Shown: piece after piece, positions 1-64,000 of the stretch
How the letters are laid out: the number at the start of each line of letters is the position of its first letter
How positions within the stretch are numbered: position 1 is the first letter of the stretch
IMG/VR virus record: IMGVR_UViG_3300047172_000052
Span: 13,854 to 77,853 of that record
Strand: one strand, 5' to 3'
Origin: a virus
Length of the DNA stretch: 64,000 bases
Made by a program: the position numbers and the translations under genes
The notes under the pieces: generated by a model
The model's database searches: none
What the model saw: the letters and a program-made list of their open reading frames with translations, nothing else
Told to the model about the DNA's origin: nothing

Positions 1-892
1 CCTCGCAAATTGCAGGTAAATTTACGATGTGATATGGGATTCCGACCCCTTTTTTGGTCATATCCTCAATAACGCCACACAAATCGAGGGGATGCCAGCG
101 GGTCGCAACAATAAACATCGGTGCATTTGGCAGTAATCGTGTCGTGAAGTCTGCCATGAACCAGTCGTGAACCTCCTTGCGTTTCGCGGCGCTTTCAGCG
201 TCAGCCCGCGTTGCATAGGGGTCGTCAACCGCAGCGATGTGAGCACGGAATCCGGCAATGCCCTGGCCCACACCACGCGTCAGGTAGGTGCCGTTCTTGC
301 CTGCCAGCGCCCACGATCCAGACGCCTTGCTTTCCTTGCTGATCGTGATCTCGGGGAACACCTGATGGTAAGGTTCGCTGATGATCATGTTCTTGACCTT
401 CAGCCCGAATTCCTTCTCCACGAAGTCGTTCGTGTGTCCGCCCTGGATGTATCGGTGGTTGGGATGGTTGCCCATATACCAAGCAGGGAACAACTTCGAG
501 CAGTAGGTGCTCTTGGCGTGCCCTGGCGGCATCGAGATCATCGACCTGGGTATCTTCCTCGCCGCTATCGCCTCCAGGTGACTGCACATCCACTCGTGAT
601 GATGTGCCGGCGGCTCCTCCGGGTTCATGAATTCAGCGAAGCACGACAAGCTATGCGGTGCAGCATCCAGCAACCTTGCCCGGTAGTTCGCCTTTGCGTC
701 TTCGAGCATGTGCTCGATCGCTGCGTATTGGTTCTCAGTCTCACTGGTCTGACATAGCTGGCGCAGGAGCTTCGACAGCGACGGGTGCAACGCCGCCTTG
801 TTCACCAAGGCGCCCTCGATCGACGTCAGCAGGTCGTTCAGTCTGGCAATGGCGCGGCGGCTTTCCTGCCGCTCTTGAAGGGTGATGTGCAT
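1..892 (-). CDS. terL: Terminase large subunit, N-terminal ATPase part (continues off window)
   Basis: Not in the ORF track. Manual translation from ATG 892: MHITLQERQ...MISMPPGHAKSTYCSKLFPAWYMG (Walker A)...GVGQGIAGFRAHIAAVDDPY (Walker B)...VATRWH, open to the window edge, 1 nt after the terS stop. Confidence 0.93.
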   Translation of the reverse strand, partial: MHITLQERQESRRAIARLNDLLTSIEGALVNKAALHPSLSKLLRQLCQTSETENQYAAIEHMLEDAKANYRARLLDAAPHSLSCFAEFMNPEEPPAHHHEWMCSHLEAIAARKIPRSMISMPPGHAKSTYCSKLFPAWYMGNHPNHRYIQGGHTNDFVEKEFGLKVKNMIISEPYHQVFPEITISKESKASGSWALAGKNGTYLTRGVGQGIAGFRAHIAAVDDPYATRADAESAAKRKEVHDWFMADFTTRLLPNAPMFIVATRWHPLDLCGVIEDMTKKGVGIPYHIVNLPAICE

Positions 893-893
893 G

Positions 894-1460
894 TCAGCCT
901 ATGGTGATCGGTGGCTTCTTGGGCTTCGCCGGCACCGCTTCCATCGTCTGCAGATCGACCTGACCGGTGAAGCCGATGTTGTCGAGGAGCTTGTTCACCT
1001 TGTCGAGCGGGATAGCAGTCTGGGCGCGCTTCTGCTGCTCCTGCTTTGCCTCGTCCTCCAGTGCCTTCTTGTCCTTGTTGCCTTCCTGGAATAGCCCGAC
1101 TTCCTTGCCCAAAAGTTCGAGCGCCTTGTTCGAGGCAGCGTATTGACCAGCATCACGTGCGAGCTTGGCGTTCTCCATCAACTCCGCGATCACCCAGCCT
1201 GGATCGATCACAGCTTCCCCGCGTGCCCTTTCGACCGCTGCTTCATAGTCAAGGTCGCCATTCGGCCCGCCGTTGAAGCGTTGCTCTTTCTCCTCCAGCA
1301 GTTCGGCGACGCGCTCCTTGATATCGGGGCGCCGTGCCATGACAGAACTGTTGGTGGTGCTCTTCTCGTAACCAGCATCCGCGTAGGCCTGCGACTGAGA
1401 CTTGCCGGCGGCGAGCCCACGACAGAAGAGTTCGTGCTTGACGTTGGTCAACTGTCCCAT
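894..1460 (-). CDS. terS: Terminase small subunit
   Basis: LTNVKHELFCRGLAAGKSQSQAYADAGY N-terminal HTH and KALELLGKEVGLF motif, directly upstream of TerL. Confidence 0.88.
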   Translation of the reverse strand: MGQLTNVKHELFCRGLAAGKSQSQAYADAGYEKSTTNSSVMARRPDIKERVAELLEEKEQRFNGGPNGDLDYEAAVERARGEAVIDPGWVIAELMENAKLARDAGQYAASNKALELLGKEVGLFQEGNKDKKALEDEAKQEQQKRAQTAIPLDKVNKLLDNIGFTGQVDLQTMEAVPAKPKKPPITIG

Positions 1461-1462
1461 GG

Positions 1463-1816
1463 TCAGTCGTCCTCACCGTCAGCATCGTCATCTTCTTCCT
1501 GCGATTGCAACCGACTGATGGTCACAGGACCGAATGATGGATGAACGCCATAGTAGTATTGATCCGGATCGTAGTCGGCAAGATCAGCACAGTGGAATCC
1601 GATGCCGGGCTTGCGGTCGTAGAACTTGAACATCGGTCGACCGTCCTCGTCGAGCAGCCCGCTGAACTGTGGGTCCTGATGCTTCTCCTCGTAGACAGCG
1701 CGTGCGATCACCACATCGTCACCGAAGATCGGATCGACCAGGGACTTCGGTGGCGTGTTGAAAGCTGCACGGAGGAGGCGCATGGAACCACTTGCGACGG
1801 TGCGGAACTTCTTCAT
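1463..1816 (-). CDS. Hypothetical protein with acidic tail
   Basis: Tightly packed between the RuvC-like gene and terS (ATGA overlap). Confidence 0.7.
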   Translation of the reverse strand: MKKFRTVASGSMRLLRAAFNTPPKSLVDPIFGDDVVIARAVYEEKHQDPQFSGLLDEDGRPMFKFYDRKPGIGFHCADLADYDPDQYYYGVHPSFGPVTISRLQSQEEDDDADGEDD

Positions 1817-2322
1817 GATTTCACCCTCGGCAGCAGTTTCTTCTTCAGCACGTGGCCCTGGTGCATGACGCCATAGAGGGCGATCATCGCTGCCTCGGCC
1901 TTGTCGGGTCTGGTGAATAGGTGGGCGCAGGCGGGAAACAATTCCTTGGCGCGATTCCGCGCCTCGTCCTTCACCTTAGGCACCCGCAGGTTCTTCTTCC
2001 AGACATCAGGCGGGATGCGTGTCAGCGGGACGTCCAAAGCCGCCAGGACTCCCTTGATCGTTCCGTTGTTGTCGCCAAACGTGAACGCACCAACGGTGCC
2101 ATCGGTCGGCATCGAGTGGACTTTCTCCAGATAGGCTGAGATGGGGTCGTTGGCGCGGATCAGCGCCGCCAGAACGACACCATCGGCTTCGGTGATGGTG
2201 CGGCTGGTGCCGAGTGTCTTCATGACCGGCATGTCGAATACGTCGAGGAATCCGTCTTCAGGCCAGATGAACGCCACCGCGCCTTTGCTGCCTGGATCGA
2301 TCCCTGAAATGCAAAACGTCAT
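1813..2322 (-). CDS. RuvC-like Holliday junction resolvase
   Basis: GIDPG...YLEKV...P.VWKK...DKAEAAMIA RNase H/RuvC acidic motifs; likely start MTFCISGIDPG at 2322. Confidence 0.88.
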   Translation of the reverse strand: MTFCISGIDPGSKGAVAFIWPEDGFLDVFDMPVMKTLGTSRTITEADGVVLAALIRANDPISAYLEKVHSMPTDGTVGAFTFGDNNGTIKGVLAALDVPLTRIPPDVWKKNLRVPKVKDEARNRAKELFPACAHLFTRPDKAEAAMIALYGVMHQGHVLKKKLLPRVKS

Positions 2323-2599
2323 GCGCCCCCGGCTCACTCTCCTGCAGGCGCGAGGCCGTCCCCGACAACCAGTCACCTGAGGCCACTGCACCACGTCAGA
2401 ATGACTGACGCCTGTCAAGCAAACCGACGCACCGTCTCATGAATCCCGCTGACGCGGGCCTCTCACCAACGACCGACTCAGCGCCACCCCTACGCTCGAT
2501 CGCGCCACCCCTACCCCTCGCACCGGCCCCCCGATCGCGCGCCGCCCCCAAGCCCCACAAATCAGCCGGCGTGTGCAGTGGCGCCGACTTGGAAACAAT

Positions 2600-3085
2600 G
2601 AGGCATTGGACCAAGAAACCCATAACCTATTGAATAAATTATATATTCTTTAGTAACATAAAGAAAGAGTAATAATATGGTCCCGTGGTCACACCTAACT
2701 CATTGATTTCGCTCACTGGTCCGAGTGGTCCAACCGGAAAACGTAATGGTCCAGACCCCCTTGGGCCAGGTTGGACCACTGTAACCCATTGATTTCTCGC
2801 CGCTTTGGTGCCACGATATAGCAACGGTCCAAGCGGTCCAACCCCAAAACGCCTGCCAGAAAAACCCCGCGTGCGCAAAATAACCATGGTTCGTTGCAAC
2901 TTCATGAGTAAGATACCCACGTTTGTGTAACGAACACCCTGTATATTCCCCCCGCTCCTCCGGATTGAAAAGGGTCTGGACCACTGGACCACTTGGACCA
3001 TCGAGCGTTTTCAATGACTTACGAATTGGAGGGTCTGGACCATTACGTTTCCGGTTGGACCACCTCGGACCACCTTGGACCACTC
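2600..3085. repeat. Iteron and inverted-repeat region with IHF-like sites (replication origin or packaging site)
   Basis: About 14 GGTCC/GGACC-core repeats, mostly GGTCC on the left and GGACCA on the right; ~42-bp inverted repeat 2717-2758 vs 3031-3072; YAANNNNTTGATW matches at 2696-2708 and 2782-2794; AT-rich patch 2630-2677. Confidence 0.7.
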
Positions 3086-3156
3086 GCACAGCACCTCGCG
3101 GCAGTCTCACCGTTTGCATTCGCTTCGGTAGTGCAACGGGCTCTCCTGCCATCTTT

Positions 3157-3221
3157 CACGCGTGAGGCGCATCTTTCTTGTTGACCGACGTCACGCTTCG
3201 TGACATACTCCCCTCCATCGA
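3157..3221 (+). promoter_or_regulatory. Repeated early promoter unit
   Basis: CACGCGTGAGGCGCA 3157-3171; TTGACC 3181; 17 bp; CATACT 3204; CATCGA near +1. Confidence 0.8.
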
Positions 3222-3434
3222 AGGACACCAGCGAAGGAGCCAGAGCACAGTGCGGATCAAGACCAACGGGCGCGAAGGCATCGTCGAGTTCCTGAACGGT
3301 CAGCCCTGGTATGTGACCGTCTCCTCGCCCAACACCGGCTTCAGCCGCACCATCTGGCACAAGGACACCAAGCGCCCGATCAGCCTGCTGGCGTCGCGGT
3401 TCATCAACGCCGCCGTGAACCGGCGCAAGGGAAT

Positions 3435-3497
3435 TGTGCCTGAGGCGTAATTCTTCTTGACGTCGGCAACCCTCCGTGACATACTCCTCTTCATCGA
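3435..3497 (+). promoter_or_regulatory. Repeated early promoter unit
   Basis: TGTGCCTGAGGCGTA 3435-3449; TTGACG 3457; 17 bp; CATACT 3480; CATCGA. Confidence 0.85.
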
Positions 3498-5095
3498 GCG
3501 CCCCTAAGGAAAGGACACATCGCGATGCGCGGCTGCTACGTGATCAAGAACCCCGCCGGCACCTTCCACTTCGCCGGTCGCGTCCCCACCGCCCTGGCGT
3601 TCGACTGCACCGACGCCGAGGTGCTGGAGGCGGCGCTGCACAGCGGCCCTGGTCTCGCCCGCAAGATCGCAGCGCGCAAGGGCGTCAAGTTCGAGACCCT
3701 TACCTGGGTGACGCGCGAGGAAGCCCTCGAAGCAGCGAAGTCGGCTTTCGTCGAGGTGGTGGAGTGATTATATTCCCACAAACCCCGAGGGAATTCTTGG
3801 CGCTGGCGATCATCATCGCCATCCTTCTCGGCGTCATCGCCGTTGCTCGTCATTTCGGAGTGCAATGATGCGCCGACTCGCTAACCTTCGCGCAGCCCTC
3901 GCCGACCCGGTCGCACGGCGCGCGATCCTCGTGCCGGTCTGCCTCGCCCTCCAACACCGTGAAGGCATCGAGACGACGCGGGAGCAGATGGAGCAGGCCT
4001 ACGACAAGGTGCAGGAGGAGAAGTCGACATGCTCAAACGCGTGATCGAAGGATGGAACGCAGCGCCCGGCGCACCGCGTGGCTGGGACCCCAAACGCGAC
4101 GGCGACTGCGGCGCCCTGCCGATCCGCGTTCATCCAACCCGTGCGTTCGTCGACCCCTCGGTGCGCCTGGAGTATTGCGAAAGCGCCTGGGAGCCGACGC
4201 CCGACGAGCTTCGGCTTCTGAATGCCGGGCACAGCCTTATCCTGCGCGTCGCCGGCTGGCAGGTTCCGGTGGCTTTGTATGTCGACCCTGTCAAGCCCAA
4301 CACCGAGGGGAGGTAAGCATGATCACCTACGCACCGCAGGCTTTCGCCGGGAAGGCACACCAGGGAACCCACTACGTTCGCTACCGCGACGGCACGCGAT
4401 CCATGCTCATGTCCAAGCGTGTCGCCCGATCCTACGCCAAGCTCTTCGGCGGCAGCGTCCACAACGCACGTCAGCCAAACGCCCTCGTGCGTGCCTTCCG
4501 GTGGGGGTTCCGCTGATGCCGATCTACGCCGACTGGATCATCGACTCCGTCCTGCTCGTCTCGCTCGTGTGGTGGCTGGTGCGCAGCGTATGAATCAATC
4601 AACCATCTCCCTTCCCCTCATCGTCTCCCACGCCCAGGCAGTCCGTCTGTTCGACAGCGTGAGGACTGGGCACAAGTCCGTTCGCTTTGCCGCCGCCATC
4701 CTGGACTGGACGCCGGAGCAGGTGCAGGTGTGCGCGTTCGGCGAGGTGGTGCAGTGCCACTCACCATCGACAAACTCCCTGGCCTGACGAAGGCAGCACT
4801 GGAAATCGCCTACGACAACGGCGGCATCAATCGAGGGCGCACGGAGGCAGACGCCGGGAAGGAACTGATCGACTTCCTTGCGAAGAGATACAACGCAATC
4901 TCACACACAGGTGTGCGGATTTCCGTTGCGCTGCAGTGGGCAGAGATCGATCGGTGGCTCAACGCGCAGACGCCGGAAGACCTGCTCTGCATCTGTGCGG
5001 GCGACGACGAGGAGCAGGAACGCCTCCTAAAGGACGCACCCGCCGGCACGGATGAACTGCTGAACGACATCTTCGAAGAGGTGTGCTGAGATAAA

Positions 5096-5158
5096 TACGC
5101 CTGACGCGTAGTTTGCTCTTGACGCACCGACCTTATGATGGCATACTCCCCTCCATCA
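5096..5158 (+). promoter_or_regulatory. Repeated early promoter unit
   Basis: TACGCCTGACGCGTA 5096-5110; TTGACG 5119; 17 bp; CATACT 5142. Confidence 0.85.
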
Positions 5159-6483
5159 GCAAGGGAGCCCACGATGACCATCAACTCCGCCACCGACCAC
5201 GGCTACAACATCAACTGGTCGATCAAAGTGCAGCCCGGTCTGCATGTGCGTGACGCCGACAGGAACTACATGAAGGTCGTTCGCCGGCACGCCGATGGCG
5301 TCTGGTGGGACTGCGAGTGGCTGGAAGGCCCGCACACCGGCAAGACCATCGCGCGGCACCACGACGACATACTGGAGGACGCATACGCGCCATGACCCAC
5401 TACCTGGACTCCCACGCCCGGCGCCAGGACCGCCGCATTGTCGACGCCATCCACACGATGAACAAGCTGGAGAAGCAGCGCGACAGCGTCGTCGAGGTCC
5501 TCTGCAAGTTTGTCGACCAATACGCCTATGAGCGCCACACGTGGCCTGACGACATGGTGGCGCTGCTGGACGAGGCGCACGGCGTGCTGAGCGAGGTTAT
5601 GGGACAGGAAAGGAAGGACACCTAGACATGCCAGTCGTCTACGAATGGTGGGCCGGCGAGATCGACGCGCACGGCGACTGCTTGGAACTGCACTTCTTCA
5701 ACAATCGCGCGGACGCAGAGCAGCACACCGCCATCAGTGACGACGCCGTCAAGGTCGACGTGGAACTGGTCCGCAGCGTGATCGAGGACGGCGACCTGAT
5801 GGATCGGCAGTATGCCCGCATCGTCAACGGTGTGCTGCCCACTGAGTTCAATGGGGGTGCTACCGTGCCCAAGCGGTTCAACCCTGGCTGCAAACGAAAG
5901 GAGGAGGCCTGCCCATGACAACCTCGACAACCCACCTCCACCTCTACAAGGTCGACTACGATGTCCTGGCACCCGTCGACCGTCATCCGATCGGCCCGCG
6001 CCACTGCGTCGTGCAGGCCACCGATCCGCAGAACGCCAAGGTGATGGTCGCCATCGCCTACGATCGGCGACCGACCGAGGAGGCTTTCCGGTTCCGACGC
6101 ATCGTGTTGGCGGGCAGCGTATGACCGCCTTCAACGTAGCCCGCGAGACCATGCTGCGGGAGGTCGAACGCACCATGCGCGAGGAGGAGACGTTGCTGGC
6201 CCACATGATCCGACAGGACGATCCGGCGGTGACGTGGGGAGAGGCTATGGAAAGGGCGTGCCGCGCGCTGGGGAGGCCAGTGAACCAATGAATACCTGCG
6301 CCACCTGCCGCTACAACGACGGTGTCTGGTTTCACGACGATTACGACGACGTCGACATCCTGCTGTGCTCCATCCCCGAGGCGAAACTCCCGCTTTGCAT
6401 GCGAGGCGTGGCGATGCGGGAGAAGCAGCCTGTGCGTGCCGATGCGACCGGTTGTCCTATGTGGGAGATTGCCACGTAGTAAT

Positions 6484-6546
6484 TACGCCTGGGGCGTATT
6501 TGTCTCTTGACTTCCCACTTCCAAAATGGCATGATGCCTTCATCGA
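6484..6546 (+). promoter_or_regulatory. Repeated early promoter unit
   Basis: TACGCCTGGGGCGTA 6484-6498; TTGACT 6507; 17 bp; CATGAT 6530; CATCGA. Confidence 0.85.
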
Positions 6547-6811
6547 GCGACACACATCGAAGGAGACGAAGTCACATGGCGATCACCAAGTCCCAAGTCT
6601 CACGCACCGCCGTCGACTGGTCGCGCTACGCCCAGGAGAATGTGTCGGTCGAGGTGAGCGGTGACACCCTCTATGGCTTCTGCCCCAGCGAGCTTGGCGC
6701 GCTCCGCCTCTACCACCAATATCGCGGCGCCAAGAACGTCCGCGCCTTCCTGTCGGCGGCTCATGGATGGGTCTTCGCGCTGGTGGTGAACTTCTCGGCG
6801 GAGGCACGCTG

Positions 6812-7129
6812 ATGAACAACCTCACCACCGTCGCAGCCACCATCCTCGATCAACTGGGCGACAACCGCTTCCTCGCCATGACCGGCGCCAGGAACCTCGT
6901 CGGCGGCGCTGACGACCTGCGGTTCCACCTGCCTCGCGTCAAGACCAAGTGGGGTGTCGCCGACCGCTTCTGGATCAAACTGGAAGCGGACGACACCTAC
7001 ACGCTGGAGGCTGGGCGCTACGATCACAAGGCCATGGAGGTGAAGCGCGTGTGCCGTGCGGAGACCATCTACGTGGAGAACCTGCAGGCGACGTTCACGA
7101 CCATGACCGGGTTGAGGACGCGGCTGTGA
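6812..7129 (+). CDS. Conserved phage hypothetical protein
   Basis: ATILDQLG.NRFLAMTGA...DDTYT...IY.ENLQ..F...TGL.TRL pattern recalled from many phage genomes. Confidence 0.75.
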   Translation: MNNLTTVAATILDQLGDNRFLAMTGARNLVGGADDLRFHLPRVKTKWGVADRFWIKLEADDTYTLEAGRYDHKAMEVKRVCRAETIYVENLQATFTTMTGLRTRL

Positions 7130-7498
7130 CCGAAGCTGAACGCAAGAAGGGCAAGCGCCTTCTCACGCGGCTGATCACCGCCACCGATCGATACATGCGT
7201 GTCCGCGAGCGCCTGAGCGCCAAGGCAGAGCGCAACGGCATGATCGGGCAATCGGACGTGAAGAAGGAGGATCAGGCGCAGGACGCCTACCTGAAGGCCC
7301 AGGCGGCGCTGGTGGAGTGGTTCGATAGGTGCTGAGATTCGCATCGTCCAGGAACCAACCAGCGACTCGTCACGCTACGCGTGGCGATGGTCGGTGCTGA
7401 GCAACGGTGTGGAACTGGCAACCGGAACCAACCTGCACCTGGAGCATGCCTGCGACGCGGCGCGGCTGAGTCTTGCACTTGCATGCGCCGTAAAATAA

Positions 7499-7561
7499 TA
7501 CGCCTGGGGCGCATTTCTCCGTTGACTCTCAATGCTGCTTGAGGCATACTCTGTCCATCGA
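7499..7561 (+). promoter_or_regulatory. Repeated early promoter unit
   Basis: TACGCCTGGGGCGCA 7499-7513; TTGACT 7522; 17 bp; CATACT 7545; CATCGA. Confidence 0.85.
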
Positions 7562-9275
7562 AGCAGTGATGAACACAGTCAAGGAGATCGCCCCAGTGTC
7601 CCTCGCTACCCTGACCCGCGCCAAAGCCGAACACCTCTGCAACTGCTACGGCGTCCGGCTCGTAGACTTCGAGGACGAGTTCCAGTTCGCACTGTCCTAC
7701 GCGGCGAAGGGGCACAACCCGGTGGAACTGTTCGACGGCTATGTCGCCGAGACGGTGCGGGTGAACCGGGCCGATGAGCAGCAGGCGATCCTGGAGGAGG
7801 TGTGGTGATGCAATTCATCGTAACCCAGGCTATTATTCCTGGCAAGTTCACTTGGCAGGTCTGGTTCGGCTCTGACCTGGAGGGTGAATCCGACGAGCCT
7901 CTGGCATCCATGGAAGACGCGGCGGCACAAGCCATCAGGTGCATCAAAACACATTGGAGGTTCGCATGAACGTGCCGCAAGCTGCCAACACCAACGTCCC
8001 AGCCGCCACGCAGGGCCAGGGCTACTACCCCGAGCTTGGCGAGCGCCACGACGGCACGGCCCTGTTCGAGCGCCACGTGGGCTACGGCGGCTATTGCCTG
8101 AAGTGGTCCGCCGATCGCCACCAGGAGGCGCTAGACACGTTCAAGGCTCTTCGCATCCGCCCGCGCTACATGGAGCCGTTCCGCTCCGACAAGACCGGCA
8201 TCACGAAATGGTCGGCGGGTGTAACCTGGGAAGCCGGTCGGAAGCTCGACAAGCTGTCCGTGACTGAACTGCTGCTGGACTGAAAGGGAAACTCAAATGC
8301 GCCGCACCGCGATCCCATACCGCGACGCCGTCAAGTGGATTCTCGACAACGACGACGTCACCTTCCTGGACGACGAATACGGGAGCCCTTCCGTTAGCGC
8401 ATGCCTCGTCGCTGATATCTACCAGCGCCCTGTCGAGGAGGTGGTTGCGGAAATGCGGCAGCGGCGAGGGAGCACGCGATGACCCAGGCCCTGACACCCC
8501 TCGAAGCCAAGGCCATCCGCCGGGCGGTAGGCGATGCCGCTGCCGGCGAGATGTATGGATTCTCGCACGACCTGTGTGGCGCCCTGAAGTCCGGGGAGGC
8601 AAAGCTCGTGGCTGCACCGGCACAGGCCGTCTGGGTGCCGTTCTCGCGCCAGGAATTGGACATCCTTCTGGATGCCGTCTCGAACGGCGCCGAGGGCGTC
8701 TTGCAGCCCTCCAGTGGCGTCAGCGCCGACCGTAAGAGGGCATTCCGTTCTGCCGCCAACCGGCTGATCGATGCTGGCGGCTTCACCATGCCACGGTTCT
8801 AGGAGGCGACATGACCAACGAGCTAACCGCCAAACAGCAGGAACGAATCGACCACGCCTGGGATCAGGTCCAAATACGTGCCGCCCAGGCCCTCTCGGAC
8901 GCGTCCTGTCACACGCTGGAGGACGCCCTGGTGATCATCAAGGAACTGGAGAAGAATGGCTGGACGATCCTCCAGAGCCCACTGCTGACCATCCTGCGAA
9001 CAAACACGCCGCGCACGGAGATACGCGCCGATCGAGAGCCGGCGCCGACTGTCACCGTGAGGGTCAAATGACCACCCGCACCGCCTACGTCATCATGTGC
9101 AACGACTACCCCGAGGCCGTCTGCATGGGCACCGAGGAGGAAGCGGATACCCTCGCAAAGCGCCTGAAGGACGAGGATGTCGCCAAGTTCCGCAAGCACC
9201 TCGGTCCCAAGGCCACGCCGCCCTTCAAGCACTGGGCAGCACGCGTCGTGCCGGTGTGGCCTCCGGCGTAAATTA

Positions 9276-9338
9276 TACGCCTGAAGAGTAACTCTCCTTG
9301 AATCCGGTCACTCGCCATGACATACTCCCCTTCATCGA
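9276..9338 (+). promoter_or_regulatory. Repeated early promoter unit
   Basis: TACGCCTGAAGAGTA 9276-9290; TTGAAT 9298; 17 bp; CATACT 9321; CATCGA. Confidence 0.8.
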
Positions 9339-10114
9339 GACCGAGTTCATGAAGGAGATCGTGCCGTGCGCAAGCCTCGTCGTCCTGCCCACAACCCCGT
9401 CGCGAAGGCCCTGGCGCACCCGGTGTGCCGCCCCCCGCGTCGTCGAGGTGAAGACGCGCTACCGGCGCCGGCCCAAGCATGTCAACACCACCAGCGAGAA
9501 GGAGTGATCGCATGTCCCGCCGCCGCGCGCCGTTCCGCCCCGACGTCGAGCCCGTCCTCGTCAACGACCCCTCCAGGAAAGGTGAGATCGCCTGCTCGAA
9601 GGAGGTGTTCGGTGACCACAGCCGCTACGCGGTCTACGCCGTCCACACCCGCTTCGATGCGGTGCATTGGGTCGTAGCGGACGCCGAGACGATCGATCCG
9701 GTGACCGGGGAATACTGCGCCTGGATACGACAGGGCGACAGCAAGAAGGAAGTTCTGGAGGGTCTGGTATGATGCCCAGGTCGCCAAACACCTCGCTGAC
9801 ATGATGTGCAGCGACCTGAACGCAGGGGTTGAATAATCCCTCTTGACATCGATTCGAGCCGGATACGCTATGTCCTAAACCAAACACGGCTAGGATAGCG
9901 CCTGTGGCCTACGTAAATGCCACTATTACCACTCCCCAGGCTGGCGGCTACTATGTGCGAGGCGTATTCTCGAAGGTCGATGTTTTAACAGGTTACGCAG
10001 TCTACACGCGTGAGGGTGAAGTGTATGCAGTCTTCGACATCGGGATTGACCACTGGTCCGTCGCTTTGCGCTTGGCGCACGAGGCCAAGAACAGGCTCAA
10101 CAATGGAGGTGAGA

Positions 10115-10384
10115 TTGTCGCACCGCTACGTTCCTCTCTATCGACCGGCACACTGGTCGACGCTCCCCCGCGATGTCAACTTCGTCCTAGTCGAGGCGGA
10201 GCATGCCAACGCGCATTTGAAGCCGAATCTTCCCAGGTCGAAATACACCTTTGGTGTAATCAAGACAAACAGGGAGCTTCTTCCTGTCGAGTGCGAAATC
10301 TATCAACTGAAACCGGTGGAAGGCATTGACCAAAATGGCAACGTCCCAGAAACGGAAGGCGCTCTTCACTCCACGACAGCGTGA
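10115..10384 (+). CDS. Small protein resembling the DarA C-terminal-like domain
   Basis: GGAGG then TTG; RY..LYRP....TLP...FGVI...REL...E...YQL.P pattern. Family call is from memory. Confidence 0.4.
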   Translation: MSHRYVPLYRPAHWSTLPRDVNFVLVEAEHANAHLKPNLPRSKYTFGVIKTNRELLPVECEIYQLKPVEGIDQNGNVPETEGALHSTTA

Positions 10385-10774
10385 CCTGATACTTCTGGCC
10401 TTCAAGACGACGTCGGAAGACGGTTCGATCTACGGCGAGATTAACACGGATGCTGGAATCCGCCGGATCAACCGAGAAGTCAACGAGATCGAGCAGATCG
10501 TCAAGGAGAACACCGGCTGATGTCGACGAAGAAGAAGGGAGTGCTCACCACCAGCGGAGAATGGGCGCGGCACCTCCGCGCCTGGGGCAAGCGTGCGTTC
10601 TGGCGCAAGGAGCGCCGCGCCTCGAAGAAGGGGGTGCATCAAGAGCTACGCGCCCGCTAACCACGGGCTAGTCCGGACGTCAGGATGAAGAAGGGGATTG
10701 GTCTCCCCATGGCAGGCTTGCGTTGGTGGGGAGGTGTGGAGAGGGGAAGCCCTCGTGGAAGCACCTACCCTTAT

Positions 10775-10837
10775 TTTGCCTGAGGCGTATTTCATATTTG
10801 CGCCGACGCGTGACTTCCGCTATCATTCCGTCATCGA
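10775..10837 (+). promoter_or_regulatory. Repeated early promoter unit
   Basis: TTTGCCTGAGGCGTA 10775-10789; TTGCGC 10798; 17 bp; TATCAT 10821; CATCGA. Confidence 0.8.
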
Positions 10838-10861
10838 GAACGACAGAAGGAGTTGCGAAGG

Positions 10862-11197
10862 GTGAGCATTCGGCGGATCGGTAAATGTAGCGCGTGCAAG
10901 CAAGTGTCGGCACGCGACTATACCGAGACCAAACCATTCCGCGTGGGCTTCGGCATGCGTGACACCATCGTCTACGGGCGCATCATCAACGGTCTGTTTC
11001 GCCGAGCTAGCGAGGATACCCAGTGTCCTCGTTGCCTCGCTTGGCATAGCTGGAACGCCAAGCGCATCCAGGGCTTCCAGACCGAGCACGAGTGCAACGT
11101 GAAGTGCATGTCGAGCAAGGGTCCGTCATGCGAGTGCTCCTGCGGCGGTGCGAACCATGGCAAGTCCTGGATCGTGTGCGAAGCGGTGGCAGCATGA
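10862..11197 (+). CDS. Cys-rich zinc-binding phage protein
   Basis: CSAC, CPRC and HECNVKC...CECSCGGANHG motifs; follows promoter unit and SD. Confidence 0.75.
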   Translation: MSIRRIGKCSACKQVSARDYTETKPFRVGFGMRDTIVYGRIINGLFRRASEDTQCPRCLAWHSWNAKRIQGFQTEHECNVKCMSSKGPSCECSCGGANHGKSWIVCEAVAA

Positions 11198-11234
11198 TCG
11201 CTCCGAGATACGCCCTCTCTCATGGAGACACCGA

Positions 11235-11861
11235 GTTACAGAATACCACAAGATCGACACCGTCTATAAGCGCGATATGACAGCGCCGAAGAACCCGCTG
11301 ATCATCGGCGACTGGACCCACCCCGAGTTCGAGTTCCTGGCGAACAATGTATGGGTCTTCACCGAGAAGGTCGACGGCACCAACATCCGCGTCATCTTCG
11401 ACGAGACCGGCATCAGCTTCGGCGGCAGGACCGACGCAGCGCAGATTCAGACGTCGCTGCTGACGCGTCTACAGGACCGCTTCCAGAACGAGGAGGAGAC
11501 GTTCGCCGCGAAGTTTCCCCATGGTGCCGTGCTCTATGGTGAGGGTTACGGCGCCAAGATTCAGAAGGGCGGTGGAAACTACCGCCAGGATCAGGACTTC
11601 GTTCTGTTCGATGTCAAGATCGGCGACTGGTGGCTCCAGCGTTCCGATGTCGAAGACATCGGCAGGAGCCTCGGGCTGGATGTCGTTCCCATAACAGGCA
11701 CCGGCACGCTGCACCAAGCCATTCTCTACACCTGAGGAGGGTTCACGTCCCGGTGGGGAAACTTTACCGCCGAGGGGATCGTAGCGCGCCCCATGGTGGA
11801 ACTGAAGACGCGCGCCGGTCACCGGATCATCACGAAGATCAAACACCGGGACTTCAACTGA
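11235..11861 (+). pseudogene. Rnl2-family RNA ligase interrupted by an in-frame TGA
   Basis: EYHKIDT, TEKVDGTN (motif I), LYGE (III), FDV (IIIa); after TGA 11733-11735 the same frame gives GGFTSRWGNFTAEGIVARP...ITKIKHRDFN* (motifs IV and V). The codon after the SD reads GTT. Confidence 0.8.
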
Positions 11862-11900
11862 ACCAATCCTAGCCTTCAACCCAACACAAGGAGACTTCGA

Positions 11901-12239
11901 ATGACCCTCTTCAAGAAGAACGTCGCCGACCTCGGCGTCGCGACATCGCTTCCCGGCATCCGCCTGGGAAACAAGGTCAAGGACTCGATCAGTGGCATCG
12001 AGGGGCTCGTCACGGCCCGCTTCGAATACCTCTACGGATGCGTCCGCTGCGAGGTGCAGCCGGAAGGCGTCGACAAGGACGGCAAGCCGTTCGAGAGCAT
12101 CGTCGTGGACGAGCAGCGTCTGTCCCTCGTCAAGCCGACGAAGCCGAAGGTCAGCAGCGACAGCACGCCCGGCATCCCCGGCGGCCCCCGTGACGCCCCA
12201 CGCGGTCGCACGGCGCCCAAGGCGAACAGCCGGCGCTGA
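11901..12239 (+). CDS. Conserved phage hypothetical protein
   Basis: LG.KVKD.ISG.EG.VTAR.EYLYGC.R..VQP...DEQRL...PGGP pattern; SD AAGGAG. Confidence 0.8.
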   Translation: MTLFKKNVADLGVATSLPGIRLGNKVKDSISGIEGLVTARFEYLYGCVRCEVQPEGVDKDGKPFESIVVDEQRLSLVKPTKPKVSSDSTPGIPGGPRDAPRGRTAPKANSRR

Positions 12240-12530
12240 CCGACTACGCCTGCCGCGTGCGTCATTATGTGGTGGCGCACGCGGCGCGGGTGGTTTAACT
12301 TTTCTTCACGCCTAGTTTGGTAGGGAGGAACCATGACGCTGAAAACGCGCGAGGAGCGCAGCATGAACGGTCACCTGTTCTTCGCCTTCTGGCGTGAGGT
12401 GAACGACATCCTATTCCAGAGAGGGCACGACGGTGTGATGTTCGCCAGGGCCTCGACCCTGTGGGACGCAACCAAGTGCGCCGACAAGGCGGCTGACCTC
12501 GTTCTGGCGACAGCGATGGTCGACATTTAA

Positions 12531-12594
12531 TACGCCTGAGGCGTTTTTTCTTCTTGCGTCGTCACCCATCCTGACGTATAGTCCTCCTCATCGA
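12531..12594 (+). promoter_or_regulatory. Repeated early promoter unit
   Basis: TACGCCTGAGGCGTT 12531-12545; TTGCGT 12554; 17 bp; TATAGT 12577; CATCGA. Confidence 0.85.
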
Positions 12595-12617
12595 GACAGT
12601 GAGGAGGGCCATCCGAT

Positions 12618-13442
12618 ATGACCACCTACTTCTTCCGCCACGGCGCTGAGTTTACCGGCACCCCGCGCGTCAGCACGAGCGGCAAGGTCTACACGGTGGT
12701 TCAGGACAAGTGCCACCGTTGCGGTGGTCAGGGTGGCTCCGACGCCTGGAAGCACACCGGTTGGACGTGCTATCGCTGCGGCGGTGGATGTTTCGAGGCG
12801 CCGCGCCAGGAGCCTCTCTATACCGCTGAGAAGCTCGCCAAGCTGAACGCCATCAAGGCGAAGGCCGATGCGCGCCGCGCCGCGAAGCATGAGGCGAAAG
12901 AGGCTGCGCTGCGCATTGAAGCCGAGGCGAAGCGCGCCGCCTTCGAGGCCGAGTTCGCCGACGTGTTGCCCTGGCTCTCCGCTCAGGATCACGAGAGCAA
13001 TGAGTTCTTCGCCTCGCTGTGGCGCTGTGCCACACGCCTCGCTGCCTTCACGCCGGCACAGGCCGACGCCCTGCGTGCCGCCAAGGCCCGCTCCGACGCG
13101 GAGAATGCCAAGCGCGCGTCCTCCGATCACGCGGGCGCCGTGGGCGAGCGCATCACGATCACCGCGACGATCGAGCGCGTGAACAGCTTCGAGCGTCCTG
13201 CGTTCAACGCCTCCTGGGCGAAGGAGACTGTGTGGATCAGCGCGTTGCGCGACACCGCCGGCAACGTCCTGGTCCTGAAGAGCGGCACCTACCTGGGCCA
13301 GAAGGGCTCCAGCATCGTCCTGAAGGCGACGGTGAAGGAGCACGGCGACTACAAGGGGGAGAAGCAGACGATCATCCAGCGCCCTCACGTGATCAGCTTG
13401 GTCGAGCACCAGGACGATGCGGGGGAGGCTCTGGCGGCATGA
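12618..13442 (+). CDS. Zn-finger plus OB-fold-like protein
   Basis: CHRCGG..CYRCGG finger; C-terminal G.VGERI.I...LKATVKEH.DYKGEKQTII.RP; own promoter. Confidence 0.75.
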   Translation: MTTYFFRHGAEFTGTPRVSTSGKVYTVVQDKCHRCGGQGGSDAWKHTGWTCYRCGGGCFEAPRQEPLYTAEKLAKLNAIKAKADARRAAKHEAKEAALRIEAEAKRAAFEAEFADVLPWLSAQDHESNEFFASLWRCATRLAAFTPAQADALRAAKARSDAENAKRASSDHAGAVGERITITATIERVNSFERPAFNASWAKETVWISALRDTAGNVLVLKSGTYLGQKGSSIVLKATVKEHGDYKGEKQTIIQRPHVISLVEHQDDAGEALAA

Positions 13443-13604
13443 GACAACCTAGCATCTACACGCTATCGGTTCGCTTCCTGTCGAATGAGCGCCCGTTTTC
13501 AACTGTGTATGATCCGTGGCCTCAGATGATCGAATCAGATGAGCGAGCTAAGGAATGGGCTGCAGGCATGCAGGAAAGTCTGCACGGCTATGAATGCACC
13601 TTGC

Positions 13605-13709
13605 TCAAGAACGGGCAGCCGATGGCGGCTTAGGCTTTACCTCGCCACACTTCGCACAGTGCAACCAGTGCCGGTAGTTCGACCAGCCACACCCACACTT
13701 CCACGTCAT
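13605..13709 (-). CDS. 34-aa RanBP2-like zinc-finger microprotein
   Basis: MTWKCGCGWSNYRHWLHCAKCGEVKP...; ATGA overlap with the stop of 13706-13906. Confidence 0.55.
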   Translation of the reverse strand: MTWKCGCGWSNYRHWLHCAKCGEVKPKPPSAARS

Positions 13710-13906
13710 GGGTGTGGCTTGTTCAGCGGATTCTTGCAGATGCGACACACCTCATAGTATTCGCCGTAGCCAAACCCCAGGCACTCCCATCCGTCGCCCA
13801 GGCAGGCACCGCAGACCTTTGGCTGTTCGACCTGGGCAGGCGACGGCTTCGGCTCGAAGTCCTTCATGCGTTTGGCGATGTCTGCGAAGTCGAACACGAT
13901 GCTCAT
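13706..13906 (-). CDS. Small zinc-ribbon protein
   Basis: CGAC...CRIC; ATGA-coupled. Confidence 0.65.
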   Translation of the reverse strand: MSIVFDFADIAKRMKDFEPKPSPAQVEQPKVCGACLGDGWECLGFGYGEYYEVCRICKNPLNKPHP

Positions 13907-14072
13907 GCGTCCCCCGTCTCGATACGCCGTCGCACCCTCGGAATCGCGGATAGCAATTCACGGTGACGGACGGGAAATTCCTCTGGGTTCGTGCGTCCTA
14001 GTTCCGCGAGCAATGCCTTCAGCTTCTCCTCGTCGCTTACTTCGGCTGGGAGCGGAGGCAATTTCAAGCGTC

Positions 14073-14378
14073 TCAGCATTCGAACCTCTCTTTGAGGATC
14101 GCCAGACCTTCTGCCGGCGTCACCAATGGCGCTGAATGATCGCGGTGGCGCAGCGTCATCATCAGGCCGCAATCGCGCCACGTGATCTCCAAGGCGCCCA
14201 AGGAAAGCGCCTTCGCCTTCATCGACAGGCAGATGTCGTAGTGGTCTCCTTGATACCAGCGTCGCGCCACGCCGATCGCTTTCGCCATCGCATGAAGCTC
14301 CTGATCGGTGGTGGCGATCATGTGGCACATCTTCATGCGCCTGAACGGTGCGTTCATGTCGTCTACATACACTGGCAT
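14073..14378 (-). CDS. DUF4031-family protein
   Basis: VYVDD...MCHMIA...ELHAMA..IG..RRWYQGDHYDI. Confidence 0.85.
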   Translation of the reverse strand: MPVYVDDMNAPFRRMKMCHMIATTDQELHAMAKAIGVARRWYQGDHYDICLSMKAKALSLGALEITWRDCGLMMTLRHRDHSAPLVTPAEGLAILKERFEC

Positions 14379-14402
14379 TACATGATGGCCTACTGTTTCT
14401 CG

Positions 14403-14431
14403 TTGACGATCTACGCCTGAGGCGGTATGGT
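14403..14431 (+). promoter_or_regulatory. Promoter with the palindrome inside the -35/-10 spacer
   Basis: TTGACG 14403; TACGCCTGAGGCGG at 14412 in the spacer; TATGGT 14426. Confidence 0.75.
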
Positions 14432-14459
14432 GTCAACCGAAAACGTAAGTGGAGGTGAC

Positions 14460-17148
14460 ATGGCGACGTCGAGGGACGATGAGATTCGGCGCCTGATCAA
14501 AGCAGCCAACGAAGTCGCCACGATGCAGAACCACGCCATCGTGCCGGACGCGCACAAGCTGCGCCTCCTTGGCGCCAGCGAGGCGCTGATCAATGAGGTG
14601 TGTCTGCCGGAGCCCATCAGGCTGCGCGAAGCCCTGCGGCTCACACACGATCAGGTCAAACGGCTGCAGCACCGACTGGCCTACTCCGGCGGCATCGATC
14701 CCAGAACCTTGGTGGACGAGGTCGCTGCGGAACTGGGGTCCATCCGTGGCGGCTTGTCGGCCTTCGTGCATGGTGAACCCGTCGATGGCACATAAGCCCT
14801 GGCGTGAAAACCAATCCGACGCCGACTTCATCGCCTCCCTCGACGACATCAAGACCCCGAGGGAGGCATTGGAGTGCCTTGACGCTCACACTCAATACTA
14901 CGGAGACCCTTACTACACACCTCTCGTGGCGGCGGTCGACCGGATGGTAGACCGCGTTCTGAAGGAGAATCCAGCATGAGCATCATCGACGGGCTACAAG
15001 TGGAAGAAGCACAGTTCACCACCGAAGATGCTTTTGAATACTGGATCGATGCCTTTGGCATGGGATGGTGGCCTGACGAAACGCCTGTCGACCTGGGCGA
15101 AGCTCAGGCGAATGCGATCGGCTTCGCGAGCTTCGACGGTGCGCTGGCTGGCTGAATACGCCTGCCTGTCCTGTGATGCTTCCTGGACAGCGCAAGCAGG
15201 CCCTACACAATGCGCGAGGTGTGGCACCCTCTACGTGCGCTGGCTGAACTACGAAACACTGGCGAAGGAGAACGCTGTTGGACGTCGAATACCCATACTG
15301 GCTGGTCACCAAGGGCAAGGCACCAAACGATAAGGTGCCCAGGGGCTACACGCCGCTGCTTCTCCTGCCGCGCGCCGAGGTGACGCTGCGGGAGCTTGCG
15401 CAGCGTGCCCTAGCGGACGCGAAGCACCGTGCCACGATCCTGCTGGTGGACAAGGACAACACGGTCGACGTTCTGAAGGAGATGGGGAGCGCCTACATGG
15501 CGGATCACCTGTCGAACCTGTGGGTGTCCCAGGTGCGGCTCACGTCCTCCTCTCTCGAATGCGATGTGTGGAAGGAGGAGGCCACGCTATGGCGTCTGGT
15601 AGGTCACAGGCAGGCGCCCAGGTGGCAAGGGCCGGCAGACGGGGTGATCCCCCGCGAGACGCCTGTGACAGTCCGCAGCCGCGCCCTGGCGCCGTTCAAA
15701 CTGGAGGGGATCGATGGATAGTCCGTGTCCCTGTGGCCTTCAGGAGGGGCTGATTTGCCGCCGCCCTCGGTGTCTGATGAAGCCCGCTCCGAAGCCGGAG
15801 GAACTGGCGAAACGAGGCACGCCGGACCTCGTGAGCGGATGGCACCCGATGTCCGACCCGGTCGACCTGAAGCACATGGGGAAGCTCCTGGAGGAGCTAG
15901 GCGAGGCCGTCGCAGCCGGCGCCCGCTGTCTGATCCAATGTATCGACCAGTGCGAGCCGGTGACCGGCAAGCCGAACAAGGAATGGCTGGAGGAGGAACT
16001 GTCGGACGTCATCACCAATATCAATCTGGTGTGCCATCGGTTCGGCCTGGACAAGGAACGCATGATGGCGCGTGGCGGGATCAAGACCAGGAAACTCCAA
16101 CTCTGGCATAGCATGGCATGAGCGACGGCATCGACCTGGAGGACGTCGTCCCCCACCACCTGTTCGAGGATGACACGGACGAGGACCACCACCGTCAGTT
16201 TCGCTTGCATTATGCCGTCAGTTCTGCTTACGCTGGACGACGACACAAGATCAAGGGAAACCATGGGTGTCCTTCGGCTGAAACCAGACGACGAAGCCCT
16301 GGTGGCTGACCTGCTGACATAGCCAGACGAGAGGTGCCTGACGCCCTTGAACTGACTACGGCGGCACCTTTCCATGTCGCCTGGAAAGCGGCGGTGAGGA
16401 TCATCGAGCTATTGCCACTGGAGGAACTTCAGGAATGACCGATACGACAGTGAGAATAGCGACCTTGACCCAGTGGGCCTATGACGAGGCAGTGCGCTGC
16501 ATGGGGAACCCGCTCGAAGGCTATGGGCGCTACCAGCCTGTCGTTCGATCGACCCTGGCGGGACTCTCCCAGGCAGATTGGCTTCAGGCCATTTGCCACA
16601 AGATGATCGCCAGGGAATTCGCCTGGAAGATCGACGTCTATTCCGGTGTCGCCATACTGACGCTGAACCCCAAGAAAGCCAACGCCTAGATGGATCGCAG
16701 GACAATCCCATGCGCGCACGTCCTACGCCGTGCCGCCGCCTTCGCCCTGGCGTCGAGGACAGACCCCGCCGGCAGTGTGACGAACATGGACAGGCTTAAG
16801 GTGTCCAGGAGCAGGCAGGACAAAGCGCGCTACGAGAAGATGGTCAAGCTGGAATGTGAGGTTTCGCTGTCACACGTCGCCGGTGCTCTATCGATCGAGA
16901 CAGTCGAAACCTATGCCGGCGTGCAGAACACGACCGGTGCAGCCGACCCCTACCTAGCCGCCACCGCTCCACTAGCTGAAGAGTCAATCCGCTTCATCCG
17001 GATCACCGAACAGCCAAACCAGCGTTCCAAGGGTCTCGGTGGCGAGCGCATCTATGTGCAGACGGAGGAAGGCGATATGCTCCTCCCACCCCAGACCTGG
17101 GTTATATGGCGGCTACGGCAGCAGCCTCGCACTTCCGAACCTGCCTGA
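14460..17148 (+). other. Operon of small hypothetical genes
   Basis: 14460-14795, 14785-14979, 15278-15721, 15714-16121, a frameshifted ORF at about 16118-16438, 16435-16689, 16690-17148. Confidence 0.6.
15714..16121 (+). CDS. MazG-like nucleotide pyrophosphohydrolase
   Basis: LLEELGE and LEEELSDV acidic motifs. Confidence 0.7.
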   Translation: MDSPCPCGLQEGLICRRPRCLMKPAPKPEELAKRGTPDLVSGWHPMSDPVDLKHMGKLLEELGEAVAAGARCLIQCIDQCEPVTGKPNKEWLEEELSDVITNINLVCHRFGLDKERMMARGGIKTRKLQLWHSMA

Positions 17149-17545
17149 CACACTCTGGCCCGAAGCCGGATTCCAGACTGTCCGGATGGGTCAGACGCCT
17201 GCCACAGTTTCCGCAGGTCCCTTCGTGCATCACCTCCAGGTCGGCAGGGATCGCGCAGCGCACGAACACCTGATGCAGGCACCACCGCAGAGCGCGAACG
17301 ACTGAGTCCGTCTCACGGAAGCGGGACTTCCTGGTCATGATCAGCTTGTGGTCGTCCTCGGTCATCAGCCCGACGTAGAGGTATTGGTCGGGGCCGTGCA
17401 GGACGAACATGCACCAGCCCTTGCTATCCTCGATCTTCTTGGACTTGAAGGTGTAGTGCTTGCCGGTCGCCAGGGAGCGCACCGTGAACGTCGCATTCTT
17501 TCCGCTGATGAATGTCGCGGCGTTCTCGACGGTCATGGACGTCAC
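17102..17545 (-). CDS. DUF6011-containing protein
   Basis: C-terminal CGNCGRRLTHPDSLESGFGPEC. Confidence 0.85.
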   Translation of the reverse strand: MTSMTVENAATFISGKNATFTVRSLATGKHYTFKSKKIEDSKGWCMFVLHGPDQYLYVGLMTEDDHKLIMTRKSRFRETDSVVRALRWCLHQVFVRCAIPADLEVMHEGTCGNCGRRLTHPDSLESGFGPECVRQVRKCEAAAVAAI

Positions 17546-17559
17546 GGTGCTGTCTCCTC

Positions 17560-17624
17560 GCTTGATGACAAGCAGGATAGCAGACCTGACGGTGGCGTCA
17601 AGAGGTAGTTACGCCTGGAGCGTA
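17560..17624 (-). promoter_or_regulatory. Repeated promoter unit (minus strand)
   Basis: Palindrome TACGCCTGGAGCGTA 17610-17624; TTGACG (17601-17596); 16 bp; TATCCT; CATCAA. Confidence 0.75.
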
Positions 17625-18090
17625 TTTGTGTAAGCTGTCCAGGCTGCGGTCCTGACCTCCTCCGGTATCAGCGGCGGCAACAGATACTCATTGCCTGGGC
17701 GATGGCGAAAGCCATAGAGGACCTTGTCTCGCCTGTCGTAGTGGACGGTGAACTCGTGTGTGCCGCCGCGTGGACCTGCTGCGTGGACCTCGACGCAGCG
17801 GGTGTCGATGACGGTGGACGAGATGATGTTCAAGACATCGCACCGTTCAGATACGCCGCCCACAGTTCGTTGATCCGGTTGTTCGTCTCCCAGGCCTCCG
17901 GCGTGCGATCGGGCGCCCAGCGCGTCCCGAAGTCGTAGCCGGCGAGGAACTCCCTGGAGCGGAGACCCCGCTGGAACACGTCCATGACTTGGTTCATCCG
18001 TCTGTTGCGGACGCCCCGATTGAAGCCCGCTATGAACTTCGCCTTGACGGGAACCTTCCCGTTGTTGTCGAGCATTATGACCCCAGACAT
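17609..18090 (-). other. Two small hypothetical genes downstream of the primase
   Basis: ORFs 17830-18090 and 17609-17863. Confidence 0.6.
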
Positions 18091-18103
18091 GGTAGCTCCT
18101 TTC

Positions 18104-21100
18104 CTAGAACTTGAATGAACTCTCGTCGTCGGTTACTTTGTCCAGTTGAATGTTCTTCGCCACGAGTGCTGCTCGCATCTGCGATATTGGAGGACATACC
18201 CAGAAGTAAGGACGACCTATCTCTTGTCGCGGACGCAGCTTTACATCGGCGGCAAGCAGATATTCTTTCACCTTCGATGCAAGAAGGTTGTTGTCACCGA
18301 CTTTATTCTTTCCTTTAGGAGTGCTTCTGATGAAGGCATTGAAGTGATCGCGTAGTGTTGTGACCCTGATGACATTCGGCTTGTCGTCATACAGTGTGAT
18401 CTCTTCGAGACCGTTCATGTCATCTACGCAACCTTCCTCCTGTATCATCTGAACGAAGAACTTGTCCCAGGGGTCCATGCTCTCCAGCGCCTGCTCGATC
18501 AGCGCCTCGGTCTTCGGTGGATTGCGGAGGATGTTCCAATCGTCGTTTGGGGGCGACCAGTGCATCAGGTCGTAGGCCATTGCCTCGATGCCACCGGACT
18601 CCATCTGCACCTTCATGGCGCCGAAGAACTCGGTGTCCTTCATCCGCGCCTCGCCGCATTCCAGCACGAAGAAACGCCGCTCGTCGTCTAACCCCGCCGG
18701 CACAACCCACTGCTCATTGCTGACCATGGCAAGCCGTGCGTAGTTCGAGACCTCGATCGCATCGACGCCCTTCTTCTCCATCATCATCTTGTCGTTGGTG
18801 ATCAGGTTCTTCAGCACGCCGCCGGCTTGCACGTCGCCGGCCCAGAACGCCTCCTCACACACCATCAGCAGGACTCCGGACTGGTGCCCATTGAAGTTGC
18901 CGACGATGTGGTTGCGCTGTGAAACGGTGAGCGAGTAGGGATAGATCGCTCTCGCCAGCCACTTGAACAACTGGCTCTTGCCGGTGCCCTTCTTCCCCCT
19001 GATGACGACCGCCGATCCCATCTTCTCGCCTGGGCGCTGGATGATTTGCGCCATCCATGTCATCATCCAGTCGAAATACTCCTGGTTGCTTTTGCACACG
19101 TTGTCGAGGAGATGTCCTCGCAGCATGCTCCAGTCGCCACGGCGAGGAACGATGTCGAAGCCGCTCCATAGGTTGAAGGCGTTCAGGTCGCAGTGATCCG
19201 ATGGTTCGAACACGATGCCATCTGCGTATGTCTCCCGCTCTTCCCAGTCGATCCACAGGCGCGACAGCGCGACGGCCTTCATGCCGTTGTCCTTGTCCGG
19301 CACCATGACCTTGCGGTTCTCGATCCGCTGGAACGTCTCAGGCTCCCAGATGACAGGCATCGTTCCGGTCTTCTGCGACTTGCGGATGATCTTGAACTTC
19401 GCACCGATGACGACGCCGGCATACTTTGTGTTCAGGTCCGCCAGCATCTCGACCACATCATCATCCGCGACTCGGTCTTCCTTGCCGCTGGTCGACCTTC
19501 CCTTCTTGATCTCCGCATCCAATGCCCGCAGACTCAACCCCGACTGCTTCGCCAGCGTCTTCTTGAGCCCATCCACCTGCCCAGGTGACAGGTCACTGGC
19601 GCCGATGCGCCGCGCCAGGGTGACCGCCTCGTCGTCCTCGTTCTTCTTGACGTGTGAGATGGCACGCTTGGCGTCGCCGGAATTCTTGAACGGCGGCAGG
19701 GAAGTCTCCGGCGCGGCGTCTTCCTTCGCCGGCTCCTCCTCATCCTCCTCCGTCAGCGCCACCCACCGCTTCAACTCACTGGCGTCGGCGATCCCCAGCC
19801 GCTCACAGATCAGGTCGACGAAGTTGATACGGTCAAGGTCAGCACAGGAGTCATGCGAGCACCGCGCGACCGCCTGCTCCTGTTCGCTCTCGCTGGCGTT
19901 GACGCAGAAGAACCCCTTGTCATCAGGATTCCCTGCATCACTGTGAGCATCATCATTCGGGCAGCAGTGCGTGCGCCCTGGTCCCGACGACCGCGCCCCT
20001 CGATCTCCATCCGGGTCCATCTGCAGCAGGAAGTCATCGACCTCGAACCGGTTGCCATACTTGCCGAAGAACCAAGCCATGGAGGTGGTCTTGTAGTCGC
20101 CGGCCCTGCCACCGAGTGCCTTCGCAGCGGCGTCGAACGGCGACGTGGTGACCGCCCGTAGCTCCTCCGCCGTCACCCGCTCGCACTGCTCGATGTCCAG
20201 TGGCTTGCCAGCGATGATGTCGATGCGGAACTGCCCACCAGGAGGGTGCCTGGGCGTATACATGAGCCTGGACGGGTCGACGCACGAACGGTCGAAATAC
20301 GCCTCCAGGAGTTTGCTGGCGCCCGCGTAACGCTCCCGCCACTCGGCGATCGCCTTCTTCTGCGACGCTGCCCTGTCGGCGATCACGAACCGCTTTTCGA
20401 GCACCATGACGACCCGGAACTTCGGCATCGGCTGGTGCTCTAGCTGGAGGACCACACCGTTCACCGTGTGGTCAGTGCCGATCAGCTTGGCGCCCTCCAA
20501 AATGCCAGGACGATACCTCTTGCGCTCCAGGAAGTAGGTGCAGACCTGGGCGACGGTGATGTCGCCGGCCTGCTCACCAACCCATCTCAGCACCTCGTCC
20601 TTCTTGACCTCGGACACCGCTTTGAGGTGCGAGTGCGTCGTGTAGACCACGGCGAACAACCCCAGCGCCTTGATCCGGGCAATCACCTCGTCGATGGACT
20701 CACCCGTGTCCAGGTCCAGCGTCAACAGGTCGAGGTGCGGGATGGCGTTCGCCTTGCGCTCCCCATCGATCACCGCACCCTGCAGGAAGCACTCTCCGTC
20801 CTTCTCGCCCTGCTTGTGGGTGGACAGCAGGTTGACGAATGCCCCCAGCTTCATGGGCGCATTCTTCCAGCGCCCAGGTAGGGTCTTCGATCCCTTCTTG
20901 GAGATGGCGATCTCGATGTCCCGTTCGAGCAGGATAGGGTCCAGGGTGCCATGCAGGAAGGCGTCATTGAACCGGGGCTGCGTCTCCGGCGGCGTCAGGA
21001 ATGCCGCATCAAGCTCCGCCACGGTGAACCACTTATTGGTCACCTCGGCGAGGGTCCACCCCCCAGTCCCCGGCATCGGGACCGGATCACAGGCGGCGGA

Positions 21101-21484
21101 CCCTTCGTCACCCAGCAGCTTCGCAATGTCATCCAGGCGGTCGCATGTCGTTCCTCCCCTCAAATCCAGGACCTCGGTCTCTGCAAGCAGGTAGATGGCG
21201 CACAGGCGCCCATCCTGGTGGGCCAGGGTGACCGTGGGAGGCACACGCTGGTGGAAGGTGTCACCGGGCTGCACCATGGCTCCCAGGCCTGTCAGGAGGC
21301 AGGGGGCGTTGTTCTCCCAGGTGACCAGATCGATGGCGCAGGCACCTTCCTGCTCGTCGACGAAGGCCTTGATCTCTTCGAGCTTGCCGGACATTAGCGC
21401 CGTATGGTCGCCCTCGATCGCAAGGTCGCCGTCCGGTGCATGTTCGAAGCAGGCAGACAAGAATGAGTCTAAGGCAGCCTGCAT
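18104..21484 (-). CDS. Primase-polymerase / SF3 helicase (NrS-1/DUF5906-like C-terminus)
   Basis: LDLD...YTTHSH...KFRVV primase-type motifs; Zn-like CPN..H...CSHDSC; FNLWSGF; GKKGTGKS Walker A; DDERRFFV. Confidence 0.9.
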   Translation of the reverse strand: MQAALDSFLSACFEHAPDGDLAIEGDHTALMSGKLEEIKAFVDEQEGACAIDLVTWENNAPCLLTGLGAMVQPGDTFHQRVPPTVTLAHQDGRLCAIYLLAETEVLDLRGGTTCDRLDDIAKLLGDEGSAACDPVPMPGTGGWTLAEVTNKWFTVAELDAAFLTPPETQPRFNDAFLHGTLDPILLERDIEIAISKKGSKTLPGRWKNAPMKLGAFVNLLSTHKQGEKDGECFLQGAVIDGERKANAIPHLDLLTLDLDTGESIDEVIARIKALGLFAVVYTTHSHLKAVSEVKKDEVLRWVGEQAGDITVAQVCTYFLERKRYRPGILEGAKLIGTDHTVNGVVLQLEHQPMPKFRVVMVLEKRFVIADRAASQKKAIAEWRERYAGASKLLEAYFDRSCVDPSRLMYTPRHPPGGQFRIDIIAGKPLDIEQCERVTAEELRAVTTSPFDAAAKALGGRAGDYKTTSMAWFFGKYGNRFEVDDFLLQMDPDGDRGARSSGPGRTHCCPNDDAHSDAGNPDDKGFFCVNASESEQEQAVARCSHDSCADLDRINFVDLICERLGIADASELKRWVALTEEDEEEPAKEDAAPETSLPPFKNSGDAKRAISHVKKNEDDEAVTLARRIGASDLSPGQVDGLKKTLAKQSGLSLRALDAEIKKGRSTSGKEDRVADDDVVEMLADLNTKYAGVVIGAKFKIIRKSQKTGTMPVIWEPETFQRIENRKVMVPDKDNGMKAVALSRLWIDWEERETYADGIVFEPSDHCDLNAFNLWSGFDIVPRRGDWSMLRGHLLDNVCKSNQEYFDWMMTWMAQIIQRPGEKMGSAVVIRGKKGTGKSQLFKWLARAIYPYSLTVSQRNHIVGNFNGHQSGVLLMVCEEAFWAGDVQAGGVLKNLITNDKMMMEKKGVDAIEVSNYARLAMVSNEQWVVPAGLDDERRFFVLECGEARMKDTEFFGAMKVQMESGGIEAMAYDLMHWSPPNDDWNILRNPPKTEALIEQALESMDPWDKFFVQMIQEEGCVDDMNGLEEITLYDDKPNVIRVTTLRDHFNAFIRSTPKGKNKVGDNNLLASKVKEYLLAADVKLRPRQEIGRPYFWVCPPISQMRAALVAKNIQLDKVTDDESSFKF

Positions 21485-21674
21485 TCGCCACGCCTCGCTG
21501 GAAAAGGATTGTCAGTTTCGCTTACGCTGCGTCGCGCTAACTGTCAACCCTGAAAAGGTGCCACCCCCAGGACGGGGTCATTAAGCCGGCCTGGGGCTGT
21601 CCCTACTGGGGACTGGCGAGGTTCGAGGGGCTAATCCGCGATCGTGTCCTTGGCAAGCAAAACGACGTGGTGGC

Positions 21675-21878
21675 TCAGTCGTCGTCGTCGTCGTCATCCT
21701 GGTGGCGATGATCCCTGTGCGGGAAACGATAAGGCGGAGGATGGTTCCGTTTCCACTGCTCCGCGTGGTATTCCTCGCACTCCGGATCGTAGCCTTCGCA
21801 ACAGCAATAACCATCGCACGCAAAAGCCACAGTGTGGCAGATGAGCAACAGTGCGATGGCGAGCGCGATGGTCTTCAC
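21675..21878 (-). CDS. Small secreted Cys/His/Asp-rich peptide
   Basis: MKTIALAIALLLICHTVAFA signal-peptide-like start, then CDGYCCCEG...HRDHRHQ and a poly-Asp tail; GTGA overlap and SD. Confidence 0.65.
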   Translation of the reverse strand: MKTIALAIALLLICHTVAFACDGYCCCEGYDPECEEYHAEQWKRNHPPPYRFPHRDHRHQDDDDDDD

Positions 21879-22387
21879 GCCCGTCTCCTTCCATGTGCCT
21901 TCACGAACGCTTCCAGCTTGGCGCCGACCACCTTCCGCACCGCCTCGATCGGCATCTCGTGCCACGTCCGGTCGGCGATGGTGAAGTAGCGCAGGCGGTT
22001 CGCCTTGACGTGTTTGGCGACCGCAAGGATGCACCAGACGAGGGAGTCTTCCTCGCCCTCGGGACGGTGCCGGCGCTGGATCGCGGTGTTCAAGGACCGC
22101 ATGACCGGAATGGCAGCAACAAGTTCGGCGACGCCGGGCTCGTAGCCGTCGTAGTTCACCTCGTCGAAGCCGATGAGCCGGGGCGTTTCGCCGTCGTAGA
22201 CGAAAGCGCGCAGCTTGATGTGCTGCAGCGCCCGCTGCTTTGCGGTCAGGTCCCAGTCGTAGGCGAAGTGACTGCTGTTCTCGGGATCGATGATCGAAAT
22301 GCCAAGATACAGACGTGTCGTCCCACTGTCGTCCTTCTCGTAGACGGAGACTTCGAACTGCCACTTCGTCTTCGCTTTGTCCAACAT
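21875..22387 (-). CDS. Hypothetical protein
   Basis: 170 aa with SD, behind promoter unit 22423-22473. Confidence 0.75.
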   Translation of the reverse strand: MLDKAKTKWQFEVSVYEKDDSGTTRLYLGISIIDPENSSHFAYDWDLTAKQRALQHIKLRAFVYDGETPRLIGFDEVNYDGYEPGVAELVAAIPVMRSLNTAIQRRHRPEGEEDSLVWCILAVAKHVKANRLRYFTIADRTWHEMPIEAVRKVVGAKLEAFVKAHGRRRA

Positions 22388-22422
22388 CGATCTTGATCTC
22401 CCTCTTTCCTCGTGCAGGAGGG

Positions 22423-22473
22423 AAAGTAGCAGGTCAGGCTGCTGTGGTCAATCCGAAATGTGCGTCAGGCATA
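22423..22473 (-). promoter_or_regulatory. Repeated promoter unit (minus strand)
   Basis: TATGCCTGACGCACA (22473-22459); TTGACC (22451-22446); 17 bp; TACTTT. Confidence 0.7.
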
Positions 22474-22976
22474 TATGTTCTGATCGCCTTGCGCCATAGG
22501 TAGACAGGCACGACGGCGTCGAAGCCCTCGGCGAGCGTTGGCGCCTCGTAGCTCTGCTGCATCTCCTGGTCGACGTAGTAGGGGATAACCTTGCCGGGCC
22601 GATTCCCGAGGCGAAAGATTCGAACACCCTCGTCCACCTTCACCGTGACGGCGATCTTGCGGTAACACGATGGCAATCCTGCCAGCTTACGGGCGCGAGA
22701 CTTCACGGTTAGGTTCGTCTGGTCGTGGATCATGTCGACCCGCGTCATGATAGCTTGCTGCCGCCACAGCGCCATGATCTTAGTCGCTTGATCAATGCCA
22801 CTCTTGAACATCTCGTTGTATGTCGAACCGTGCTCCGCAGCCAGGGAGTCGATGACATAGTCCGTCGTCAACTGGACGATCGGGCGCGGCCACAGGTCGA
22901 CAATCGAGCGGCGCACGGTGGTCTTGCCGGAGGCTGGCAGGCCAACCAGCATGATGAATATAGGGTCAGGCTGCAT
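22434..22976 (-). CDS. P-loop polynucleotide kinase (AAA_33-like)
   Basis: MLVGLPASGKTT...DQTNL...R...EGFD; next to the RNA ligase. Confidence 0.85.
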   Translation of the reverse strand: MQPDPIFIMLVGLPASGKTTVRRSIVDLWPRPIVQLTTDYVIDSLAAEHGSTYNEMFKSGIDQATKIMALWRQQAIMTRVDMIHDQTNLTVKSRARKLAGLPSCYRKIAVTVKVDEGVRIFRLGNRPGKVIPYYVDQEMQQSYEAPTLAEGFDAVVPVYLWRKAIRTYMPDAHFGLTTAA

Positions 22977-24180
22977 CTTGCATCTCCCAGGCGTTCCAGC
23001 GTGCGGTGCGGATGATCTGCCGTGCCATCGTCTCGAACGACTTGTTGCTCGCCGATCGTAGGATGACGTATTGCTTTGCCCACTCGACGGCTTTCTCGAA
23101 TACGCGCGTCTGATCCGGCATATCCCAGACGGCGAAGCAGGCGGAGCGTAGGACGCCCTTCTTGCATCTTTCGGCAAATCGCGCCTTGGTTGTCCGATTC
23201 TGCCACTCGTCCAGCAGGATCGTCGACACCTCGTGTGCGAAGTCTTGGATGTCTCGGTTCACCTGCACCGTGAACAGTGCCAGTCGCTCCTTCGTCTCTC
23301 TGTCGATGATCGGCAGCAGGTCGTCCGTCTTTTCCTCCAGGATCATTCGGACGACGTCGCGCTCACTTCGCAGAGTCTCGAACTTGGCGTGGCTCAGCGC
23401 CCGATACCAGTCGGTCTTGACCTTCGCCATGTGACCATCCTCGAAGCGGATGACGAAGCCCTCGGTGTCTTCCATCGCCCGAACTGAGTCGACTAGATCG
23501 GCGGTGGTCCAACCGATACCAAACCAAGATCGGGTCCCGACTATTGGGATGTCAGTGTCACCGACCTGAGCCCGCATCTCCGCCCGAGAAAAGTATCGAC
23601 CGGACACGTTGTGTCTGATGGCAAGCAGAACCAGACGGTCCTCGGGATGGTCGATCACAATGCGCTGCTTCCTGGAGCACCATTCGAAGATCGGCGTGAC
23701 ACCTGCGCGGATGCACTTCCGTGCCAGCCATTGGTATTCCGGATGCTGCGATACGAAGCATTCCGCCTGCATTGCTACGTCCGTGATGCCCATCTTCGTC
23801 ATCCAGCGAATCCCGAATCCACGGTCGATCGGAACCGGACGCACCATGCTGCCATCGAGCTTGTGCAAGAGCGCATGCGGGCGTGTCAGGTCCAGGGTCT
23901 GCGTGTCCTGCCTCTCCCCCACGTTGAAGAACTTGTGGAACGGACGACTGATGACGTAGCCGGAGAAGGAATCGAAGATGATCCCCCTGCACTCCCGCAG
24001 GATCGCGAGCGTCTCGTCATCGTCGATGACCGGAGGAAACGTATCCTGACCGACCAGGACGTAGTTGAAGATCGTGATGTCGCCTGGGCGATCGACACGG
24101 ATGAACTCGGGGCGCCCTTTGATCGCCTGGATTACCTGCCAGATGTGGTCGATGGTGGGGAATTCGTAGTGCAGGGTCAT
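22966..24180 (-). CDS. T4 Rnl1-like RNA ligase
   Basis: RECRGIIF, KFFNVGE, KLDGSM (motif I), EGFV, KVKTDWY. Confidence 0.92.
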   Translation of the reverse strand: MTLHYEFPTIDHIWQVIQAIKGRPEFIRVDRPGDITIFNYVLVGQDTFPPVIDDDETLAILRECRGIIFDSFSGYVISRPFHKFFNVGERQDTQTLDLTRPHALLHKLDGSMVRPVPIDRGFGIRWMTKMGITDVAMQAECFVSQHPEYQWLARKCIRAGVTPIFEWCSRKQRIVIDHPEDRLVLLAIRHNVSGRYFSRAEMRAQVGDTDIPIVGTRSWFGIGWTTADLVDSVRAMEDTEGFVIRFEDGHMAKVKTDWYRALSHAKFETLRSERDVVRMILEEKTDDLLPIIDRETKERLALFTVQVNRDIQDFAHEVSTILLDEWQNRTTKARFAERCKKGVLRSACFAVWDMPDQTRVFEKAVEWAKQYVILRSASNKSFETMARQIIRTARWNAWEMQDAA

Positions 24181-24614
24181 CAGAAGTTCCCCGGCGCGAC
24201 CTGCGCGCAGACGATGCCGTTCTCGCGCCACATATCGACCACGCGTTGCCGGTCGTCGAACACCAGCGTAGGATCGAAACCGTCCTCGCGAATCTTCACC
24301 AGCAACTCCGCCTTGATGATGGCGTCGTCACGGAAGTCGTTGTCGGGGCGCATGTAGACGCGACGCGGCCATACGTTGTGCTTGCGCAGCCAGTCGTTCG
24401 TCATGTCCCTGGTCCACTCCGGACGACCGGTGCAGCACACGATGCGGCAACCGGCGGTGAAGAGGCGCTGGAACGTCTCGCAGATGGGTGCGATCGGCGG
24501 ATCGTGCGGGATGCCGAGGTAGAACGCCTTGTGGTTCTTCGGACGCGTGGTGATCCAGTGACGTCGATGCTCGCAGTCAGCCAGGGTGCCATCGATGTCG
24601 AAACAGACGTCCAT
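24180..24614 (-). CDS. HAD phosphatase (T4 Pnkp/PseT 3-prime-phosphatase-like)
   Basis: FDIDGTL, TGR, MRP.ND.R.D..IK, FDDR..VV.MWR..G. Confidence 0.9.
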   Translation of the reverse strand: MDVCFDIDGTLADCEHRRHWITTRPKNHKAFYLGIPHDPPIAPICETFQRLFTAGCRIVCCTGRPEWTRDMTNDWLRKHNVWPRRVYMRPDNDFRDDAIIKAELLVKIREDGFDPTLVFDDRQRVVDMWRENGIVCAQVAPGNF

Positions 24615-24618
24615 GAGG

Positions 24619-24846
24619 TTACTCCTCGTTCTCGCCCATCCTGGCGAGGTTCAGCCGCCGTTCGACGACGTCGAGAGGCTGGTCGACTGACCAGTAATCA
24701 CCCTCTCGCGCGGAGAACAAAATACGGACCTTTCGATCAATGATTGGGTGGGCCGGATATCGCTCCATAACCATAGCGACTCTGCTTGGAAATACGCGGA
24801 CTGGAGCACCATCATTGGTGAACCGCGCCATCACTTCCTTCGTCAT
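24619..24846 (-). CDS. Small hypothetical protein
   Basis: 75 aa, SD GGAGG, co-oriented between the recombinase and phosphatase. Confidence 0.65.
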   Translation of the reverse strand: MTKEVMARFTNDGAPVRVFPSRVAMVMERYPAHPIIDRKVRILFSAREGDYWSVDQPLDVVERRLNLARMGENEE

Positions 24847-24855
24847 GCTCGCCTC

Positions 24856-25470
24856 CTACAGTGACCCAACCAGCCGCCCGATGTTGGGCGAAGGCTCGAT
24901 GTAGCGTTCCGTCGTCGACAAGCTCGCGTGGCCTGCCAGCATCTGCACGTCCTTGATCGAGCAGTCGTGCTGCCCGGCGCGCCGCGCCGCCCGCGTGATG
25001 AACGTCCGGCGCCCCGAATGCGAGGAGCAGCCTTCGAAACCTATGCTGGCGTAGAGTTTCGTGAACCAGAGACGAACGGCACTCGACGTCATCCGCGTCC
25101 CAGCGCGCGGGCCGACATGACCACGCCCGAAGCCACGTCCGATGCCATAGACCACCACTTCGTCCGCAGGGCGCACTGCACGAAGCTGCAGAAGCGCCGT
25201 GTAGAGGTGAGGGTTCATCGGCACGTGGCGCTCCTTGCCGTTCTTGGCGATGTTGCCAGGAACGAACATGGTGTCGGCACGGACCTTCCCCTCGGCGTCG
25301 GTGACGTCCTTCCACTCCAGGCCGGCGATCTCGACCGCACGCAGGCCTGCCTTGTAGGAGAGAAGCACCATGACCTGATCCCGCTCCGGATGATCGCTTT
25401 CCTTGCCGATCTTGTAGAGCAACGCCGCGAACTGGGTATCGTCCAGAACCTTAGCGTGTTTGTTGGCCAC
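24856..25470 (-). CDS. Tyrosine recombinase, catalytic domain only (FimB/FimE-sized)
   Basis: GLRAVE (R), AKNG (K), HSGR (HxxR), LAGH, TERY (Y) all intact; 204 aa with no N-terminal binding domain. Confidence 0.92.
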   Translation of the reverse strand: MANKHAKVLDDTQFAALLYKIGKESDHPERDQVMVLLSYKAGLRAVEIAGLEWKDVTDAEGKVRADTMFVPGNIAKNGKERHVPMNPHLYTALLQLRAVRPADEVVVYGIGRGFGRGHVGPRAGTRMTSSAVRLWFTKLYASIGFEGCSSHSGRRTFITRAARRAGQHDCSIKDVQMLAGHASLSTTERYIEPSPNIGRLVGSL

Positions 25471-25517
25471 GAAACTTCTCTCCTCTTCGCAAGAACTAGG
25501 TCAGAGACGCAAACTTT

Positions 25518-25831
25518 TCAGGACGGCTGGTGACTCTCTATCCCAGCATTTTCACCGCCCATCGAGGCTTTCACTCCTCGATGCGTCCCTGATTCCTTAG
25601 GAGGGCTGATGGGACCTTCACCAGCATTTCCATCCCCGCCGGGGCTTCTGCTCCCCGACGCCTCCATGATCTCGATCTCACCTCACAGGGGAGGGTGTCG
25701 CGTCCATCCGCTGTCTCAATGCATGCTCAAGACAGAGCGTCCGCTGGAGTGTTTTACCTACATGCTGCTTTTCACCCGGCAGCCATCGATTACTATACCT
25801 CCAGTTAGACACCCTCACCTTTGAGGTGAGA
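25518..25831 (-). ncRNA. Predicted structured RNA: two tandem three-way junctions plus a domain closed by a 24-bp stem
   Basis: Compensatory base changes between units 25600-25665 and 25518-25592; G-U pairs work only on the minus strand. Confidence 0.72.
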
Positions 25832-25839
25832 GATAGTCG

Positions 25840-26172
25840 TTAGGCGCCCGCCGGGCGCCCAACGTCGAAGCGTGTGCCGCGCACCGTGACGGCGAACAGC
25901 GAGTCCAGGTTGATCGAGCGGATCGCCTTGTTGGCGATGTCGAACACCGGAAGCAGGTGCGGGTGGTTCTCGCGGCGCTTCTGCGCTCCGGCCTTCGCGC
26001 CCTCGGAAGCGGCGTCGCCGACGAGGTGCTTGTTGATCGCCGGAAGCTGAATCTGCATCGTGCGTTCGGTTCCGTCCTTCTTGACGAACTCGACCGCGAA
26101 GATCGTGCTGCCGGCGCTCTTGATGATACCCAGGATGTTGTCGCGGCGGGCCTCGATGTTGCAGGTCGTCAT
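25840..26172 (-). CDS. WYL_2/Sm-like SH3 beta-barrel protein
   Basis: F.VEF.KKDGTER.M...VFDI...AIRSINLD pattern; own TTGACG promoter near 26244. Confidence 0.7.
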   Translation of the reverse strand: MTTCNIEARRDNILGIIKSAGSTIFAVEFVKKDGTERTMQIQLPAINKHLVGDAASEGAKAGAQKRRENHPHLLPVFDIANKAIRSINLDSLFAVTVRGTRFDVGRPAGA

Positions 26173-26257
26173 GTAGCTCTGCCTCCTCTTTGCTGTGTCA
26201 CTCTCGATGTCCAGAAGGTAACCCATAATCACGTCTCACGTCAAGCGCAAAATGCGC

Positions 26258-26959
26258 CTACTGCATCGTTTTCTCCATAAGCGATTTGGTCAGGATGCGG
26301 TTGACCAGCGCCCAGACCGACTGCCGCCGCTCGTAGCGGCTGATGACCCCACGATGACGGAGAGGGCGAACAAGGGGGCGCTCCCCCTCGTCGATGGTGA
26401 ACAGGTAGTCCCCTGTCTCACCCTCGGCACCCGTCGCCTTCATGACCAGACGCCCGATCTCTCGGACGGACGCACCGTCCGGATCGTCCCAGGCCTCGAC
26501 CTTGACGACGATCACAAGATGCCCAGCGACGTCCGCAGCGCCACCTCGAAGGCGGTGACACCTTCTTTGAACCCCTCGTCGAATTCCTTCGACGTATTCG
26601 TGTCGGCTCCGGCCTGCTCCAGGAGGGTCTTGGTTGTCTCCTCGATCAACGCCAAGATCGCTGCCTTATCCATTGGTCATGGTCTCCTCTTGCTGCAGTT
26701 CATATTCGGTCCACTCCAGAAGCGCCGCCTTACCGTCAGCGCGCTTCTCGATGATCTTGACATCATCCTTGGACCGCATGGCAAGGACTTGCGGCACAGT
26801 AACCCATGCCCTGCGCCTGACTGGTCTCAGGGGTCTGGTGCCAAGCTCCAAGATGCCGTGGTCAGGGCAGTCCATGTGGAAGGTGTGCTTTAGCGCGCCA
26901 TCGACCCCCATGACGCCTCCGGCACGCCGCCCAGGGACGCTGCTGCAGAGGCAGGTCAC
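26258..26959 (-). other. Small hypothetical genes
   Basis: 26258-26515, about 26512-26680, 26666-26959; overlapping and co-oriented. Confidence 0.55.
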
Positions 26960-27684
26960 GTCAGCAGCCCTGCGACTGGACCGGAGCCGACACCCGTGGT
27001 GATGCTGACGCGGTCGGCGGCTGCTGCTCCCGCTGCGACGACGCCCAGGTGTTTGGTCGTCTTCCGACCGGAGTGAGAACGCAGGCTGAGCGACAAGGCC
27101 TTGAAAGCCTCCTCCACCTCGGCGTTCTTGACCAGCACGATGTCACGTCCGGTGCGACCGCTGCCGGCATCGACTGTGGCGTTGCGCGCTGCCTTCATCG
27201 CCCTCAGGCGTTCGTTCAGGCGATTGATCATACCGATCTCGAATGCCTTGCGCAGCGTCCTGCCGTGGGGGCGAATGCTCGGCGGAAGCGGCGCCACCTC
27301 CGAGTCGTAATAGCCCTTCCAGGCCGAATTCATGGCGCCATGAAAGAGGTGGATGAGGTAGGTCGCGACGGCGACGTCACTCTCTCGCCCGAGGAACTTG
27401 ATGCCAGACTGCACTCCTGAGCGTGTTCCCCAGCACTTGACGTCGCAGAAAGCGGCGATCGTCATCGCCGAATAGGCGACGGCACCTATCTGCTTGCCCT
27501 TTGCGAAGTAGGTGTCCTGGGTGATGGCCTCCTTCTCCTCCAGGTCGGCCTCCGCGAAACCATGGGCGTCCATCAACTCGGCGAGCTTCGCTGCCGCTGC
27601 AAACGCCTCGGCCTCGGTGCAGCCGTTCTCCACGGTGCGCGCCGCCAGCGCCTTGATCTTCGCGAGGATCGCCTGGTTACCCAT
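26956..27684 (-). CDS. DUF2786-domain protein
   Basis: ILAKIKAL.A....GCTEAEA..A..K..ELM..HG N-terminus. Confidence 0.85.
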   Translation of the reverse strand: MGNQAILAKIKALAARTVENGCTEAEAFAAAAKLAELMDAHGFAEADLEEKEAITQDTYFAKGKQIGAVAYSAMTIAAFCDVKCWGTRSGVQSGIKFLGRESDVAVATYLIHLFHGAMNSAWKGYYDSEVAPLPPSIRPHGRTLRKAFEIGMINRLNERLRAMKAARNATVDAGSGRTGRDIVLVKNAEVEEAFKALSLSLRSHSGRKTTKHLGVVAAGAAAADRVSITTGVGSGPVAGLLT

Positions 27685-27701
27685 GTGTGCAGTTCTCCTT
27701 C

Positions 27702-28067
27702 TTACCAGTTCACAATCTTTTTCTGGGACATGACTTCGAAATATCGCCGTCCCGCATCGGCCTTTGCCTTCAGTGGTTCCAGTTCGGCGGCAGGAGCACC
27801 AAGGCGCTTCGCCCTCAAGTAGGCTTCTACGTCCTTGGACAACTGCTTGCTTGTCGCGCCATTTCGATAGATGCCTCCTCGGATAACCCGGAGAGCCTGC
27901 CCGTGCTGCCACGCGTCATAGACGCCGGCACCATACTGAGCTTCGAGTGCTGCCTGCGCTGTCTCCTGGGTGAGTGGGCTGCAGGGGTAGATATAGAGGA
28001 CGGCTTCATCCGCCAGTTCACCCGCCTTGATCAGCCAGTTCGAGGTGTTGGCAGACTCTGTGGCCAT
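27702..28067 (-). CDS. Hypothetical protein
   Basis: First gene after the divergent promoter; SD present. Confidence 0.65.
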   Translation of the reverse strand: MATESANTSNWLIKAGELADEAVLYIYPCSPLTQETAQAALEAQYGAGVYDAWQHGQALRVIRGGIYRNGATSKQLSKDVEAYLRAKRLGAPAAELEPLKAKADAGRRYFEVMSQKKIVNW

Positions 28068-28094
28068 TCCTCAGTTCTCCTTCTCCGTGGCATT

Positions 28095-28208
28095 CATTCG
28101 ATGCCCCCCTTATACCAGCACCGTGTCAGCCAGTCCAGAAATAAATGCGCCTGTGGCGTCGTTTTCCTGTTGACGGTCCCGTCAGTATATCTTACAAGGG
28201 GTCATCGA
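28095..28208. promoter_or_regulatory. Divergent promoters sharing one palindrome
   Basis: TGCGCCTGTGGCGTC 28146-28160; TTGACG 28170 toward rIIA; on the minus strand TGGACT-17-TATAAG; CATCGA downstream on both sides. Confidence 0.65.
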
Positions 28209-28232
28209 AACGGAGCGAGGAGGCAAGACGGT

Positions 28233-30446
28233 ATGCGTGACGTGGTCGGCTTGATGGATCGGGACGTCGAGGTCAGCGGGCTGGAGGAAGTCGGGACATT
28301 CACCATCCAGGCCAATGCCAAGGCCTTCAAAATCCTGATCGATGGGCTCTACTCCGACAAGATTCGCGCCATCATCCGTGAACTGTGGGCGAACGCCTTC
28401 GACAGTCATTGCATGGCTGGCATCGCCCATCGCCCGTTCTTCTCCCGTCTGCCGACCCGGTTCGACACCACATTCTCGGTGCGGGACTTCGGTGTGAGCC
28501 TGACGCACGAGCAGGTGATGAAGCTCTACACCACCGTCTTCGCCTCCACGAAGGAGGACACCAATGCGCAGGTCGGCAAGTTCGGCCTGGGATCGAAGAC
28601 CCCGTTCGCCTACACCGACAGCTTCAGCGTCGTCGCGATCCTCGATGGTGAGAAGCGCACCTACAACGCCTACATCGACAGCAAGGGCATCCCCCGCATC
28701 GCGCTGTTCTCCCGCGAGGAGACCGACGAGGAGCAGGGCCTGGAGATTTCCTTCTCGGTGAAGGATAGCGACATCAAAGCGTTCTCGCGTGCCGCGCAGC
28801 GCGTCGCCCTCGGCTTCGACGTGATCCCCGAGACGAACGGCGTGATCACGAAGACCGAGTTGACGACCGTGTTCGAGGGCAATGGATGGCGCGTCGTGAC
28901 GCCCGACTGGAACACCGGTCTGAATGGCGCCCTGGTGCGCCAGGGCTGCGTGCTCTATCCGGTCGATCGTCAGGCGCTGACCGCCGTGAAGCATTCGGCG
29001 GCTGTCGACAGCCTCGCCGGAGAGACTGTCATCCTCGATATGCCGATCGGCAGCGTCGATATCACGCCGTCGCGTGAGAGCCTGTCCTACGATCCGATCA
29101 CCGCAGGCAATCTGATCGCCAAGTTCGAGGAGATCGCGCAGGAGTTTCTCCGGCAGGCGGAAGACAAGATCAGCAATTCCAAGACGTGGCTGGAGGCCAT
29201 CCGCAACCGCGTCGACGTGCTGGGTGCGATCAGCAGCGAGAAGATGAAGGAATTCATCTCCCAGCGGTTGGCGTGGCGCGGTCGGACGATTCCCGTCCAT
29301 ATCAACATCACTTCGAAGCAGCTTCAGCTTCTGCGCCTCAAGGGTGTCAACCTCCACGACATCAAGAGCGAGCGTAAGCGCGGCGGCGGCTATAAATACT
29401 ATGCGATGGCATGCAGCAACTTCAGCAGCGTCCCGCACAAGCTGCCGACTTTCGTCTATGCGGAGGGGGATTCGCCGCGTCATCTCGGTCCTCGTCTGGC
29501 TGCGGCGAGGCATGCGCATGGGGACGTCTACTACATCCCGAACTTCAAGCTCGGTTCGTGGGGGCACAAGGCAATCCTGGCCATGCTGGGGCGCCCCGAC
29601 GACGAAGACGTCAAGTTCGTCGACATCGAGACGTTCCCCTACGTCAAGCCCGACTACAAGAAGACATTGGCGTCCTTGACGCAGTGGGATTCGAGCCGAG
29701 ACGCTTTCGCCCCCCCGCGTGTCGAGATCGAGCCAGACCAGGAGAACGTCTTCTACGTTCACACCTTCAAGGGCGATCCGCGCCACGGCGAGCGCTATGT
29801 GAGCCTGCGCATCTTGGCGCAGGTTTGGGACGGTCTGGCGGGCGCCAAGCTGCTGCCGTCTGATGCCGTTCTGGTCGGCATCCCTGCGTCCCGTAAGGAC
29901 ATCGCGAACAACATCCCCGAGTCCTGGGCGAGCTTCTTCGACTGGGTGTCGGAAGTGATCGCCGAGAAGTTCGATGCCGAAGTTGCCTCGAAGGCGATGG
30001 CAGCGAACACGATCAAGGGCGAGAGAGACCAGGGCAACCGGAAGATCATCACCGTGCTGGACAGCCTGCGCCCACACGCATCACTGCTGACGCATGGGGA
30101 TTCGTTTGCCCGAACTGTGCTCGAAGAAACGGCGCTGTATGGGGAGACTGTTCCGGACGGTCCATTCCAGCTTTCCCTCGTGGAACTGATCCGCGCGCTG
30201 TTCATGGCGACCGAATCCGACGCGATCCTTTCCAAGATCGACGAGAAGCCGCACACCGCTGGTTTCTATAAGCTCCTGAAGGCCTTCAACAAGGCCTACC
30301 CGATCGTCAGGGTCATCGCTATGGCCAGCGGTTACTACAACACGCCGAACCTCGCCCATGACGAAGTCCTTGAAGTCTTTGACTACCTAAACTTCAAGGA
30401 CGCCCAGGCGGCGCAAGCCCGGCAGGACGACGTCGCCTGGGGCTGA
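28233..30446 (+). CDS. rIIA: RIIA-like protein (GHKL/Hsp90-like ATPase N-terminus)
   Basis: LYSDKIRAIIREL.ANAFDSH, VRDFG, STK...GKFGLGSK.PFAY; followed by rIIB. Confidence 0.9.
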   Translation: MRDVVGLMDRDVEVSGLEEVGTFTIQANAKAFKILIDGLYSDKIRAIIRELWANAFDSHCMAGIAHRPFFSRLPTRFDTTFSVRDFGVSLTHEQVMKLYTTVFASTKEDTNAQVGKFGLGSKTPFAYTDSFSVVAILDGEKRTYNAYIDSKGIPRIALFSREETDEEQGLEISFSVKDSDIKAFSRAAQRVALGFDVIPETNGVITKTELTTVFEGNGWRVVTPDWNTGLNGALVRQGCVLYPVDRQALTAVKHSAAVDSLAGETVILDMPIGSVDITPSRESLSYDPITAGNLIAKFEEIAQEFLRQAEDKISNSKTWLEAIRNRVDVLGAISSEKMKEFISQRLAWRGRTIPVHINITSKQLQLLRLKGVNLHDIKSERKRGGGYKYYAMACSNFSSVPHKLPTFVYAEGDSPRHLGPRLAAARHAHGDVYYIPNFKLGSWGHKAILAMLGRPDDEDVKFVDIETFPYVKPDYKKTLASLTQWDSSRDAFAPPRVEIEPDQENVFYVHTFKGDPRHGERYVSLRILAQVWDGLAGAKLLPSDAVLVGIPASRKDIANNIPESWASFFDWVSEVIAEKFDAEVASKAMAANTIKGERDQGNRKIITVLDSLRPHASLLTHGDSFARTVLEETALYGETVPDGPFQLSLVELIRALFMATESDAILSKIDEKPHTAGFYKLLKAFNKAYPIVRVIAMASGYYNTPNLAHDEVLEVFDYLNFKDAQAAQARQDDVAWG

Positions 30447-30453
30447 AACTTTC

Positions 30454-30505
30454 TGTGCCTGGGGCTGTTTTTGCTGTTGACGTGCGTGACGCGCGGTGAC
30501 ATAGT
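30454..30505 (+). promoter_or_regulatory. Repeated promoter unit upstream of rIIB
   Basis: TGTGCCTGGGGCTGT 30454-30468; TTGACG 30477; 17 bp; CATAGT 30500. Confidence 0.75.
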
Positions 30506-30551
30506 GCTCCCAACGAAATGTGCTTCCAGATGTGAAAAGGAGATGGTGCGA

Positions 30552-31830
30552 ATGGTGAAGGTTCCCTACACGATCACACCGACCGCGATTTCGGTCCTGG
30601 TCAACAACCGGATGCGGGTGCTGAACAGCACCAACGTGAACTTCGGCGCGCTGCGGGATCACCTGCGGCTGGCGGACCATGACGTCGATCTGATCGCCGA
30701 CCTCGTCGACATCTCCACCTTCATCGCCCGTGCGACGTTCGGTCGCGTCCAGATCGGCGATGCCGGCGTCAAGTGGGACGGCACCAATGTCGGCAACGTC
30801 ATCGCCGATCGCCTGCTGGAACTGCTGCGCGGCGGCCATGACCTGGAGCCGCTGGCGCGGTTCCTTGAACGCCTGATGGAGAACCCGCTGCAGACGGCGA
30901 AGGACGAACTCTACCTGTGGCTGGAGAGCGGCAACGCCCCGATCACGCCGGACGGCTACTTCCTGGCGTTCAAGGCGGTTCGTCACGACTACAAGGACAA
31001 GTATTCCGGCACGTTCGACAATTCGGTCGGGCAGATCGTCTCCATGCCTCGCGAACAGGTCGACCCCGATCGGCAAAATGAGTGCTCGCGTGGGCTGCAC
31101 TTCTGCTCGCACGACTATCTGCAGAACTTCGCCAGCCAGGGCAATCCGATCATGATCGTCAAGATCGATCCGGCGGACGTCGTTGCGATCCTGAAGGACT
31201 ACAACAACCAGAAGGGACGCACGTGGCGCTACGAGGTGGTCGGCGAGGTCCCGCAGGACGAGACGGCGAGCTTTTTTCCAAGGGCGACCTGTGGTGCAGG
31301 TGTATTCGGCGCCGGTCGATGAAGAAGGTGTCGAGGCCGATGACGACGGCGACGACATCGTGGGGAGCGACGAGACGGAGGACGTCGATGGGAGTGGTCT
31401 GAAGATCGAGGACGTCAACGTCGGCGACAGCTTACTCTGCCTCCGCGATGAGGAAGACATGACTGAGGGCAACACCTACGTCGTGATCGACCTGAGCGAA
31501 GAATTCTCTGAGGTTATGGTTACCGATGATGCCGAGAACGAGTCCTGGTGCGACGTCTCCCTCTTCAAGAAGGTCGATCCTGTCGTCGGACATTTCGCCC
31601 CCGCCGAGAGCGTCGTCGAGCCGGCGCCGGAACCCGAGGATGATGTAGTCACCGAGGCGGCGCCCGGCACGCCGGAACTGATGTTCACCGCGAAGGGCGG
31701 CAGGTCCTACCTCGCCAGCGAGGTGCGAAACCTGCTCAGCGAGCATGGGCAGCGCGGCATGTCCCGCCTGACCGGCGTGCCCCGAACGACGATCCAGGAT
31801 TGGGTGAAGGCGATCAACGCCAACGCCTGA
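30552..31830 (+). CDS. rIIB: RIIB-like protein, split by a +1 frameshift near 31272-31277, with acidic linker and C-terminal HTH
   Basis: ITPDG.FLAFK.V..DY.D...MPR..VD.D...CSRGLH.C...P.DVV.I..DY...KGR...YEVVGE; removing one T from CTTTTTTCC joins it to ORF 31291-31830. Confidence 0.85.
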
Positions 31831-31840
31831 TCCAGCCAGG

Positions 31841-31951
31841 GAGAGGGAGCATCGACTGGTAGATGCGAACGATGTCGAGAGCGACGTGGGATCGATCGTC
31901 ACCCATTAGCACCGCTTCGTTGGGGAGGTTCGAATCCTCTTCCTCTCACCA
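31841..31951 (+). ncRNA. tRNA-like RNA 1 (111 nt, enlarged anticodon domain)
   Basis: GAGAGGG/TCCTCTC-A-CCA acceptor stem, CATC/GATG D-stem, GGAGG-TTCGAAT-CCTCT T-arm. Confidence 0.75.
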
Positions 31952-31965
31952 TCTTGCTAGTTTCT

Positions 31966-32063
31966 TCCGGTGCCACTTGCAATGGCCTTGATGACCGAAA
32001 GTCCGGCGCTGGACAAGTAGGACTGAGCCTGAACAGGGGGTGGAACTCCCCCGACCGGAGCCA
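31966..32063 (+). ncRNA. tRNA-like RNA 2 (98 nt, K-turn-like and loop-E-like motifs)
   Basis: TCCGGT/ACCGGA-G-CCA, GGGGG-TGGAACT-CCCCC T-arm, TGATGA...CTGA and GAA/AGTA motifs. Confidence 0.65.
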
Positions 32064-32084
32064 TTTTTGAGAGGAGAACTGTCC

Positions 32085-32468
32085 TTGCCCATCATCTTCC
32101 AGCACCGCGTCTACCGCTCCGACCTGCAGAACAATCCGGACGTCCTCTACCTGTTCGGCGACAACGATGAGCGCACGGGCTACGGAGGACAGGCTGGCGA
32201 GATGCGGGACGAGGAGAACGCGGTCGGCGTGCGGACGAAGTTCCGACCTGGAATGGAACGCCGAGACTTCTTCAACGATAGCTTCTACAGGGACGCGTGT
32301 GAGATGATCTACACCGACCTGGAACGGGCGCGTGAGCACCTGGAGAAGGGTGGCGTCCTGGTCATTCCTTCGGATGGACTCGGCACAGGTCTGTCCCGGC
32401 TTCCGGAACTGGCGCCGCGCATCAATGCGTATCTGGTCGAGGAACTGGAGAAGCTGAAGGAGTTGTAG
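32085..32468 (+). CDS. Conserved phage protein, macro-domain-like
   Basis: YLFGDN..R.G.GGQA..MR...NA.G.RTK...P.DGLGTGL motif. Confidence 0.6.
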   Translation: MPIIFQHRVYRSDLQNNPDVLYLFGDNDERTGYGGQAGEMRDEENAVGVRTKFRPGMERRDFFNDSFYRDACEMIYTDLERAREHLEKGGVLVIPSDGLGTGLSRLPELAPRINAYLVEELEKLKEL

Positions 32469-32471
32469 GAC

Positions 32472-33523
32472 GTGTGCATGCGCACCTGCCCCTGCTGCGG
32501 CTCGAATGACCACGTCGGCCCATTATACGGTCTCGGCGGTTCGGTGATCTATTGCAACCGCTGCCCCGCAGTCCTGGCGAACCGGCGTGACATCGAAGCC
32601 GCTCCGATCGACCTGACGGAGGCGCAGGCCGAAGACTGGATGTGGCGTGGCTCCGGCGTGCTGTCAGGCGCTGAAGCACTTGACCCTGCTGACGACGAAA
32701 TGTTCGGGCCAAACCGCTGGCCTGTTCCTGCTTCTTCCCCCTGAACCAAGGAGACTGTCCATGTCCGACGAAACCCACTGCTGTGACGCTGCCACACCCG
32801 ACGAAGCCCCCCGCCACAAGGCGACCCTCGCCGATCAGTGCCGCAAGCTGTTCGGGGAGGCCTTCCTCCTCAAGGAGGCGGCAATCAAGGCCGAGTCCGA
32901 TGCGCTAGGCGCCGATTGGACGTTCGGCGTCAACCAAGCGAACCTGGAGATCGAAAGCGTCCGTGGAGACCTGCTCAACGCAGCACGCAACATGGAATCC
33001 AGGCTCTACATCTGTGCCGGCTACTACGAGCCGGGTGAGCAGCAACCGTCCATCAGCCAGATCGCCTACGCCGTGACGATCGCCGAACTGCTGACGCTGG
33101 ACGGCTTCACGGCGGACATGGAGGTCAAGTCGACCGGAGGCACGTGCCGTCTGATCGGGGTCATGGTCGACTGGAACTGATCTAGCGACAGTCATGAAGA
33201 TAACCGGGGCTGAGTGGAAGGAATTCGAAAAGACCGGATGGCCTGAGGGCTACGTCTGGTATGAGGATTCCGTCTTCGAGGATGGAACAGACCTGTATCT
33301 AGCGAACGGCAACATCCGCTTCGCAGATGCTGAGACGTTCGTCCTTCCCGAGTCCTGGTGCATCGTCCCGGAGTCCTTAGTCTCGTCAGAGACTTTGTCG
33401 CTGCGATCGGTGGTCAAGAGGTGGCGCAAGGTTCGCGAATTCGTAATGCTCGTCGTGACGGTTACGCGTGGCCAGGAAGAAGCTGCGAAAAAGCTCATTG
33501 CTTCGGCTGGCTGGAAGTGCTGA
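32472..33523 (+). other. Three small hypothetical genes
   Basis: 32472-32744 (CPCCG..CNRC), 32761-33180, 33194-33523. Confidence 0.65.
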
Positions 33524-35337
33524 TCGACTACCAAGACGGCGTCTACATAGCGAACATCGCCTTCCAAGAAAGGGCGATGTTCGCCGATGCCCATTGGGTG
33601 TTCAGCGAGACGCGCAAGCGGTGGGTGACGTCCGACCCGGATAAGGCATTTGCCTTCAAGGCGTTCACCTCCCAGGCGGCGCATGACGCCCTGCTGGCGT
33701 GGCTTGCTTCGGAGGATGGCGCCGTCCAACTGTCTCGGGCCACTGACGCCGACATCGACGTCCCAGTCCCTCCAGGACTGGCTTACGACCCATTCCAGGT
33801 TGCCGGCATCGCCTACGCCCACACCAGGAAGGACACCCTGATCGCTGATCCTCCAGGCCTCGGCAAGACGATCCAGGCGATCGGCGTGAGCAACTACAAC
33901 CCCTGGATCAAACGCGTCCTGGTGGTTTGCCCTGGCGGTCTGAAGAAGAACTGGAGCCGCGAGTGGGAGAAGTGGGACGTCAAGGGGCTCACTGTCGGTA
34001 TGGCGCGGTCGGTGACGAAGAGTTCCGTCGCCAAGGACGAACAGGGGAACACCATCAAAGGCTTCAACGGCAAGTCCGTGCGGCGCTCCTGGACCGAACA
34101 TTTCTGGCCTGACACCCAGGTGGTGGTGGTCAGCTACGAAATGCTGCCTGACTTCGAGGCGGAAATCCGCAACATGACTTGGGACATGCTCGTCTGTGAC
34201 GAGGCGCAAAAATTGGTGAGTGAAGGCACCATCCGCACGCGACACGTCCTCGGCGCCGGGGCGCACACCAAGAAGATCAAGGTCGACGGGAAGATCACCA
34301 AGAAGCGCATCCCCACCGTGACGCCGATCCCAGCCAAGAAGCGCCTGTTCCTGACCGGCACGCCGATCATGTCGCGCCCGCTGGACGTCTGGACGCTGTG
34401 CAAGGCATGCGACCCCCACGGCCTGGGCAACAACTGGATGACGTTCGTCTACACCTACTGCGCGGCACACACGAACTTTGGGCGCCTGGACACCTCCGGC
34501 GCCTCTAACCTGGACAAGCTCCAGCGGGGACTGCGCAAGGCGTTCATGGTGCGACGGAACAAGGCGGACGTGCTGAAGGACCTGCCGCCGAAGCGCCGGC
34601 AACTGATCGAGCTTCCGGCGGACGGCCTCGCCAAGCTGGTCGACCGGGAAGTCTCCGCAATGGCGCGTGTGCGCGAAGCCCTGAGAGCCTACGAGGCGGC
34701 TGCACTCGGGATCGAGCTACCACCGCCCGAGGACTGGACCGGCCTGTGGGATGTCCTGGAGCGCCGTTTCGGGGGGCTTGCCCACCTGGACTACGCGGAG
34801 CGGGCGAAGCACCTCACGCCGGCTGAGCAGGTGGCGTTCGAGGAGATGTCGCAGGCCAGGAAGGACTTGGCGGCGGCGAAGATACCGATGGTGGTGGAGC
34901 ACCTGGAGAACCTGCTGTCGAGCGGGGAGAAGGTGATTTGCTTCTGCGTTCACACCGAGGTGGCGCAAGCACTCCGTGAGAAGTTCCCCGGCTGCGCATT
35001 CATCACCGGCAAGGTGGCGATGGACAAGCGCCAGGATGAAGTCGATCGCTTCCAGGACGATCCAACCTGCAACCTGCTGGTCGGCAATCTGACTGCTGCC
35101 GGTGTTGGCTTCACCATGACGGCTTCGTCTACGGTTGTATGCGCTGAACTTGACTGGGTTCCGTCTGTCATGGAACAGGCGGAAGACCGCGCATGGCGAC
35201 GCGGACAAAAGAACGCCGTCCTGGTTCAGCACCTAGTCGTTGAGGGGAGCCTAGATGCCCACCTCGTGGAGGTGCTTCTGGCGAAGCAAGAAATTGTTTC
35301 TGCGGCGCTTGACGTAAGCCATACTGACGTGCGATAG
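33517..35337 (+). CDS. SNF2/SMARCAL1-like helicase
   Basis: LIAD.PGLGKT, DEAQ, LTGTP, RRNK.DVL.DLP.K, AAGVG.T...QAEDRAWRRGQ. Confidence 0.92.
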   Translation: MLIDYQDGVYIANIAFQERAMFADAHWVFSETRKRWVTSDPDKAFAFKAFTSQAAHDALLAWLASEDGAVQLSRATDADIDVPVPPGLAYDPFQVAGIAYAHTRKDTLIADPPGLGKTIQAIGVSNYNPWIKRVLVVCPGGLKKNWSREWEKWDVKGLTVGMARSVTKSSVAKDEQGNTIKGFNGKSVRRSWTEHFWPDTQVVVVSYEMLPDFEAEIRNMTWDMLVCDEAQKLVSEGTIRTRHVLGAGAHTKKIKVDGKITKKRIPTVTPIPAKKRLFLTGTPIMSRPLDVWTLCKACDPHGLGNNWMTFVYTYCAAHTNFGRLDTSGASNLDKLQRGLRKAFMVRRNKADVLKDLPPKRRQLIELPADGLAKLVDREVSAMARVREALRAYEAAALGIELPPPEDWTGLWDVLERRFGGLAHLDYAERAKHLTPAEQVAFEEMSQARKDLAAAKIPMVVEHLENLLSSGEKVICFCVHTEVAQALREKFPGCAFITGKVAMDKRQDEVDRFQDDPTCNLLVGNLTAAGVGFTMTASSTVVCAELDWVPSVMEQAEDRAWRRGQKNAVLVQHLVVEGSLDAHLVEVLLAKQEIVSAALDVSHTDVR

Positions 35338-35347
35338 GACCGCTTAC

Positions 35348-35914
35348 ATGAGCACAACCAAACGCCCCGGCCTGATCCTCACCTCCAATGGCAACCAGTT
35401 CGACGTTGCCAACCCGTCCGCAGACGATGTGGACGTGGAGGTGATCGCGCATGCGCTGTCGAATGCCTGCCGGTTCGGGAACCAGACGCGATCCTTCTAC
35501 TCCGTCGCACAGCACTCGGTGATCGTCTCGGTGTTGGTGCCGGACTTCCTGGAACTGCCGGCGCTGCTGCATGATGCGACCGAGGCCTATCTGCACGACC
35601 TCCCCCGTCCAGTGAAGGCCCTGCTTCCGGAATACAAGGTTCTGGAGGCTCGTCTAGCGAGGGTGATCGCGAAGGCGTTTCAGCTTCCGAAGAACATCTT
35701 CGAGCACCCCATCATCAAGCAGATGGACAGCAAGCTCCAGGCGATGGAAGCCCAGGTTCTCATGGAGAACCCCGCTGCCGTCTACGAGTGGTGCGGCGGT
35801 CGACCGGATCAGACGATCTTCGACATCGACAACACCTTCAAGCCGATGACACCGCTGGAATCGAAGCGGTTCTTCCTGACGCGATATGAGTGGTTGAGAT
35901 GGGGGCCGCGATGA
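35348..35914 (+). CDS. HD-domain deoxynucleotidase (YfdR/YfbR-like)
   Basis: IAHALS..CRF, FYSVAQHS, ALLHDATEAY..D.P.P.K. Confidence 0.88.
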   Translation: MSTTKRPGLILTSNGNQFDVANPSADDVDVEVIAHALSNACRFGNQTRSFYSVAQHSVIVSVLVPDFLELPALLHDATEAYLHDLPRPVKALLPEYKVLEARLARVIAKAFQLPKNIFEHPIIKQMDSKLQAMEAQVLMENPAAVYEWCGGRPDQTIFDIDNTFKPMTPLESKRFFLTRYEWLRWGPR

Positions 35915-36522
35915 CAGCAATCACGACACTAGCGCCGGTAACCGATCCCGCGATGATCGGCTCGAACTTCAAGCGGCGCGAACTGGACTTCTATCCGACA
36001 CCGGAATGGGTGAGCGCGGCGGTGCTGCCCACGCTGAAGGCACTCCGTCCTGACATCACCACAGCGTGGGAATGCGCCTGTGGCGATGGTGCCATGTCTG
36101 AGGTTCTGAAGGAGCAATACTTGGTATGGTCCTCGGACATCTTCAACTACGGATACGAGGACGCAGTCCACACCGACTTCCTGGCCGTGCCGGACAATTA
36201 CCACAGCAAGCGGGCGATCATCACCAACCCGCCATACGGCGATCTCGCCGAGGCGTTCATCCGCCAAGCATTGCGGCTGACCAAGCACCATCGCGGAATG
36301 GTCGCCATGCTGCTCCGGAACGAATACGACACCGCGAAGGGGCGCGTCGACCTGTTCAATCAGTATCCGTTCGCCTGCAAGCTGGTGCTCACGACGCGCC
36401 CCAGGTGGATACCAGGGACGACCGGCGCGCCGCGACATTCCTACGCTTGGTTCATCTGGGACTGGGAACACTTCAAGCCTCCGATGCTCCGTTACCATGT
36501 GCGAGGGGGTAATTCCGAATGA
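35911..36522 (+). CDS. Amino-methyltransferase (N6A/N4C)-like protein
   Basis: DFYPTP, WECACGDG, ITNPPY, YAWFIW. Confidence 0.85.
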   Translation: MTAITTLAPVTDPAMIGSNFKRRELDFYPTPEWVSAAVLPTLKALRPDITTAWECACGDGAMSEVLKEQYLVWSSDIFNYGYEDAVHTDFLAVPDNYHSKRAIITNPPYGDLAEAFIRQALRLTKHHRGMVAMLLRNEYDTAKGRVDLFNQYPFACKLVLTTRPRWIPGTTGAPRHSYAWFIWDWEHFKPPMLRYHVRGGNSE

Positions 36523-38105
36523 CACGACTCACGCAAGCCAACATCACGAAGGTCTATCCTGCGCTACTGAAGAAGTATGGCAGCCAGCGGGAAGTGGCCT
36601 GCGTTACAGGCGTGCCTCGCTCGACGATCCAGGAGTGGTTGAAGAACGCAGCGGCGACGCAATTCACCTCACGCAAGCAGGCGAAGCCCGTCATCATCGC
36701 TGCACCGCGCCGGGAGACGAAGCGGTTCATATTCACGTCCGCGCAGGACAACACCTCCGTCCACGAAGGATTCATGGACAACCTGGAGTCCTACGCCGCC
36801 TACATCGGCGCCAAACTCCATGTCGGTCGGTTCACCTACAACAAGCGCCTGTTCGAGGACAATCGGAAGGATGCAGCCAACTACTGGCATGAGCGCATAC
36901 TTCCTTATGTCACCGACGACCAGTTCCACCTGGGTGACGACTTGGTCTTCTGCGGCGAGATGAATACGCTGCCGACCGCGACCGCGCCGCTGACCGGCTT
37001 CCACACCTACACGCGCCACAAGTCCGGCATCTTTCCGCACGCCAAGATTCAGCTTGTCAGCGTTCCGACGATGATGGGCACGCGACCGAAGATCATCATG
37101 ACGACGGGCGCCTGCACGCTGCCCAACTACGTGCAGCGCCGCGCCGGCATCCTAGCGGAGTTCCATCACCAGATCGGCGCCGTCATCGTCGAGATCGATC
37201 GCGACGGCGACCACTTCTGCCGGCACCTGATCGCAGAGAAGGATGGCAGCTTCCAAGACCTGACGCGCTATGTGAGCGGCGGCACCGTAGTCGACGGATG
37301 CTCGGTGCAGGCGATCACCTGGGGTGACATCCACCTGGAGAAGATGGACCCGCAGGTGGCCTACGCGTGTTGGGGGATCGGCGCGACCGACATTGTAGGA
37401 CGTGCCGACTCCATGCTTGAGGTGTTGCGCCCCCAGTTCCAGTTCTTCCACGACACAACCGACTTCACCTACCGCAACCACCACAACATCAAGGACCCGC
37501 ACTTCCGCTATCAGATGTGGCAGAACAACACCGAGAGCGTGGAATACACGTTCATGAAGGTTCAGCGGTTCCTGATCGACACCAAGCGGGACTGGTGTCG
37601 CACGATCGTCGTCGAGAGCAACCACGACGTGGCAGTGAAGCGGTGGCTGAAGGAAGCCGACTGGCGTTTCGATCCGCCCAACGCGAAGTTCTACCTGCGC
37701 GCCCAGGCCGCGATCCTGGATGCGATCGATCGGGGTGACAGTCTCAACGTCCTGGAATGGGCGGTGAAGAACAACGACCCTGCCGGCCTCTACGGCGTCA
37801 TCTTCCTGCGCGAAGACCGGAGCTTCATGGTCGGCGACATCGAGTGCGGTCTTCACGGTCACCTCGGTGGTAACGGGGCGAAGGGATCGCCGCGTCAGTT
37901 CACCAAGATGGGGCCTAAGGCCAACACAGCGCATACGCACTCGGCTGGGATCATCGACGGCATCTTCACTGCCGGCGTCAGCGGCAAGCTGGACATGGGA
38001 TACAACAAGGGCCTCTCGTCGTGGTCGCACTCGCACATCGTCGTCTATCCGAACGGTCGAAGGACCATCGTGACGATGGCGAACGGGAAGTTCTGCGCGC
38101 TGTAG
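36519..38105 (+). CDS. T5 A1-like metallophosphoesterase/nuclease with N-terminal HTH
   Basis: GDIH, FHD, SNHD, HGH.G.NG.KGS, HTHS, KLDMGYNKG.SSWSHSH...YPNG.R. Confidence 0.8.
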   Translation: MTRLTQANITKVYPALLKKYGSQREVACVTGVPRSTIQEWLKNAAATQFTSRKQAKPVIIAAPRRETKRFIFTSAQDNTSVHEGFMDNLESYAAYIGAKLHVGRFTYNKRLFEDNRKDAANYWHERILPYVTDDQFHLGDDLVFCGEMNTLPTATAPLTGFHTYTRHKSGIFPHAKIQLVSVPTMMGTRPKIIMTTGACTLPNYVQRRAGILAEFHHQIGAVIVEIDRDGDHFCRHLIAEKDGSFQDLTRYVSGGTVVDGCSVQAITWGDIHLEKMDPQVAYACWGIGATDIVGRADSMLEVLRPQFQFFHDTTDFTYRNHHNIKDPHFRYQMWQNNTESVEYTFMKVQRFLIDTKRDWCRTIVVESNHDVAVKRWLKEADWRFDPPNAKFYLRAQAAILDAIDRGDSLNVLEWAVKNNDPAGLYGVIFLREDRSFMVGDIECGLHGHLGGNGAKGSPRQFTKMGPKANTAHTHSAGIIDGIFTAGVSGKLDMGYNKGLSSWSHSHIVVYPNGRRTIVTMANGKFCAL

Positions 38106-38121
38106 GGTAAGGGAGACTGAC

Positions 38122-38424
38122 GTGCGTGAGAAGAAGAGACCAAATCGATCGGTCGAAGGCGTAGCCCATCGAAGTCTGTCCGATCAAATGCGCCGGCAGC
38201 AAGTCCAGGTGGCGATGCCCATCTGGGCCGACCGAGACCTCATGGTGGAGAAGTTCATCGAGGCCGTCGCCAAGACACGCATCACCGGCATCCCTCATGA
38301 GGTGGATCACATCGTGCCATTGAAGGGTAAGAACGTGAGCGGTCTTCATGTGCATCACAATCTGCAGGTGCTCACGAAGCGGGAGAATCAGAGGAAGACG
38401 AACCGGTTCGAGGCGATGGCTTGA
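38122..38424 (+). CDS. HNH endonuclease-like protein
   Basis: HEVDHIVPLKG.NVSGLHV..NLQVL...EN..K.N. Confidence 0.85.
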   Translation: MREKKRPNRSVEGVAHRSLSDQMRRQQVQVAMPIWADRDLMVEKFIEAVAKTRITGIPHEVDHIVPLKGKNVSGLHVHHNLQVLTKRENQRKTNRFEAMA

Positions 38425-40514
38425 CCATTCCTCGCATCCGCACCGCCATATTTGATGTGGAAACCAATGGGCTGCTGCCCACGCTGAATCGCATCCATTG
38501 TCTCGGCATCCGAGACTACGATCGCCGTGTCACCCACCGCTTCCGGCGCAACGACGTGATGGACAACATCATCGAAGGCGTCGAGCTTCTCGAAGACGCC
38601 GAGATGGTGGTGGGGCACAACATCCTGCACTTCGACATCCAGGCGATCGACAAGTGCTACGAGGACTTCACGCTGCGCGGCAAGATCATGGACACGCTGC
38701 CCATGTGCCGCATGGTCTTCGCGAACCAGAAGGACAAGGACTTCCGCCTGTTCGAGAAGGGGAAACTGCCCGGCAAGCTGATCGGCTCGCACACCCTCGG
38801 CGCCTGGGGTCACCGGCTCGGGCTGAACAAGGGCGACTACAAGGACGTGATGGAGGCCAAGGCCAAGGAACTAGGCATCACGGACGAGGAGGAGATCGCC
38901 AAGTTCGTCTGGGGCCAATGGAGCATGGACATGGAGGACTACATGGTCCTCGACGTCGACGTGAACGTGCTCCTCTATGAGCGCATCCTGCGTGAGAACT
39001 GGGCGCCATCCTCCACCCAGCTAGAGCATGCCATCCATGACCTGATGGGGCAGCAGGAGCGCAACGGCATCGACTTCGACGTTCCCGCTGCCACAGCCCT
39101 TGCAGACCACCTGCAAGCAGAAGCCTCACGCCTGTCGGACGAAGCCGTCAAGCATTTCGGCAAGTGGTGGAAGCCGGCAAAGAAGCATCAGGTCAAAGCC
39201 TTGTGGGACGACCCCGAGGGCAAGAACAAGGCGAAGACCTACGCCGCGCCGCGCGCCGAGTTCGGCGAGGACATGAGCCGCGCCGTGTGGGGAGAGGTCA
39301 CGGTCCCGAAGAAGCGGATGGTCTTCAAGGACGTCCTGAAGGGCACACGCGACCCGGAGGCGCCATACTGCGCGATCACCCTGGCGGAGTTCAACCCCAA
39401 CTCCAGGCCGCAGATCATCGATCGCTTCACGACGGTCTACGGGTGGAACCCGGTCGACTTCACAGAGACCGGCAACCCTGAGGTCAGCGACTCCGTCCTG
39501 CGCACGCTGATCGGTCACATCCCGATGGCGGAGGAACTGGCGGAGGTCTTCTACTACAAGAAGCGCCTGGGGATGATCCGCGACGGCGCCAACGCGTGGC
39601 TGAAGCTGGCGCAGGACGGCAAGATTCACGCCTACGTCAACGTCGGAGGCACGATATCGGGACGCGCCAGCCATGTCAGCCCGAACCTTGCGCAGGTCCC
39701 CAAGGTCAAGAGCAGAAAGGTCAAGCAGACCGACGACACTTTCAAGACAGTCATCCTGAAAGGGCGCGAAGGCTTCCACGGCTGGGAGTGCCGCAGCCTC
39801 TTCTACGTCCCTCAGATCATCAAGGACTTGCGCTGGATGATGACAGGCATCGACCTGTCAGGCATCGAGCTACGCTGCCTTGGCGAGGCCCTGAGGCCCT
39901 TCGACAACGGCGCCTATGCTGAGATCGTCCTGAACGGCGACATCCATACCCACAACATGGTCATGGCTGGCCTGGACAACCGCGACAAGGCCAAGACGTT
40001 CATCTATGCGCTGGTCTACGGTGGTGGCGACACGAAGCTCGGCTCGATCATCAACCCGCTGGCTTCCGAGGAGGAGCAGGCGAGGATCGGGGCCATGCTT
40101 CGCGACCGGTTCATGGCTGGTATTCCAGCTTTCGCCGCCCTGATGAAGCAGATCAAGCGGTGGGCGAAGCGGGGCTACATGCCGGGGCTGGATGGGCGCA
40201 AGCTCTACATCCGTTCGCCGCATAGTGCCCTGAACACCAAACTCCAGTCCGAGGCGGCGCTGATCGCCAAGAAGTGGTGCCTCCTCACCGAGGACTATCT
40301 GCTGGACTCCGGCTACAAACACGGCTGGGACGGCGACTTCGCCGCCCTGCTGTGGGTCCATGACGAGCAGCAGTATGCAAGTCGCGAAGAACTGGCGCCG
40401 ATCGTCGCCCAGTGCGCCATCACGGCGGCGGCGGATGCAGGCAAGTTCTTCGGTTACCTGACGCCCGTAGCCGCCGAGGCGAAGCACGGCAACAACTGGG
40501 CCGAAACGCATTAG
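38421..40514 (+). CDS. polA: Family A DNA polymerase (T7-type: 3-prime exonuclease plus polymerase)
   Basis: FDVET, GHNI..FD, GRASH..PNLAQVP, DLSGIELR (A), RDKAKTFIYALVYG (B), WVHDE (C). Confidence 0.96.
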   Translation: MTIPRIRTAIFDVETNGLLPTLNRIHCLGIRDYDRRVTHRFRRNDVMDNIIEGVELLEDAEMVVGHNILHFDIQAIDKCYEDFTLRGKIMDTLPMCRMVFANQKDKDFRLFEKGKLPGKLIGSHTLGAWGHRLGLNKGDYKDVMEAKAKELGITDEEEIAKFVWGQWSMDMEDYMVLDVDVNVLLYERILRENWAPSSTQLEHAIHDLMGQQERNGIDFDVPAATALADHLQAEASRLSDEAVKHFGKWWKPAKKHQVKALWDDPEGKNKAKTYAAPRAEFGEDMSRAVWGEVTVPKKRMVFKDVLKGTRDPEAPYCAITLAEFNPNSRPQIIDRFTTVYGWNPVDFTETGNPEVSDSVLRTLIGHIPMAEELAEVFYYKKRLGMIRDGANAWLKLAQDGKIHAYVNVGGTISGRASHVSPNLAQVPKVKSRKVKQTDDTFKTVILKGREGFHGWECRSLFYVPQIIKDLRWMMTGIDLSGIELRCLGEALRPFDNGAYAEIVLNGDIHTHNMVMAGLDNRDKAKTFIYALVYGGGDTKLGSIINPLASEEEQARIGAMLRDRFMAGIPAFAALMKQIKRWAKRGYMPGLDGRKLYIRSPHSALNTKLQSEAALIAKKWCLLTEDYLLDSGYKHGWDGDFAALLWVHDEQQYASREELAPIVAQCAITAAADAGKFFGYLTPVAAEAKHGNNWAETH

Positions 40515-40585
40515 TATGCGCGTAATTCTGGTTGACACGCGACGTTCTGACGTGCTTGAACGTCATTCATACTGACGAGGTGCCT

Positions 40586-40855
40586 ATGGCAAAGACCCCA
40601 ACGCTGAGCATTCCTTTCGGGTGTTTCGTCCTATCGACGACCTTTGCCTTATGCAAGTCACGAGGCATTGTGGATTGGTCATGGTGGCTGATTGCTTCTC
40701 CGCTGCTCTTCCTGGTCGCCACCTACTACCTGATCACCGTCGTCGACGTAGGCGTTCGCTCGGCCTTGGAGAAGGCTGTCATCACGCAAGAGGTGTTGCT
40801 GCTACCCGATCCTGAAGTCGTGCCGCCGGAAGCCGACAAGACGGGCGAGCCGTGA
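40586..40855 (+). CDS. Small membrane protein
   Basis: G.VDWSWWLI.SPL transmembrane motif. Confidence 0.65.
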   Translation: MAKTPTLSIPFGCFVLSTTFALCKSRGIVDWSWWLIASPLLFLVATYYLITVVDVGVRSALEKAVITQEVLLLPDPEVVPPEADKTGEP

Positions 40856-41442
40856 CCAACGTCATCCTCTTCGACACCGAGACGACCGGCAAGCTCGCCC
40901 ACCAGGAGCGGTCGACATCGGAGGCTCAGCCTTCCCTGGTGCAGCTTGCAGCGCGCCTGGAGGACTTCGACACCTCCGAGCCCCTGGCGGAGATCAACCT
41001 GATCATCCAGCCGGCGGGATGGACGATCCCCGCCGAAGCGAGCGCGATCCACGGCATCTCTCACGCCAAAGCCATGGACTGTGGCGTCACTCTGGCGAAC
41101 GCGTGCTTCCTATTCCGCGACCTGATGTCAGCCGCAACTATCGCCGTCGCCCACAACATCGACTTCGATCGCACAATCATGCAGCGGGCGTTCTTCATGG
41201 CGGAGGTTCCGGAGATCGACTGGAACCGACTGTCCAACGTCTGCACGATGAAGGCAGCGACTCCCATCGTGAAGATCAAGCACCAGCGTCCGAAACATCC
41301 AAACGATTTCAAGTGGCCCAAGCTGGAGGAGTGCATACGTCACTTCTTCAATGAGCCCCTGAACGGTGCCCACGACGCTCTGATCGACGTGCGAGCCTGT
41401 GGTCGCGTCTACCGCGAACTGCTGAAGCTGGGAGTGGTGTGA
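40852..41442 (+). CDS. DEDDh 3-prime-5-prime exonuclease (epsilon-like)
   Basis: FDTETTG, AHNIDFD, KWPKLEE, AHDALID. Confidence 0.92.
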   Translation: MTNVILFDTETTGKLAHQERSTSEAQPSLVQLAARLEDFDTSEPLAEINLIIQPAGWTIPAEASAIHGISHAKAMDCGVTLANACFLFRDLMSAATIAVAHNIDFDRTIMQRAFFMAEVPEIDWNRLSNVCTMKAATPIVKIKHQRPKHPNDFKWPKLEECIRHFFNEPLNGAHDALIDVRACGRVYRELLKLGVV

Positions 41443-41720
41443 TGGCAAGTCCCCGCGTCGAATTCTGGGATGTCTACGTTTCAGGTGACAAGGGCTCGCA
41501 GGAACTTCTGGAGATGCTTATGCGCAAGGGCGTCTCCCATCGTGTCCATGACATCCGGCGTCTCGACGAAGATGGGCAGCGCAGTGCCCTACGGACTCTC
41601 CTGGAACTGCGTCTCAACACCGTTCCGCAAGTCTTCGCCGATGACGGCACGTATGTCGGTGATTTCGACATCGTCTACGGCGCCCTTTCCCGTCTCGCAA
41701 CCCTTCATGTTTTGAGGTGA
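41439..41720 (+). CDS. Glutaredoxin-like protein lacking CxxC
   Basis: TVPQVF...YVGDF motif; SGDKGS where CxxC is expected. Confidence 0.6.
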   Translation: MMASPRVEFWDVYVSGDKGSQELLEMLMRKGVSHRVHDIRRLDEDGQRSALRTLLELRLNTVPQVFADDGTYVGDFDIVYGALSRLATLHVLR

Positions 41721-41724
41721 CCGC

Positions 41725-42081
41725 ATGCCCAGTCTGAAAGACCACGCTCTGTCCTCCGCCATGGGCTGGAGGGGTTCCCCTGCTCTGTTCGCCGCGACTG
41801 CTGCGATGCTGGCGGGTGAGCAGACCGAGAACGCTGAGACGCTGGAGGCGCTGAAGGAATCAGCCGTCACGCAAACCGTCGTCCAGGCGGGGTCATTCGG
41901 CGAGGCGTTCGCCAAACTCCAGGCGCGTCCGCGCAAGTTCATCGCCGGCAGGAGCGTCGAGAAGGCGATCCGCAAGCACCAGCCGTTCGGCTCCTGGATC
42001 GCCATCGTCGTGAAAGACGGCCTGCGCTACGCGCTGCATGCCACGAAGGGGTGGCGTGTGATCGGGAAGGAGCACGCCTGA
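41725..42081 (+). CDS. Hypothetical protein
   Basis: SD and tight packing. Confidence 0.65.
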   Translation: MPSLKDHALSSAMGWRGSPALFAATAAMLAGEQTENAETLEALKESAVTQTVVQAGSFGEAFAKLQARPRKFIAGRSVEKAIRKHQPFGSWIAIVVKDGLRYALHATKGWRVIGKEHA

Positions 42082-42082
42082 C

Positions 42083-43174
42083 ATGCAACTAGACTTCGAC
42101 ACCATCTTCCAGGAATACATCGACTCCAACAAGAAGGATTGGAAGCACGACCGGCGCGATACGGTCGGCGCCAGCGAGGTGTTCGACTGCCTGCGCAAGG
42201 TTTTCTTCCGCAAGCGATCGAAGGACCTTGTGAAGGAGGGCGCCCCGCTCTACCCGACCGATCCCGACTACGATCCTTCCTGGGGCGCCACGGAGCGCGG
42301 CAACATCATCGAAGAGCATTTCGTCGTGCCAGCGGTGCGCGACAACATGCCAGGAACCGCGAAGCTCCTGATGGCAGGCAAGGCGCAGAAAACGCTCTTC
42401 CACGGAAGGAACAGCGGCACGCCGGACGGCCTGATCGTCGGGCTGGAGCGCGACGCCCTGGCGAAATACGGCATCGACGACATCGGCTCCGACTGCATCG
42501 TGCTGGAGATCAAGTCAATCGATCCTCGCGTCAACCTGCGAGAGGAGAAGGACATCCACCACGGTCAGACGCAGGCGCAGATGGGCATGATCCGGCAGTT
42601 GACGGAATACAAGCCGAACTATTCGATCGTGCTCTACATCGACGCCAGCTTCCTCGACAACCGCAAGGTGTTCGTCGTCCCCTTCGACGCGCATGCCTGG
42701 GGTGTTGCACAGAAGCGAGCAAACCGTGTGTGGGAGACCAAAGACCCCGCAGACATCATGGCGGAAGGCAAACTCGACGGCGGCTGCGAGCACTGTGAAT
42801 ACCAGAACGCCTGCGCCTTGGTGACGATCGGCTCCATCCCACCGGATCGTCTGAAGGAGATGGAGGAGCAAGACGTCGAAGCTGTCGAGCCGTTCATCGA
42901 CGACTGGGATCGGCTGAAGAACGCATCCGATGAAGCTGCGGCGGCGTTCGAGGAGCACAAGCTGAAGCTGAAGGAAGCCCTGAAGGGGCTCAACTCCAGG
43001 AAGATCGCCAAGAAGGACGGCAAGAAGAGCCTCTGGTCAGTCTCCTGGTATTCCCAGAACGGGAAGAAGTCGATCGATGTGAAGCGTCTCGTGGAGGAGA
43101 ACGGTATCGATGCCACTCCCTACGAGAAGACCGGCGATCCGTTCGACGTTCTGCGCGTAACTATTTCTGACTAG
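42083..43174 (+). CDS. Cas4-like PD-(D/E)xK exonuclease
   Basis: ASE..DCLRK, GTPDGL, LEIKS, Q...QM, CEHCEYQNAC. Confidence 0.85.
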   Translation: MQLDFDTIFQEYIDSNKKDWKHDRRDTVGASEVFDCLRKVFFRKRSKDLVKEGAPLYPTDPDYDPSWGATERGNIIEEHFVVPAVRDNMPGTAKLLMAGKAQKTLFHGRNSGTPDGLIVGLERDALAKYGIDDIGSDCIVLEIKSIDPRVNLREEKDIHHGQTQAQMGMIRQLTEYKPNYSIVLYIDASFLDNRKVFVVPFDAHAWGVAQKRANRVWETKDPADIMAEGKLDGGCEHCEYQNACALVTIGSIPPDRLKEMEEQDVEAVEPFIDDWDRLKNASDEAAAAFEEHKLKLKEALKGLNSRKIAKKDGKKSLWSVSWYSQNGKKSIDVKRLVEENGIDATPYEKTGDPFDVLRVTISD

Positions 43175-43255
43175 GCGCGCGTTTTCCGTTGACAGCGTGG
43201 CTTACCCTCGTTAGTTAGAATGTCACATGACCGATGGAGACTGGGAGATGAAGAA

Positions 43256-44059
43256 ATGAGCGAAGTAGCAACGACGACGACCGGAGGTGCCCTCGGCGCC
43301 TACGGTGGTGCCGATCCCTTTGCCGCTGCGGCGGCGGCGCTCGGTGCCGGTGAAGGCAACTTCCTGAAGTTCAATGGCAACACCGGGGACTTCACCTACG
43401 GGCAGAAGGACGAGGAACTGCCGCACGGCACACAGCTTGCCGCCGACATGCTGAACTTCGCACGGGGCTGGATTTGCTGGAAGGACGGCGAGGTCGAGGA
43501 CGAGATCATGGTCCCGATCCTCAAGGGGGAACCGCCCCTGGAGCACACGCTGCCGGACCACGGTCCCTACGAGAAGCATGACGACGGCAGCGAGGACGGC
43601 TGGGCCGAACAGGCCAAGATCGGCCTGCGCGACGTAGAGACCGGCGAGACCTACCTCTACAAGACGACCAGCAAGTCGGGTCGCCGTGCCCTCGGCCAAC
43701 TCCTGAAGGACTTTTCCAAGCTGCACCGGATGCACCCCGGCGAGACGCCGGTCGTGGAGATCAGCGGGCAATCCTACACCCCGAAGGACAAGAAGCTCGG
43801 CAAGAAGTTCGCGCCGATCTTCAAGATCGTAGGCTGGATGAACGATGCCGATCTGGCCCAACTCGACGAAGGTTCGGACGCGCCGGAGACCGCGAAGGGC
43901 GGCGCCGATGATCCGGCGAACTACGAGCAGCAGCAGCAGCAGCCGGCGGCGACGGAGACCACAGCAACGGCGGCGGCGTCGCGTGAACGCACCGAGACCC
44001 CCACGACCCAGCCAACGGACGCACCGGCAGCAGCCGGGCGACGCGCCAAGCGTTTCTGA
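43256..44059 (+). CDS. Single-stranded DNA-binding/annealing protein
   Basis: FLKF.G..G, GWICW, P.V.I....Y...K.GK...PIF.IVGW and a low-complexity tail; sits between exonuclease and helicase. Confidence 0.7.
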   Translation: MSEVATTTTGGALGAYGGADPFAAAAAALGAGEGNFLKFNGNTGDFTYGQKDEELPHGTQLAADMLNFARGWICWKDGEVEDEIMVPILKGEPPLEHTLPDHGPYEKHDDGSEDGWAEQAKIGLRDVETGETYLYKTTSKSGRRALGQLLKDFSKLHRMHPGETPVVEISGQSYTPKDKKLGKKFAPIFKIVGWMNDADLAQLDEGSDAPETAKGGADDPANYEQQQQQPAATETTATAAASRERTETPTTQPTDAPAAAGRRAKRF

Positions 44060-44079
44060 TCCGACGAACGGCTGGGCTT

Positions 44080-44126
44080 ACCCTCCTCTCAGGCGCTTTG
44101 GCTGTCTCAGTGCCTGGGGGGAGGGT
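44080..44126 (+). terminator. Long hairpin after SSB
   Basis: ACCCTCCTCTCAGGCGCT pairs with AGTGCCTGGGGGGAGGGT; pyrimidine-rich tail. Confidence 0.55.
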
Positions 44127-44166
44127 CTCCTTCTCTACTTCAAAATGCCTTGAAAGGTAACGCCAC

Positions 44167-45540
44167 ATGGCGCTTCCCGTCTTGTCACCGATGCAGCACC
44201 AAGCCGTCAAAGCAACGCACGACTGGTTCGTGAACGGCGGCGCACGTCAGGTCGGGACTGACAATGCCAGGGAATTCCTTCTCGGTGGCTACGCTGGAAG
44301 TGGCAAGTCGACGATCCTGCCGGTGATCGTGGACGACCTCGGCGTCGACCCCAGCTACATCGAGTTCTGTGCGCCGACCGGGAAGGCCGCGAAGGTCATG
44401 ACCGAGAAGCTGAAGGCCTACGGCATCGGCAAGCGCGCAAGGACGATCCATTCCCTAATCTATCGCCCCAAGCCACTGCGCGCCGAGGTGCTGGAGAAGA
44501 ACCTGTCCGACCTGAAAGGTCAGCGTGACGCGGTTCTGCAGCGCCTCCACGAGGACGGCGTGGGCAGCGACTGGCAGAAGGACGAACGTCTGATCGAGAT
44601 CGATCGCGCCATCAAGATCACCGAGAAGGACCTGGACAAGGCCTACGACCACAGCGAAGGGCCGAAGTTCCAGTTGAACCCAGATGGCGATGCCAGCAAG
44701 GCGCGTCTGATCGTCATCGATGAGATTTCCATGGTCGGCGAGGCCGTCGCGGACGACCTGCGCAGCTTCGGCGTTCCTCTGTTCGGCATGGGCGATCCTG
44801 GTCAGCTTCCGCCTGTCGGCGATCAGCCCGGCTTTCTGAACCGTGACCCGGACTTCTTCCTGTCCGAGATTCACCGGCAGGCGGCGGACAACCCCATCAT
44901 TCGCATCGCCAACATGCTGCGCAACGGTGAGAGCTTGAAGGTCGGGAACTATGCTGGCCCGACGCAAGACGACTGGGTGCATGTTGTCGATCGCATGCGC
45001 GACACAGCGACCTACGACCTGGACCGGGATGCACAACTGATCGTCGGCACGCATCGCAAGCGGTGGTTCATCACCGACAAGCTGCGCCAGCGTCTCGGCT
45101 ACAAGTCGACAGGGCCGGTTGCCGGCGAGCCGCTGCTGATATGCAAGAACAGCCGCACGGTCCCCGACTTGGTCAACGGCACCTTCGTGGAATGCCTGGA
45201 AGACGTCGGCTACCTGAAGGATGGCAAGGCGACAGTCCCGATCTCGATCCGCGACGAACTTGGAGCGGCACGGACGGTGATCGCCTGTCAGGGGCTGCTG
45301 GAGGAGCACGTCCTTCGCCGGAAGAATGCCGCCACGGCGCCGAAGAGCCTCGCCTTCAAGGCGCGCATCGAGGCGGAGCACGTCGACTGGGGCTGGGCGA
45401 TCACCTGCCACAAGTCGCAGGGATCGCAGTGGGACGAGGTGATCGTCCACGACGAGTCCGGCGTGTTCGGCGAGGACGCTGCGAAGTGGGCCTACACCGC
45501 TGCGACCCGCGCCGCGCGCCGTCTGACGATCGTGGTTTGA
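44167..45540 (+). CDS. RecD/Dda-like SF1B helicase
   Basis: GYAGSGKS, APTGKAA, TIHS, IDE.SM, GD..QLPPV, ITCHKSQGSQW, YTA.TRA. Confidence 0.92.
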   Translation: MALPVLSPMQHQAVKATHDWFVNGGARQVGTDNAREFLLGGYAGSGKSTILPVIVDDLGVDPSYIEFCAPTGKAAKVMTEKLKAYGIGKRARTIHSLIYRPKPLRAEVLEKNLSDLKGQRDAVLQRLHEDGVGSDWQKDERLIEIDRAIKITEKDLDKAYDHSEGPKFQLNPDGDASKARLIVIDEISMVGEAVADDLRSFGVPLFGMGDPGQLPPVGDQPGFLNRDPDFFLSEIHRQAADNPIIRIANMLRNGESLKVGNYAGPTQDDWVHVVDRMRDTATYDLDRDAQLIVGTHRKRWFITDKLRQRLGYKSTGPVAGEPLLICKNSRTVPDLVNGTFVECLEDVGYLKDGKATVPISIRDELGAARTVIACQGLLEEHVLRRKNAATAPKSLAFKARIEAEHVDWGWAITCHKSQGSQWDEVIVHDESGVFGEDAAKWAYTAATRAARRLTIVV

Positions 45541-45565
45541 CCTTAGGCGTAAGGAAAACTGACGC

Positions 45566-46225
45566 ATGACATTCAAAGTCTACTTGGCGGGCGCGATTTC
45601 CGGACTGACCTACGATCAGGGTCAGGATTGGCGAGTGCAGGTCAAGGAAGCCCTGGCGCCGGAGATCGCGTGTTACTCGCCGCTGCGTGCGAAGGACTAT
45701 CTGCGCAGTGCTGGCGTGCTGGAGCAGTTCTACGAGAGCACGCCGCTCAGCACCGATCGCGGGATCATGACGCGTGACTACAACGACTGCATCACGTCCG
45801 ACCTGATCTTCGTCAACCTTCTGGGTGCGACGCCACGCGTCAGCATCGGAACCATGATGGAACTTGGCTTTGCCTACGCACACCGCAAGCCGGTTGTCAT
45901 GGTGATCGAGGATGACAGGAAGAACATCCACGATTATCCGATGGTTCGTGAGGCGGTCGGCTTCCGCTTCAACAACATCGAAGGCGCCATCTGGGCGACA
46001 CGGGCGATCCTGCTGGCTGACCCCGGTGCAATCCGCCCGCATCCGCACATCAACCCTCCGCCTGCTGCAGAGGTGCGCGCTCCCTCCAACGCCCCTGCCT
46101 TTGACCAGATGCTCGCGCGAGAGATCGAGCGAGAGAAAGCAGCAGCGCGAGGCGCAGTCGGAACAACTCTTCTGGAGGATTTCGAGGAACGAGAAGAGCG
46201 CGAGCGCCGGAGCTACACGCGATGA
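45566..46225 (+). CDS. Nucleoside 2-deoxyribosyltransferase-like protein
   Basis: VYLAG.I, RD...I..SD, SIGT.MELG.A....KP. Confidence 0.82.
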   Translation: MTFKVYLAGAISGLTYDQGQDWRVQVKEALAPEIACYSPLRAKDYLRSAGVLEQFYESTPLSTDRGIMTRDYNDCITSDLIFVNLLGATPRVSIGTMMELGFAYAHRKPVVMVIEDDRKNIHDYPMVREAVGFRFNNIEGAIWATRAILLADPGAIRPHPHINPPPAAEVRAPSNAPAFDQMLAREIEREKAAARGAVGTTLLEDFEEREERERRSYTR

Positions 46226-46779
46226 CCAAGATCATCGGCATCGCCGGTCGCAAAGGCCACGGCAAGGATACGGCGGCGCAGGCTCTCCTCGACGAAGGCT
46301 ACGTGAACGTCAAGTTCGCTGGCGCCCTGAAGGTCATGGTGAGGGCGTTCCTCGCCTACGTCGGCGTCAGCCCTGACACCATCGAGCGCATGATCGAGGG
46401 TGACCTGAAGGAGGTGCCCAACGAGCACTTCGGCGGTAGGACGACGCGATACGTCCTGCAGACCCTCGGCACCGAGTGGGGCCGCGAGATGGTGTTTGAC
46501 CGCATCTGGGTGAACGCCTTCTCCTCCCGCGCCAAGCGGTTCGATAAGGTCGCCTGCACCGACATGAGGTTCCCCAACGAGGTCGACGAGGTGAAGGCGC
46601 AGGGTGGGACGACGGTTCGCGTCGTGCGTCCGAATGCACCACGCACCGCCGGTAGCGACCATCCGTCCGAGGCACTGATCGACACGCTGCACGTCGATCA
46701 CGTCATCGCCAACGACGAGGGGATCGAAGAACTGCACCGGAGGATCGCCGCCATCGCGTATTGGAGGGACCATGCGTAG
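46222..46779 (+). CDS. Deoxynucleoside monophosphate kinase
   Basis: GRKGHGKDT, FA..LK, R..LQ.LGTEWGR, DMRFPNE, HPSE. Confidence 0.93.
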   Translation: MTKIIGIAGRKGHGKDTAAQALLDEGYVNVKFAGALKVMVRAFLAYVGVSPDTIERMIEGDLKEVPNEHFGGRTTRYVLQTLGTEWGREMVFDRIWVNAFSSRAKRFDKVACTDMRFPNEVDEVKAQGGTTVRVVRPNAPRTAGSDHPSEALIDTLHVDHVIANDEGIEELHRRIAAIAYWRDHA

Positions 46780-47419
46780 TCTCCTCACGCGAATCTTCGG
46801 CAAGCCGCAGATCATCGGTGGCATGGATGGCGACAGTCCGACCTATCTCTGCCGGTGGTTCGTCATCCCGAAGTTCAACAAGAACGGCGTTCGTCGTCCT
46901 TTCTCCGTATATCTTCACAACTTCAACCGTAGTGACGATGACCGCGCTCTGCACGATCATCCGTTCTGGAACTGTAGCATATTGCTGAAGGGTTGCTATC
47001 TGGAGCACATGCCCGGCGGTGTAGTGAAGAAACGGTATCCATTCTTGCCTGTGTTCCGTCCTGCCAGTGCAGCCCATCGAATCGAACTGATCGACGGCAA
47101 GTCAGTTTGGACGCTCTTCCTGACAGGAAGAAAGACCCGTGAATGGGGGTTCTACTGCCCAGTCCGTTGGAAGCACTGGACGATGTTCGAACACGACAAC
47201 GGCTGCGGGGAGGACTTAAACATGCCCGAGATCGACCTGAGGCGAATCGAGGTTCGCTACACGAATGGCGACGCCGACACCTTCCTGGCGACGCAGACGG
47301 AGGCCGAGAAGGTCTTCGATAACATCGCGGAGGAAGCCTTCGAGTTCGTCCACACACGCGGACGGACGGTGATCTTCTCCAGGGACGTCTCCCGCGTCAC
47401 CATCGGCCTGAACCAATGA
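46772..47419 (+). CDS. Cupin-like phage protein, read in frame with a second small ORF (ATG 47222)
   Basis: YLH.F..SD.DRALHDHPF...GCY.E...HRI.L...WTLF.TG...REWGF; internal GGAGG-ATG at 47222. Confidence 0.7.
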   Translation: MRSLLTRIFGKPQIIGGMDGDSPTYLCRWFVIPKFNKNGVRRPFSVYLHNFNRSDDDRALHDHPFWNCSILLKGCYLEHMPGGVVKKRYPFLPVFRPASAAHRIELIDGKSVWTLFLTGRKTREWGFYCPVRWKHWTMFEHDNGCGEDLNMPEIDLRRIEVRYTNGDADTFLATQTEAEKVFDNIAEEAFEFVHTRGRTVIFSRDVSRVTIGLNQ

Positions 47420-47803
47420 AGGTCGTCGTCTACTTCAAGGAAGGTGGCGTCGAGACTTTTCGCTGCTCGATAGTCCAGGCCTGCGACTTCCGCGACCTGT
47501 CTGTGATGCGCCTGCACAAGGTAGCGGTGCTGCGTCACCGGAAGGGTCAGACACATTTCGACTGGAGCGACATCCAGTCCATCACGATCGAAGGGCTTTG
47601 ATATGAGCACTTTCCGCCTGCAGGTTCTTTTCAAAAATGGGAGCGAGAAGACCTACGACTTGAGCGAGGAGAGCGCCGACATTGCCCTCAATGGGCAGTT
47701 CAAGGACGGCATTCACCCCTACCACTTTCCTCATGCTGAAGGGCAGGCAGTCATCATGAAGAACATGGTTATGGCCATCAACGTCCAGGAGATCGCGGAA
47801 TGA
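47416..47803 (+). other. Two small paralog-like genes
   Basis: 47416-47601 and 47603-47803. Confidence 0.65.
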
Positions 47804-48756
47804 CAATCTCAGCACGCGTCCTCGCCGACAGCATCTCCCATGGCTCGCGCAAGCGCCTGACCACATTCGAGCTTCGCTATCCCCGCTTCATTCACGCGGA
47901 GGAACTGACGCACCGCATCCTGTCGACGTCGCCGGAGATGGTCGAGACAACCCACATTCCGGATGGCGTGATGTATGACAGCGACCTGTCGCGTAACGCC
48001 TCCTCCTCTCGCGCCACGCCGATCAACTCGCTGATCGATGCCGTGCGCAAGGACCCTGCGATGCCGATCCGCTGGGGCCTCAACGGGGCCGGCATGCAGG
48101 ACCATGGCGAGATGTCCCCCGAAGGTGCGGAGGCCTGCAAGAAGCTCTGGCTGGCGGCGCGTGACGCACAGATCGGCTACGTCGGCAAGCTGCTTAGGCT
48201 GACGGAGGTCCCCCACAAGCAGACGGTGAACCGGCTGCTGGAGCCATGGTCGCACATCACCGTCGTGGTGACGGCGACCGAGTGGGCGAACTTCTTCGCC
48301 CTGCGGCGCCACAAGGATGCGCAACCGGAGATCAAGGAACTGGCGGACCAGATGTGGGAGGCGCGTGAGGCGTCCACGCCACGCGTTCTGCTGCCGGGGC
48401 AGTGGCATCTGCCCTATTTGGAACTGCACGAACTGGAGAACACCGAGACGACGCTCGATCTTGCCATCAAGGTCTCCGTCGCTCGCTGTGCCCGCACCTC
48501 CTACAAGAACCACCGGAACAAGGTCGCCACGATCGAGGAAGACGTCGCGCTCTATGACCGTCTGGTCGGCGGCGTCCCGCTGCACGCATCGCCGGCTGAG
48601 CATCAGGCGACACCGGACGGCTACAAGCTGTTGCTCGACACCGAGACGATGAAAGCGACGGCGCAATACGACCATCCCGAACTACATGGCAACCTAGTCG
48701 GATGGGTGCAATACCGCAAGACGTTGCTGAATGAGAATATCACGAAGGAGGCCTGA
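47800..48756 (+). CDS. thyX: Flavin-dependent thymidylate synthase-like protein
   Basis: YPRFIHAE..THR...SRNASSSRA.P, HKQ..NRLLEPW, NFF.LR....AQPEI, ARCAR.SY, HASP.EH. Confidence 0.88.
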   Translation: MTISARVLADSISHGSRKRLTTFELRYPRFIHAEELTHRILSTSPEMVETTHIPDGVMYDSDLSRNASSSRATPINSLIDAVRKDPAMPIRWGLNGAGMQDHGEMSPEGAEACKKLWLAARDAQIGYVGKLLRLTEVPHKQTVNRLLEPWSHITVVVTATEWANFFALRRHKDAQPEIKELADQMWEAREASTPRVLLPGQWHLPYLELHELENTETTLDLAIKVSVARCARTSYKNHRNKVATIEEDVALYDRLVGGVPLHASPAEHQATPDGYKLLLDTETMKATAQYDHPELHGNLVGWVQYRKTLLNENITKEA

Positions 48757-48759
48757 AAC

Positions 48760-49050
48760 ATGGCGAAGTGCATTATAACGCTACAGGACCAGGAGACGGA
48801 GAACAAGCAAGTCGGCGTCTCCTTCAACATCCGGATCGAATTGTCCGAGGAGGAGCAGACTTCGACGAACCTTTCGGCAGCCATGCTTCTGGCTGCACAC
48901 TACGGGCACATCTTCAACGACCAGGGAGTCGACCTACGCGAAGTCGAAAAGCGCGTGATCCGCGAAGCTCAGGAGCGCGATGCCAAGAAGAAGGCCGACC
49001 TGCGTGCGACACTGATCGACGTCGCCGCCATCCCGGTCGGTAACGCGTGA
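48760..49050 (+). CDS. Hypothetical protein
   Basis: SD and tight packing. Confidence 0.65.
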   Translation: MAKCIITLQDQETENKQVGVSFNIRIELSEEEQTSTNLSAAMLLAAHYGHIFNDQGVDLREVEKRVIREAQERDAKKKADLRATLIDVAAIPVGNA

Positions 49051-49415
49051 CCGAGGAGGAGAAAGATCGTCTACGGACTCGTCTGAACGAATATCGGCAG
49101 CAGGGTCTATCCCGGCAGCAAATCGCTGACGCGCTTGGGAAGACGATCTATGAGGTGAAGCGCCTGATCAAGACACTGGGCGTCCAGGGGCGCGTTGTCG
49201 TCAAGGCGCCGCGTAAAGCGAAGAAGGAACGGGAGAAGCCACGCTACTCCCCGCTCGATGAAGGCGAGACGGTGATCGAGAAAGCCAGGGCTGTCCTGGG
49301 AGCCCGCATGAGTGAAGACCATCGCGGCTACATGCTGGACGGGCGTCCCTGCTCCTCGTGGGCTATCCTGAAGGCCGCAGGCGTCACTCCTGCTCCGGTG
49401 CGTAAGCAATCTTGA
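49047..49415 (+). CDS. HTH DNA-binding protein
   Basis: QGLSRQQIADALGKTIYEVKRLI. Confidence 0.7.
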   Translation: MTEEEKDRLRTRLNEYRQQGLSRQQIADALGKTIYEVKRLIKTLGVQGRVVVKAPRKAKKEREKPRYSPLDEGETVIEKARAVLGARMSEDHRGYMLDGRPCSSWAILKAAGVTPAPVRKQS

Positions 49416-49530
49416 CACTGGCGTCAGGCTAAGATAGCCTCGTCGCTTCACTGTTCGTTTCCATCACATCTGGCGCGTTTCCAGAGCGGCGAAACCGCTG
49501 TGGGATTTTTGCGCCTTGAGGAGTTCTGCC

Positions 49531-52461
49531 ATGTCGAATTTTCGTCCGATCGCCGCCGGTATGGGTCAAGCAGTGGCGGAGAGGACGATCTTGCGGCGGA
49601 AAGCGAATGGTGAGTTGGAAGACTGGGGAGACGTGGCAGATCGGGTTTCACTGGGCAACGCGATGTTGATGCCAGCCACCGATTGTTCCAAGTTCCTGGT
49701 CGAGTGGGATTTGCTTCGTCATCATATCGCCAACGGCAACACCCTCATGTCCGGTCGGCACCTCCAACACGGCGACGTTTTCCAGCCGGGTCGCAACCTC
49801 GAAGTCTTCTCGAACTGCTCTACCAGCGCCACCAGTTTCCTGCTGTTCTACCTACTCCTGAACGGCTCCGGCGTCGGTCGCTGCTACGATGACGACATGA
49901 TGCTGGTCGACTGGAATAACGCCCCTTCGCTTCGCTGCGTGCTGGACACGGCGCACCCCGACTTCGACTACGCCGCGCATGAGAGCAAGCGCGATGCGCT
50001 GCACAAGTATGGCAGCGGCAAGGACGTCATGTGGCACGAGGTTGACGACAGCCGTGAAGGCTGGACCAAGGCGGTCGAGATTTGGGAGAACGCCGCCTTC
50101 GAGCGCATCCACGCCCACAAGATGCTGATCCTGGACTTCAGCAAGGTGCGTGCGCGGGGGTCGCCGATCGGTGGCATGCAGAACCGCCCGGCGTCCGGCC
50201 CCGTGCCACTCATGTGCGCCCTGGACAAGGTGGCGACCCTCAAGGGCTCCGGCATCGCCCGCTGGCTTCAGGCCATGTATGTCGACCACTACCTCGCGGA
50301 GTGCGTGCTGGTCGGCGGCGCGCGGCGCGCGGCGCGCATGAGCACTAAGCACTGGAGCGACCCGACGATCTTCGACTTCATCACGGTCAAGCGCCCGATC
50401 GAGTATGTTGGCAAGACCGTCGAGGAGATCACGGCGCTCCGCAAGGCTTCCGCCCCCATGTCTTTCCTTTGGTCGAGCAACAACTCGATCATGGTGGACG
50501 AAGAGTTCTGGGACCTAGTGAAGTCCACATTCAAGGTCCAGGACGCGCGGACGCAGCACGCCAAGAAGGTCTTCAACCTCGTCTGCGAAGCCGCCTACGC
50601 GGATGGAACCGGCGAGCCGGGCTTCATCAACTGCGACAAGCTGATCCAGAAGGACGACGGCTGGACAGACCTGAACCGTGGCGACTACATCGGCGGCACG
50701 AAATACTTCGTCGAGGACGACACGCAAATCCTTCTGAGCAAGCTGGCGAAGCGAGCGAAGAAGAAGAAGCACCACATGATCGTCAATCCGTGCGTGACCG
50801 GGGACACCGTCATCGCAACCGTTGATGGTCCAAAGACATTTGCTGAATTGGCTGAAGAAGGCGATGACGTCCTAGTCTACGCTTGGCATCCGAAAACGAA
50901 GCTACCCGTCGTTCGGATGATGCGCTGCCCTCACAAGACTAGGTTCAATGTTCCGGTCATCGAAGTCGAATTCGACAGCGGTCTGAAAGTCAGAATGACC
51001 CCTGACCATTCCCTCTTCACCTTTCGTGGTAAGAAGATCAAAGCCAAAGACCTAAAGGTCGGTAAGTCCGTTCGGGCTTTCTCGATGTCCAAGCACCGCG
51101 ACGGGCATCTGAGAGCGCATGCTTGGGATGATGTAACAAACTCCGCCAAACACCAGTGGGTCCACCGCATGATCTGGGAGAACGAGAATGGCCCTATCCC
51201 TGAAGGCATGTGCGTTCATCACATCGATGAAGACAAAGAGAACAACGTGACCAGCAACATGGAGTTGGTCACCGATGTGGAACACAACAAAATTCACTAT
51301 GCGGCTCGCTTTGCCAACGGGTTCGACGGCACCTGTGCCAACCACAAGGTTGTCGCGATCAGGGATGCTGGCACAGCAGACGTTTACAACGGCTGCGTTG
51401 ATGACGCCCATACCTACATCATCGTCGATCCGGAACCGGTTGCTGGCATCCTGTCAGGCATCGTATCTGCAAACTGTGGTGAGATCGCTCTATCCCTGCT
51501 CGGCGGCTTCTGCGTCATCGCAGACGTCGTCCCCTTCCACGCCGAATCGCTCAGCGAGGCCGAGGAGTGCTTCCGTGTCGTCACCAGGGCGCTGATGCGC
51601 GTCAACCTGATGCGATCCGTCTACGACAAGGAGGTCGCCCGCACGAACCGCATCGGCGTCGGCATGACCGGCGTCCACGAATTCGCCTGGAAGTTCTTCG
51701 GTCTCGGCTTCCACGACCTGATCCACGAGGAGAAGTCGCAAGCGTTCTGGAATACCTTGGCGCGGTTCAGCCGCGCCGTGCGTGACGAGGCACACAGCTA
51801 CGCCAAGGAACTGGGCGTCAAGGTTCCGCACACGATGACGACGATCAAGCCGGCAGGCACTACCAGCAAGCTCTTCCTGCTGACCGAAGGCTGGCATCTT
51901 CCGTCCATGCGTGAGTTTGTCCGATGGGTGCAGTTTCGTTCGGACGATCCGCTGGTCCAGACCTACAAGGATGCCGGCTACCCGACCAGGGAACTGGTGA
52001 CCTACGGCGGCACGACGATCGTCGGCTTCCCCACGGCGCCAACCATCACAACCCTCGGCATGGGCGACAAGCTGGTTACGGCATCGGAAGCGACGCCTGA
52101 GGAGCAGTTCACATGGCTTCGTCTGGGAGAGAAGTATTGGATCAATGGTGGACTGGAAGCCGATACCTACGGCAACCAGATAAGCTACACGCTGAAGTAT
52201 CTTCCGTCGAAAATCTCCCTGGAGGACTTCAAGATCATGATGGCGACGAACCAGTCAACTGTCCGGTGCTGTTCGGTTCTGCCGCAGGAAGAGAATTCCA
52301 GCTACGAATATCTTCCGGAGCAGATGGTCACCCAGTATCAATACATGGAGATCATGAAGCGGATCAAGGGGACAGGCGTCAGCGAAGACATCGGCAAGGA
52401 GCACGTCGACTGCGCAGGGGGAGCCTGTCCGGTCGATTTCCAGGAAGGGGCGAAGGCATGA
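49531..52461 (+). CDS. nrdJ: Class II (B12-dependent) ribonucleotide reductase containing an intein
   Basis: SGR.L, NCS, G.GVG, DSREGW, V.GG.RR.A, GEPG, NP/CGEI, RIGVG.TG, TTIKPAGT.S, C-terminal CAGGACP. Confidence 0.9.
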   Translation: MSNFRPIAAGMGQAVAERTILRRKANGELEDWGDVADRVSLGNAMLMPATDCSKFLVEWDLLRHHIANGNTLMSGRHLQHGDVFQPGRNLEVFSNCSTSATSFLLFYLLLNGSGVGRCYDDDMMLVDWNNAPSLRCVLDTAHPDFDYAAHESKRDALHKYGSGKDVMWHEVDDSREGWTKAVEIWENAAFERIHAHKMLILDFSKVRARGSPIGGMQNRPASGPVPLMCALDKVATLKGSGIARWLQAMYVDHYLAECVLVGGARRAARMSTKHWSDPTIFDFITVKRPIEYVGKTVEEITALRKASAPMSFLWSSNNSIMVDEEFWDLVKSTFKVQDARTQHAKKVFNLVCEAAYADGTGEPGFINCDKLIQKDDGWTDLNRGDYIGGTKYFVEDDTQILLSKLAKRAKKKKHHMIVNPCVTGDTVIATVDGPKTFAELAEEGDDVLVYAWHPKTKLPVVRMMRCPHKTRFNVPVIEVEFDSGLKVRMTPDHSLFTFRGKKIKAKDLKVGKSVRAFSMSKHRDGHLRAHAWDDVTNSAKHQWVHRMIWENENGPIPEGMCVHHIDEDKENNVTSNMELVTDVEHNKIHYAARFANGFDGTCANHKVVAIRDAGTADVYNGCVDDAHTYIIVDPEPVAGILSGIVSANCGEIALSLLGGFCVIADVVPFHAESLSEAEECFRVVTRALMRVNLMRSVYDKEVARTNRIGVGMTGVHEFAWKFFGLGFHDLIHEEKSQAFWNTLARFSRAVRDEAHSYAKELGVKVPHTMTTIKPAGTTSKLFLLTEGWHLPSMREFVRWVQFRSDDPLVQTYKDAGYPTRELVTYGGTTIVGFPTAPTITTLGMGDKLVTASEATPEEQFTWLRLGEKYWINGGLEADTYGNQISYTLKYLPSKISLEDFKIMMATNQSTVRCCSVLPQEENSSYEYLPEQMVTQYQYMEIMKRIKGTGVSEDIGKEHVDCAGGACPVDFQEGAKA
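50791..51474 (+). mobile_element. 228-aa intein with an HNH homing endonuclease domain
   Basis: Starts CVTGDT after NP; block B TPDH; ends GIVSAN before CGEI; central VHR.IW...GPIPEG..VHHIDE.K.NN...N. Confidence 0.92.
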
Positions 52462-52685
52462 AACAGGACGAACCTTCGATCCTGGGCCTTCCTACAGACT
52501 ACACGCCGCACATCAGCGACGCAGAACTATTGCGTCGAGCCGTCCAGAACGCCGGATGCCGTGGGCGTAAAGGAACTGTCGAGAGGTGGGTTACGGTGAA
52601 AGCGACGTTCCTTCTAGGTTCTGACTACTCAAAAGCCTTGTGCCAACGCTTCGGATTCAACCCAAATGAAAGGGTGAAAGCATGA
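52458..52685 (+). CDS. Hypothetical protein
   Basis: RW..V...F.LGS..S..LC.RFGFNP.E motif; ATGA overlaps. Confidence 0.7.
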   Translation: MKQDEPSILGLPTDYTPHISDAELLRRAVQNAGCRGRKGTVERWVTVKATFLLGSDYSKALCQRFGFNPNERVKA

Positions 52686-52927
52686 TCACTGTCGTCACGA
52701 ACGGCCCGTGTCCCTGGTGCGTAAAGGTCAAAGGCCTTCTCCGGATGCACGACATCCAGTTCCAGGAGTGGGAGCCGGAGTTCCGCGACCTTCAGGTCGT
52801 CCTGGCTGATCATCACGTGGCGACAGTTCCGCAGGTGTTTCTGGATGACCCGCGCAGTCATCTGAAGGCCAAGCGCATCGGCGGCTACGAGGACACGCTG
52901 AAGTGGATCAATGGAGGGATGTCATGA
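52682..52927 (+). CDS. Glutaredoxin
   Basis: CPWC, TVPQVF, IGGYED. Confidence 0.92.
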   Translation: MITVVTNGPCPWCVKVKGLLRMHDIQFQEWEPEFRDLQVVLADHHVATVPQVFLDDPRSHLKAKRIGGYEDTLKWINGGMS

Positions 52928-53361
52928 CCCTACGCATCAAGCTGCTGACGGACACTGCAACGGCGCCGACACGAGGGTCACCACTCTCTGCCGGCGTCGA
53001 CCTGTATGCTGACATTCCCTTCAAGTCTTCCGGTGTTCAGATTCCTTCAGGCTGGCGCAAGCTGATCCCGACAGGTGTCGCCATGGCTCTGCCGCCGGGG
53101 TGCTATGGGCGTGTGGCGCCGAGATCAGGGCTGGCAACGAAGGAGGGCGTCAACGTCCTGGCAGGCGTCGTTGACGGCGACTATCGTGGCGAGGTGAAGG
53201 TGTTGCTGCACAACACAGGAGACTCCCTCGTCACAATCACGCACGGACAGCGCATCGCCCAACTGATCCTGGAGCAGTGTCTCATCGAGCCGGTCGAGGT
53301 GGTCGCCGATCTGGACGAAACTACGCGTGGAGCGTCCGGGTTCGGCAGCACAGGGCGCTGA
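52924..53361 (+). CDS. dut: dUTPase (trimeric)
   Basis: SAGVDL, PRSGLA, GVVDGDYRGE, RIAQL, RGASGFGSTG. Confidence 0.96.
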   Translation: MTLRIKLLTDTATAPTRGSPLSAGVDLYADIPFKSSGVQIPSGWRKLIPTGVAMALPPGCYGRVAPRSGLATKEGVNVLAGVVDGDYRGEVKVLLHNTGDSLVTITHGQRIAQLILEQCLIEPVEVVADLDETTRGASGFGSTGR

Positions 53362-53636
53362 TCACTGACACAGGCGTCGCTTTCGCTTTCGTGAACGGCA
53401 TTTCCGTGACCACGAAATTCGGAGCAACACGTTGATTTAACGCAAAATAACGGAGAAATAACGCTTCGCCGTTACACGCGCTTACACGGACGCCGTCATG
53501 TTCTCCATGTGTTCGGTTGAATTTTAAGCATTATGCGGGTAGTTAGTCATCCCGACGAAGGAAAGCCACGCTTTCAGCTTCGTCAGCTAAGTGAGAAGTG
53601 TGAAGAGACAGACTGCTAAGGATAGGTGAAAAGGAG

Positions 53637-54290
53637 ATGAACGTGGCTCAGGATTTGATGAAGACGGTTGGTGGGCGCATCCGTGCTCTCCGAGAGAAGG
53701 AGAGCCTGACGCAGCAGGACATCGCCAAGATCATGGGCATGTCTCGTGCTGGAGTCGCCCAGTGGGAACTGAACGTCACCAGTGTGTCGATCCAGAAGGC
53801 TGTCGAACTTGCCAAGCTGTTGCACACGACGCCGCAGTTCCTGGCGTTCGGGATCGATGGACAGCCGAAGATCGAATACATCGAGCGTCCCGATTCGGCT
53901 CGCATCCCCGAGGTGATGTTCGGCGCTAAGCCGACCGAGGTTACGGAGCTTCGTAACTGGACGGTCCCGCAGGACTACCTGAAGGGCGAACTGCACGTCT
54001 TGTCGACGGAGAACCTGATCATCTGGCGTGTGGAGGGCTCCGACATGGCGCCGTCCTACGAATATGGTGACAAGGTCATCGTCGACATGAATGCGAAGCG
54101 CCCTTCTCCGTCCGGCATCTTCCTGGTTTGGGATGGTGTCGGGCCTGCGCTGCGGAACGTCGCAGTCGTGCCGGTCGGTGGCAAGCCAACGGCGCGAGTC
54201 GCGACGCTGGACGGCAAGGAGACGTTCGAGGTCGCTATCGACAAGCTGACCATCATCGGGCGGGCTCGTGGGGTTCTGAAGAACCTGTGA
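53637..54290 (+). CDS. CI-like repressor (XRE HTH plus degenerate S24 domain)
   Basis: GGRIRALR...LTQQDIA..MGMSRAGVAQWE; VEGSDMAP...GDKVIVD...GIF...IIGR. Confidence 0.88.
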   Translation: MNVAQDLMKTVGGRIRALREKESLTQQDIAKIMGMSRAGVAQWELNVTSVSIQKAVELAKLLHTTPQFLAFGIDGQPKIEYIERPDSARIPEVMFGAKPTEVTELRNWTVPQDYLKGELHVLSTENLIIWRVEGSDMAPSYEYGDKVIVDMNAKRPSPSGIFLVWDGVGPALRNVAVVPVGGKPTARVATLDGKETFEVAIDKLTIIGRARGVLKNL

Positions 54291-55029
54291 CGTGAGGGTG
54301 TGTTTGATAGGCACACCCTCCCACACACGTCTGAGCTTCATCGCATGCACGCTTCCTGGTGCAGGGGTCGTGAGCCGGTTGCAGAAGTGCGGCATATTCA
54401 TCGCGCTTCCACTGTGGCCATTTTGCAACAGCGTCTGAAGCTGCTGCCAGTTCGATGGCGAGCCATCCAGGAGGTGGGTTGAACTCCTTGGTCATGCGTC
54501 TCGCTCCAGCAAGATCGAATTGCGCCGAAGGGTCAGGAACCACTCCCGCTGGACGTTCCCACCGAATCGGTAGATCACCCACCACCCGATGCGAGCCTTC
54601 ACGGCGACGCCACGAAAGCCGACCGCAGGACAGGGTGAGAACCAGACGCGGTGGCGTTTCATAGTCCTAGATCGCTTCCGGCGATGAACGCGCGAAGTTC
54701 CGCCGTCCTTGCAACCTTGCCGGCGTGGAAAGCCACATCGAGTATGCGGACAAGCTGCTGTGCCTGATACAGACTCGTGCAGTCGAAGGTCTGCCAATGT
54801 GGGCATCCGGGACCGATCACCTCCCAGCGGTCGCAGGATGGATCGTCGGGTTGGCAAGCTACGCGACTCATCGCACAGGCGTGCTGCAGCCCGTGTGGCT
54901 TCCACCCGTTGATCCTGGCGCTGCTCACGCTACCCACGCCATGCCGGTGAGGATGTCGTTCAGCAGATGCCCGCGCCGGTAGCTGCGCTGCCAGAACGCG
55001 ATCAGGCGGACGAGGTATCCGGTGTTCAT
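54253..55029 (-). other. Small genes downstream of xis
   Basis: Overlapping ORFs at about 54925-55029, 54659-54928, 54492-54662 and 54253-54494. Confidence 0.5.
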
Positions 55030-55220
55030 GCGGCCTCCTTTCTCCACTTCTCACAGAGACGATCCAGCGCCGTCTGACTGACGCGCCGCTTCCTGTTGAT
55101 CACCACGCAGGGGAGTTTGCCGCTGTCGATCTGCGTCCTGACCCACTGCCGATCGAGGTCGAGCAGACCTGTAGCGGTCTGTAGGTAGACGGCAGCGTCG
55201 TCGAGACCCATCAACTTCAT
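55026..55220 (-). CDS. Excisionase-like winged-HTH protein
   Basis: LMGL.DAA.YL...WV...I.SGKLP......RRV...LD; divergent from int across attP; TTGACG-17-CATCCT promoter near 55287. Confidence 0.78.
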   Translation of the reverse strand: MKLMGLDDAAVYLQTATGLLDLDRQWVRTQIDSGKLPCVVINRKRRVSQTALDRLCEKWRKEAA

Positions 55221-55342
55221 GGCGAGCCCGAATCCCTTTGCGCAATCCTTATGTGCGGAGGATGACAGGCTACCGGACGCACGTCAAGTCTGCTTACTTT
55301 GAAACTATCTCAAATGCGCCTCGGCCTCGGCGGTTGCCTCTG

Positions 55343-55706
55343 TGTGGCGAAAAAATTGTGGCAATTTGTGGCAGAAAGGGTCCGCCACAATACGCTGGAA
55401 TACGCTCCAGGAAGCCAAACGTAAGTATTGGCGACCGTGTCAGCATACCCCCGTTTCCGGGTGATGTGCCTCTAAGTGATTGATTTAAGTGGGGAATTTG
55501 GTGGTGCCGACGCGGAGGGTCGAACTCCGGACCTACTGATTACGAAGCTAACGTGCGTCAGAATTACTTACAGTTCCTGTCTATCAACTTACGCTTTGGG
55601 CTTGCCGTTGTGGCTGATTTGTGGCTAAATCAGCCCGTTAGTCAGGTAAGCAGTAATGGCAAACATATCGACACGGACGTTCTTGGGCAAGGGCGGGCTG
55701 CCACAA
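55343..55706. other. attP: core is the 3-prime half of tRNA-Thr(CGT) (55502-55546, minus strand), with arm-type repeats and an IHF-like site
   Basis: Minus strand TTCGTAATCAGTAGGTCCGGAGTTCGACCCTCCGCGTCGGCACCA; (T)TGTGGC at 55343, 55356, 55366, 55608, 55619, inverted at 55384 and 55700; TAAGTGATTGATT at 55473. Confidence 0.88.
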
Positions 55707-56849
55707 ACCCGCTATCAGGTGTCCTATTTCGATGGAGACGGGCGGCGAAAGCGTAAAGACTTCAAGTTGGCTCGTCAGGCAAAATCATTCGTCGAAAGCC
55801 TGACTGAACACCGGAAGGCTGGAGTCTCGTTCAGTGAGGCATCCGGAACCGAGAGTTTCGAGGACGCTACGGAGGTGTTCATCAAGGCCTGCGAGATCGG
55901 GCGCGACGGCAAACCTCCGCTGGAGCCGGCGACCTTGAAGGACTACCGCTGGCGCCTTGAGCGCAGGGTCTTCCCGGTCATCGGGAAGCTGAAGGTTGGT
56001 AAACTCACCCAGGACGATTTCGAGCGGTTGCGCGACACCCTCCTCGCCTCCGGCATCACGCGGGGGTCCGCCAAGCAGACGCTGCTCTACGCCAAGTCGG
56101 TCATGAACCACGCCGTGGCGCGGCGCGTCATCGCCGCCAATCCTGGGACGATCGTTAAGGTGCATCGGGACGCCCGGCGTGAAGCCGTCGCCCGACAGGG
56201 CATCCCTATCCACACCAAGCAAGAGATGACCGCCATCTTAGGTGCTGCCCGCGCCCTGAGTCAGACGACAGGTCGGCTTGCTTGGATGCGGAATGTCTGG
56301 GAGCGGTTCGAGCCGATGCTCCATGTCCTCGTCTACTGTGGGTTGAGAATGTCGGAACTGCGGGGCCTCCCTCGGGACGCCCTGGCGCGTGACGGGAAGA
56401 CGATCCGCATCTACCAGCGAGCCGACATGGGCGGCGTCCTCGGTCCCCCGAAGTCGTCTCATGGGGCGCGCATCATCCACATCACGCCAGGGCTTGCGGA
56501 GAGGCTGCAGGCCTGGATGACGGCTAACCCTGGCGACGTGTCGGGGCTCATGTTCCCCACCGCCAGCGGGCTTCCTATCAGCCACCCCAACATAGCCCAG
56601 CGGATGTGGCGCAGGGTGCAGGAGAAGGCGGCGGTGACAATCCTCCACCCGCACGCCGCACGGCACTTCTACGCCTCCATGATGATCGACCAGGGGATGA
56701 ACCTGAAGGCGCTTCAGGAGAGCCTGGGGCACCATGACCCCATGTTCACGCTGAAGGCCTATGGTCACCTGTTTCGCGACCCGGCGGACATCGCCATGAG
56801 GCAGGAGATGGCGGCGCGGATGCAGTCAGTGCTGGAGGACGAGGACTAG
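55656..56849 (+). CDS. int: Phage integrase (tyrosine recombinase)
   Basis: Arm-binding N-terminus; GLRMSE, PKS, HAARH, LGH, AYGH catalytic set; next to attP. Confidence 0.96.
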   Translation: MANISTRTFLGKGGLPQTRYQVSYFDGDGRRKRKDFKLARQAKSFVESLTEHRKAGVSFSEASGTESFEDATEVFIKACEIGRDGKPPLEPATLKDYRWRLERRVFPVIGKLKVGKLTQDDFERLRDTLLASGITRGSAKQTLLYAKSVMNHAVARRVIAANPGTIVKVHRDARREAVARQGIPIHTKQEMTAILGAARALSQTTGRLAWMRNVWERFEPMLHVLVYCGLRMSELRGLPRDALARDGKTIRIYQRADMGGVLGPPKSSHGARIIHITPGLAERLQAWMTANPGDVSGLMFPTASGLPISHPNIAQRMWRRVQEKAAVTILHPHAARHFYASMMIDQGMNLKALQESLGHHDPMFTLKAYGHLFRDPADIAMRQEMAARMQSVLEDED

Positions 56850-57978
56850 ATGATGATCGAGAACAAAGGTGGCTGCGTGGATACAGCAGCCAAGCCGGGG
56901 GCGTATCCCGTGAACGTCACGGTCCCTGACGTAGGCGTCTCTGCAAGCCCGACAGAGACGACCTCACCAGTGAACACGATCGCACCTGATCCTGGTGAGG
57001 AGGAGACGTTCCCGGCCCCCGGAGCGAAGCCTGTGAAGACGGTCGAGCCGTAACTGGGTGCCGCCGTTTCGTCGAGGCTGGACGCGTGACCAGTGAAGAC
57101 GATGGCGCCTGCCGGCGGCGCGGAAACCTGCCCTAAGATCGGTGCCACGCAGTGAATACGATCGAACCCGACAACGCGCTGATAGCTACGCTAACGGACG
57201 GAGCTTCGCCTGTGAAGACGACCGTTCCAGAGGATGGTGTCGACCCGTTGGTAGGTGCCGGTGCCTCACCTGTGTAGAGGATGGCGCCGGGGTCTGGCGC
57301 CGACGCAAAATCGATGCTTGGAGAATACCCTGTGAATAGCAGTGAGCCGGCATACGGCACTGACGTCTCGCTCAACGAAGGAGCGAATCCCGTCACCACA
57401 ATAGCGCCTTGTGCAGGGGTCAGTGCTGTATTCGAAACCGGTGTGGAACCGGTGAAGGCGATCGCTCCTGCGGCAGGCGTAAGATAGACGTTAGCAGGGA
57501 CGCCAGCCGTGACCCCACTTGGAACCGTGTAGGTGAACGTCGGTGCGAACTTCATCGTCACCGTATCAGCGGTAGTGCCATCCAACGTAACCGCAGGATA
57601 CAGCGGCCCTGACAAAGCGGAGACGTCGAGACCACCAGTGTTGGTCGCGGGGTTCGCCGTCCCGCTGTTGTTCCAGTTGCCGGCGCCAATCTTGGCGTAG
57701 AATTTTCCGTTTACCGCGTCGTAGACGAAGGCCAGAACAGTGCCGGCGGTGATTGCCGCGCCGGTGACAATCGTGCTTCCGTTGACGTCGATGCTACCGT
57801 TTGGATGCAGCAGAGCACCGCCGGTCGCGTGTGCCCCCGCCAGTGATGAGAATGTGGCAGACCCGGATGCAATGCCGATGCCACTATTGGCGCCAGCAAA
57901 AGTGGTCGCTGTCGCTTCCCAATAGTAGGAGCCAGAGCCGAATGCGTTGACCGCACGAATGGCTGTGTTGGTTGTCAT
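56846..57978 (-). CDS. Tail-associated protein: SPRY-like domain plus P.AGAI.FTG.AP repeats, frameshifted near 57150
   Basis: IRA...GSGSYYWE...GI...G.VLAF.YD...GK.Y...LYPA; the repeats continue in ORF 56846-57148, and adding one G (ACTG[G]CGTG) joins the frames. Confidence 0.7.
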
Positions 57979-57979
57979 C

Positions 57980-58918
57980 TCAGGTCGTGCCGTAGAAGAC
58001 TTTTTGGCTTGAACGGATCAGCGTCGTGTCTCCGCTCGCCAGTGCCGTGGTGAAGATGAACTCCGCGCTCCATCCAAGCCATTGGTCCGCACCTGCGCCA
58101 CTCGCAGGTAGCGCATGTAGATAATAGACCCCGGTCGACCCGAAGTTGCCACTTCCGCCAAGACGACTGGTGCTCGTTCCGTTGAATATCATGTAGCTAA
58201 TGTTACTCGTTAGCTGAGAGCAGAACTGAAATGACGTGTTATCGCTGAGAGCCACGGTAGAAGGCGTCACCTGACTGTTTCTTTGGCTCGACAATTTATT
58301 GTCTTCGGACGAAGGCGTCTCTTGAATATAGGCGAAACAACAACTGGTGTTGTTGTTGTAGGCCGTGGTGTCGCCGGTCGCCAGATACGCGGCAACACCG
58401 TTGTAGTTAGTCAAAGCTGAGACCGTGGCTGGATTGGAGACGCCGTGGCACGACATCGTGGTAGTCGTCCCTACCGTCGCGGTCGAGGACGTCAGATACG
58501 CCGTGCTACTTCCACTGATCGAAGGCAGTCCGTTGATCGGGTGCAGCAGCGCGCCGGAACTCACGACCTGAGGCTGATTGGCTGTCGTCGCCTGGGCAGC
58601 GTCGTAGCTCGACCCGGCCTGATCGTATAGCTTGCTGACGAAGCCGTTGCCGGCGCCGCAGAACGAAAGCAGGCTCGCGGTGTCTGTCAGGCCGTTGACG
58701 AAGCCGATGTCCTGCTCGGTGTTGTCCGAGCTTCACCTGACGCGGAAAGCCGAACCGGAATAGGCGTTCTTCAGCTTCCGGCCCATCGAATAGGCGGCGA
58801 TCACGGTGGTCGACCCCGAGATGGAGTCAAGCAGGCCCAGCACGCCGACTGTCAGGTTGCTGTTCGAGAGAAGAGCATCCACCTCATCGGAAGGATTGAG
58901 AGATGTGTAACCTGACAT
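57980..58918 (-). pseudogene. ConA/LamG-like tail domain gene with an in-frame TGA at 58733-58735
   Basis: AAYS..RKLK.AYSGSAFRVR*SSDNTEQDIGF...FV..LYDQAG...QATTANQP, all in one frame. Confidence 0.7.
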
Positions 58919-58928
58919 CGGTCATACC

Positions 58929-59384
58929 TTACGGGCTATGCGTGACCTGGAAGATGCCACTGCCGCTGATCGTGATGGTATAGGTGCCACCAGCGCCCGT
59001 GATGGTGCCGCCGCCCGTCAGATCGCTGTAGCAGAGCAGCAAGTCCCCCGAAGCGATCGAGCCGCCCGCACGGCGGCAGATGACGGCATAGCGGAACGGT
59101 CCTGCCGAGAAGCTGGACCAGGACGGTGACGTCGCGGTGAAGGTGACGGTGCCACCGGATGCCGTCACGGTCTCGGACGCAAGGGCCACGCCACCGACTG
59201 TGTAGCCGGAGGCGGTCGCCAGTTCATTAGCCGAGACGTCTGAATACAGATGATCGGCGTTGGGCACAAGCGTGTAGCCGCTGCCAACAAGCAGCATGAC
59301 GAACGTGTCACTCGACAGGTTCATGGAGCCGTTCATGATCGATTGAACGGCCTTCGTATACATCGTGAAAGCGCCTGCGGACAT
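58929..59384 (-). CDS. Virion structural/tail protein
   Basis: L.SDTF...L....Y......SDV.ANE.....GYT.GG..L pattern typical of tail modules. Confidence 0.75.
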   Translation of the reverse strand: MSAGAFTMYTKAVQSIMNGSMNLSSDTFVMLLVGSGYTLVPNADHLYSDVSANELATASGYTVGGVALASETVTASGGTVTFTATSPSWSSFSAGPFRYAVICRRAGGSIASGDLLLCYSDLTGGGTITGAGGTYTITISGSGIFQVTHSP

Positions 59385-59396
59385 GGTGAGACTCCT

Positions 59397-60809
59397 TTAT
59401 GACCAAGTCGTGTTGAGACTGAGCACGGCGCCTGTCGGGGAGCCGCTAGCGGAAGAGATGACGCCGACAATGGTGTCGCCAGCGTTGAAGGTGTTGGCAC
59501 CTGTGGCTGCCATATTGGTCGGCGTCGATGTCACGGCGACCGCCGAGATGCCAGTGACGCCTGTCCCGTTGATCTCAACGTCGACCGTGAACGATCCGGT
59601 TCCCGTCAAAGCGTCGATCGACTCAATCGTCCCGGCATACGGCGCCCTGTAGGCGAACCAGAAGGTTCCGTTCTGCACGATGGTGCCAAAGACGAACTGC
59701 GCCAGCAGGACGCCCATGTTCCTGGGCTTTGCCCCTGACAGGACGTTCGTGCCATCACAGTAGACTTCCATCGCCTCGCCTTGGGGGATCGCCACGCCGG
59801 TCCCTGAGGCCGTCCCGAAGGTCACCGTGAAGGCACCTGTCGTGTTGTTTGCTACGGTCCACTTCTTGCTCGTGGCGGGAACGAAGACCGAGATGTTTGC
59901 GGTGATCGCACCCGTCAGGTTGATGATCGGACGTGCAGCCTGGACGGCGGTCAGCGTCACGCTGCTGCCACCTGCCACGCTGACCGAAAGGTATCCGCCC
60001 GTCAGGCCCTGGACGAAGTTGTCCGTCGCTACCGCCGCCGAACTGTCGTTGAGAGCCTGCGTCGTCGCCGTCGCCATCGGGTTGGTCTGGCGCACGTTGG
60101 TGCCGTCACAGTAGACACCCATGGTGCTCGACTGTGGGATCGAGACGCCCGTCCCCGACGTTGTCTTGAACGTCACCGTGTAGGCACCTGTCGTGTTGTT
60201 GACCACCACCCAGGTCTTGGTCGTGGTGGGCACCGTAACCGAGATGTTCGCCGTCAAGGCGCCCGTCAGGACGATGATTGCATTCGCGGCTTGGACAGCG
60301 GTCAGCGCGACTGTGCTGCCGCCGGCTACCGAGACCGACGTCAGGCCACCCACGAGCCCCCAGACGAACTGGTCAGTCGCGATCAGATTCGATGCGTCAC
60401 TCAGCGCCTGGGTTGTCGCGGTTGTCGCTGTGGCGGAAACCGTGATCGTGTAGCAATTCGTGCCGTCGCAGTAGACCAAGGCCATCGTGCCTACCGCAAC
60501 GGACACATTCGCACCGGTCGCACCTCCGACCGTGATCGTTCCACCGCTGCTGTTCAGGTTGTTCACGCAGAACAATCGCTGCGTCAGTGGAACCGTCAGA
60601 GTCACTGCCGATGACGCCCCAGAACACTCGAAACAGACGCCGCTCGCATACTGCGTGGGCGTCAGCGTCACGCTTCCTGCACTCATGGATATGGCAGTGA
60701 ACGCGTTGCCAGCCGACTCCAACGCCAGAACGGCGTCGTTGATCGTCACCTCCTTCTGGTTCTGGGTGGCGGCGACCTGCTGTATACCGAGGAGAGGTGT
60801 GGTCGACAT
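59397..60809 (-). CDS. Tail fibre-like protein with DUF2793-like N-terminus and three internal repeats
   Basis: MSTTPLLG......Q.QKEVT.NDA...L start; repeats ending YCDGTN occur three times. Confidence 0.8.
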   Translation of the reverse strand: MSTTPLLGIQQVAATQNQKEVTINDAVLALESAGNAFTAISMSAGSVTLTPTQYASGVCFECSGASSAVTLTVPLTQRLFCVNNLNSSGGTITVGGATGANVSVAVGTMALVYCDGTNCYTITVSATATTATTQALSDASNLIATDQFVWGLVGGLTSVSVAGGSTVALTAVQAANAIIVLTGALTANISVTVPTTTKTWVVVNNTTGAYTVTFKTTSGTGVSIPQSSTMGVYCDGTNVRQTNPMATATTQALNDSSAAVATDNFVQGLTGGYLSVSVAGGSSVTLTAVQAARPIINLTGAITANISVFVPATSKKWTVANNTTGAFTVTFGTASGTGVAIPQGEAMEVYCDGTNVLSGAKPRNMGVLLAQFVFGTIVQNGTFWFAYRAPYAGTIESIDALTGTGSFTVDVEINGTGVTGISAVAVTSTPTNMAATGANTFNAGDTIVGVISSASGSPTGAVLSLNTTWS

Positions 60810-60868
60810 GCTTACCTGCTATCACCCGTTCTGACGAGATGTAAAGGAAACTGACGCTGTGGCTCAAG

Positions 60869-63800
60869 CTAAGCGGGCAGCAAATCTGCCGCCCCCGGCC
60901 ATCCGTGTCCGATGGCTGCGGAGTTCTGGAATACGACGACGTGAAGGGTTCCGCTGGAGGGTGTGAAGCTGTCCGCCGTCATCTCTGCCGCCGTGTAGGT
61001 GAAGGTTGGGCTGGTCAGCCCTGAGAAGACGCGCACGAAACTTCCGGGCGTCTTCCAGTTTGCGGTCTGCGCGTTGTAAGGCGCCGAGAGGACATAGGCG
61101 TCGTAGTTCTCTGTCTCCTCGCCAAGCGGCACCGTCCCTATGTCCTCCATCAGCCCTCCACCCAGCCGCGTCTGACGGCTCCAGGACACAACAAGGTCAG
61201 AGCCGCTTGGCGCACGGGAAAAGTTGACCGGCATGTAGGGCATCAGATCGGCACCCGTGAAGGTGAACGAGATTGGTGCGACAGAGTCGGGATAGGCCCC
61301 GGTCGGCACTAGCTTGAACAGCTTCGCACTATTCAGCGATGTCAATGGTATAGCGTTGATGTAGACGTTCTTGTCGAGAACTATCATCGCCTCACCGACG
61401 ACGTGTGTGCCACACGCCCATTCCGTCCCGCGCCGACCACGTAGCAGCCCGAATAACGTGCGGCTGCCGTCGCTGTTCACCACGACGTTCTCGTATTGGA
61501 TGATCTCGTTGCCTACCAAGAGAGGGTTGGCGCCGTTCATAAGGTTCAGATACGAGGTGGATTCCAGCGGATCATCCGCCTGCGATGCCATCGTCACGGT
61601 CAAGGTGCTAACGTTGTCAGTCGAATAGGGGTCGTTGGTGTTGGGCAGTGCTGTGATGCATGTGCCCCAAGTCACCGTCTTCTGTAGCGAGTCGAAGGCA
61701 TTGTAGTTCTGCCCATCGGACGACATGAGGAGGTTCCCACCACCAAAGCCGGCGGAATTGTAGGAGCCGACAGCGTAATAGATCGTGGACGCTTTGCCTC
61801 CCTGGTCATCCTTGTCCTGGAGCAATGGCAGGTTGAACAGGAACAGCCTCCCGTAACCACTTGGCTTCGGAGCTTGGACAGACCCGGCGGTCGTGGTCGG
61901 CGGCAGGAACGGAGCGAAGGATGACCCAGCAGCCGTCGACTGGCTTGGGCCGGTATGCGGATAGCTTCCTGCCGTCAGGCCAGCAGTCGTCGTGGAGGCC
62001 GGCGCAGCATAAGTTGACGCTGGTGTATTCGCTGCCACCACTGCGAGCGCCGCCGTTATAGCCGGCGAGGCTGTCGCGACTTGTGAGGGACTTGGGCCCA
62101 AGCTGACATAGCCGCCATCGTTTGGCGGAAGCGGCGTGCTCTCCGAGTAGACGTAGAAATTGTTGGCGTCCATCTCAAGTTCCATCGTGTAGTCGGCGCC
62201 GATGTTGATGGTCGTGATCACTACCGATCGATAATCGCCATTGTCGAAGAACACCCCGATATTGTCGGTGGGATCGAGATAGAGGTATTTCCACCCGAAC
62301 TTGACAGCGTAACTCGAACTGCGCGCCCAAAGGGTATAGAGCCACGTCTGAGCGATGACTGTGGCATCGCTCAGCGAGAAGCCCATCGGCAGATCGATGA
62401 TCTGCTTCTGCTTCGTTTTGACGGTCGGGACAGGCGCGTTGATCCGCTTGGCGGTCGCGATGTTCGGAAGGTAGTAGTTGTCGCTGTCGGTGAACTTCAC
62501 CTGGAATGTCGTGGGAATGTCCTGTTGACTTGCGCGTGTCTGCTCCCAGTAGTTGCCCTCGCCCTTCTTGGTGCCGGGAGACATATCTCCCTGCGAGATG
62601 TTGACGACATCGGCTTGGCTTCTTGGGATGAACTTCAGCTTGTAGTCGGACTCGACACAGTCGAACGGGAACGCCTGCGTAAGCTGTTTGATAGCGTCGC
62701 GCCCGTTGACGTTCCTGGTGATGATGAAACCGTTGACTGTCCAGCCTAGCTGCGACACGTCAATCTGCTCCGTCGTGAGTGTGCAGCGTTCGCAGATGTC
62801 GGTGATGATCTGTGCCAAGGAGATGGGACCGAAGACCTTACCTCCGAGGAAAAGGGTCCACATATAGCCTACGTCAGAACTGCTGGAGCCGCCTGTCTGA
62901 AAATACACCGACTGGGTGTGACTATTGTAGAACTGCCAGACAGGCGAAAGACCATCCAAAGACGTATAGTTCTGAACCGAGTAACTACCATCGGACGTGT
63001 TGATGATGTTGGCGGAAGCACTGCCACCTTGGATGCTTATGTAGCCAAGCTGCCCTTGCGAGATGTCGCAATAAGGACTCAGCGCCTGAGCTAGGACACC
63101 GTTGTCGGAGGCGTTGTAGATGATGGTGTTGGGCACCTTCCAGAGAACGCCGCTGGACGGAGACCACTTCATCACAACGCCTGACGAGGACCCGTTACTC
63201 GCGTAGAGGATGAGGTTTCCATCGGTCGGATCGAAGAGGATACCGCCGAAGATGAAGTATCCCATACCCGAATCGAAATCGGACGTAGAAAGAGTTCCGA
63301 TCAGACTGCCATACAGGCCGTAACTGGAGCCGCTGGGATCGGCGTGTGCGCCAGCGTAGACCTTATACTGATAGACCGTCATCGTCGACGATCCCTCGGT
63401 ATAGTTCAGCAGATAACAGTCAGTCTCACCATAGTTTTGCGCCCCTACGCATCCCATGGTCGACGTTGAATCGCCAAGATTCGAAATGGTCGAAGAGTCA
63501 CGAGGTAGAGCGATCGAGCCGTCACCTGGGATCAACACGACGCCGAGTTTGTTGATGGACAGGACGTATTCGTAATTCCCCCCAGCACCATGGCAGGGAA
63601 CCCCCAGAAGCATATTAGGAAAGTCACCGCCTTCCGGTTCCGATTCGACTACTGCGCTTCCAGTAACGGTCAATGAGTCCGGATTGATGCGGAATAGTAT
63701 GACACCTGGGCTCACGCCTCCGGAAGCGCCCGCCAAGACATACAAGTTCCCACCAGGGATGCAGGTGACCCAGAAATCTAGGAAAGGAATGTCATAGTCA

Positions 63801-64000
63801 CTGAACACGGGCAGCGTGGTCAGATTGGTCTGAGACAGTTCCGTGCCTGAAGAGATCGAGTAGACATGCAAAACATAGTCGTTGTTGCCATCTACACCTT
63901 CAAGGCCAGCGTCGTAAGCAGAACCAAGCATGTAGGTCTGCCCGCGCACAAGATCGACTGCGTAATTGTTAAAGCCATGGCTGTCATCTATTGCTACTGC
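60869..64000 (-). CDS. GTA-like host-specificity/central tail protein (5-prime end off window)
   Basis: L..II.D.C...G...GRDAI..L..AF.FD..ESD..LKF..R, LDPTD, GAN.L.VG.EIIQ..N...LLRGRRGTE; frame open to 64000. Confidence 0.85.
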   Translation of the reverse strand, partial: AVAIDDSHGFNNYAVDLVRGQTYMLGSAYDAGLEGVDGNNDYVLHVYSISSGTELSQTNLTTLPVFSDYDIPFLDFWVTCIPGGNLYVLAGASGGVSPGVILFRINPDSLTVTGSAVVESEPEGGDFPNMLLGVPCHGAGGNYEYVLSINKLGVVLIPGDGSIALPRDSSTISNLGDSTSTMGCVGAQNYGETDCYLLNYTEGSSTMTVYQYKVYAGAHADPSGSSYGLYGSLIGTLSTSDFDSGMGYFIFGGILFDPTDGNLILYASNGSSSGVVMKWSPSSGVLWKVPNTIIYNASDNGVLAQALSPYCDISQGQLGYISIQGGSASANIINTSDGSYSVQNYTSLDGLSPVWQFYNSHTQSVYFQTGGSSSSDVGYMWTLFLGGKVFGPISLAQIITDICERCTLTTEQIDVSQLGWTVNGFIITRNVNGRDAIKQLTQAFPFDCVESDYKLKFIPRSQADVVNISQGDMSPGTKKGEGNYWEQTRASQQDIPTTFQVKFTDSDNYYLPNIATAKRINAPVPTVKTKQKQIIDLPMGFSLSDATVIAQTWLYTLWARSSSYAVKFGWKYLYLDPTDNIGVFFDNGDYRSVVITTINIGADYTMELEMDANNFYVYSESTPLPPNDGGYVSLGPSPSQVATASPAITAALAVVAANTPASTYAAPASTTTAGLTAGSYPHTGPSQSTAAGSSFAPFLPPTTTAGSVQAPKPSGYGRLFLFNLPLLQDKDDQGGKASTIYYAVGSYNSAGFGGGNLLMSSDGQNYNAFDSLQKTVTWGTCITALPNTNDPYSTDNVSTLTVTMASQADDPLESTSYLNLMNGANPLLVGNEIIQYENVVVNSDGSRTLFGLLRGRRGTEWACGTHVVGEAMIVLDKNVYINAIPLTSLNSAKLFKLVPTGAYPDSVAPISFTFTGADLMPYMPVNFSRAPSGSDLVVSWSRQTRLGGGLMEDIGTVPLGEETENYDAYVLSAPYNAQTANWKTPGSFVRVFSGLTSPTFTYTAAEMTADSFTPSSGTLHVVVFQNSAAIGHGWPGAADLLPA

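Follow-up and report, generated by a model that had tools for sequence, protein, structure and literature searches.

A tRNA-like RNA with a 44-nt domain in place of the anticodon loop in the rII operon of an uncultured phage

Introduction

What kind of RNA is encoded by a phage locus that provides the acceptor stem, D arm, T arm and CCA end of a tRNA, together with a 44-nt domain in the place of the anticodon loop? This question is raised by positions 31841–31951 (+ strand) of a 64,000-nt stretch of viral DNA (the window: positions 13,854 to 77,853 of IMG/VR virus record IMGVR_UViG_3300047172_000052), to which all coordinates refer unless another sequence is named. The record is 77.9 kb long and estimated to be 46% complete. 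Its genes resemble genes of Caulobacter and Brevundimonas phages, and its source is an uncultured phage of alphaproteobacteria.

A first-pass annotation of this locus had proposed a tRNA mimic or decoy, or an intron-containing precursor that phage Rnl1/Pnk enzymes could rejoin, and had pointed to stable tRNA-like RNAs in T4 as a precedent. The precedent holds: rnaC (species 1, 139 nt) and rnaD (species 2, 119 nt) are annotated as small stable RNAs in T4, and rnaC has a consensus T arm. T4 species 1 and 2 are tRNA-like, non-decoding stable RNAs to which no function has been assigned to date. For the locus described here, we lean, on balance, toward a genuine gene under selection, whose product of ~111 nt resembles a tRNA but does not decode, as the best explanation as a whole.

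Results

The tRNA-like RNA (element 1, 31841–31951) comprises 111 nt including an encoded ACCA at 31948–31951. We delineated it by its sequence, by a homologue on a metagenome contig (L122), and by a covariance model (R1) built from both copies. The 5′ strand of the acceptor stem, GAGAGGG (31841–31847), pairs with TCCTCTC (31941–31947) to form 7 bp, the last of which is G·U; the 3′ strand, the discriminator A and the encoded CCA together occupy 31941–31951. An AG linker connects the acceptor stem to the D arm (31850–31865), which consists of a CATC/GATG stem of 4 bp, or 5 bp if G9–C26 is counted, and an 8-nt loop containing GG (G18 G19). In the place of the anticodon stem, AACGA (31868–31872) pairs with TCGTT (31917–31921), and these 5 bp enclose exactly 44 nt (31873–31916). 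Only two bases (GG) separate the TCGTT strand from the T arm (31924–31940), leaving a variable region of 2 nt. The T arm has a 5-bp stem, GGAGG/CCTCT, with G·U as its first pair, and the loop TTCGAAT. All of these parts lie where the first-pass annotation had placed them, as do the two hairpins it had named within the 44 nt, and a 7-nt anticodon loop is indeed absent.

The core of this tRNA body is non-canonical in that A8 and G14 replace U8 and A14. The acceptor branch contains 12 bp and can also be read as an 8/4 branch, in which A8 pairs with the U that would otherwise belong to the first pair (G·U) of the T stem; both bases are invariant in L122. G·U pairs occur at 7:101, 84:100 and 33:46 (numbered from the first nucleotide of element 1), and at 29:80 in L122. 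Since these pairs would be A·C mismatches on the opposite strand, the + strand is the RNA strand.

Standard tools do not recognize this gene. Whether or not introns were allowed, ARAGORN called neither a tRNA nor a tmRNA in the window, and no canonical tRNA was called anywhere in the 78 kb. Rfam returned no match to element 1 at gathering thresholds, and RF00005 (threshold 29 bits) did not match even at E ≤ 10. At this relaxed limit the sole match was tRNA-Sec (RF01852; E 0.1), in an alignment that spans acceptor, D loop and T arm only and leaves the middle unaligned. Its 20.8 bits fall short of the 47-bit cut-off that characterizes tRNA-Sec along with an 8/5 branch, a 6-bp D stem, a long variable arm and a UCA anticodon, and we rejected this identity. 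A confident canonical tRNA call, which the first-pass annotation had named as evidence against its reading, is hence not what ARAGORN and Rfam deliver. Genes such as element 1 thus escape Rfam and the usual tRNA finders. Of 119 matches with the shape of an oversized tRNA that a pattern scan returned from viral contigs, 56 went without a call under every ARAGORN setting.

The features of a canonical tRNA that are present are the 7-bp acceptor stem, the discriminator followed by CCA, the D arm with G18 G19 and a T loop of the form TTCRANY. The canonical anticodon feature, a 7-nt loop that contains U33 and a purine at 37 and is closed by a 5-bp stem, is absent. Because a 44-nt structured domain fills the place of the anticodon loop, nothing in element 1 is available to read a codon, and it is likely that this RNA does not decode. 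Anticodon-like readings of the internal hairpins 2 and 3 were rejected on account of their loops of 4 and 11 nt, and an alternative 5-bp stem around AUCGAUC is broken by a G-to-A change in L122. A class II tRNA with a long variable arm was also discarded, the D arm being of class I type, as was a small ribozyme (hammerhead, twister or other) in the insert, for which Rfam gave no match at E ≤ 10.

The homologue in L122 allowed us to ask how the RNA has changed. A metagenome scan with an alignment of the C-terminus of the upstream protein returned five loci (L122–L126), of which L122, a 3.2-kb contig, carries a copy of element 1 at 363–473 with 97 of 111 positions identical (87%). Gene order is the same, the upstream protein is 61% identical, and the RNA begins 10 nt past the stop codon, as in the window. 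Eight of the 14 differing positions make up four compensatory pairs: 2:106 and 3:105 in the acceptor stem, which change in L122 from A–U to G–C and from G–C to C–G, and 12:23 and 13:22 in the D stem. Pair 29:80 of the AACGA/TCGTT stem is A–U in the window and G·U in L122, and the change at position 46 turns U·G into U–A. The changed positions 27, 39, 71 and 72 are unpaired in the fold drawn by the first-pass annotation. All 33 pairs of this fold are intact in both copies and none is broken, compared with 41–59% paired in a control in which the partners were slid by 1–3 columns. A shuffle control gave 29/500; with two sequences its floor is ~1 in 16 and it has no power, and therefore the argument for selection rests on the pattern of changes. 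Element 1 is also more conserved (87%) than the flanking coding DNA (70–77% nucleotide identity). The D loop, the T arm with its TTCGAAT loop and the elbow bases G18 G19 are invariant in L122, and a rival register for the stem in the anticodon place, CGAA/TTCG, is broken there. The middle domain and the T arm offer almost no variation between the two copies by which folds could be compared.

These data bear on the view that element 1 is a tRNA pseudogene in decay or what is left of a phage attachment site of the tRNA type. Such an origin would agree with the failure of every tRNA finder to call the element, with its absence from some relatives and with integrase genes at 24856–25470 and 55656–56849. 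These integrases, however, lie 6 and 24 kb away, and for an attachment site a single strand of the 3′ part would be enough, with no call for a D arm or for covariation between the 5′ and 3′ strands. Four compensatory double changes between two lineages with no broken pair, and conservation above that of the flanking genes, argue for a selected RNA instead, and we give decay or a former attachment site hardly any weight. Element 1 is very probably a selected structured RNA. As judged from the two copies, the tRNA body is kept by selection, the acceptor and D stems through compensating mutations. The covariation check suggested by the first-pass annotation therefore came out in favor of its tRNA mimic: the body is maintained by compensatory change, and the insert is retained, with a middle domain that differs at 4 of 44 positions (~91% identical) between neighbors of 70–77% identity.

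Model R1 scores 137–138 bits on the copies in the window and L122 only, and 20–35 bits on ordinary tRNAs. Apart from the two copies themselves, it scores highest, with 35.5 and 32.9 bits, on tRNA-Leu from phages Kikimora and CcrSC. We therefore conclude that the frame of element 1 is tRNA-derived; the gene probably originated from a phage tRNA gene. The T arm and 3′ acceptor strand share 85–88% identity with the tRNA-Leu genes of jumbo phages of Brevundimonas and Caulobacter, and by sequence similarity the tRNA-Leu genes of phages of these hosts appear to be the nearest among the tRNAs sampled. Element 1 shares the acceptor stem, the D arm with GG, the T arm and ACCA with the tRNA-Leu of Dolichocephalovirinae (Kikimora, CcrSC). 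Unlike these tRNAs of 84–88 nt, it has 111 nt, no anticodon loop, a 2-nt variable region and A8/G14. The known family consists of two sequences.

Could the 44 nt be an intron? In this scenario a nuclease cuts the insert out of a pre-tRNA, and joining of the two halves by the Pnkp/Rnl1 enzymes of the phage yields a functional tRNA. The phage does have Rnl1 and Pnkp domains, and non-ribozyme "enigmatic" tRNA introns have been reported in Lak megaphages (PMC6784885). In those cases excision leaves a canonical tRNA; none was recovered from element 1. ARAGORN with the intron option (-i) found nothing in either copy. We then deleted every segment of at least 10 nt between positions 26 and 83 from both copies and ran ARAGORN on each product. 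Sixteen deletions were called in both copies and six of these with the same anticodon, compared with a mean of 45 same-call deletions (range 0–408) in 25 controls in which columns 27–83 had been shuffled. Deletion of 32–65 leaves a 77-nt sequence that is called tRNA-Ala(AGC) in both homologues. This product lacks the G3·U70 identity pair of alanine tRNAs and, in the window copy, contains an A·C mismatch in a stem; its anticodon, moreover, is of a type that bacteria are not known to use. The commonest call in the window, GAG, turns into GAU in L122. Furthermore, conservation is higher in the insert than in the "exon" stems, and 44 nt are far too few for a group I ribozyme with a core of ~200 nt or more, in line with the lack of an Intron_gpI match at E ≤ 10. 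Since no deletion yields a plausible bacterial tRNA, the intron reading is not supported, and we consider this part of the first-pass annotation very improbable.

The 44-nt middle domain (31873–31916, + strand) may adopt either of two folds, with three hairpins or as one long irregular arm. The first-pass annotation had drawn a four-way junction with hairpin 2 at 31873–31886 (4-nt loop), hairpin 3 at 31887–31905 (11-nt loop) and a 3-bp mini-hairpin at 31908–31916. With the tRNA frame constrained, ViennaRNA prefers a long irregular arm (31868–31921) capped by the same 11-nt loop, which is predicted to be 7–9 kcal/mol more stable (−37.4 vs −30.3 kcal/mol for the window, −41.8 vs −32.8 for L122). 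Both interior folds retain 100% of their pairs in both copies; in the long arm, the changes at 39, 71 and 72 re-register a helix and are not neutral. The drawn pairs therefore stand, but as one of two solutions that the data allow. Element 1 has a z-score of −2.9 for its minimum free energy. The unconstrained optimum (−45.2 kcal/mol) melts the T arm against positions 48–65, so that the tRNA-like fold, at −30 to −37 kcal/mol, is not the thermodynamic optimum. The notion of a designed "anti-T-arm" pairing of 48–65 was dropped as mostly an effect of G/C-rich stems: the duplex energy of −19.1 kcal/mol was reached by 5 of 2000 full shuffles and 182 of 2000 loop-only shuffles.

Both folds end in the apical loop (31891–31901, + strand), whose 11 nt are invariant in L122 and contain the self-complementary 6-nt words ATCGAT and CGATCG. 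A loop–loop dimer of element 1 is therefore possible, with a computed self-duplex energy of −8.0 kcal/mol. This invariant loop would also suit a regulatory RNA in which the tRNA body provides processing and stability and the apical loop pairs with a target RNA, like C4 of phages P1 and P7, or with a second copy of itself. The architecture is that of the engineered "tRNA scaffold" for RNA expression in E. coli (PMC3753655). Against such a role, sites complementary to the apical loop are not above chance in the 78-kb record (three matches vs 2.4 expected), where the best antisense runs reach 12 nt (E 0.38), and the Rfam C4 family (RF01695) does not match. We regard a regulatory RNA of this type as improbable.

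Element 1 lies within a run of + strand genes in the order rIIA (27687–30446), rIIB (30471–31322; both assigned by PHROGs), a 179-aa ORF in the C-terminal part of the rIIB region (31291–31830), the RNA, a DUF7831 gene and an SNF2 helicase gene. The stop codon of the 179-aa ORF precedes element 1 by 10 nt, and no promoter-like or terminator-like site was found between the two. The DUF7831 gene (32085–32468, + strand; PF25176, 140.8 bits) is 77% identical in L122.

The intervening sequence contains a second conserved RNA (element 2, 31966–32063, + strand), which begins 14 nt downstream of element 1, ends in GCCA and is followed after 21 nt by the DUF7831 start. A terminal helix of 7 bp is accompanied by a hairpin in which five G–C pairs close a 7-nt loop. 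Element 2 is 89% identical to L122:568–668, where 94 extra bases lie between the two RNAs, and conservation ends exactly at the CCA. Its minimum free energy is not unusual (z 0.03), Rfam gave no match at E ≤ 10, and a pattern made from its hairpin found five unrelated hairpins only. Besides element 1, there are at least two aberrant tRNA-like units in the same phage, namely, L127:8070–8140 and L127:8145–8214, ~19 kb upstream of element 1. These units score above the Rfam tRNA threshold (37.3 and 34 bits), receive no ARAGORN call and have shortened or odd anticodon arms.

This arrangement would also agree with mere operon punctuation: the fold would draw RNase P and 3′ enzymes to separate the rIIB message from that of DUF7831 and the helicase and to set or stabilize the ends, and the RNA thus excised would serve no further purpose. 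The position within a same-strand gene run, 10 nt past a stop codon and without a promoter- or terminator-like site, suits this explanation, as does the short distance between the end of element 2 and the next start codon. RNase P is known to process non-tRNA substrates such as phage M3 RNA, P1/P7 C4 RNA and polycistronic operon mRNAs (PMC11143913), and t-elements define mRNA ends in plant mitochondria (PMC1920247). A minihelix of acceptor stem and T arm would suffice for this purpose, however, and yet the 44-nt domain and its 11-nt loop are what is best conserved. Two different CCA-ended RNAs in tandem also exceed the need, and relatives with the same gene order do without element 1. Punctuation as the sole function seems unlikely to us.

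Some 7 kb upstream of element 1 and on the opposite strand, the phage encodes an RNA-repair cassette (22434–24614, − strand) with matches to a PNKP phosphatase domain, an Rnl1-type RNA ligase and a P-loop kinase (PF25109, 107 bits; PF09511, 92 bits; PF13671, 46 bits; phrog_562). The Rnl1/Pnk enzymes invoked by the first-pass annotation are thus encoded in this genome.

Searches for further homologues of element 1 took several routes. Exact and gapped DNA patterns for the T arm, hairpin 3 and the apical loop found nothing in viral contigs; in contigs of prokaryotic genomes they gave six chance matches with R1 scores of at most 12 bits. Single-protein searches with two proteins of the rIIB region found no relatives in viral contigs, and blastn against GenBank phages matched the T-arm end only, in tRNA-Leu and tRNA-Pro genes. 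Three loci with an upstream protein of 40% identity (L123–L125) have no tRNA-like RNA after its stop codon; the match in L126 covers 16 residues only and is not comparable. At the corresponding position, Mwe-JY26, the nearest GenBank phage, has no tRNA-like RNA but four hairpin repeats in tandem. From a search based on DUF7831, loci L134 and L135 lack the element, as do their whole records. The absence of element 1 from the more distant relatives (L123–L125, Mwe-JY26, L134) counts against our best explanation.

Discussion

How might such an RNA work? Element 1 would be co-transcribed with rIIA–rIIB, given that in both genomes only 10 nt, with no promoter-like site, separate it from the preceding stop codon. 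Host tRNA enzymes would then excise it, with RNase P cutting at G31841 and 3′ trimming ending at the encoded CCA, and the product would persist as a stable RNA. Its tRNA body may serve as the handle for tRNA-processing and tRNA-binding proteins that recognize the elbow and the acceptor end, while the conserved arm with its self-complementary apical loop would be the working end.

Early in infection, element 1 may occupy or divert a host tRNA-binding protein, for example, a tRNA-directed defense nuclease. This decoy step is a guess and we hold it only tentatively, although it ranks first among the jobs we considered. If the target were an anticodon nuclease, one would expect its decoy to display a loop resembling an anticodon loop, which element 1 lacks. 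Going further, element 1, element 2 and the two aberrant units might together form a group of non-decoding tRNA mimics that act in concert with the Pnkp/Rnl1 cassette. They would blunt tRNA-directed immunity of the host, for instance by presenting their elbow and acceptor end to a tRNA-binding nuclease or sensor, which would be tied up with nothing to cut; the apical loop would let the mimic dimerize, and phages would generally use the tRNA body as a scaffold for expression and recognition. We put this broader idea forward as speculation that is rather unlikely to hold in full.

The closest published analogues of element 1 are T4 rnaC and rnaD. They too are phage-encoded, longer than a tRNA and non-decoding, and rnaC ends in a T arm (CCGGG, TTCGAAT) followed by a short terminal strand. 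Unlike element 1, both lie in a tRNA cluster, encode no CCA and show no recognizable D arm, whereas element 1 lies in the rII operon and has a full D arm, an elbow and an encoded ACCA. On the T4 region, model R1 matched tRNA-Leu only and neither rnaC nor rnaD, so that there is no sequence relation.

Other tRNA-like RNAs share parts of this design. YrlA tRNA mimics, which partner with Ro60, occur in bacteria and phages and are linked to RNA repair and quality control (PMC7824862). Like these RNAs, element 1 is non-decoding and has a tRNA-like elbow. In YrlA, however, the stem bound by Ro is made up of the RNA termini, and the acceptor end is closed, whereas the termini of element 1 form the acceptor stem with a free CCA. 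Membership in the YrlA/Y RNA family (RF02553) was rejected on this ground and for want of an Rfam match and of a TROVE/Ro gene in the 78-kb record of this incomplete genome. With the tRNA-like domain of tmRNA, element 1 has in common the acceptor stem, the T arm, CCA and the lack of an anticodon. A tmRNA has no D stem and contains pseudoknots and a tag reading frame, for which the 111 nt of element 1, with its full D arm, leave no room. ARAGORN in tmRNA mode (-m) made no call even at relaxed score, Rfam gave no tmRNA match, and we rejected this identity.

C4 RNA of P1/P7 is an antisense RNA whose tRNA-like end is a substrate of RNase P (PMC11143913). C4 and the "tRNA scaffolds" resemble element 1 in combining a tRNA-like end with a function in internal loops or in an insert at the anticodon stem (PMC11143913; PMC3753655). 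Unlike C4, element 1 has no target complementarity in the phage, and with no Rfam match to C4 (RF01695) this assignment was rejected as well; unlike element 1, the scaffolds are products of engineering. In bacteria and their phages, allo-tRNAs occur whose acceptor branches are of the 8/4 or 9/3 type (Mukai et al. 2017, PMC5389517). An 8/4 reading is possible for element 1 too, but allo-tRNAs have real anticodon loops and decode; without a functional anticodon loop, element 1 was not assigned to the 8/4 type.

Set against these systems, element 1 is a clean case: a complete tRNA body, a conserved module exactly in the place of the anticodon loop, and repair enzymes and aberrant tRNA-like units in the same genome. 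Should RNAs of this kind turn out to act on tRNA-binding host factors as decoys or scaffolds, they would constitute a new class of RNA-based counter-defense, and likewise a natural version of the "tRNA scaffold" of biotechnology.

The product of the neighboring DUF7831 gene gave no match in a Foldseek search with its fold, and VIA-align returned weak macro-domain-like rows with Z 5.3–5.7, which is below a trustworthy level. Closer homologues of this protein (P0005–P0009), with 60–67% identity, sit on contigs of 44–109 kb.

A second conserved RNA beside the first

A second conserved non-coding RNA is predicted at positions 31966-32063 of the window (+ strand), starting 14 nt 3' of the first tRNA-like RNA. 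This element combines a terminal helix of 7 bp with a hairpin of five G-C pairs closed by the loop TGGAACT, and it terminates in GCCA at the 3' end. Its counterpart lies at 568-668 of L122, the 3.2-kb metagenome contig that is the only known relative to carry the first RNA. The two versions are 89% identical, and the conserved stretch ends exactly at the CCA. The folding energy of the element is ordinary (MFE z 0.03), and a search against Rfam returned no match. Between its two RNAs L122 holds 94 additional bases (474-567), bounded by a 10-bp inverted repeat (CTCTGCGACC / GGTCGCAGAG). A small element may have inserted here, or the segment may encode a third hairpin RNA.

Upstream of the two RNAs, the rIIB region of the window consists of two overlapping ORFs in different frames, both on the + strand (30471-31322, 283 aa; 31291-31830, 179 aa), and its counterpart in Microcystis phage Mwe-JY26 (PP438418) is a single 349-aa gene that is annotated as "transposase". 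Two separate genes may be present, or the split may come from a frameshift or from an error in the assembly. At the homologous spot downstream of rIIB, Mwe-JY26 contains four tandem repeats of one hairpin unit of about 32 nt (L001:3163-3340) in place of the tRNA-like RNAs of the window. Downstream of the RNAs follows a DUF7831 gene (32085-32468, +), the family of which is common among alphaproteobacterial phages and present in some bacterial genomes. The AlphaFold model of this protein is confident (pLDDT 94.8). Foldseek matched nothing to the model, and VIA-align returned weak rows only, mostly macro domains (TARG1 and DarG, Z 5.3-5.4; Poa1p, 4.8). Because these rows are too weak, we do not name the fold.

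Unusual tRNA shapes elsewhere

The same virus record contains two adjoining tRNA-like units about 5.7 kb upstream of the window start (L127:8070-8140 and 8145-8214). They score 37.3 and 34 bits against the Rfam tRNA model, and ARAGORN called neither. One has an anticodon stem of 3 bp and a loop of 8 nt; the other has a 4-bp anticodon stem with the loop CTACCAA and a T loop of 8 nt. CCA is absent directly 3' of both units.

A scan of IMG/VR contigs for a D loop followed by 50-75 nt, a T loop and CCA yielded at least 119 matches. Among the 119 listed, 44 are normal tRNAs, 19 are called by ARAGORN solely with an intron allowed, and the remaining 56 received no call under any ARAGORN setting. These uncalled matches measure 95-122 nt, most combine CCA with an acceptor stem that pairs perfectly over 7 bp, and they include several recurrent families, such as a 108-nt family from sample 3300045988. 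In Brevundimonas phage Kikimora (L003:1257-1343) and Caulobacter phage CcrSC (L004:1277-1363), an 87-nt RNA is annotated as "tRNA-Lys", which exceeds a normal class I tRNA by about 11 nt.

Other genes in the window

An RNA-repair cassette on the - strand (22434-24614) is divided among three genes, which encode a PNKP-type HAD phosphatase at 24180-24614, an Rnl1-type RNA ligase at 22966-24231 and a P-loop kinase at 22434-23177. Within a ribonucleotide reductase ORF of 981 aa (49516-52461, +), residues ~508-606 make up an HNH endonuclease segment, which points to an intein or to the insertion of a homing endonuclease. The phage may be temperate. A repressor-like gene (53637-54290, +) and two integrase-family genes (55656-56849, +; 24856-25470, -) co-occur with rIIA/rIIB and the phage's own DNA polymerase.

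Follow-up and report, generated by a model that had tools for sequence, protein, structure and literature searches.

Two tandem tRNA-shaped, CCA-ended units between rIIB and a DUF7831 gene of a high-GC phage: a possible non-decoding tRNA mimic with a remodelled lower half

The stable tRNA-like RNAs of the T-even phages are known in T4 as species 1 and 2 (rnaC and rnaD). The T4 species 1 and 2 RNAs are released from multimeric precursors by the host tRNA-processing enzymes. To our knowledge, phage RNAs that are shaped like tRNAs and do not decode have been known since T4, and none of them has an assigned function. YrlA RNA, which is encoded beside Ro60, is cut by RNase P and receives a CCA end (Chen et al. 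2014, PMC4201824; Rfam RF02553). The plant mitochondrial t-elements (Forner et al. 2007, PMC1920247) are intergenic tRNA-like folds that recruit RNase P and RNase Z and thereby shape mRNA ends. Finally, Mukai et al. (2017, PMC5389517) describe allo-tRNAs with 8/4 and 9/3 acceptor/T branches in bacteria and phages, which have a normal anticodon arm and decode. Here we analyse a phage locus at which two tRNA-shaped units, RNA1 and RNA2, lie in tandem downstream of rIIB.

The locus belongs to a 77.8-kb IMG/VR virus record (IMGVR_UViG_3300047172_000052), a high-GC contig with a completeness of about 46%, of which positions 13,854 to 77,853 were analysed as a single stretch of 64,000 nucleotides, hereafter the window. 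All coordinates refer to the window and all its features lie on the + strand, unless another sequence is named. The window sequence was present in moss metagenome runs, and no RNA run figured among the runs listed as carrying it; the phage host is probably an alphaproteobacterium, and Caulobacter is a plausible relative of that host. The rIIA gene (27687-30446, PHROG match) is followed by an rIIB homologue that occupies two overlapping frames (30471-31322 and 31291-31830; PHROG RIIB, E 2e-66). Compared with the rIIB-like protein of Microcystis phage Mwe-JY26, its N part showed 57% identity and its C end 65% identity over 40 aa. Other rIIB homologues are single proteins of 350-470 aa, as opposed to the two overlapping frames of the window. 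Because the contig of a second sample was identical across 31300-31350, which confirms part of the frame overlap, a simple sequencing error looks unlikely as the cause of the split. Downstream of rIIB, a gap of 245 nt contains RNA1 and RNA2, which are encoded in the orientation of both flanking genes. The downstream neighbour is a DUF7831 gene (32076-32468; Pfam PF25176, E 1.6e-41) whose TTG start is preceded by a run of five T and the ribosome-binding site (RBS) GAGAGGAG (32064-32075, same in the close relative described below), and an SNF2 helicase gene lies further on (33358-35337, profile match). Neither a solved structural relative nor a PADLOC match was found for the DUF7831 protein. Because relatives carry DUF7831 without the RNAs, this gene and the RNAs appear to have no specific link.

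A sequence scan detected one promoter-like site ahead of rIIB (TTGACG-17-CATAGT, 30477-30505). From there to 32067 it detected no second such site, and it placed no terminator-like site within the interval 30300-32600. Since this is the sole upstream promoter-like site and no terminator-like site was found in that interval, the gap is probably co-transcribed with rIIB. A rIIB-RNA1-RNA2-DUF7831 transcript that starts at the 30477-30505 site is likely, and it would imply read-through into DUF7831.

RNA2 (31966-32063) reads as a tRNA-shaped unit of 98 nt, the second of the two tandem CCA-ended units, and each sequence word that the preliminary description had quoted for it was found in place on the + strand. 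Its acceptor stem comprises 6 bp, TCCGGT/ACCGGA (31966-31971 with 32054-32059), next to a bulged G (32053), and is followed by a discriminator G (G32060) and an encoded CCA (G-CCA, 32060-32063). The T-arm (32036-32052) consists of a 5-bp G-C stem (GGGGG 32036-40, CCCCC 32048-52; pair probability 0.93) and the loop TGGAACT, which has U(1) and A(5), as a T-loop does, and is devoid of the TTC of tRNAs. At the D-arm position, a 4-bp hairpin, GCCA/TGGC (31972-31986; GCCA 31972-75, TGGC 31983-86), directly abuts the acceptor stem, with a pair probability of about 0.27. The loop of this hairpin has 7 nt, CTTGCAA, of which the last six form the palindrome TTGCAA. The anticodon-arm position is occupied by an irregular arm of 43 nt (31987-32029), which reads TGATGA-CC-GAA-A-GTCCG-GCGC-TGGAC-A-AGTA-GG-A-CTGA over 31989-32026. 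From its base upward, the arm may form tandem G.A/A.G pairs (31990-91 with 32025-26), U.U, G-C, A.A and CC/GG. In its upper part GAA (31997-99) lies opposite AGUA (32016-19), and an A.A and a GUCCG/UGGAC stem lead to the cap, a GCGC tetraloop that, like the loop palindrome, was noticed after the fact. RNA1 ends with its CCA at 31951, so that the two units are separated by a pyrimidine-rich spacer of 14 nt (31952-31965, same in the relative), as had been claimed. The G.U pairs of RNA1 and RNA2 are compatible with the + strand only.

As had been anticipated, standard tRNA finders missed RNA2. ARAGORN called 0 genes on the RNA2 region and returned noise only under relaxed settings, and Rfam gave no match for RNA2 at the gathering score. 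A permissive Rfam search (E <= 10) of a 501-nt stretch placed nothing tRNA-like on RNA2; the archaeal C/D RNA sR15, aligned over the T-arm and the RBS with E 5.7, was noise. Compared with the canonical 7+5 acceptor/T stack, RNA2 has 6+5 bp with the bulged G32053. It has no linker after the acceptor stem (U8) and no GG loop (G18G19), and its T-loop is TGGAACT and not TTCRA. An anticodon stem of 5 bp with a 7-nt loop was absent from RNA2, whose irregular arm at that position ends in a 4-nt loop, and its only 7-nt loop has D-arm placement and caps a 4-bp stem. RNA2 is predicted to be unable to read codons. The earlier interpretation of CTTGCAA as an Ala(UGC) anticodon loop is weak, as it relies on loop length (7 nt), position 2 being U and position 6 a purine. 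We also ran a loose tRNA-frame scan, defined by a 5-bp stem, a 7-nt loop with T1/A5, a 6-7-bp acceptor stem and NCCA. On both strands of the window it recovered RNA1, RNA2 and two other places, and in 506 kb of related loci it recovered almost only ARAGORN-called tRNAs, plus about three others. Because the loose scan otherwise hits nearly only genuine tRNAs, two tRNA-like frames 14 nt apart within a 245-nt gap are not due to chance.

Folding energy gave no support to RNA2 (MFE -32.0; z 0.03 versus shuffles). The acceptor pairs reached an ensemble probability of 0.33-0.38, low because the RNA2 5′ strand and the arm hairpin can form a competing 9-bp helix of equal energy. Only the T hairpin was robust in the ensemble (0.93). 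The arm had been described as carrying box C/D (K-turn) and loop-E motifs, and the words do lie in register across it. UGAUGA stands opposite CUGA, with G31990 A31991 facing G32025 A32026, followed by U.U and G-C as in box C/D, an agreement at the level of sequence only. The bulged-G register is present as well, AGUA/GAA being flanked by CC/GG and, past the A.A, by GUCCG/UGGAC; the fold itself is a prediction from this register. These motif words are short and were selected after the fact. The arm is thus described here as compatible with a K-turn and a bulged-G fold. Where the earlier picture gave way is at the K-turn stem. The sole candidate for a canonical stem pairs GGC 31984-86 with GCC 32027-29, and GGC 31984-86 lies in the 3′ strand of the GCCA/TGGC hairpin. 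Because the same bases are used, K-turn stem and hairpin are mutually exclusive and cannot coexist as had been drawn. Nearest-neighbour energies, from a model that does not score K-turns, were -28.7 kcal/mol for the hairpin version and -27.2 kcal/mol for the K-turn-stem version, 1.5 apart; the same blindness to K-turns applies to the ensemble probability of 0.004 for the GGC/GCC stem. The further suggestion of an rRNA mimic or ribotoxin decoy found no support. The arm is capped by GCGC and not GAGA, this loop is five pairs away from the bulged-G motif, and AGUA is on the 3′ strand, at odds with a sarcin-ricin mimic. With respect to box C/D sRNAs, the arm has a single C/D-like pair and no Rfam C/D match, and a Pfam model search found no L7Ae-family gene on the contig, which is about 46% complete.

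To assess conservation, contigs from two runs of one independent study were compared over 31300-32500. The longer contig (802 nt, depth 5) spans 31624-32429 and is about 90% identical, with 60 substitutions and 8 indel positions; the shorter one (151 nt) spans 31848-31999. Among the 40 differences listed, single-run ones less than about 112 nt from a contig end were absent, from which we infer that the listing is complete for 31735-32317. Within this span, RNA2 had substitutions at 0 of its 98 nt, compared with 36 of 360 sites in the flanks (about 10%), and no position changed in the block 31903-32079 (0/177 nt). Versus the flanks, Fisher p was 1e-4 for RNA2 and 3e-7 for this block. The spacer, the trailer and the RBS were unchanged, conserved as fully as RNA2. 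Outside the RNA block, the nearest difference on the left is at position 31840, immediately preceding the predicted start of RNA1, and the nearest on the right, at 32080, falls in codon 2 of DUF7831. One 802-nt and one 151-nt contig thus support a strong nucleotide-level constraint on RNA2. Since silent changes are absent, the pattern argues for a constraint on RNA rather than on protein at the small ORFs that overlap RNA2. On the other hand, because spacer and trailer are equally conserved, a recent transfer of the whole cassette between both lineages could mimic selection. The sole relative being identical, RNA2 showed no covariation. Of the tRNA-shaped, CCA-ended unit put forward at the outset, the frame is present and strongly conserved, and its K-turn stem would compete with the hairpin.

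RNA1 (31841-31951) was recognised by sequence reading as a tRNA-shaped unit with an encoded ACCA. Its acceptor/T branch is 7/5 (or 8/4), its D-arm contains GG, its T-loop reads TTCGAAT, and its folding energy has a z of -2.8. In the permissive Rfam search it matched tRNA-Sec below threshold (20.8 bits, E 0.13), with the acceptor and the T-arm alone aligned. RNA1 was ruled out as a tRNA-Sec or an allo-tRNA, as it has no anticodon loop; a roughly 50-nt irregular arm takes the anticodon-arm position. When the tRNA stems were enforced, the RNA1 centre folded as a long irregular arm capped by UGGG/CCCA and an 11-nt loop (TGGG/CCCA, 31887-31905). This apical hairpin is the sole variable patch in the RNA block. 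Over the 239 nt of that block the relative differs only by T31892>G, C31893>T, G31898>A and the loss of one C at 31902, that is, by three substitutions and one deletion, all within 31892-31902 of RNA1. Through C31893>T and G31898>A combined, the loop palindrome, CGATCG at 31893-98, is exchanged for TGATCA in the same place, and T31892>G adds one G.U per side, which makes the palindrome extendable to 8 bp with G.U ends. Such a palindrome-keeping double change fits loop-loop self-pairing or a short intramolecular stem, and it hints that the variable loop may be a loop-loop dimerisation or specificity loop. Because the double substitution preserves the palindrome, it suggests that the remodelled loops may be functional pairing surfaces. 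The RNA1 loop is also complementary over 6 bp to the UGAUGA of RNA2, a match that is expected by chance and was discarded. A 22-mer from the RNA1 3′ half had no exact match in IMG/VR or GTDB genomes, which argues against RNA1 being an attP core or a piece of host tRNA acquired recently.

The rIIB loci compared were 80 from viruses and 80 from metagenomes, the metagenomic rIIB being at most 51% identical among the matches listed. Searches with both RNAs by blastn and nhmmer yielded zero homologues in these 160 loci, and a search of INPHARED phages in distant mode matched the flanking genes alone and not the RNAs. An exact search of IMG/VR with a 17-mer of the T-arm gave five matches, all unrelated hairpins, and a specific pattern of the arm identified no RNA2 homologue in IMG/VR or in 185,579 GTDB genomes. 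A single-sequence covariance model of RNA2 found no accepted homologue in 163 loci and five related virus records. One of its hits (locus L035, 2076-2170) was rejected, as same-position conservation across many rIIB loci was taken to indicate coding sequence. The motif words of the RNA2 arm were likewise not found at the same site of related phages, a result that counts in part against the preliminary description, but were kept unchanged in the one close relative. The gap comparison covers loci at 51-67% rIIB identity; the nearest homologues reach 77% (P0002, also P0003-P0005). In the closest comparable loci, the gap is occupied by a terminator hairpin together with small genes that vary, and contains neither RNA1 nor RNA2. 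The rIIB-DUF7831 gap is a variable cargo slot in related phages. Two loci have in it an ORF that resembles, by eye, a peptide deformylase with an HEVDH-type motif (L023 4655-5108, L024 4662-5119). In Mwe-JY26 the gap (L001 3130-3290) consists of four direct repeats of ~35 nt, each a GC-rich hairpin of the GAGACC..GGTCTC type, with no tRNA-like unit. In relatives that are more distant, a genuine tRNA gene often follows rIIB closely, with Gln, Arg or CUA-anticodon identity, which makes a tRNA origin of the RNAs at this site plausible. The CUA-anticodon tRNAs (L071 4480-4555; L087 and L089 3765-3839; ARAGORN tRNA-Pyl, amber-suppressor type) may mark TAG recoding in these three phages.

A second tandem pair of tRNA-derived units was found on the same contig, outside the window (contig positions 8070-8140 and 8145-8214, G000; 471-541 and 546-615 in L297). 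These units matched the Rfam tRNA model with 37.3 and 34 bits, and ARAGORN called none at 8070-8214. In one of them the anticodon arm is reduced to a short closed hairpin, and the other has a 4-bp stem with the loop CUACCAA and an 8-nt T-loop. Neither has a clean encoded CCA, and both are flanked by further apparently structured RNA. The phage thus seems, from these sequences, to keep a set of at least four remodelled tRNAs, and no canonical tRNA was found on the available 77.8 kb. Because at least four remodelled tRNAs would be kept next to zero canonical ones, this argues against such elements being mere decayed tRNA genes. As to RNA-related proteins, PTH2, RtcB, Ro60 (TROVE) and a CCA-adding enzyme were not found on the contig (about 46% complete). 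An Rnl-type RNA ligase gene (PF09414, 11148-11870) has an in-frame TGA at 11733-11735, beyond which the homology continues, with the EGIV and KIK motifs located 3′ of the TGA. This gene is either broken or read through, or it carries an assembly error. A suppressor role for this TGA was dropped because none of the four mimics has a UCA anticodon loop, and the contig showed no RNA with a UCA anticodon.

The reading that we favour, at about an even chance of being right, is that RNA2 mimics a tRNA without decoding, is processed and stable, and binds a partner through its remodelled lower half. RNA1 and RNA2 would emerge from one dimeric precursor as two small tRNA-shaped RNAs that do not decode, and the pair is presumably transcribed together with rIIB. 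Host RNase P would cut the RNA2 5′ end at 31965/31966, and an endonuclease and an exonuclease would remove the U-rich trailer as far as the encoded CCA. Recognition by RNase P and the CCA enzyme is not assured, because of the 6+5 stack with a bulged G and the T-loop without TTC. The tRNA top half (acceptor stem, T-arm and CCA) would act as a processing and stability handle, and the bottom half would have been replaced by a short hairpin with a self-complementary loop and an irregular arm rich in purines; the internal loops of this arm are consistent with a bulged-G motif (AGUA/GAA) and possibly with a K-turn. This remodelled half would be the working part, and its most likely partner is a protein, of the host or the phage, or else another RNA. 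A bolder proposal, which we hold to be very unlikely, makes RNA2 an effector in which the tRNA handle presents the K-turn/bulged-G arm to capture a host protein or a defence nuclease, while the palindromes of RNA1 and RNA2 self-associate. Candidate captives would be an L7Ae-family protein, a ribosomal protein, a translation factor or a defence nuclease, and the self-association loops would be TTGCAA in RNA2 and CGATCG or TGATCA in RNA1.

Several other explanations deserve to be weighed against the tRNA-mimic reading. The folds might exist for the sake of being cut, acting in cis to leave a protected rIIB mRNA 3′ end and a defined DUF7831 5′ end near the RBS, with the RNAs as by-products. In favour of such a role, the units sit between two genes of one strand with neither promoter nor terminator intervening, spacer, U-run and RBS are conserved equally with the folds, and the plant mitochondrial t-elements act in this way (PMC1920247). 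However, an acceptor/T minihelix would suffice for cutting, which leaves the tandem units and their elaborate, perfectly conserved arms unexplained. Cutting does not account for the palindrome-preserving change of RNA1 either, and relatives express the rIIB-DUF7831 pair without such an element, so that we consider this explanation unlikely. It is less likely again that the units are a decaying tRNA gene or fragment, devoid of function and identical in both phages because a mobile cassette recently recombined into a variable slot. A cargo slot with different small genes in each relative, real tRNAs at the same site in other phages, and the lack of both a thermodynamic signal and a wider family would all suit decay. 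Against it, there are 0 changes in 177 nt next to genes with 6-12% divergence, the conserved block has its edges at the RNA1 5′ end and the DUF7831 start codon, the four changes are clustered with the palindrome kept, and the RNA1 3′ half has no exact bacterial or viral match.

RNA2 might also not be tRNA-like at all and be a 5′ leader of DUF7831, an attenuator or a translational control element, in which the GGGGG/CCCCC hairpin is real and the acceptor pairing coincidental. The greater robustness of the T hairpin (0.93 versus 0.38) speaks for a leader, as does a CUCC in its 3′ strand that could pair with the GGAG of the RBS, with the T5 run 11 nt later. Yet no terminator-like site passed the scan and the DUF7831 genes of relatives have no such leader. 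Moreover, an encoded NCCA right after a 6-bp stem, 14 nt behind a CCA-ended unit, would be unlikely by chance, and a leader function strikes us as highly improbable. Least probable of all is the version of the preliminary description, a tRNA-processed scaffold with a true K-turn and a sarcin-ricin-like loop that serves as a ribotoxin decoy or an L7Ae/YbxF sponge. The exact register of the C-box and D-box words and of AGUA/GAA across the arm does favour it. The combined pattern is also rare: a degenerate C-box/loop-E pattern had at least 118 matches in IMG/VR, and among the matches listed three had the pairings and none was tRNA-framed. In addition, the L7Ae Pfam model matches Caulobacter vibrioides, used as a control genome, a match reported without its standing at the cut-off. 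These points are offset by the clash of the canonical stem with the GCCA/TGGC hairpin, by a topology unlike that of the sarcin-ricin loop (GCGC instead of GAGA, AGUA on the 3′ strand), by a contig without an L7Ae gene and by the box C/D match of Rfam being noise. We know of no ribotoxin-type defence that is countered by such an RNA decoy.

Among known systems, RNA2 resembles the T4 species 1 and 2 RNAs in being phage-encoded, located with or near tRNA-type genes, non-decoding and without an assigned function, and by analogy its processing may follow the same route. It differs from them in that no canonical tRNA cluster surrounds it, its CCA is encoded and the phage is high in GC; the two are likened by description only. 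With YrlA, RNA2 shares the design of a non-coding RNA that joins a tRNA-like module to a protein-binding module, the latter putative in RNA2. The ends of YrlA form the Ro60-binding stem and its tRNA-like part is internal, whereas the ends of RNA2 form the acceptor stem; moreover, RNA2 has no Rfam match to YrlA or Y RNA, and no TROVE gene is found on the contig. The tRNA-like domain of tmRNA offers a parallel in architecture, since there too the acceptor stem, the T-arm and CCA are kept, the D-arm is reduced and a long irregular helix replaces the anticodon arm. Unlike tmRNA, RNA2 has no mRNA-like part, no pseudoknots and no G3.U70, and ARAGORN detected no tmRNA.

The t-elements are minimal and organellar, in contrast to RNA2 with its elaborate conserved extra arms and encoded CCA. 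RNA1 can be drawn as 8/4 like the allo-tRNAs, but both RNA1 and RNA2 are without an anticodon arm. With box C/D K-turns and bulged-G motifs, RNA2 shares UGAUGA/CUGA and GAA/AGUA in the required register, as far as sequence can tell. It differs from box C/D RNAs in having no second C′/D′ pair, no guide and a C-stem that competes with a hairpin, and the likeness is therefore to motifs, not to families. RNA2 is compact and constrained at the nucleotide level, and carries putative protein-binding motif words on a tRNA handle, which leads directly to concrete point mutants and binding assays. If it is true that the arm binds a host factor, RNA2 would be an example of virus-evolved, tRNA-scaffolded aptamers.
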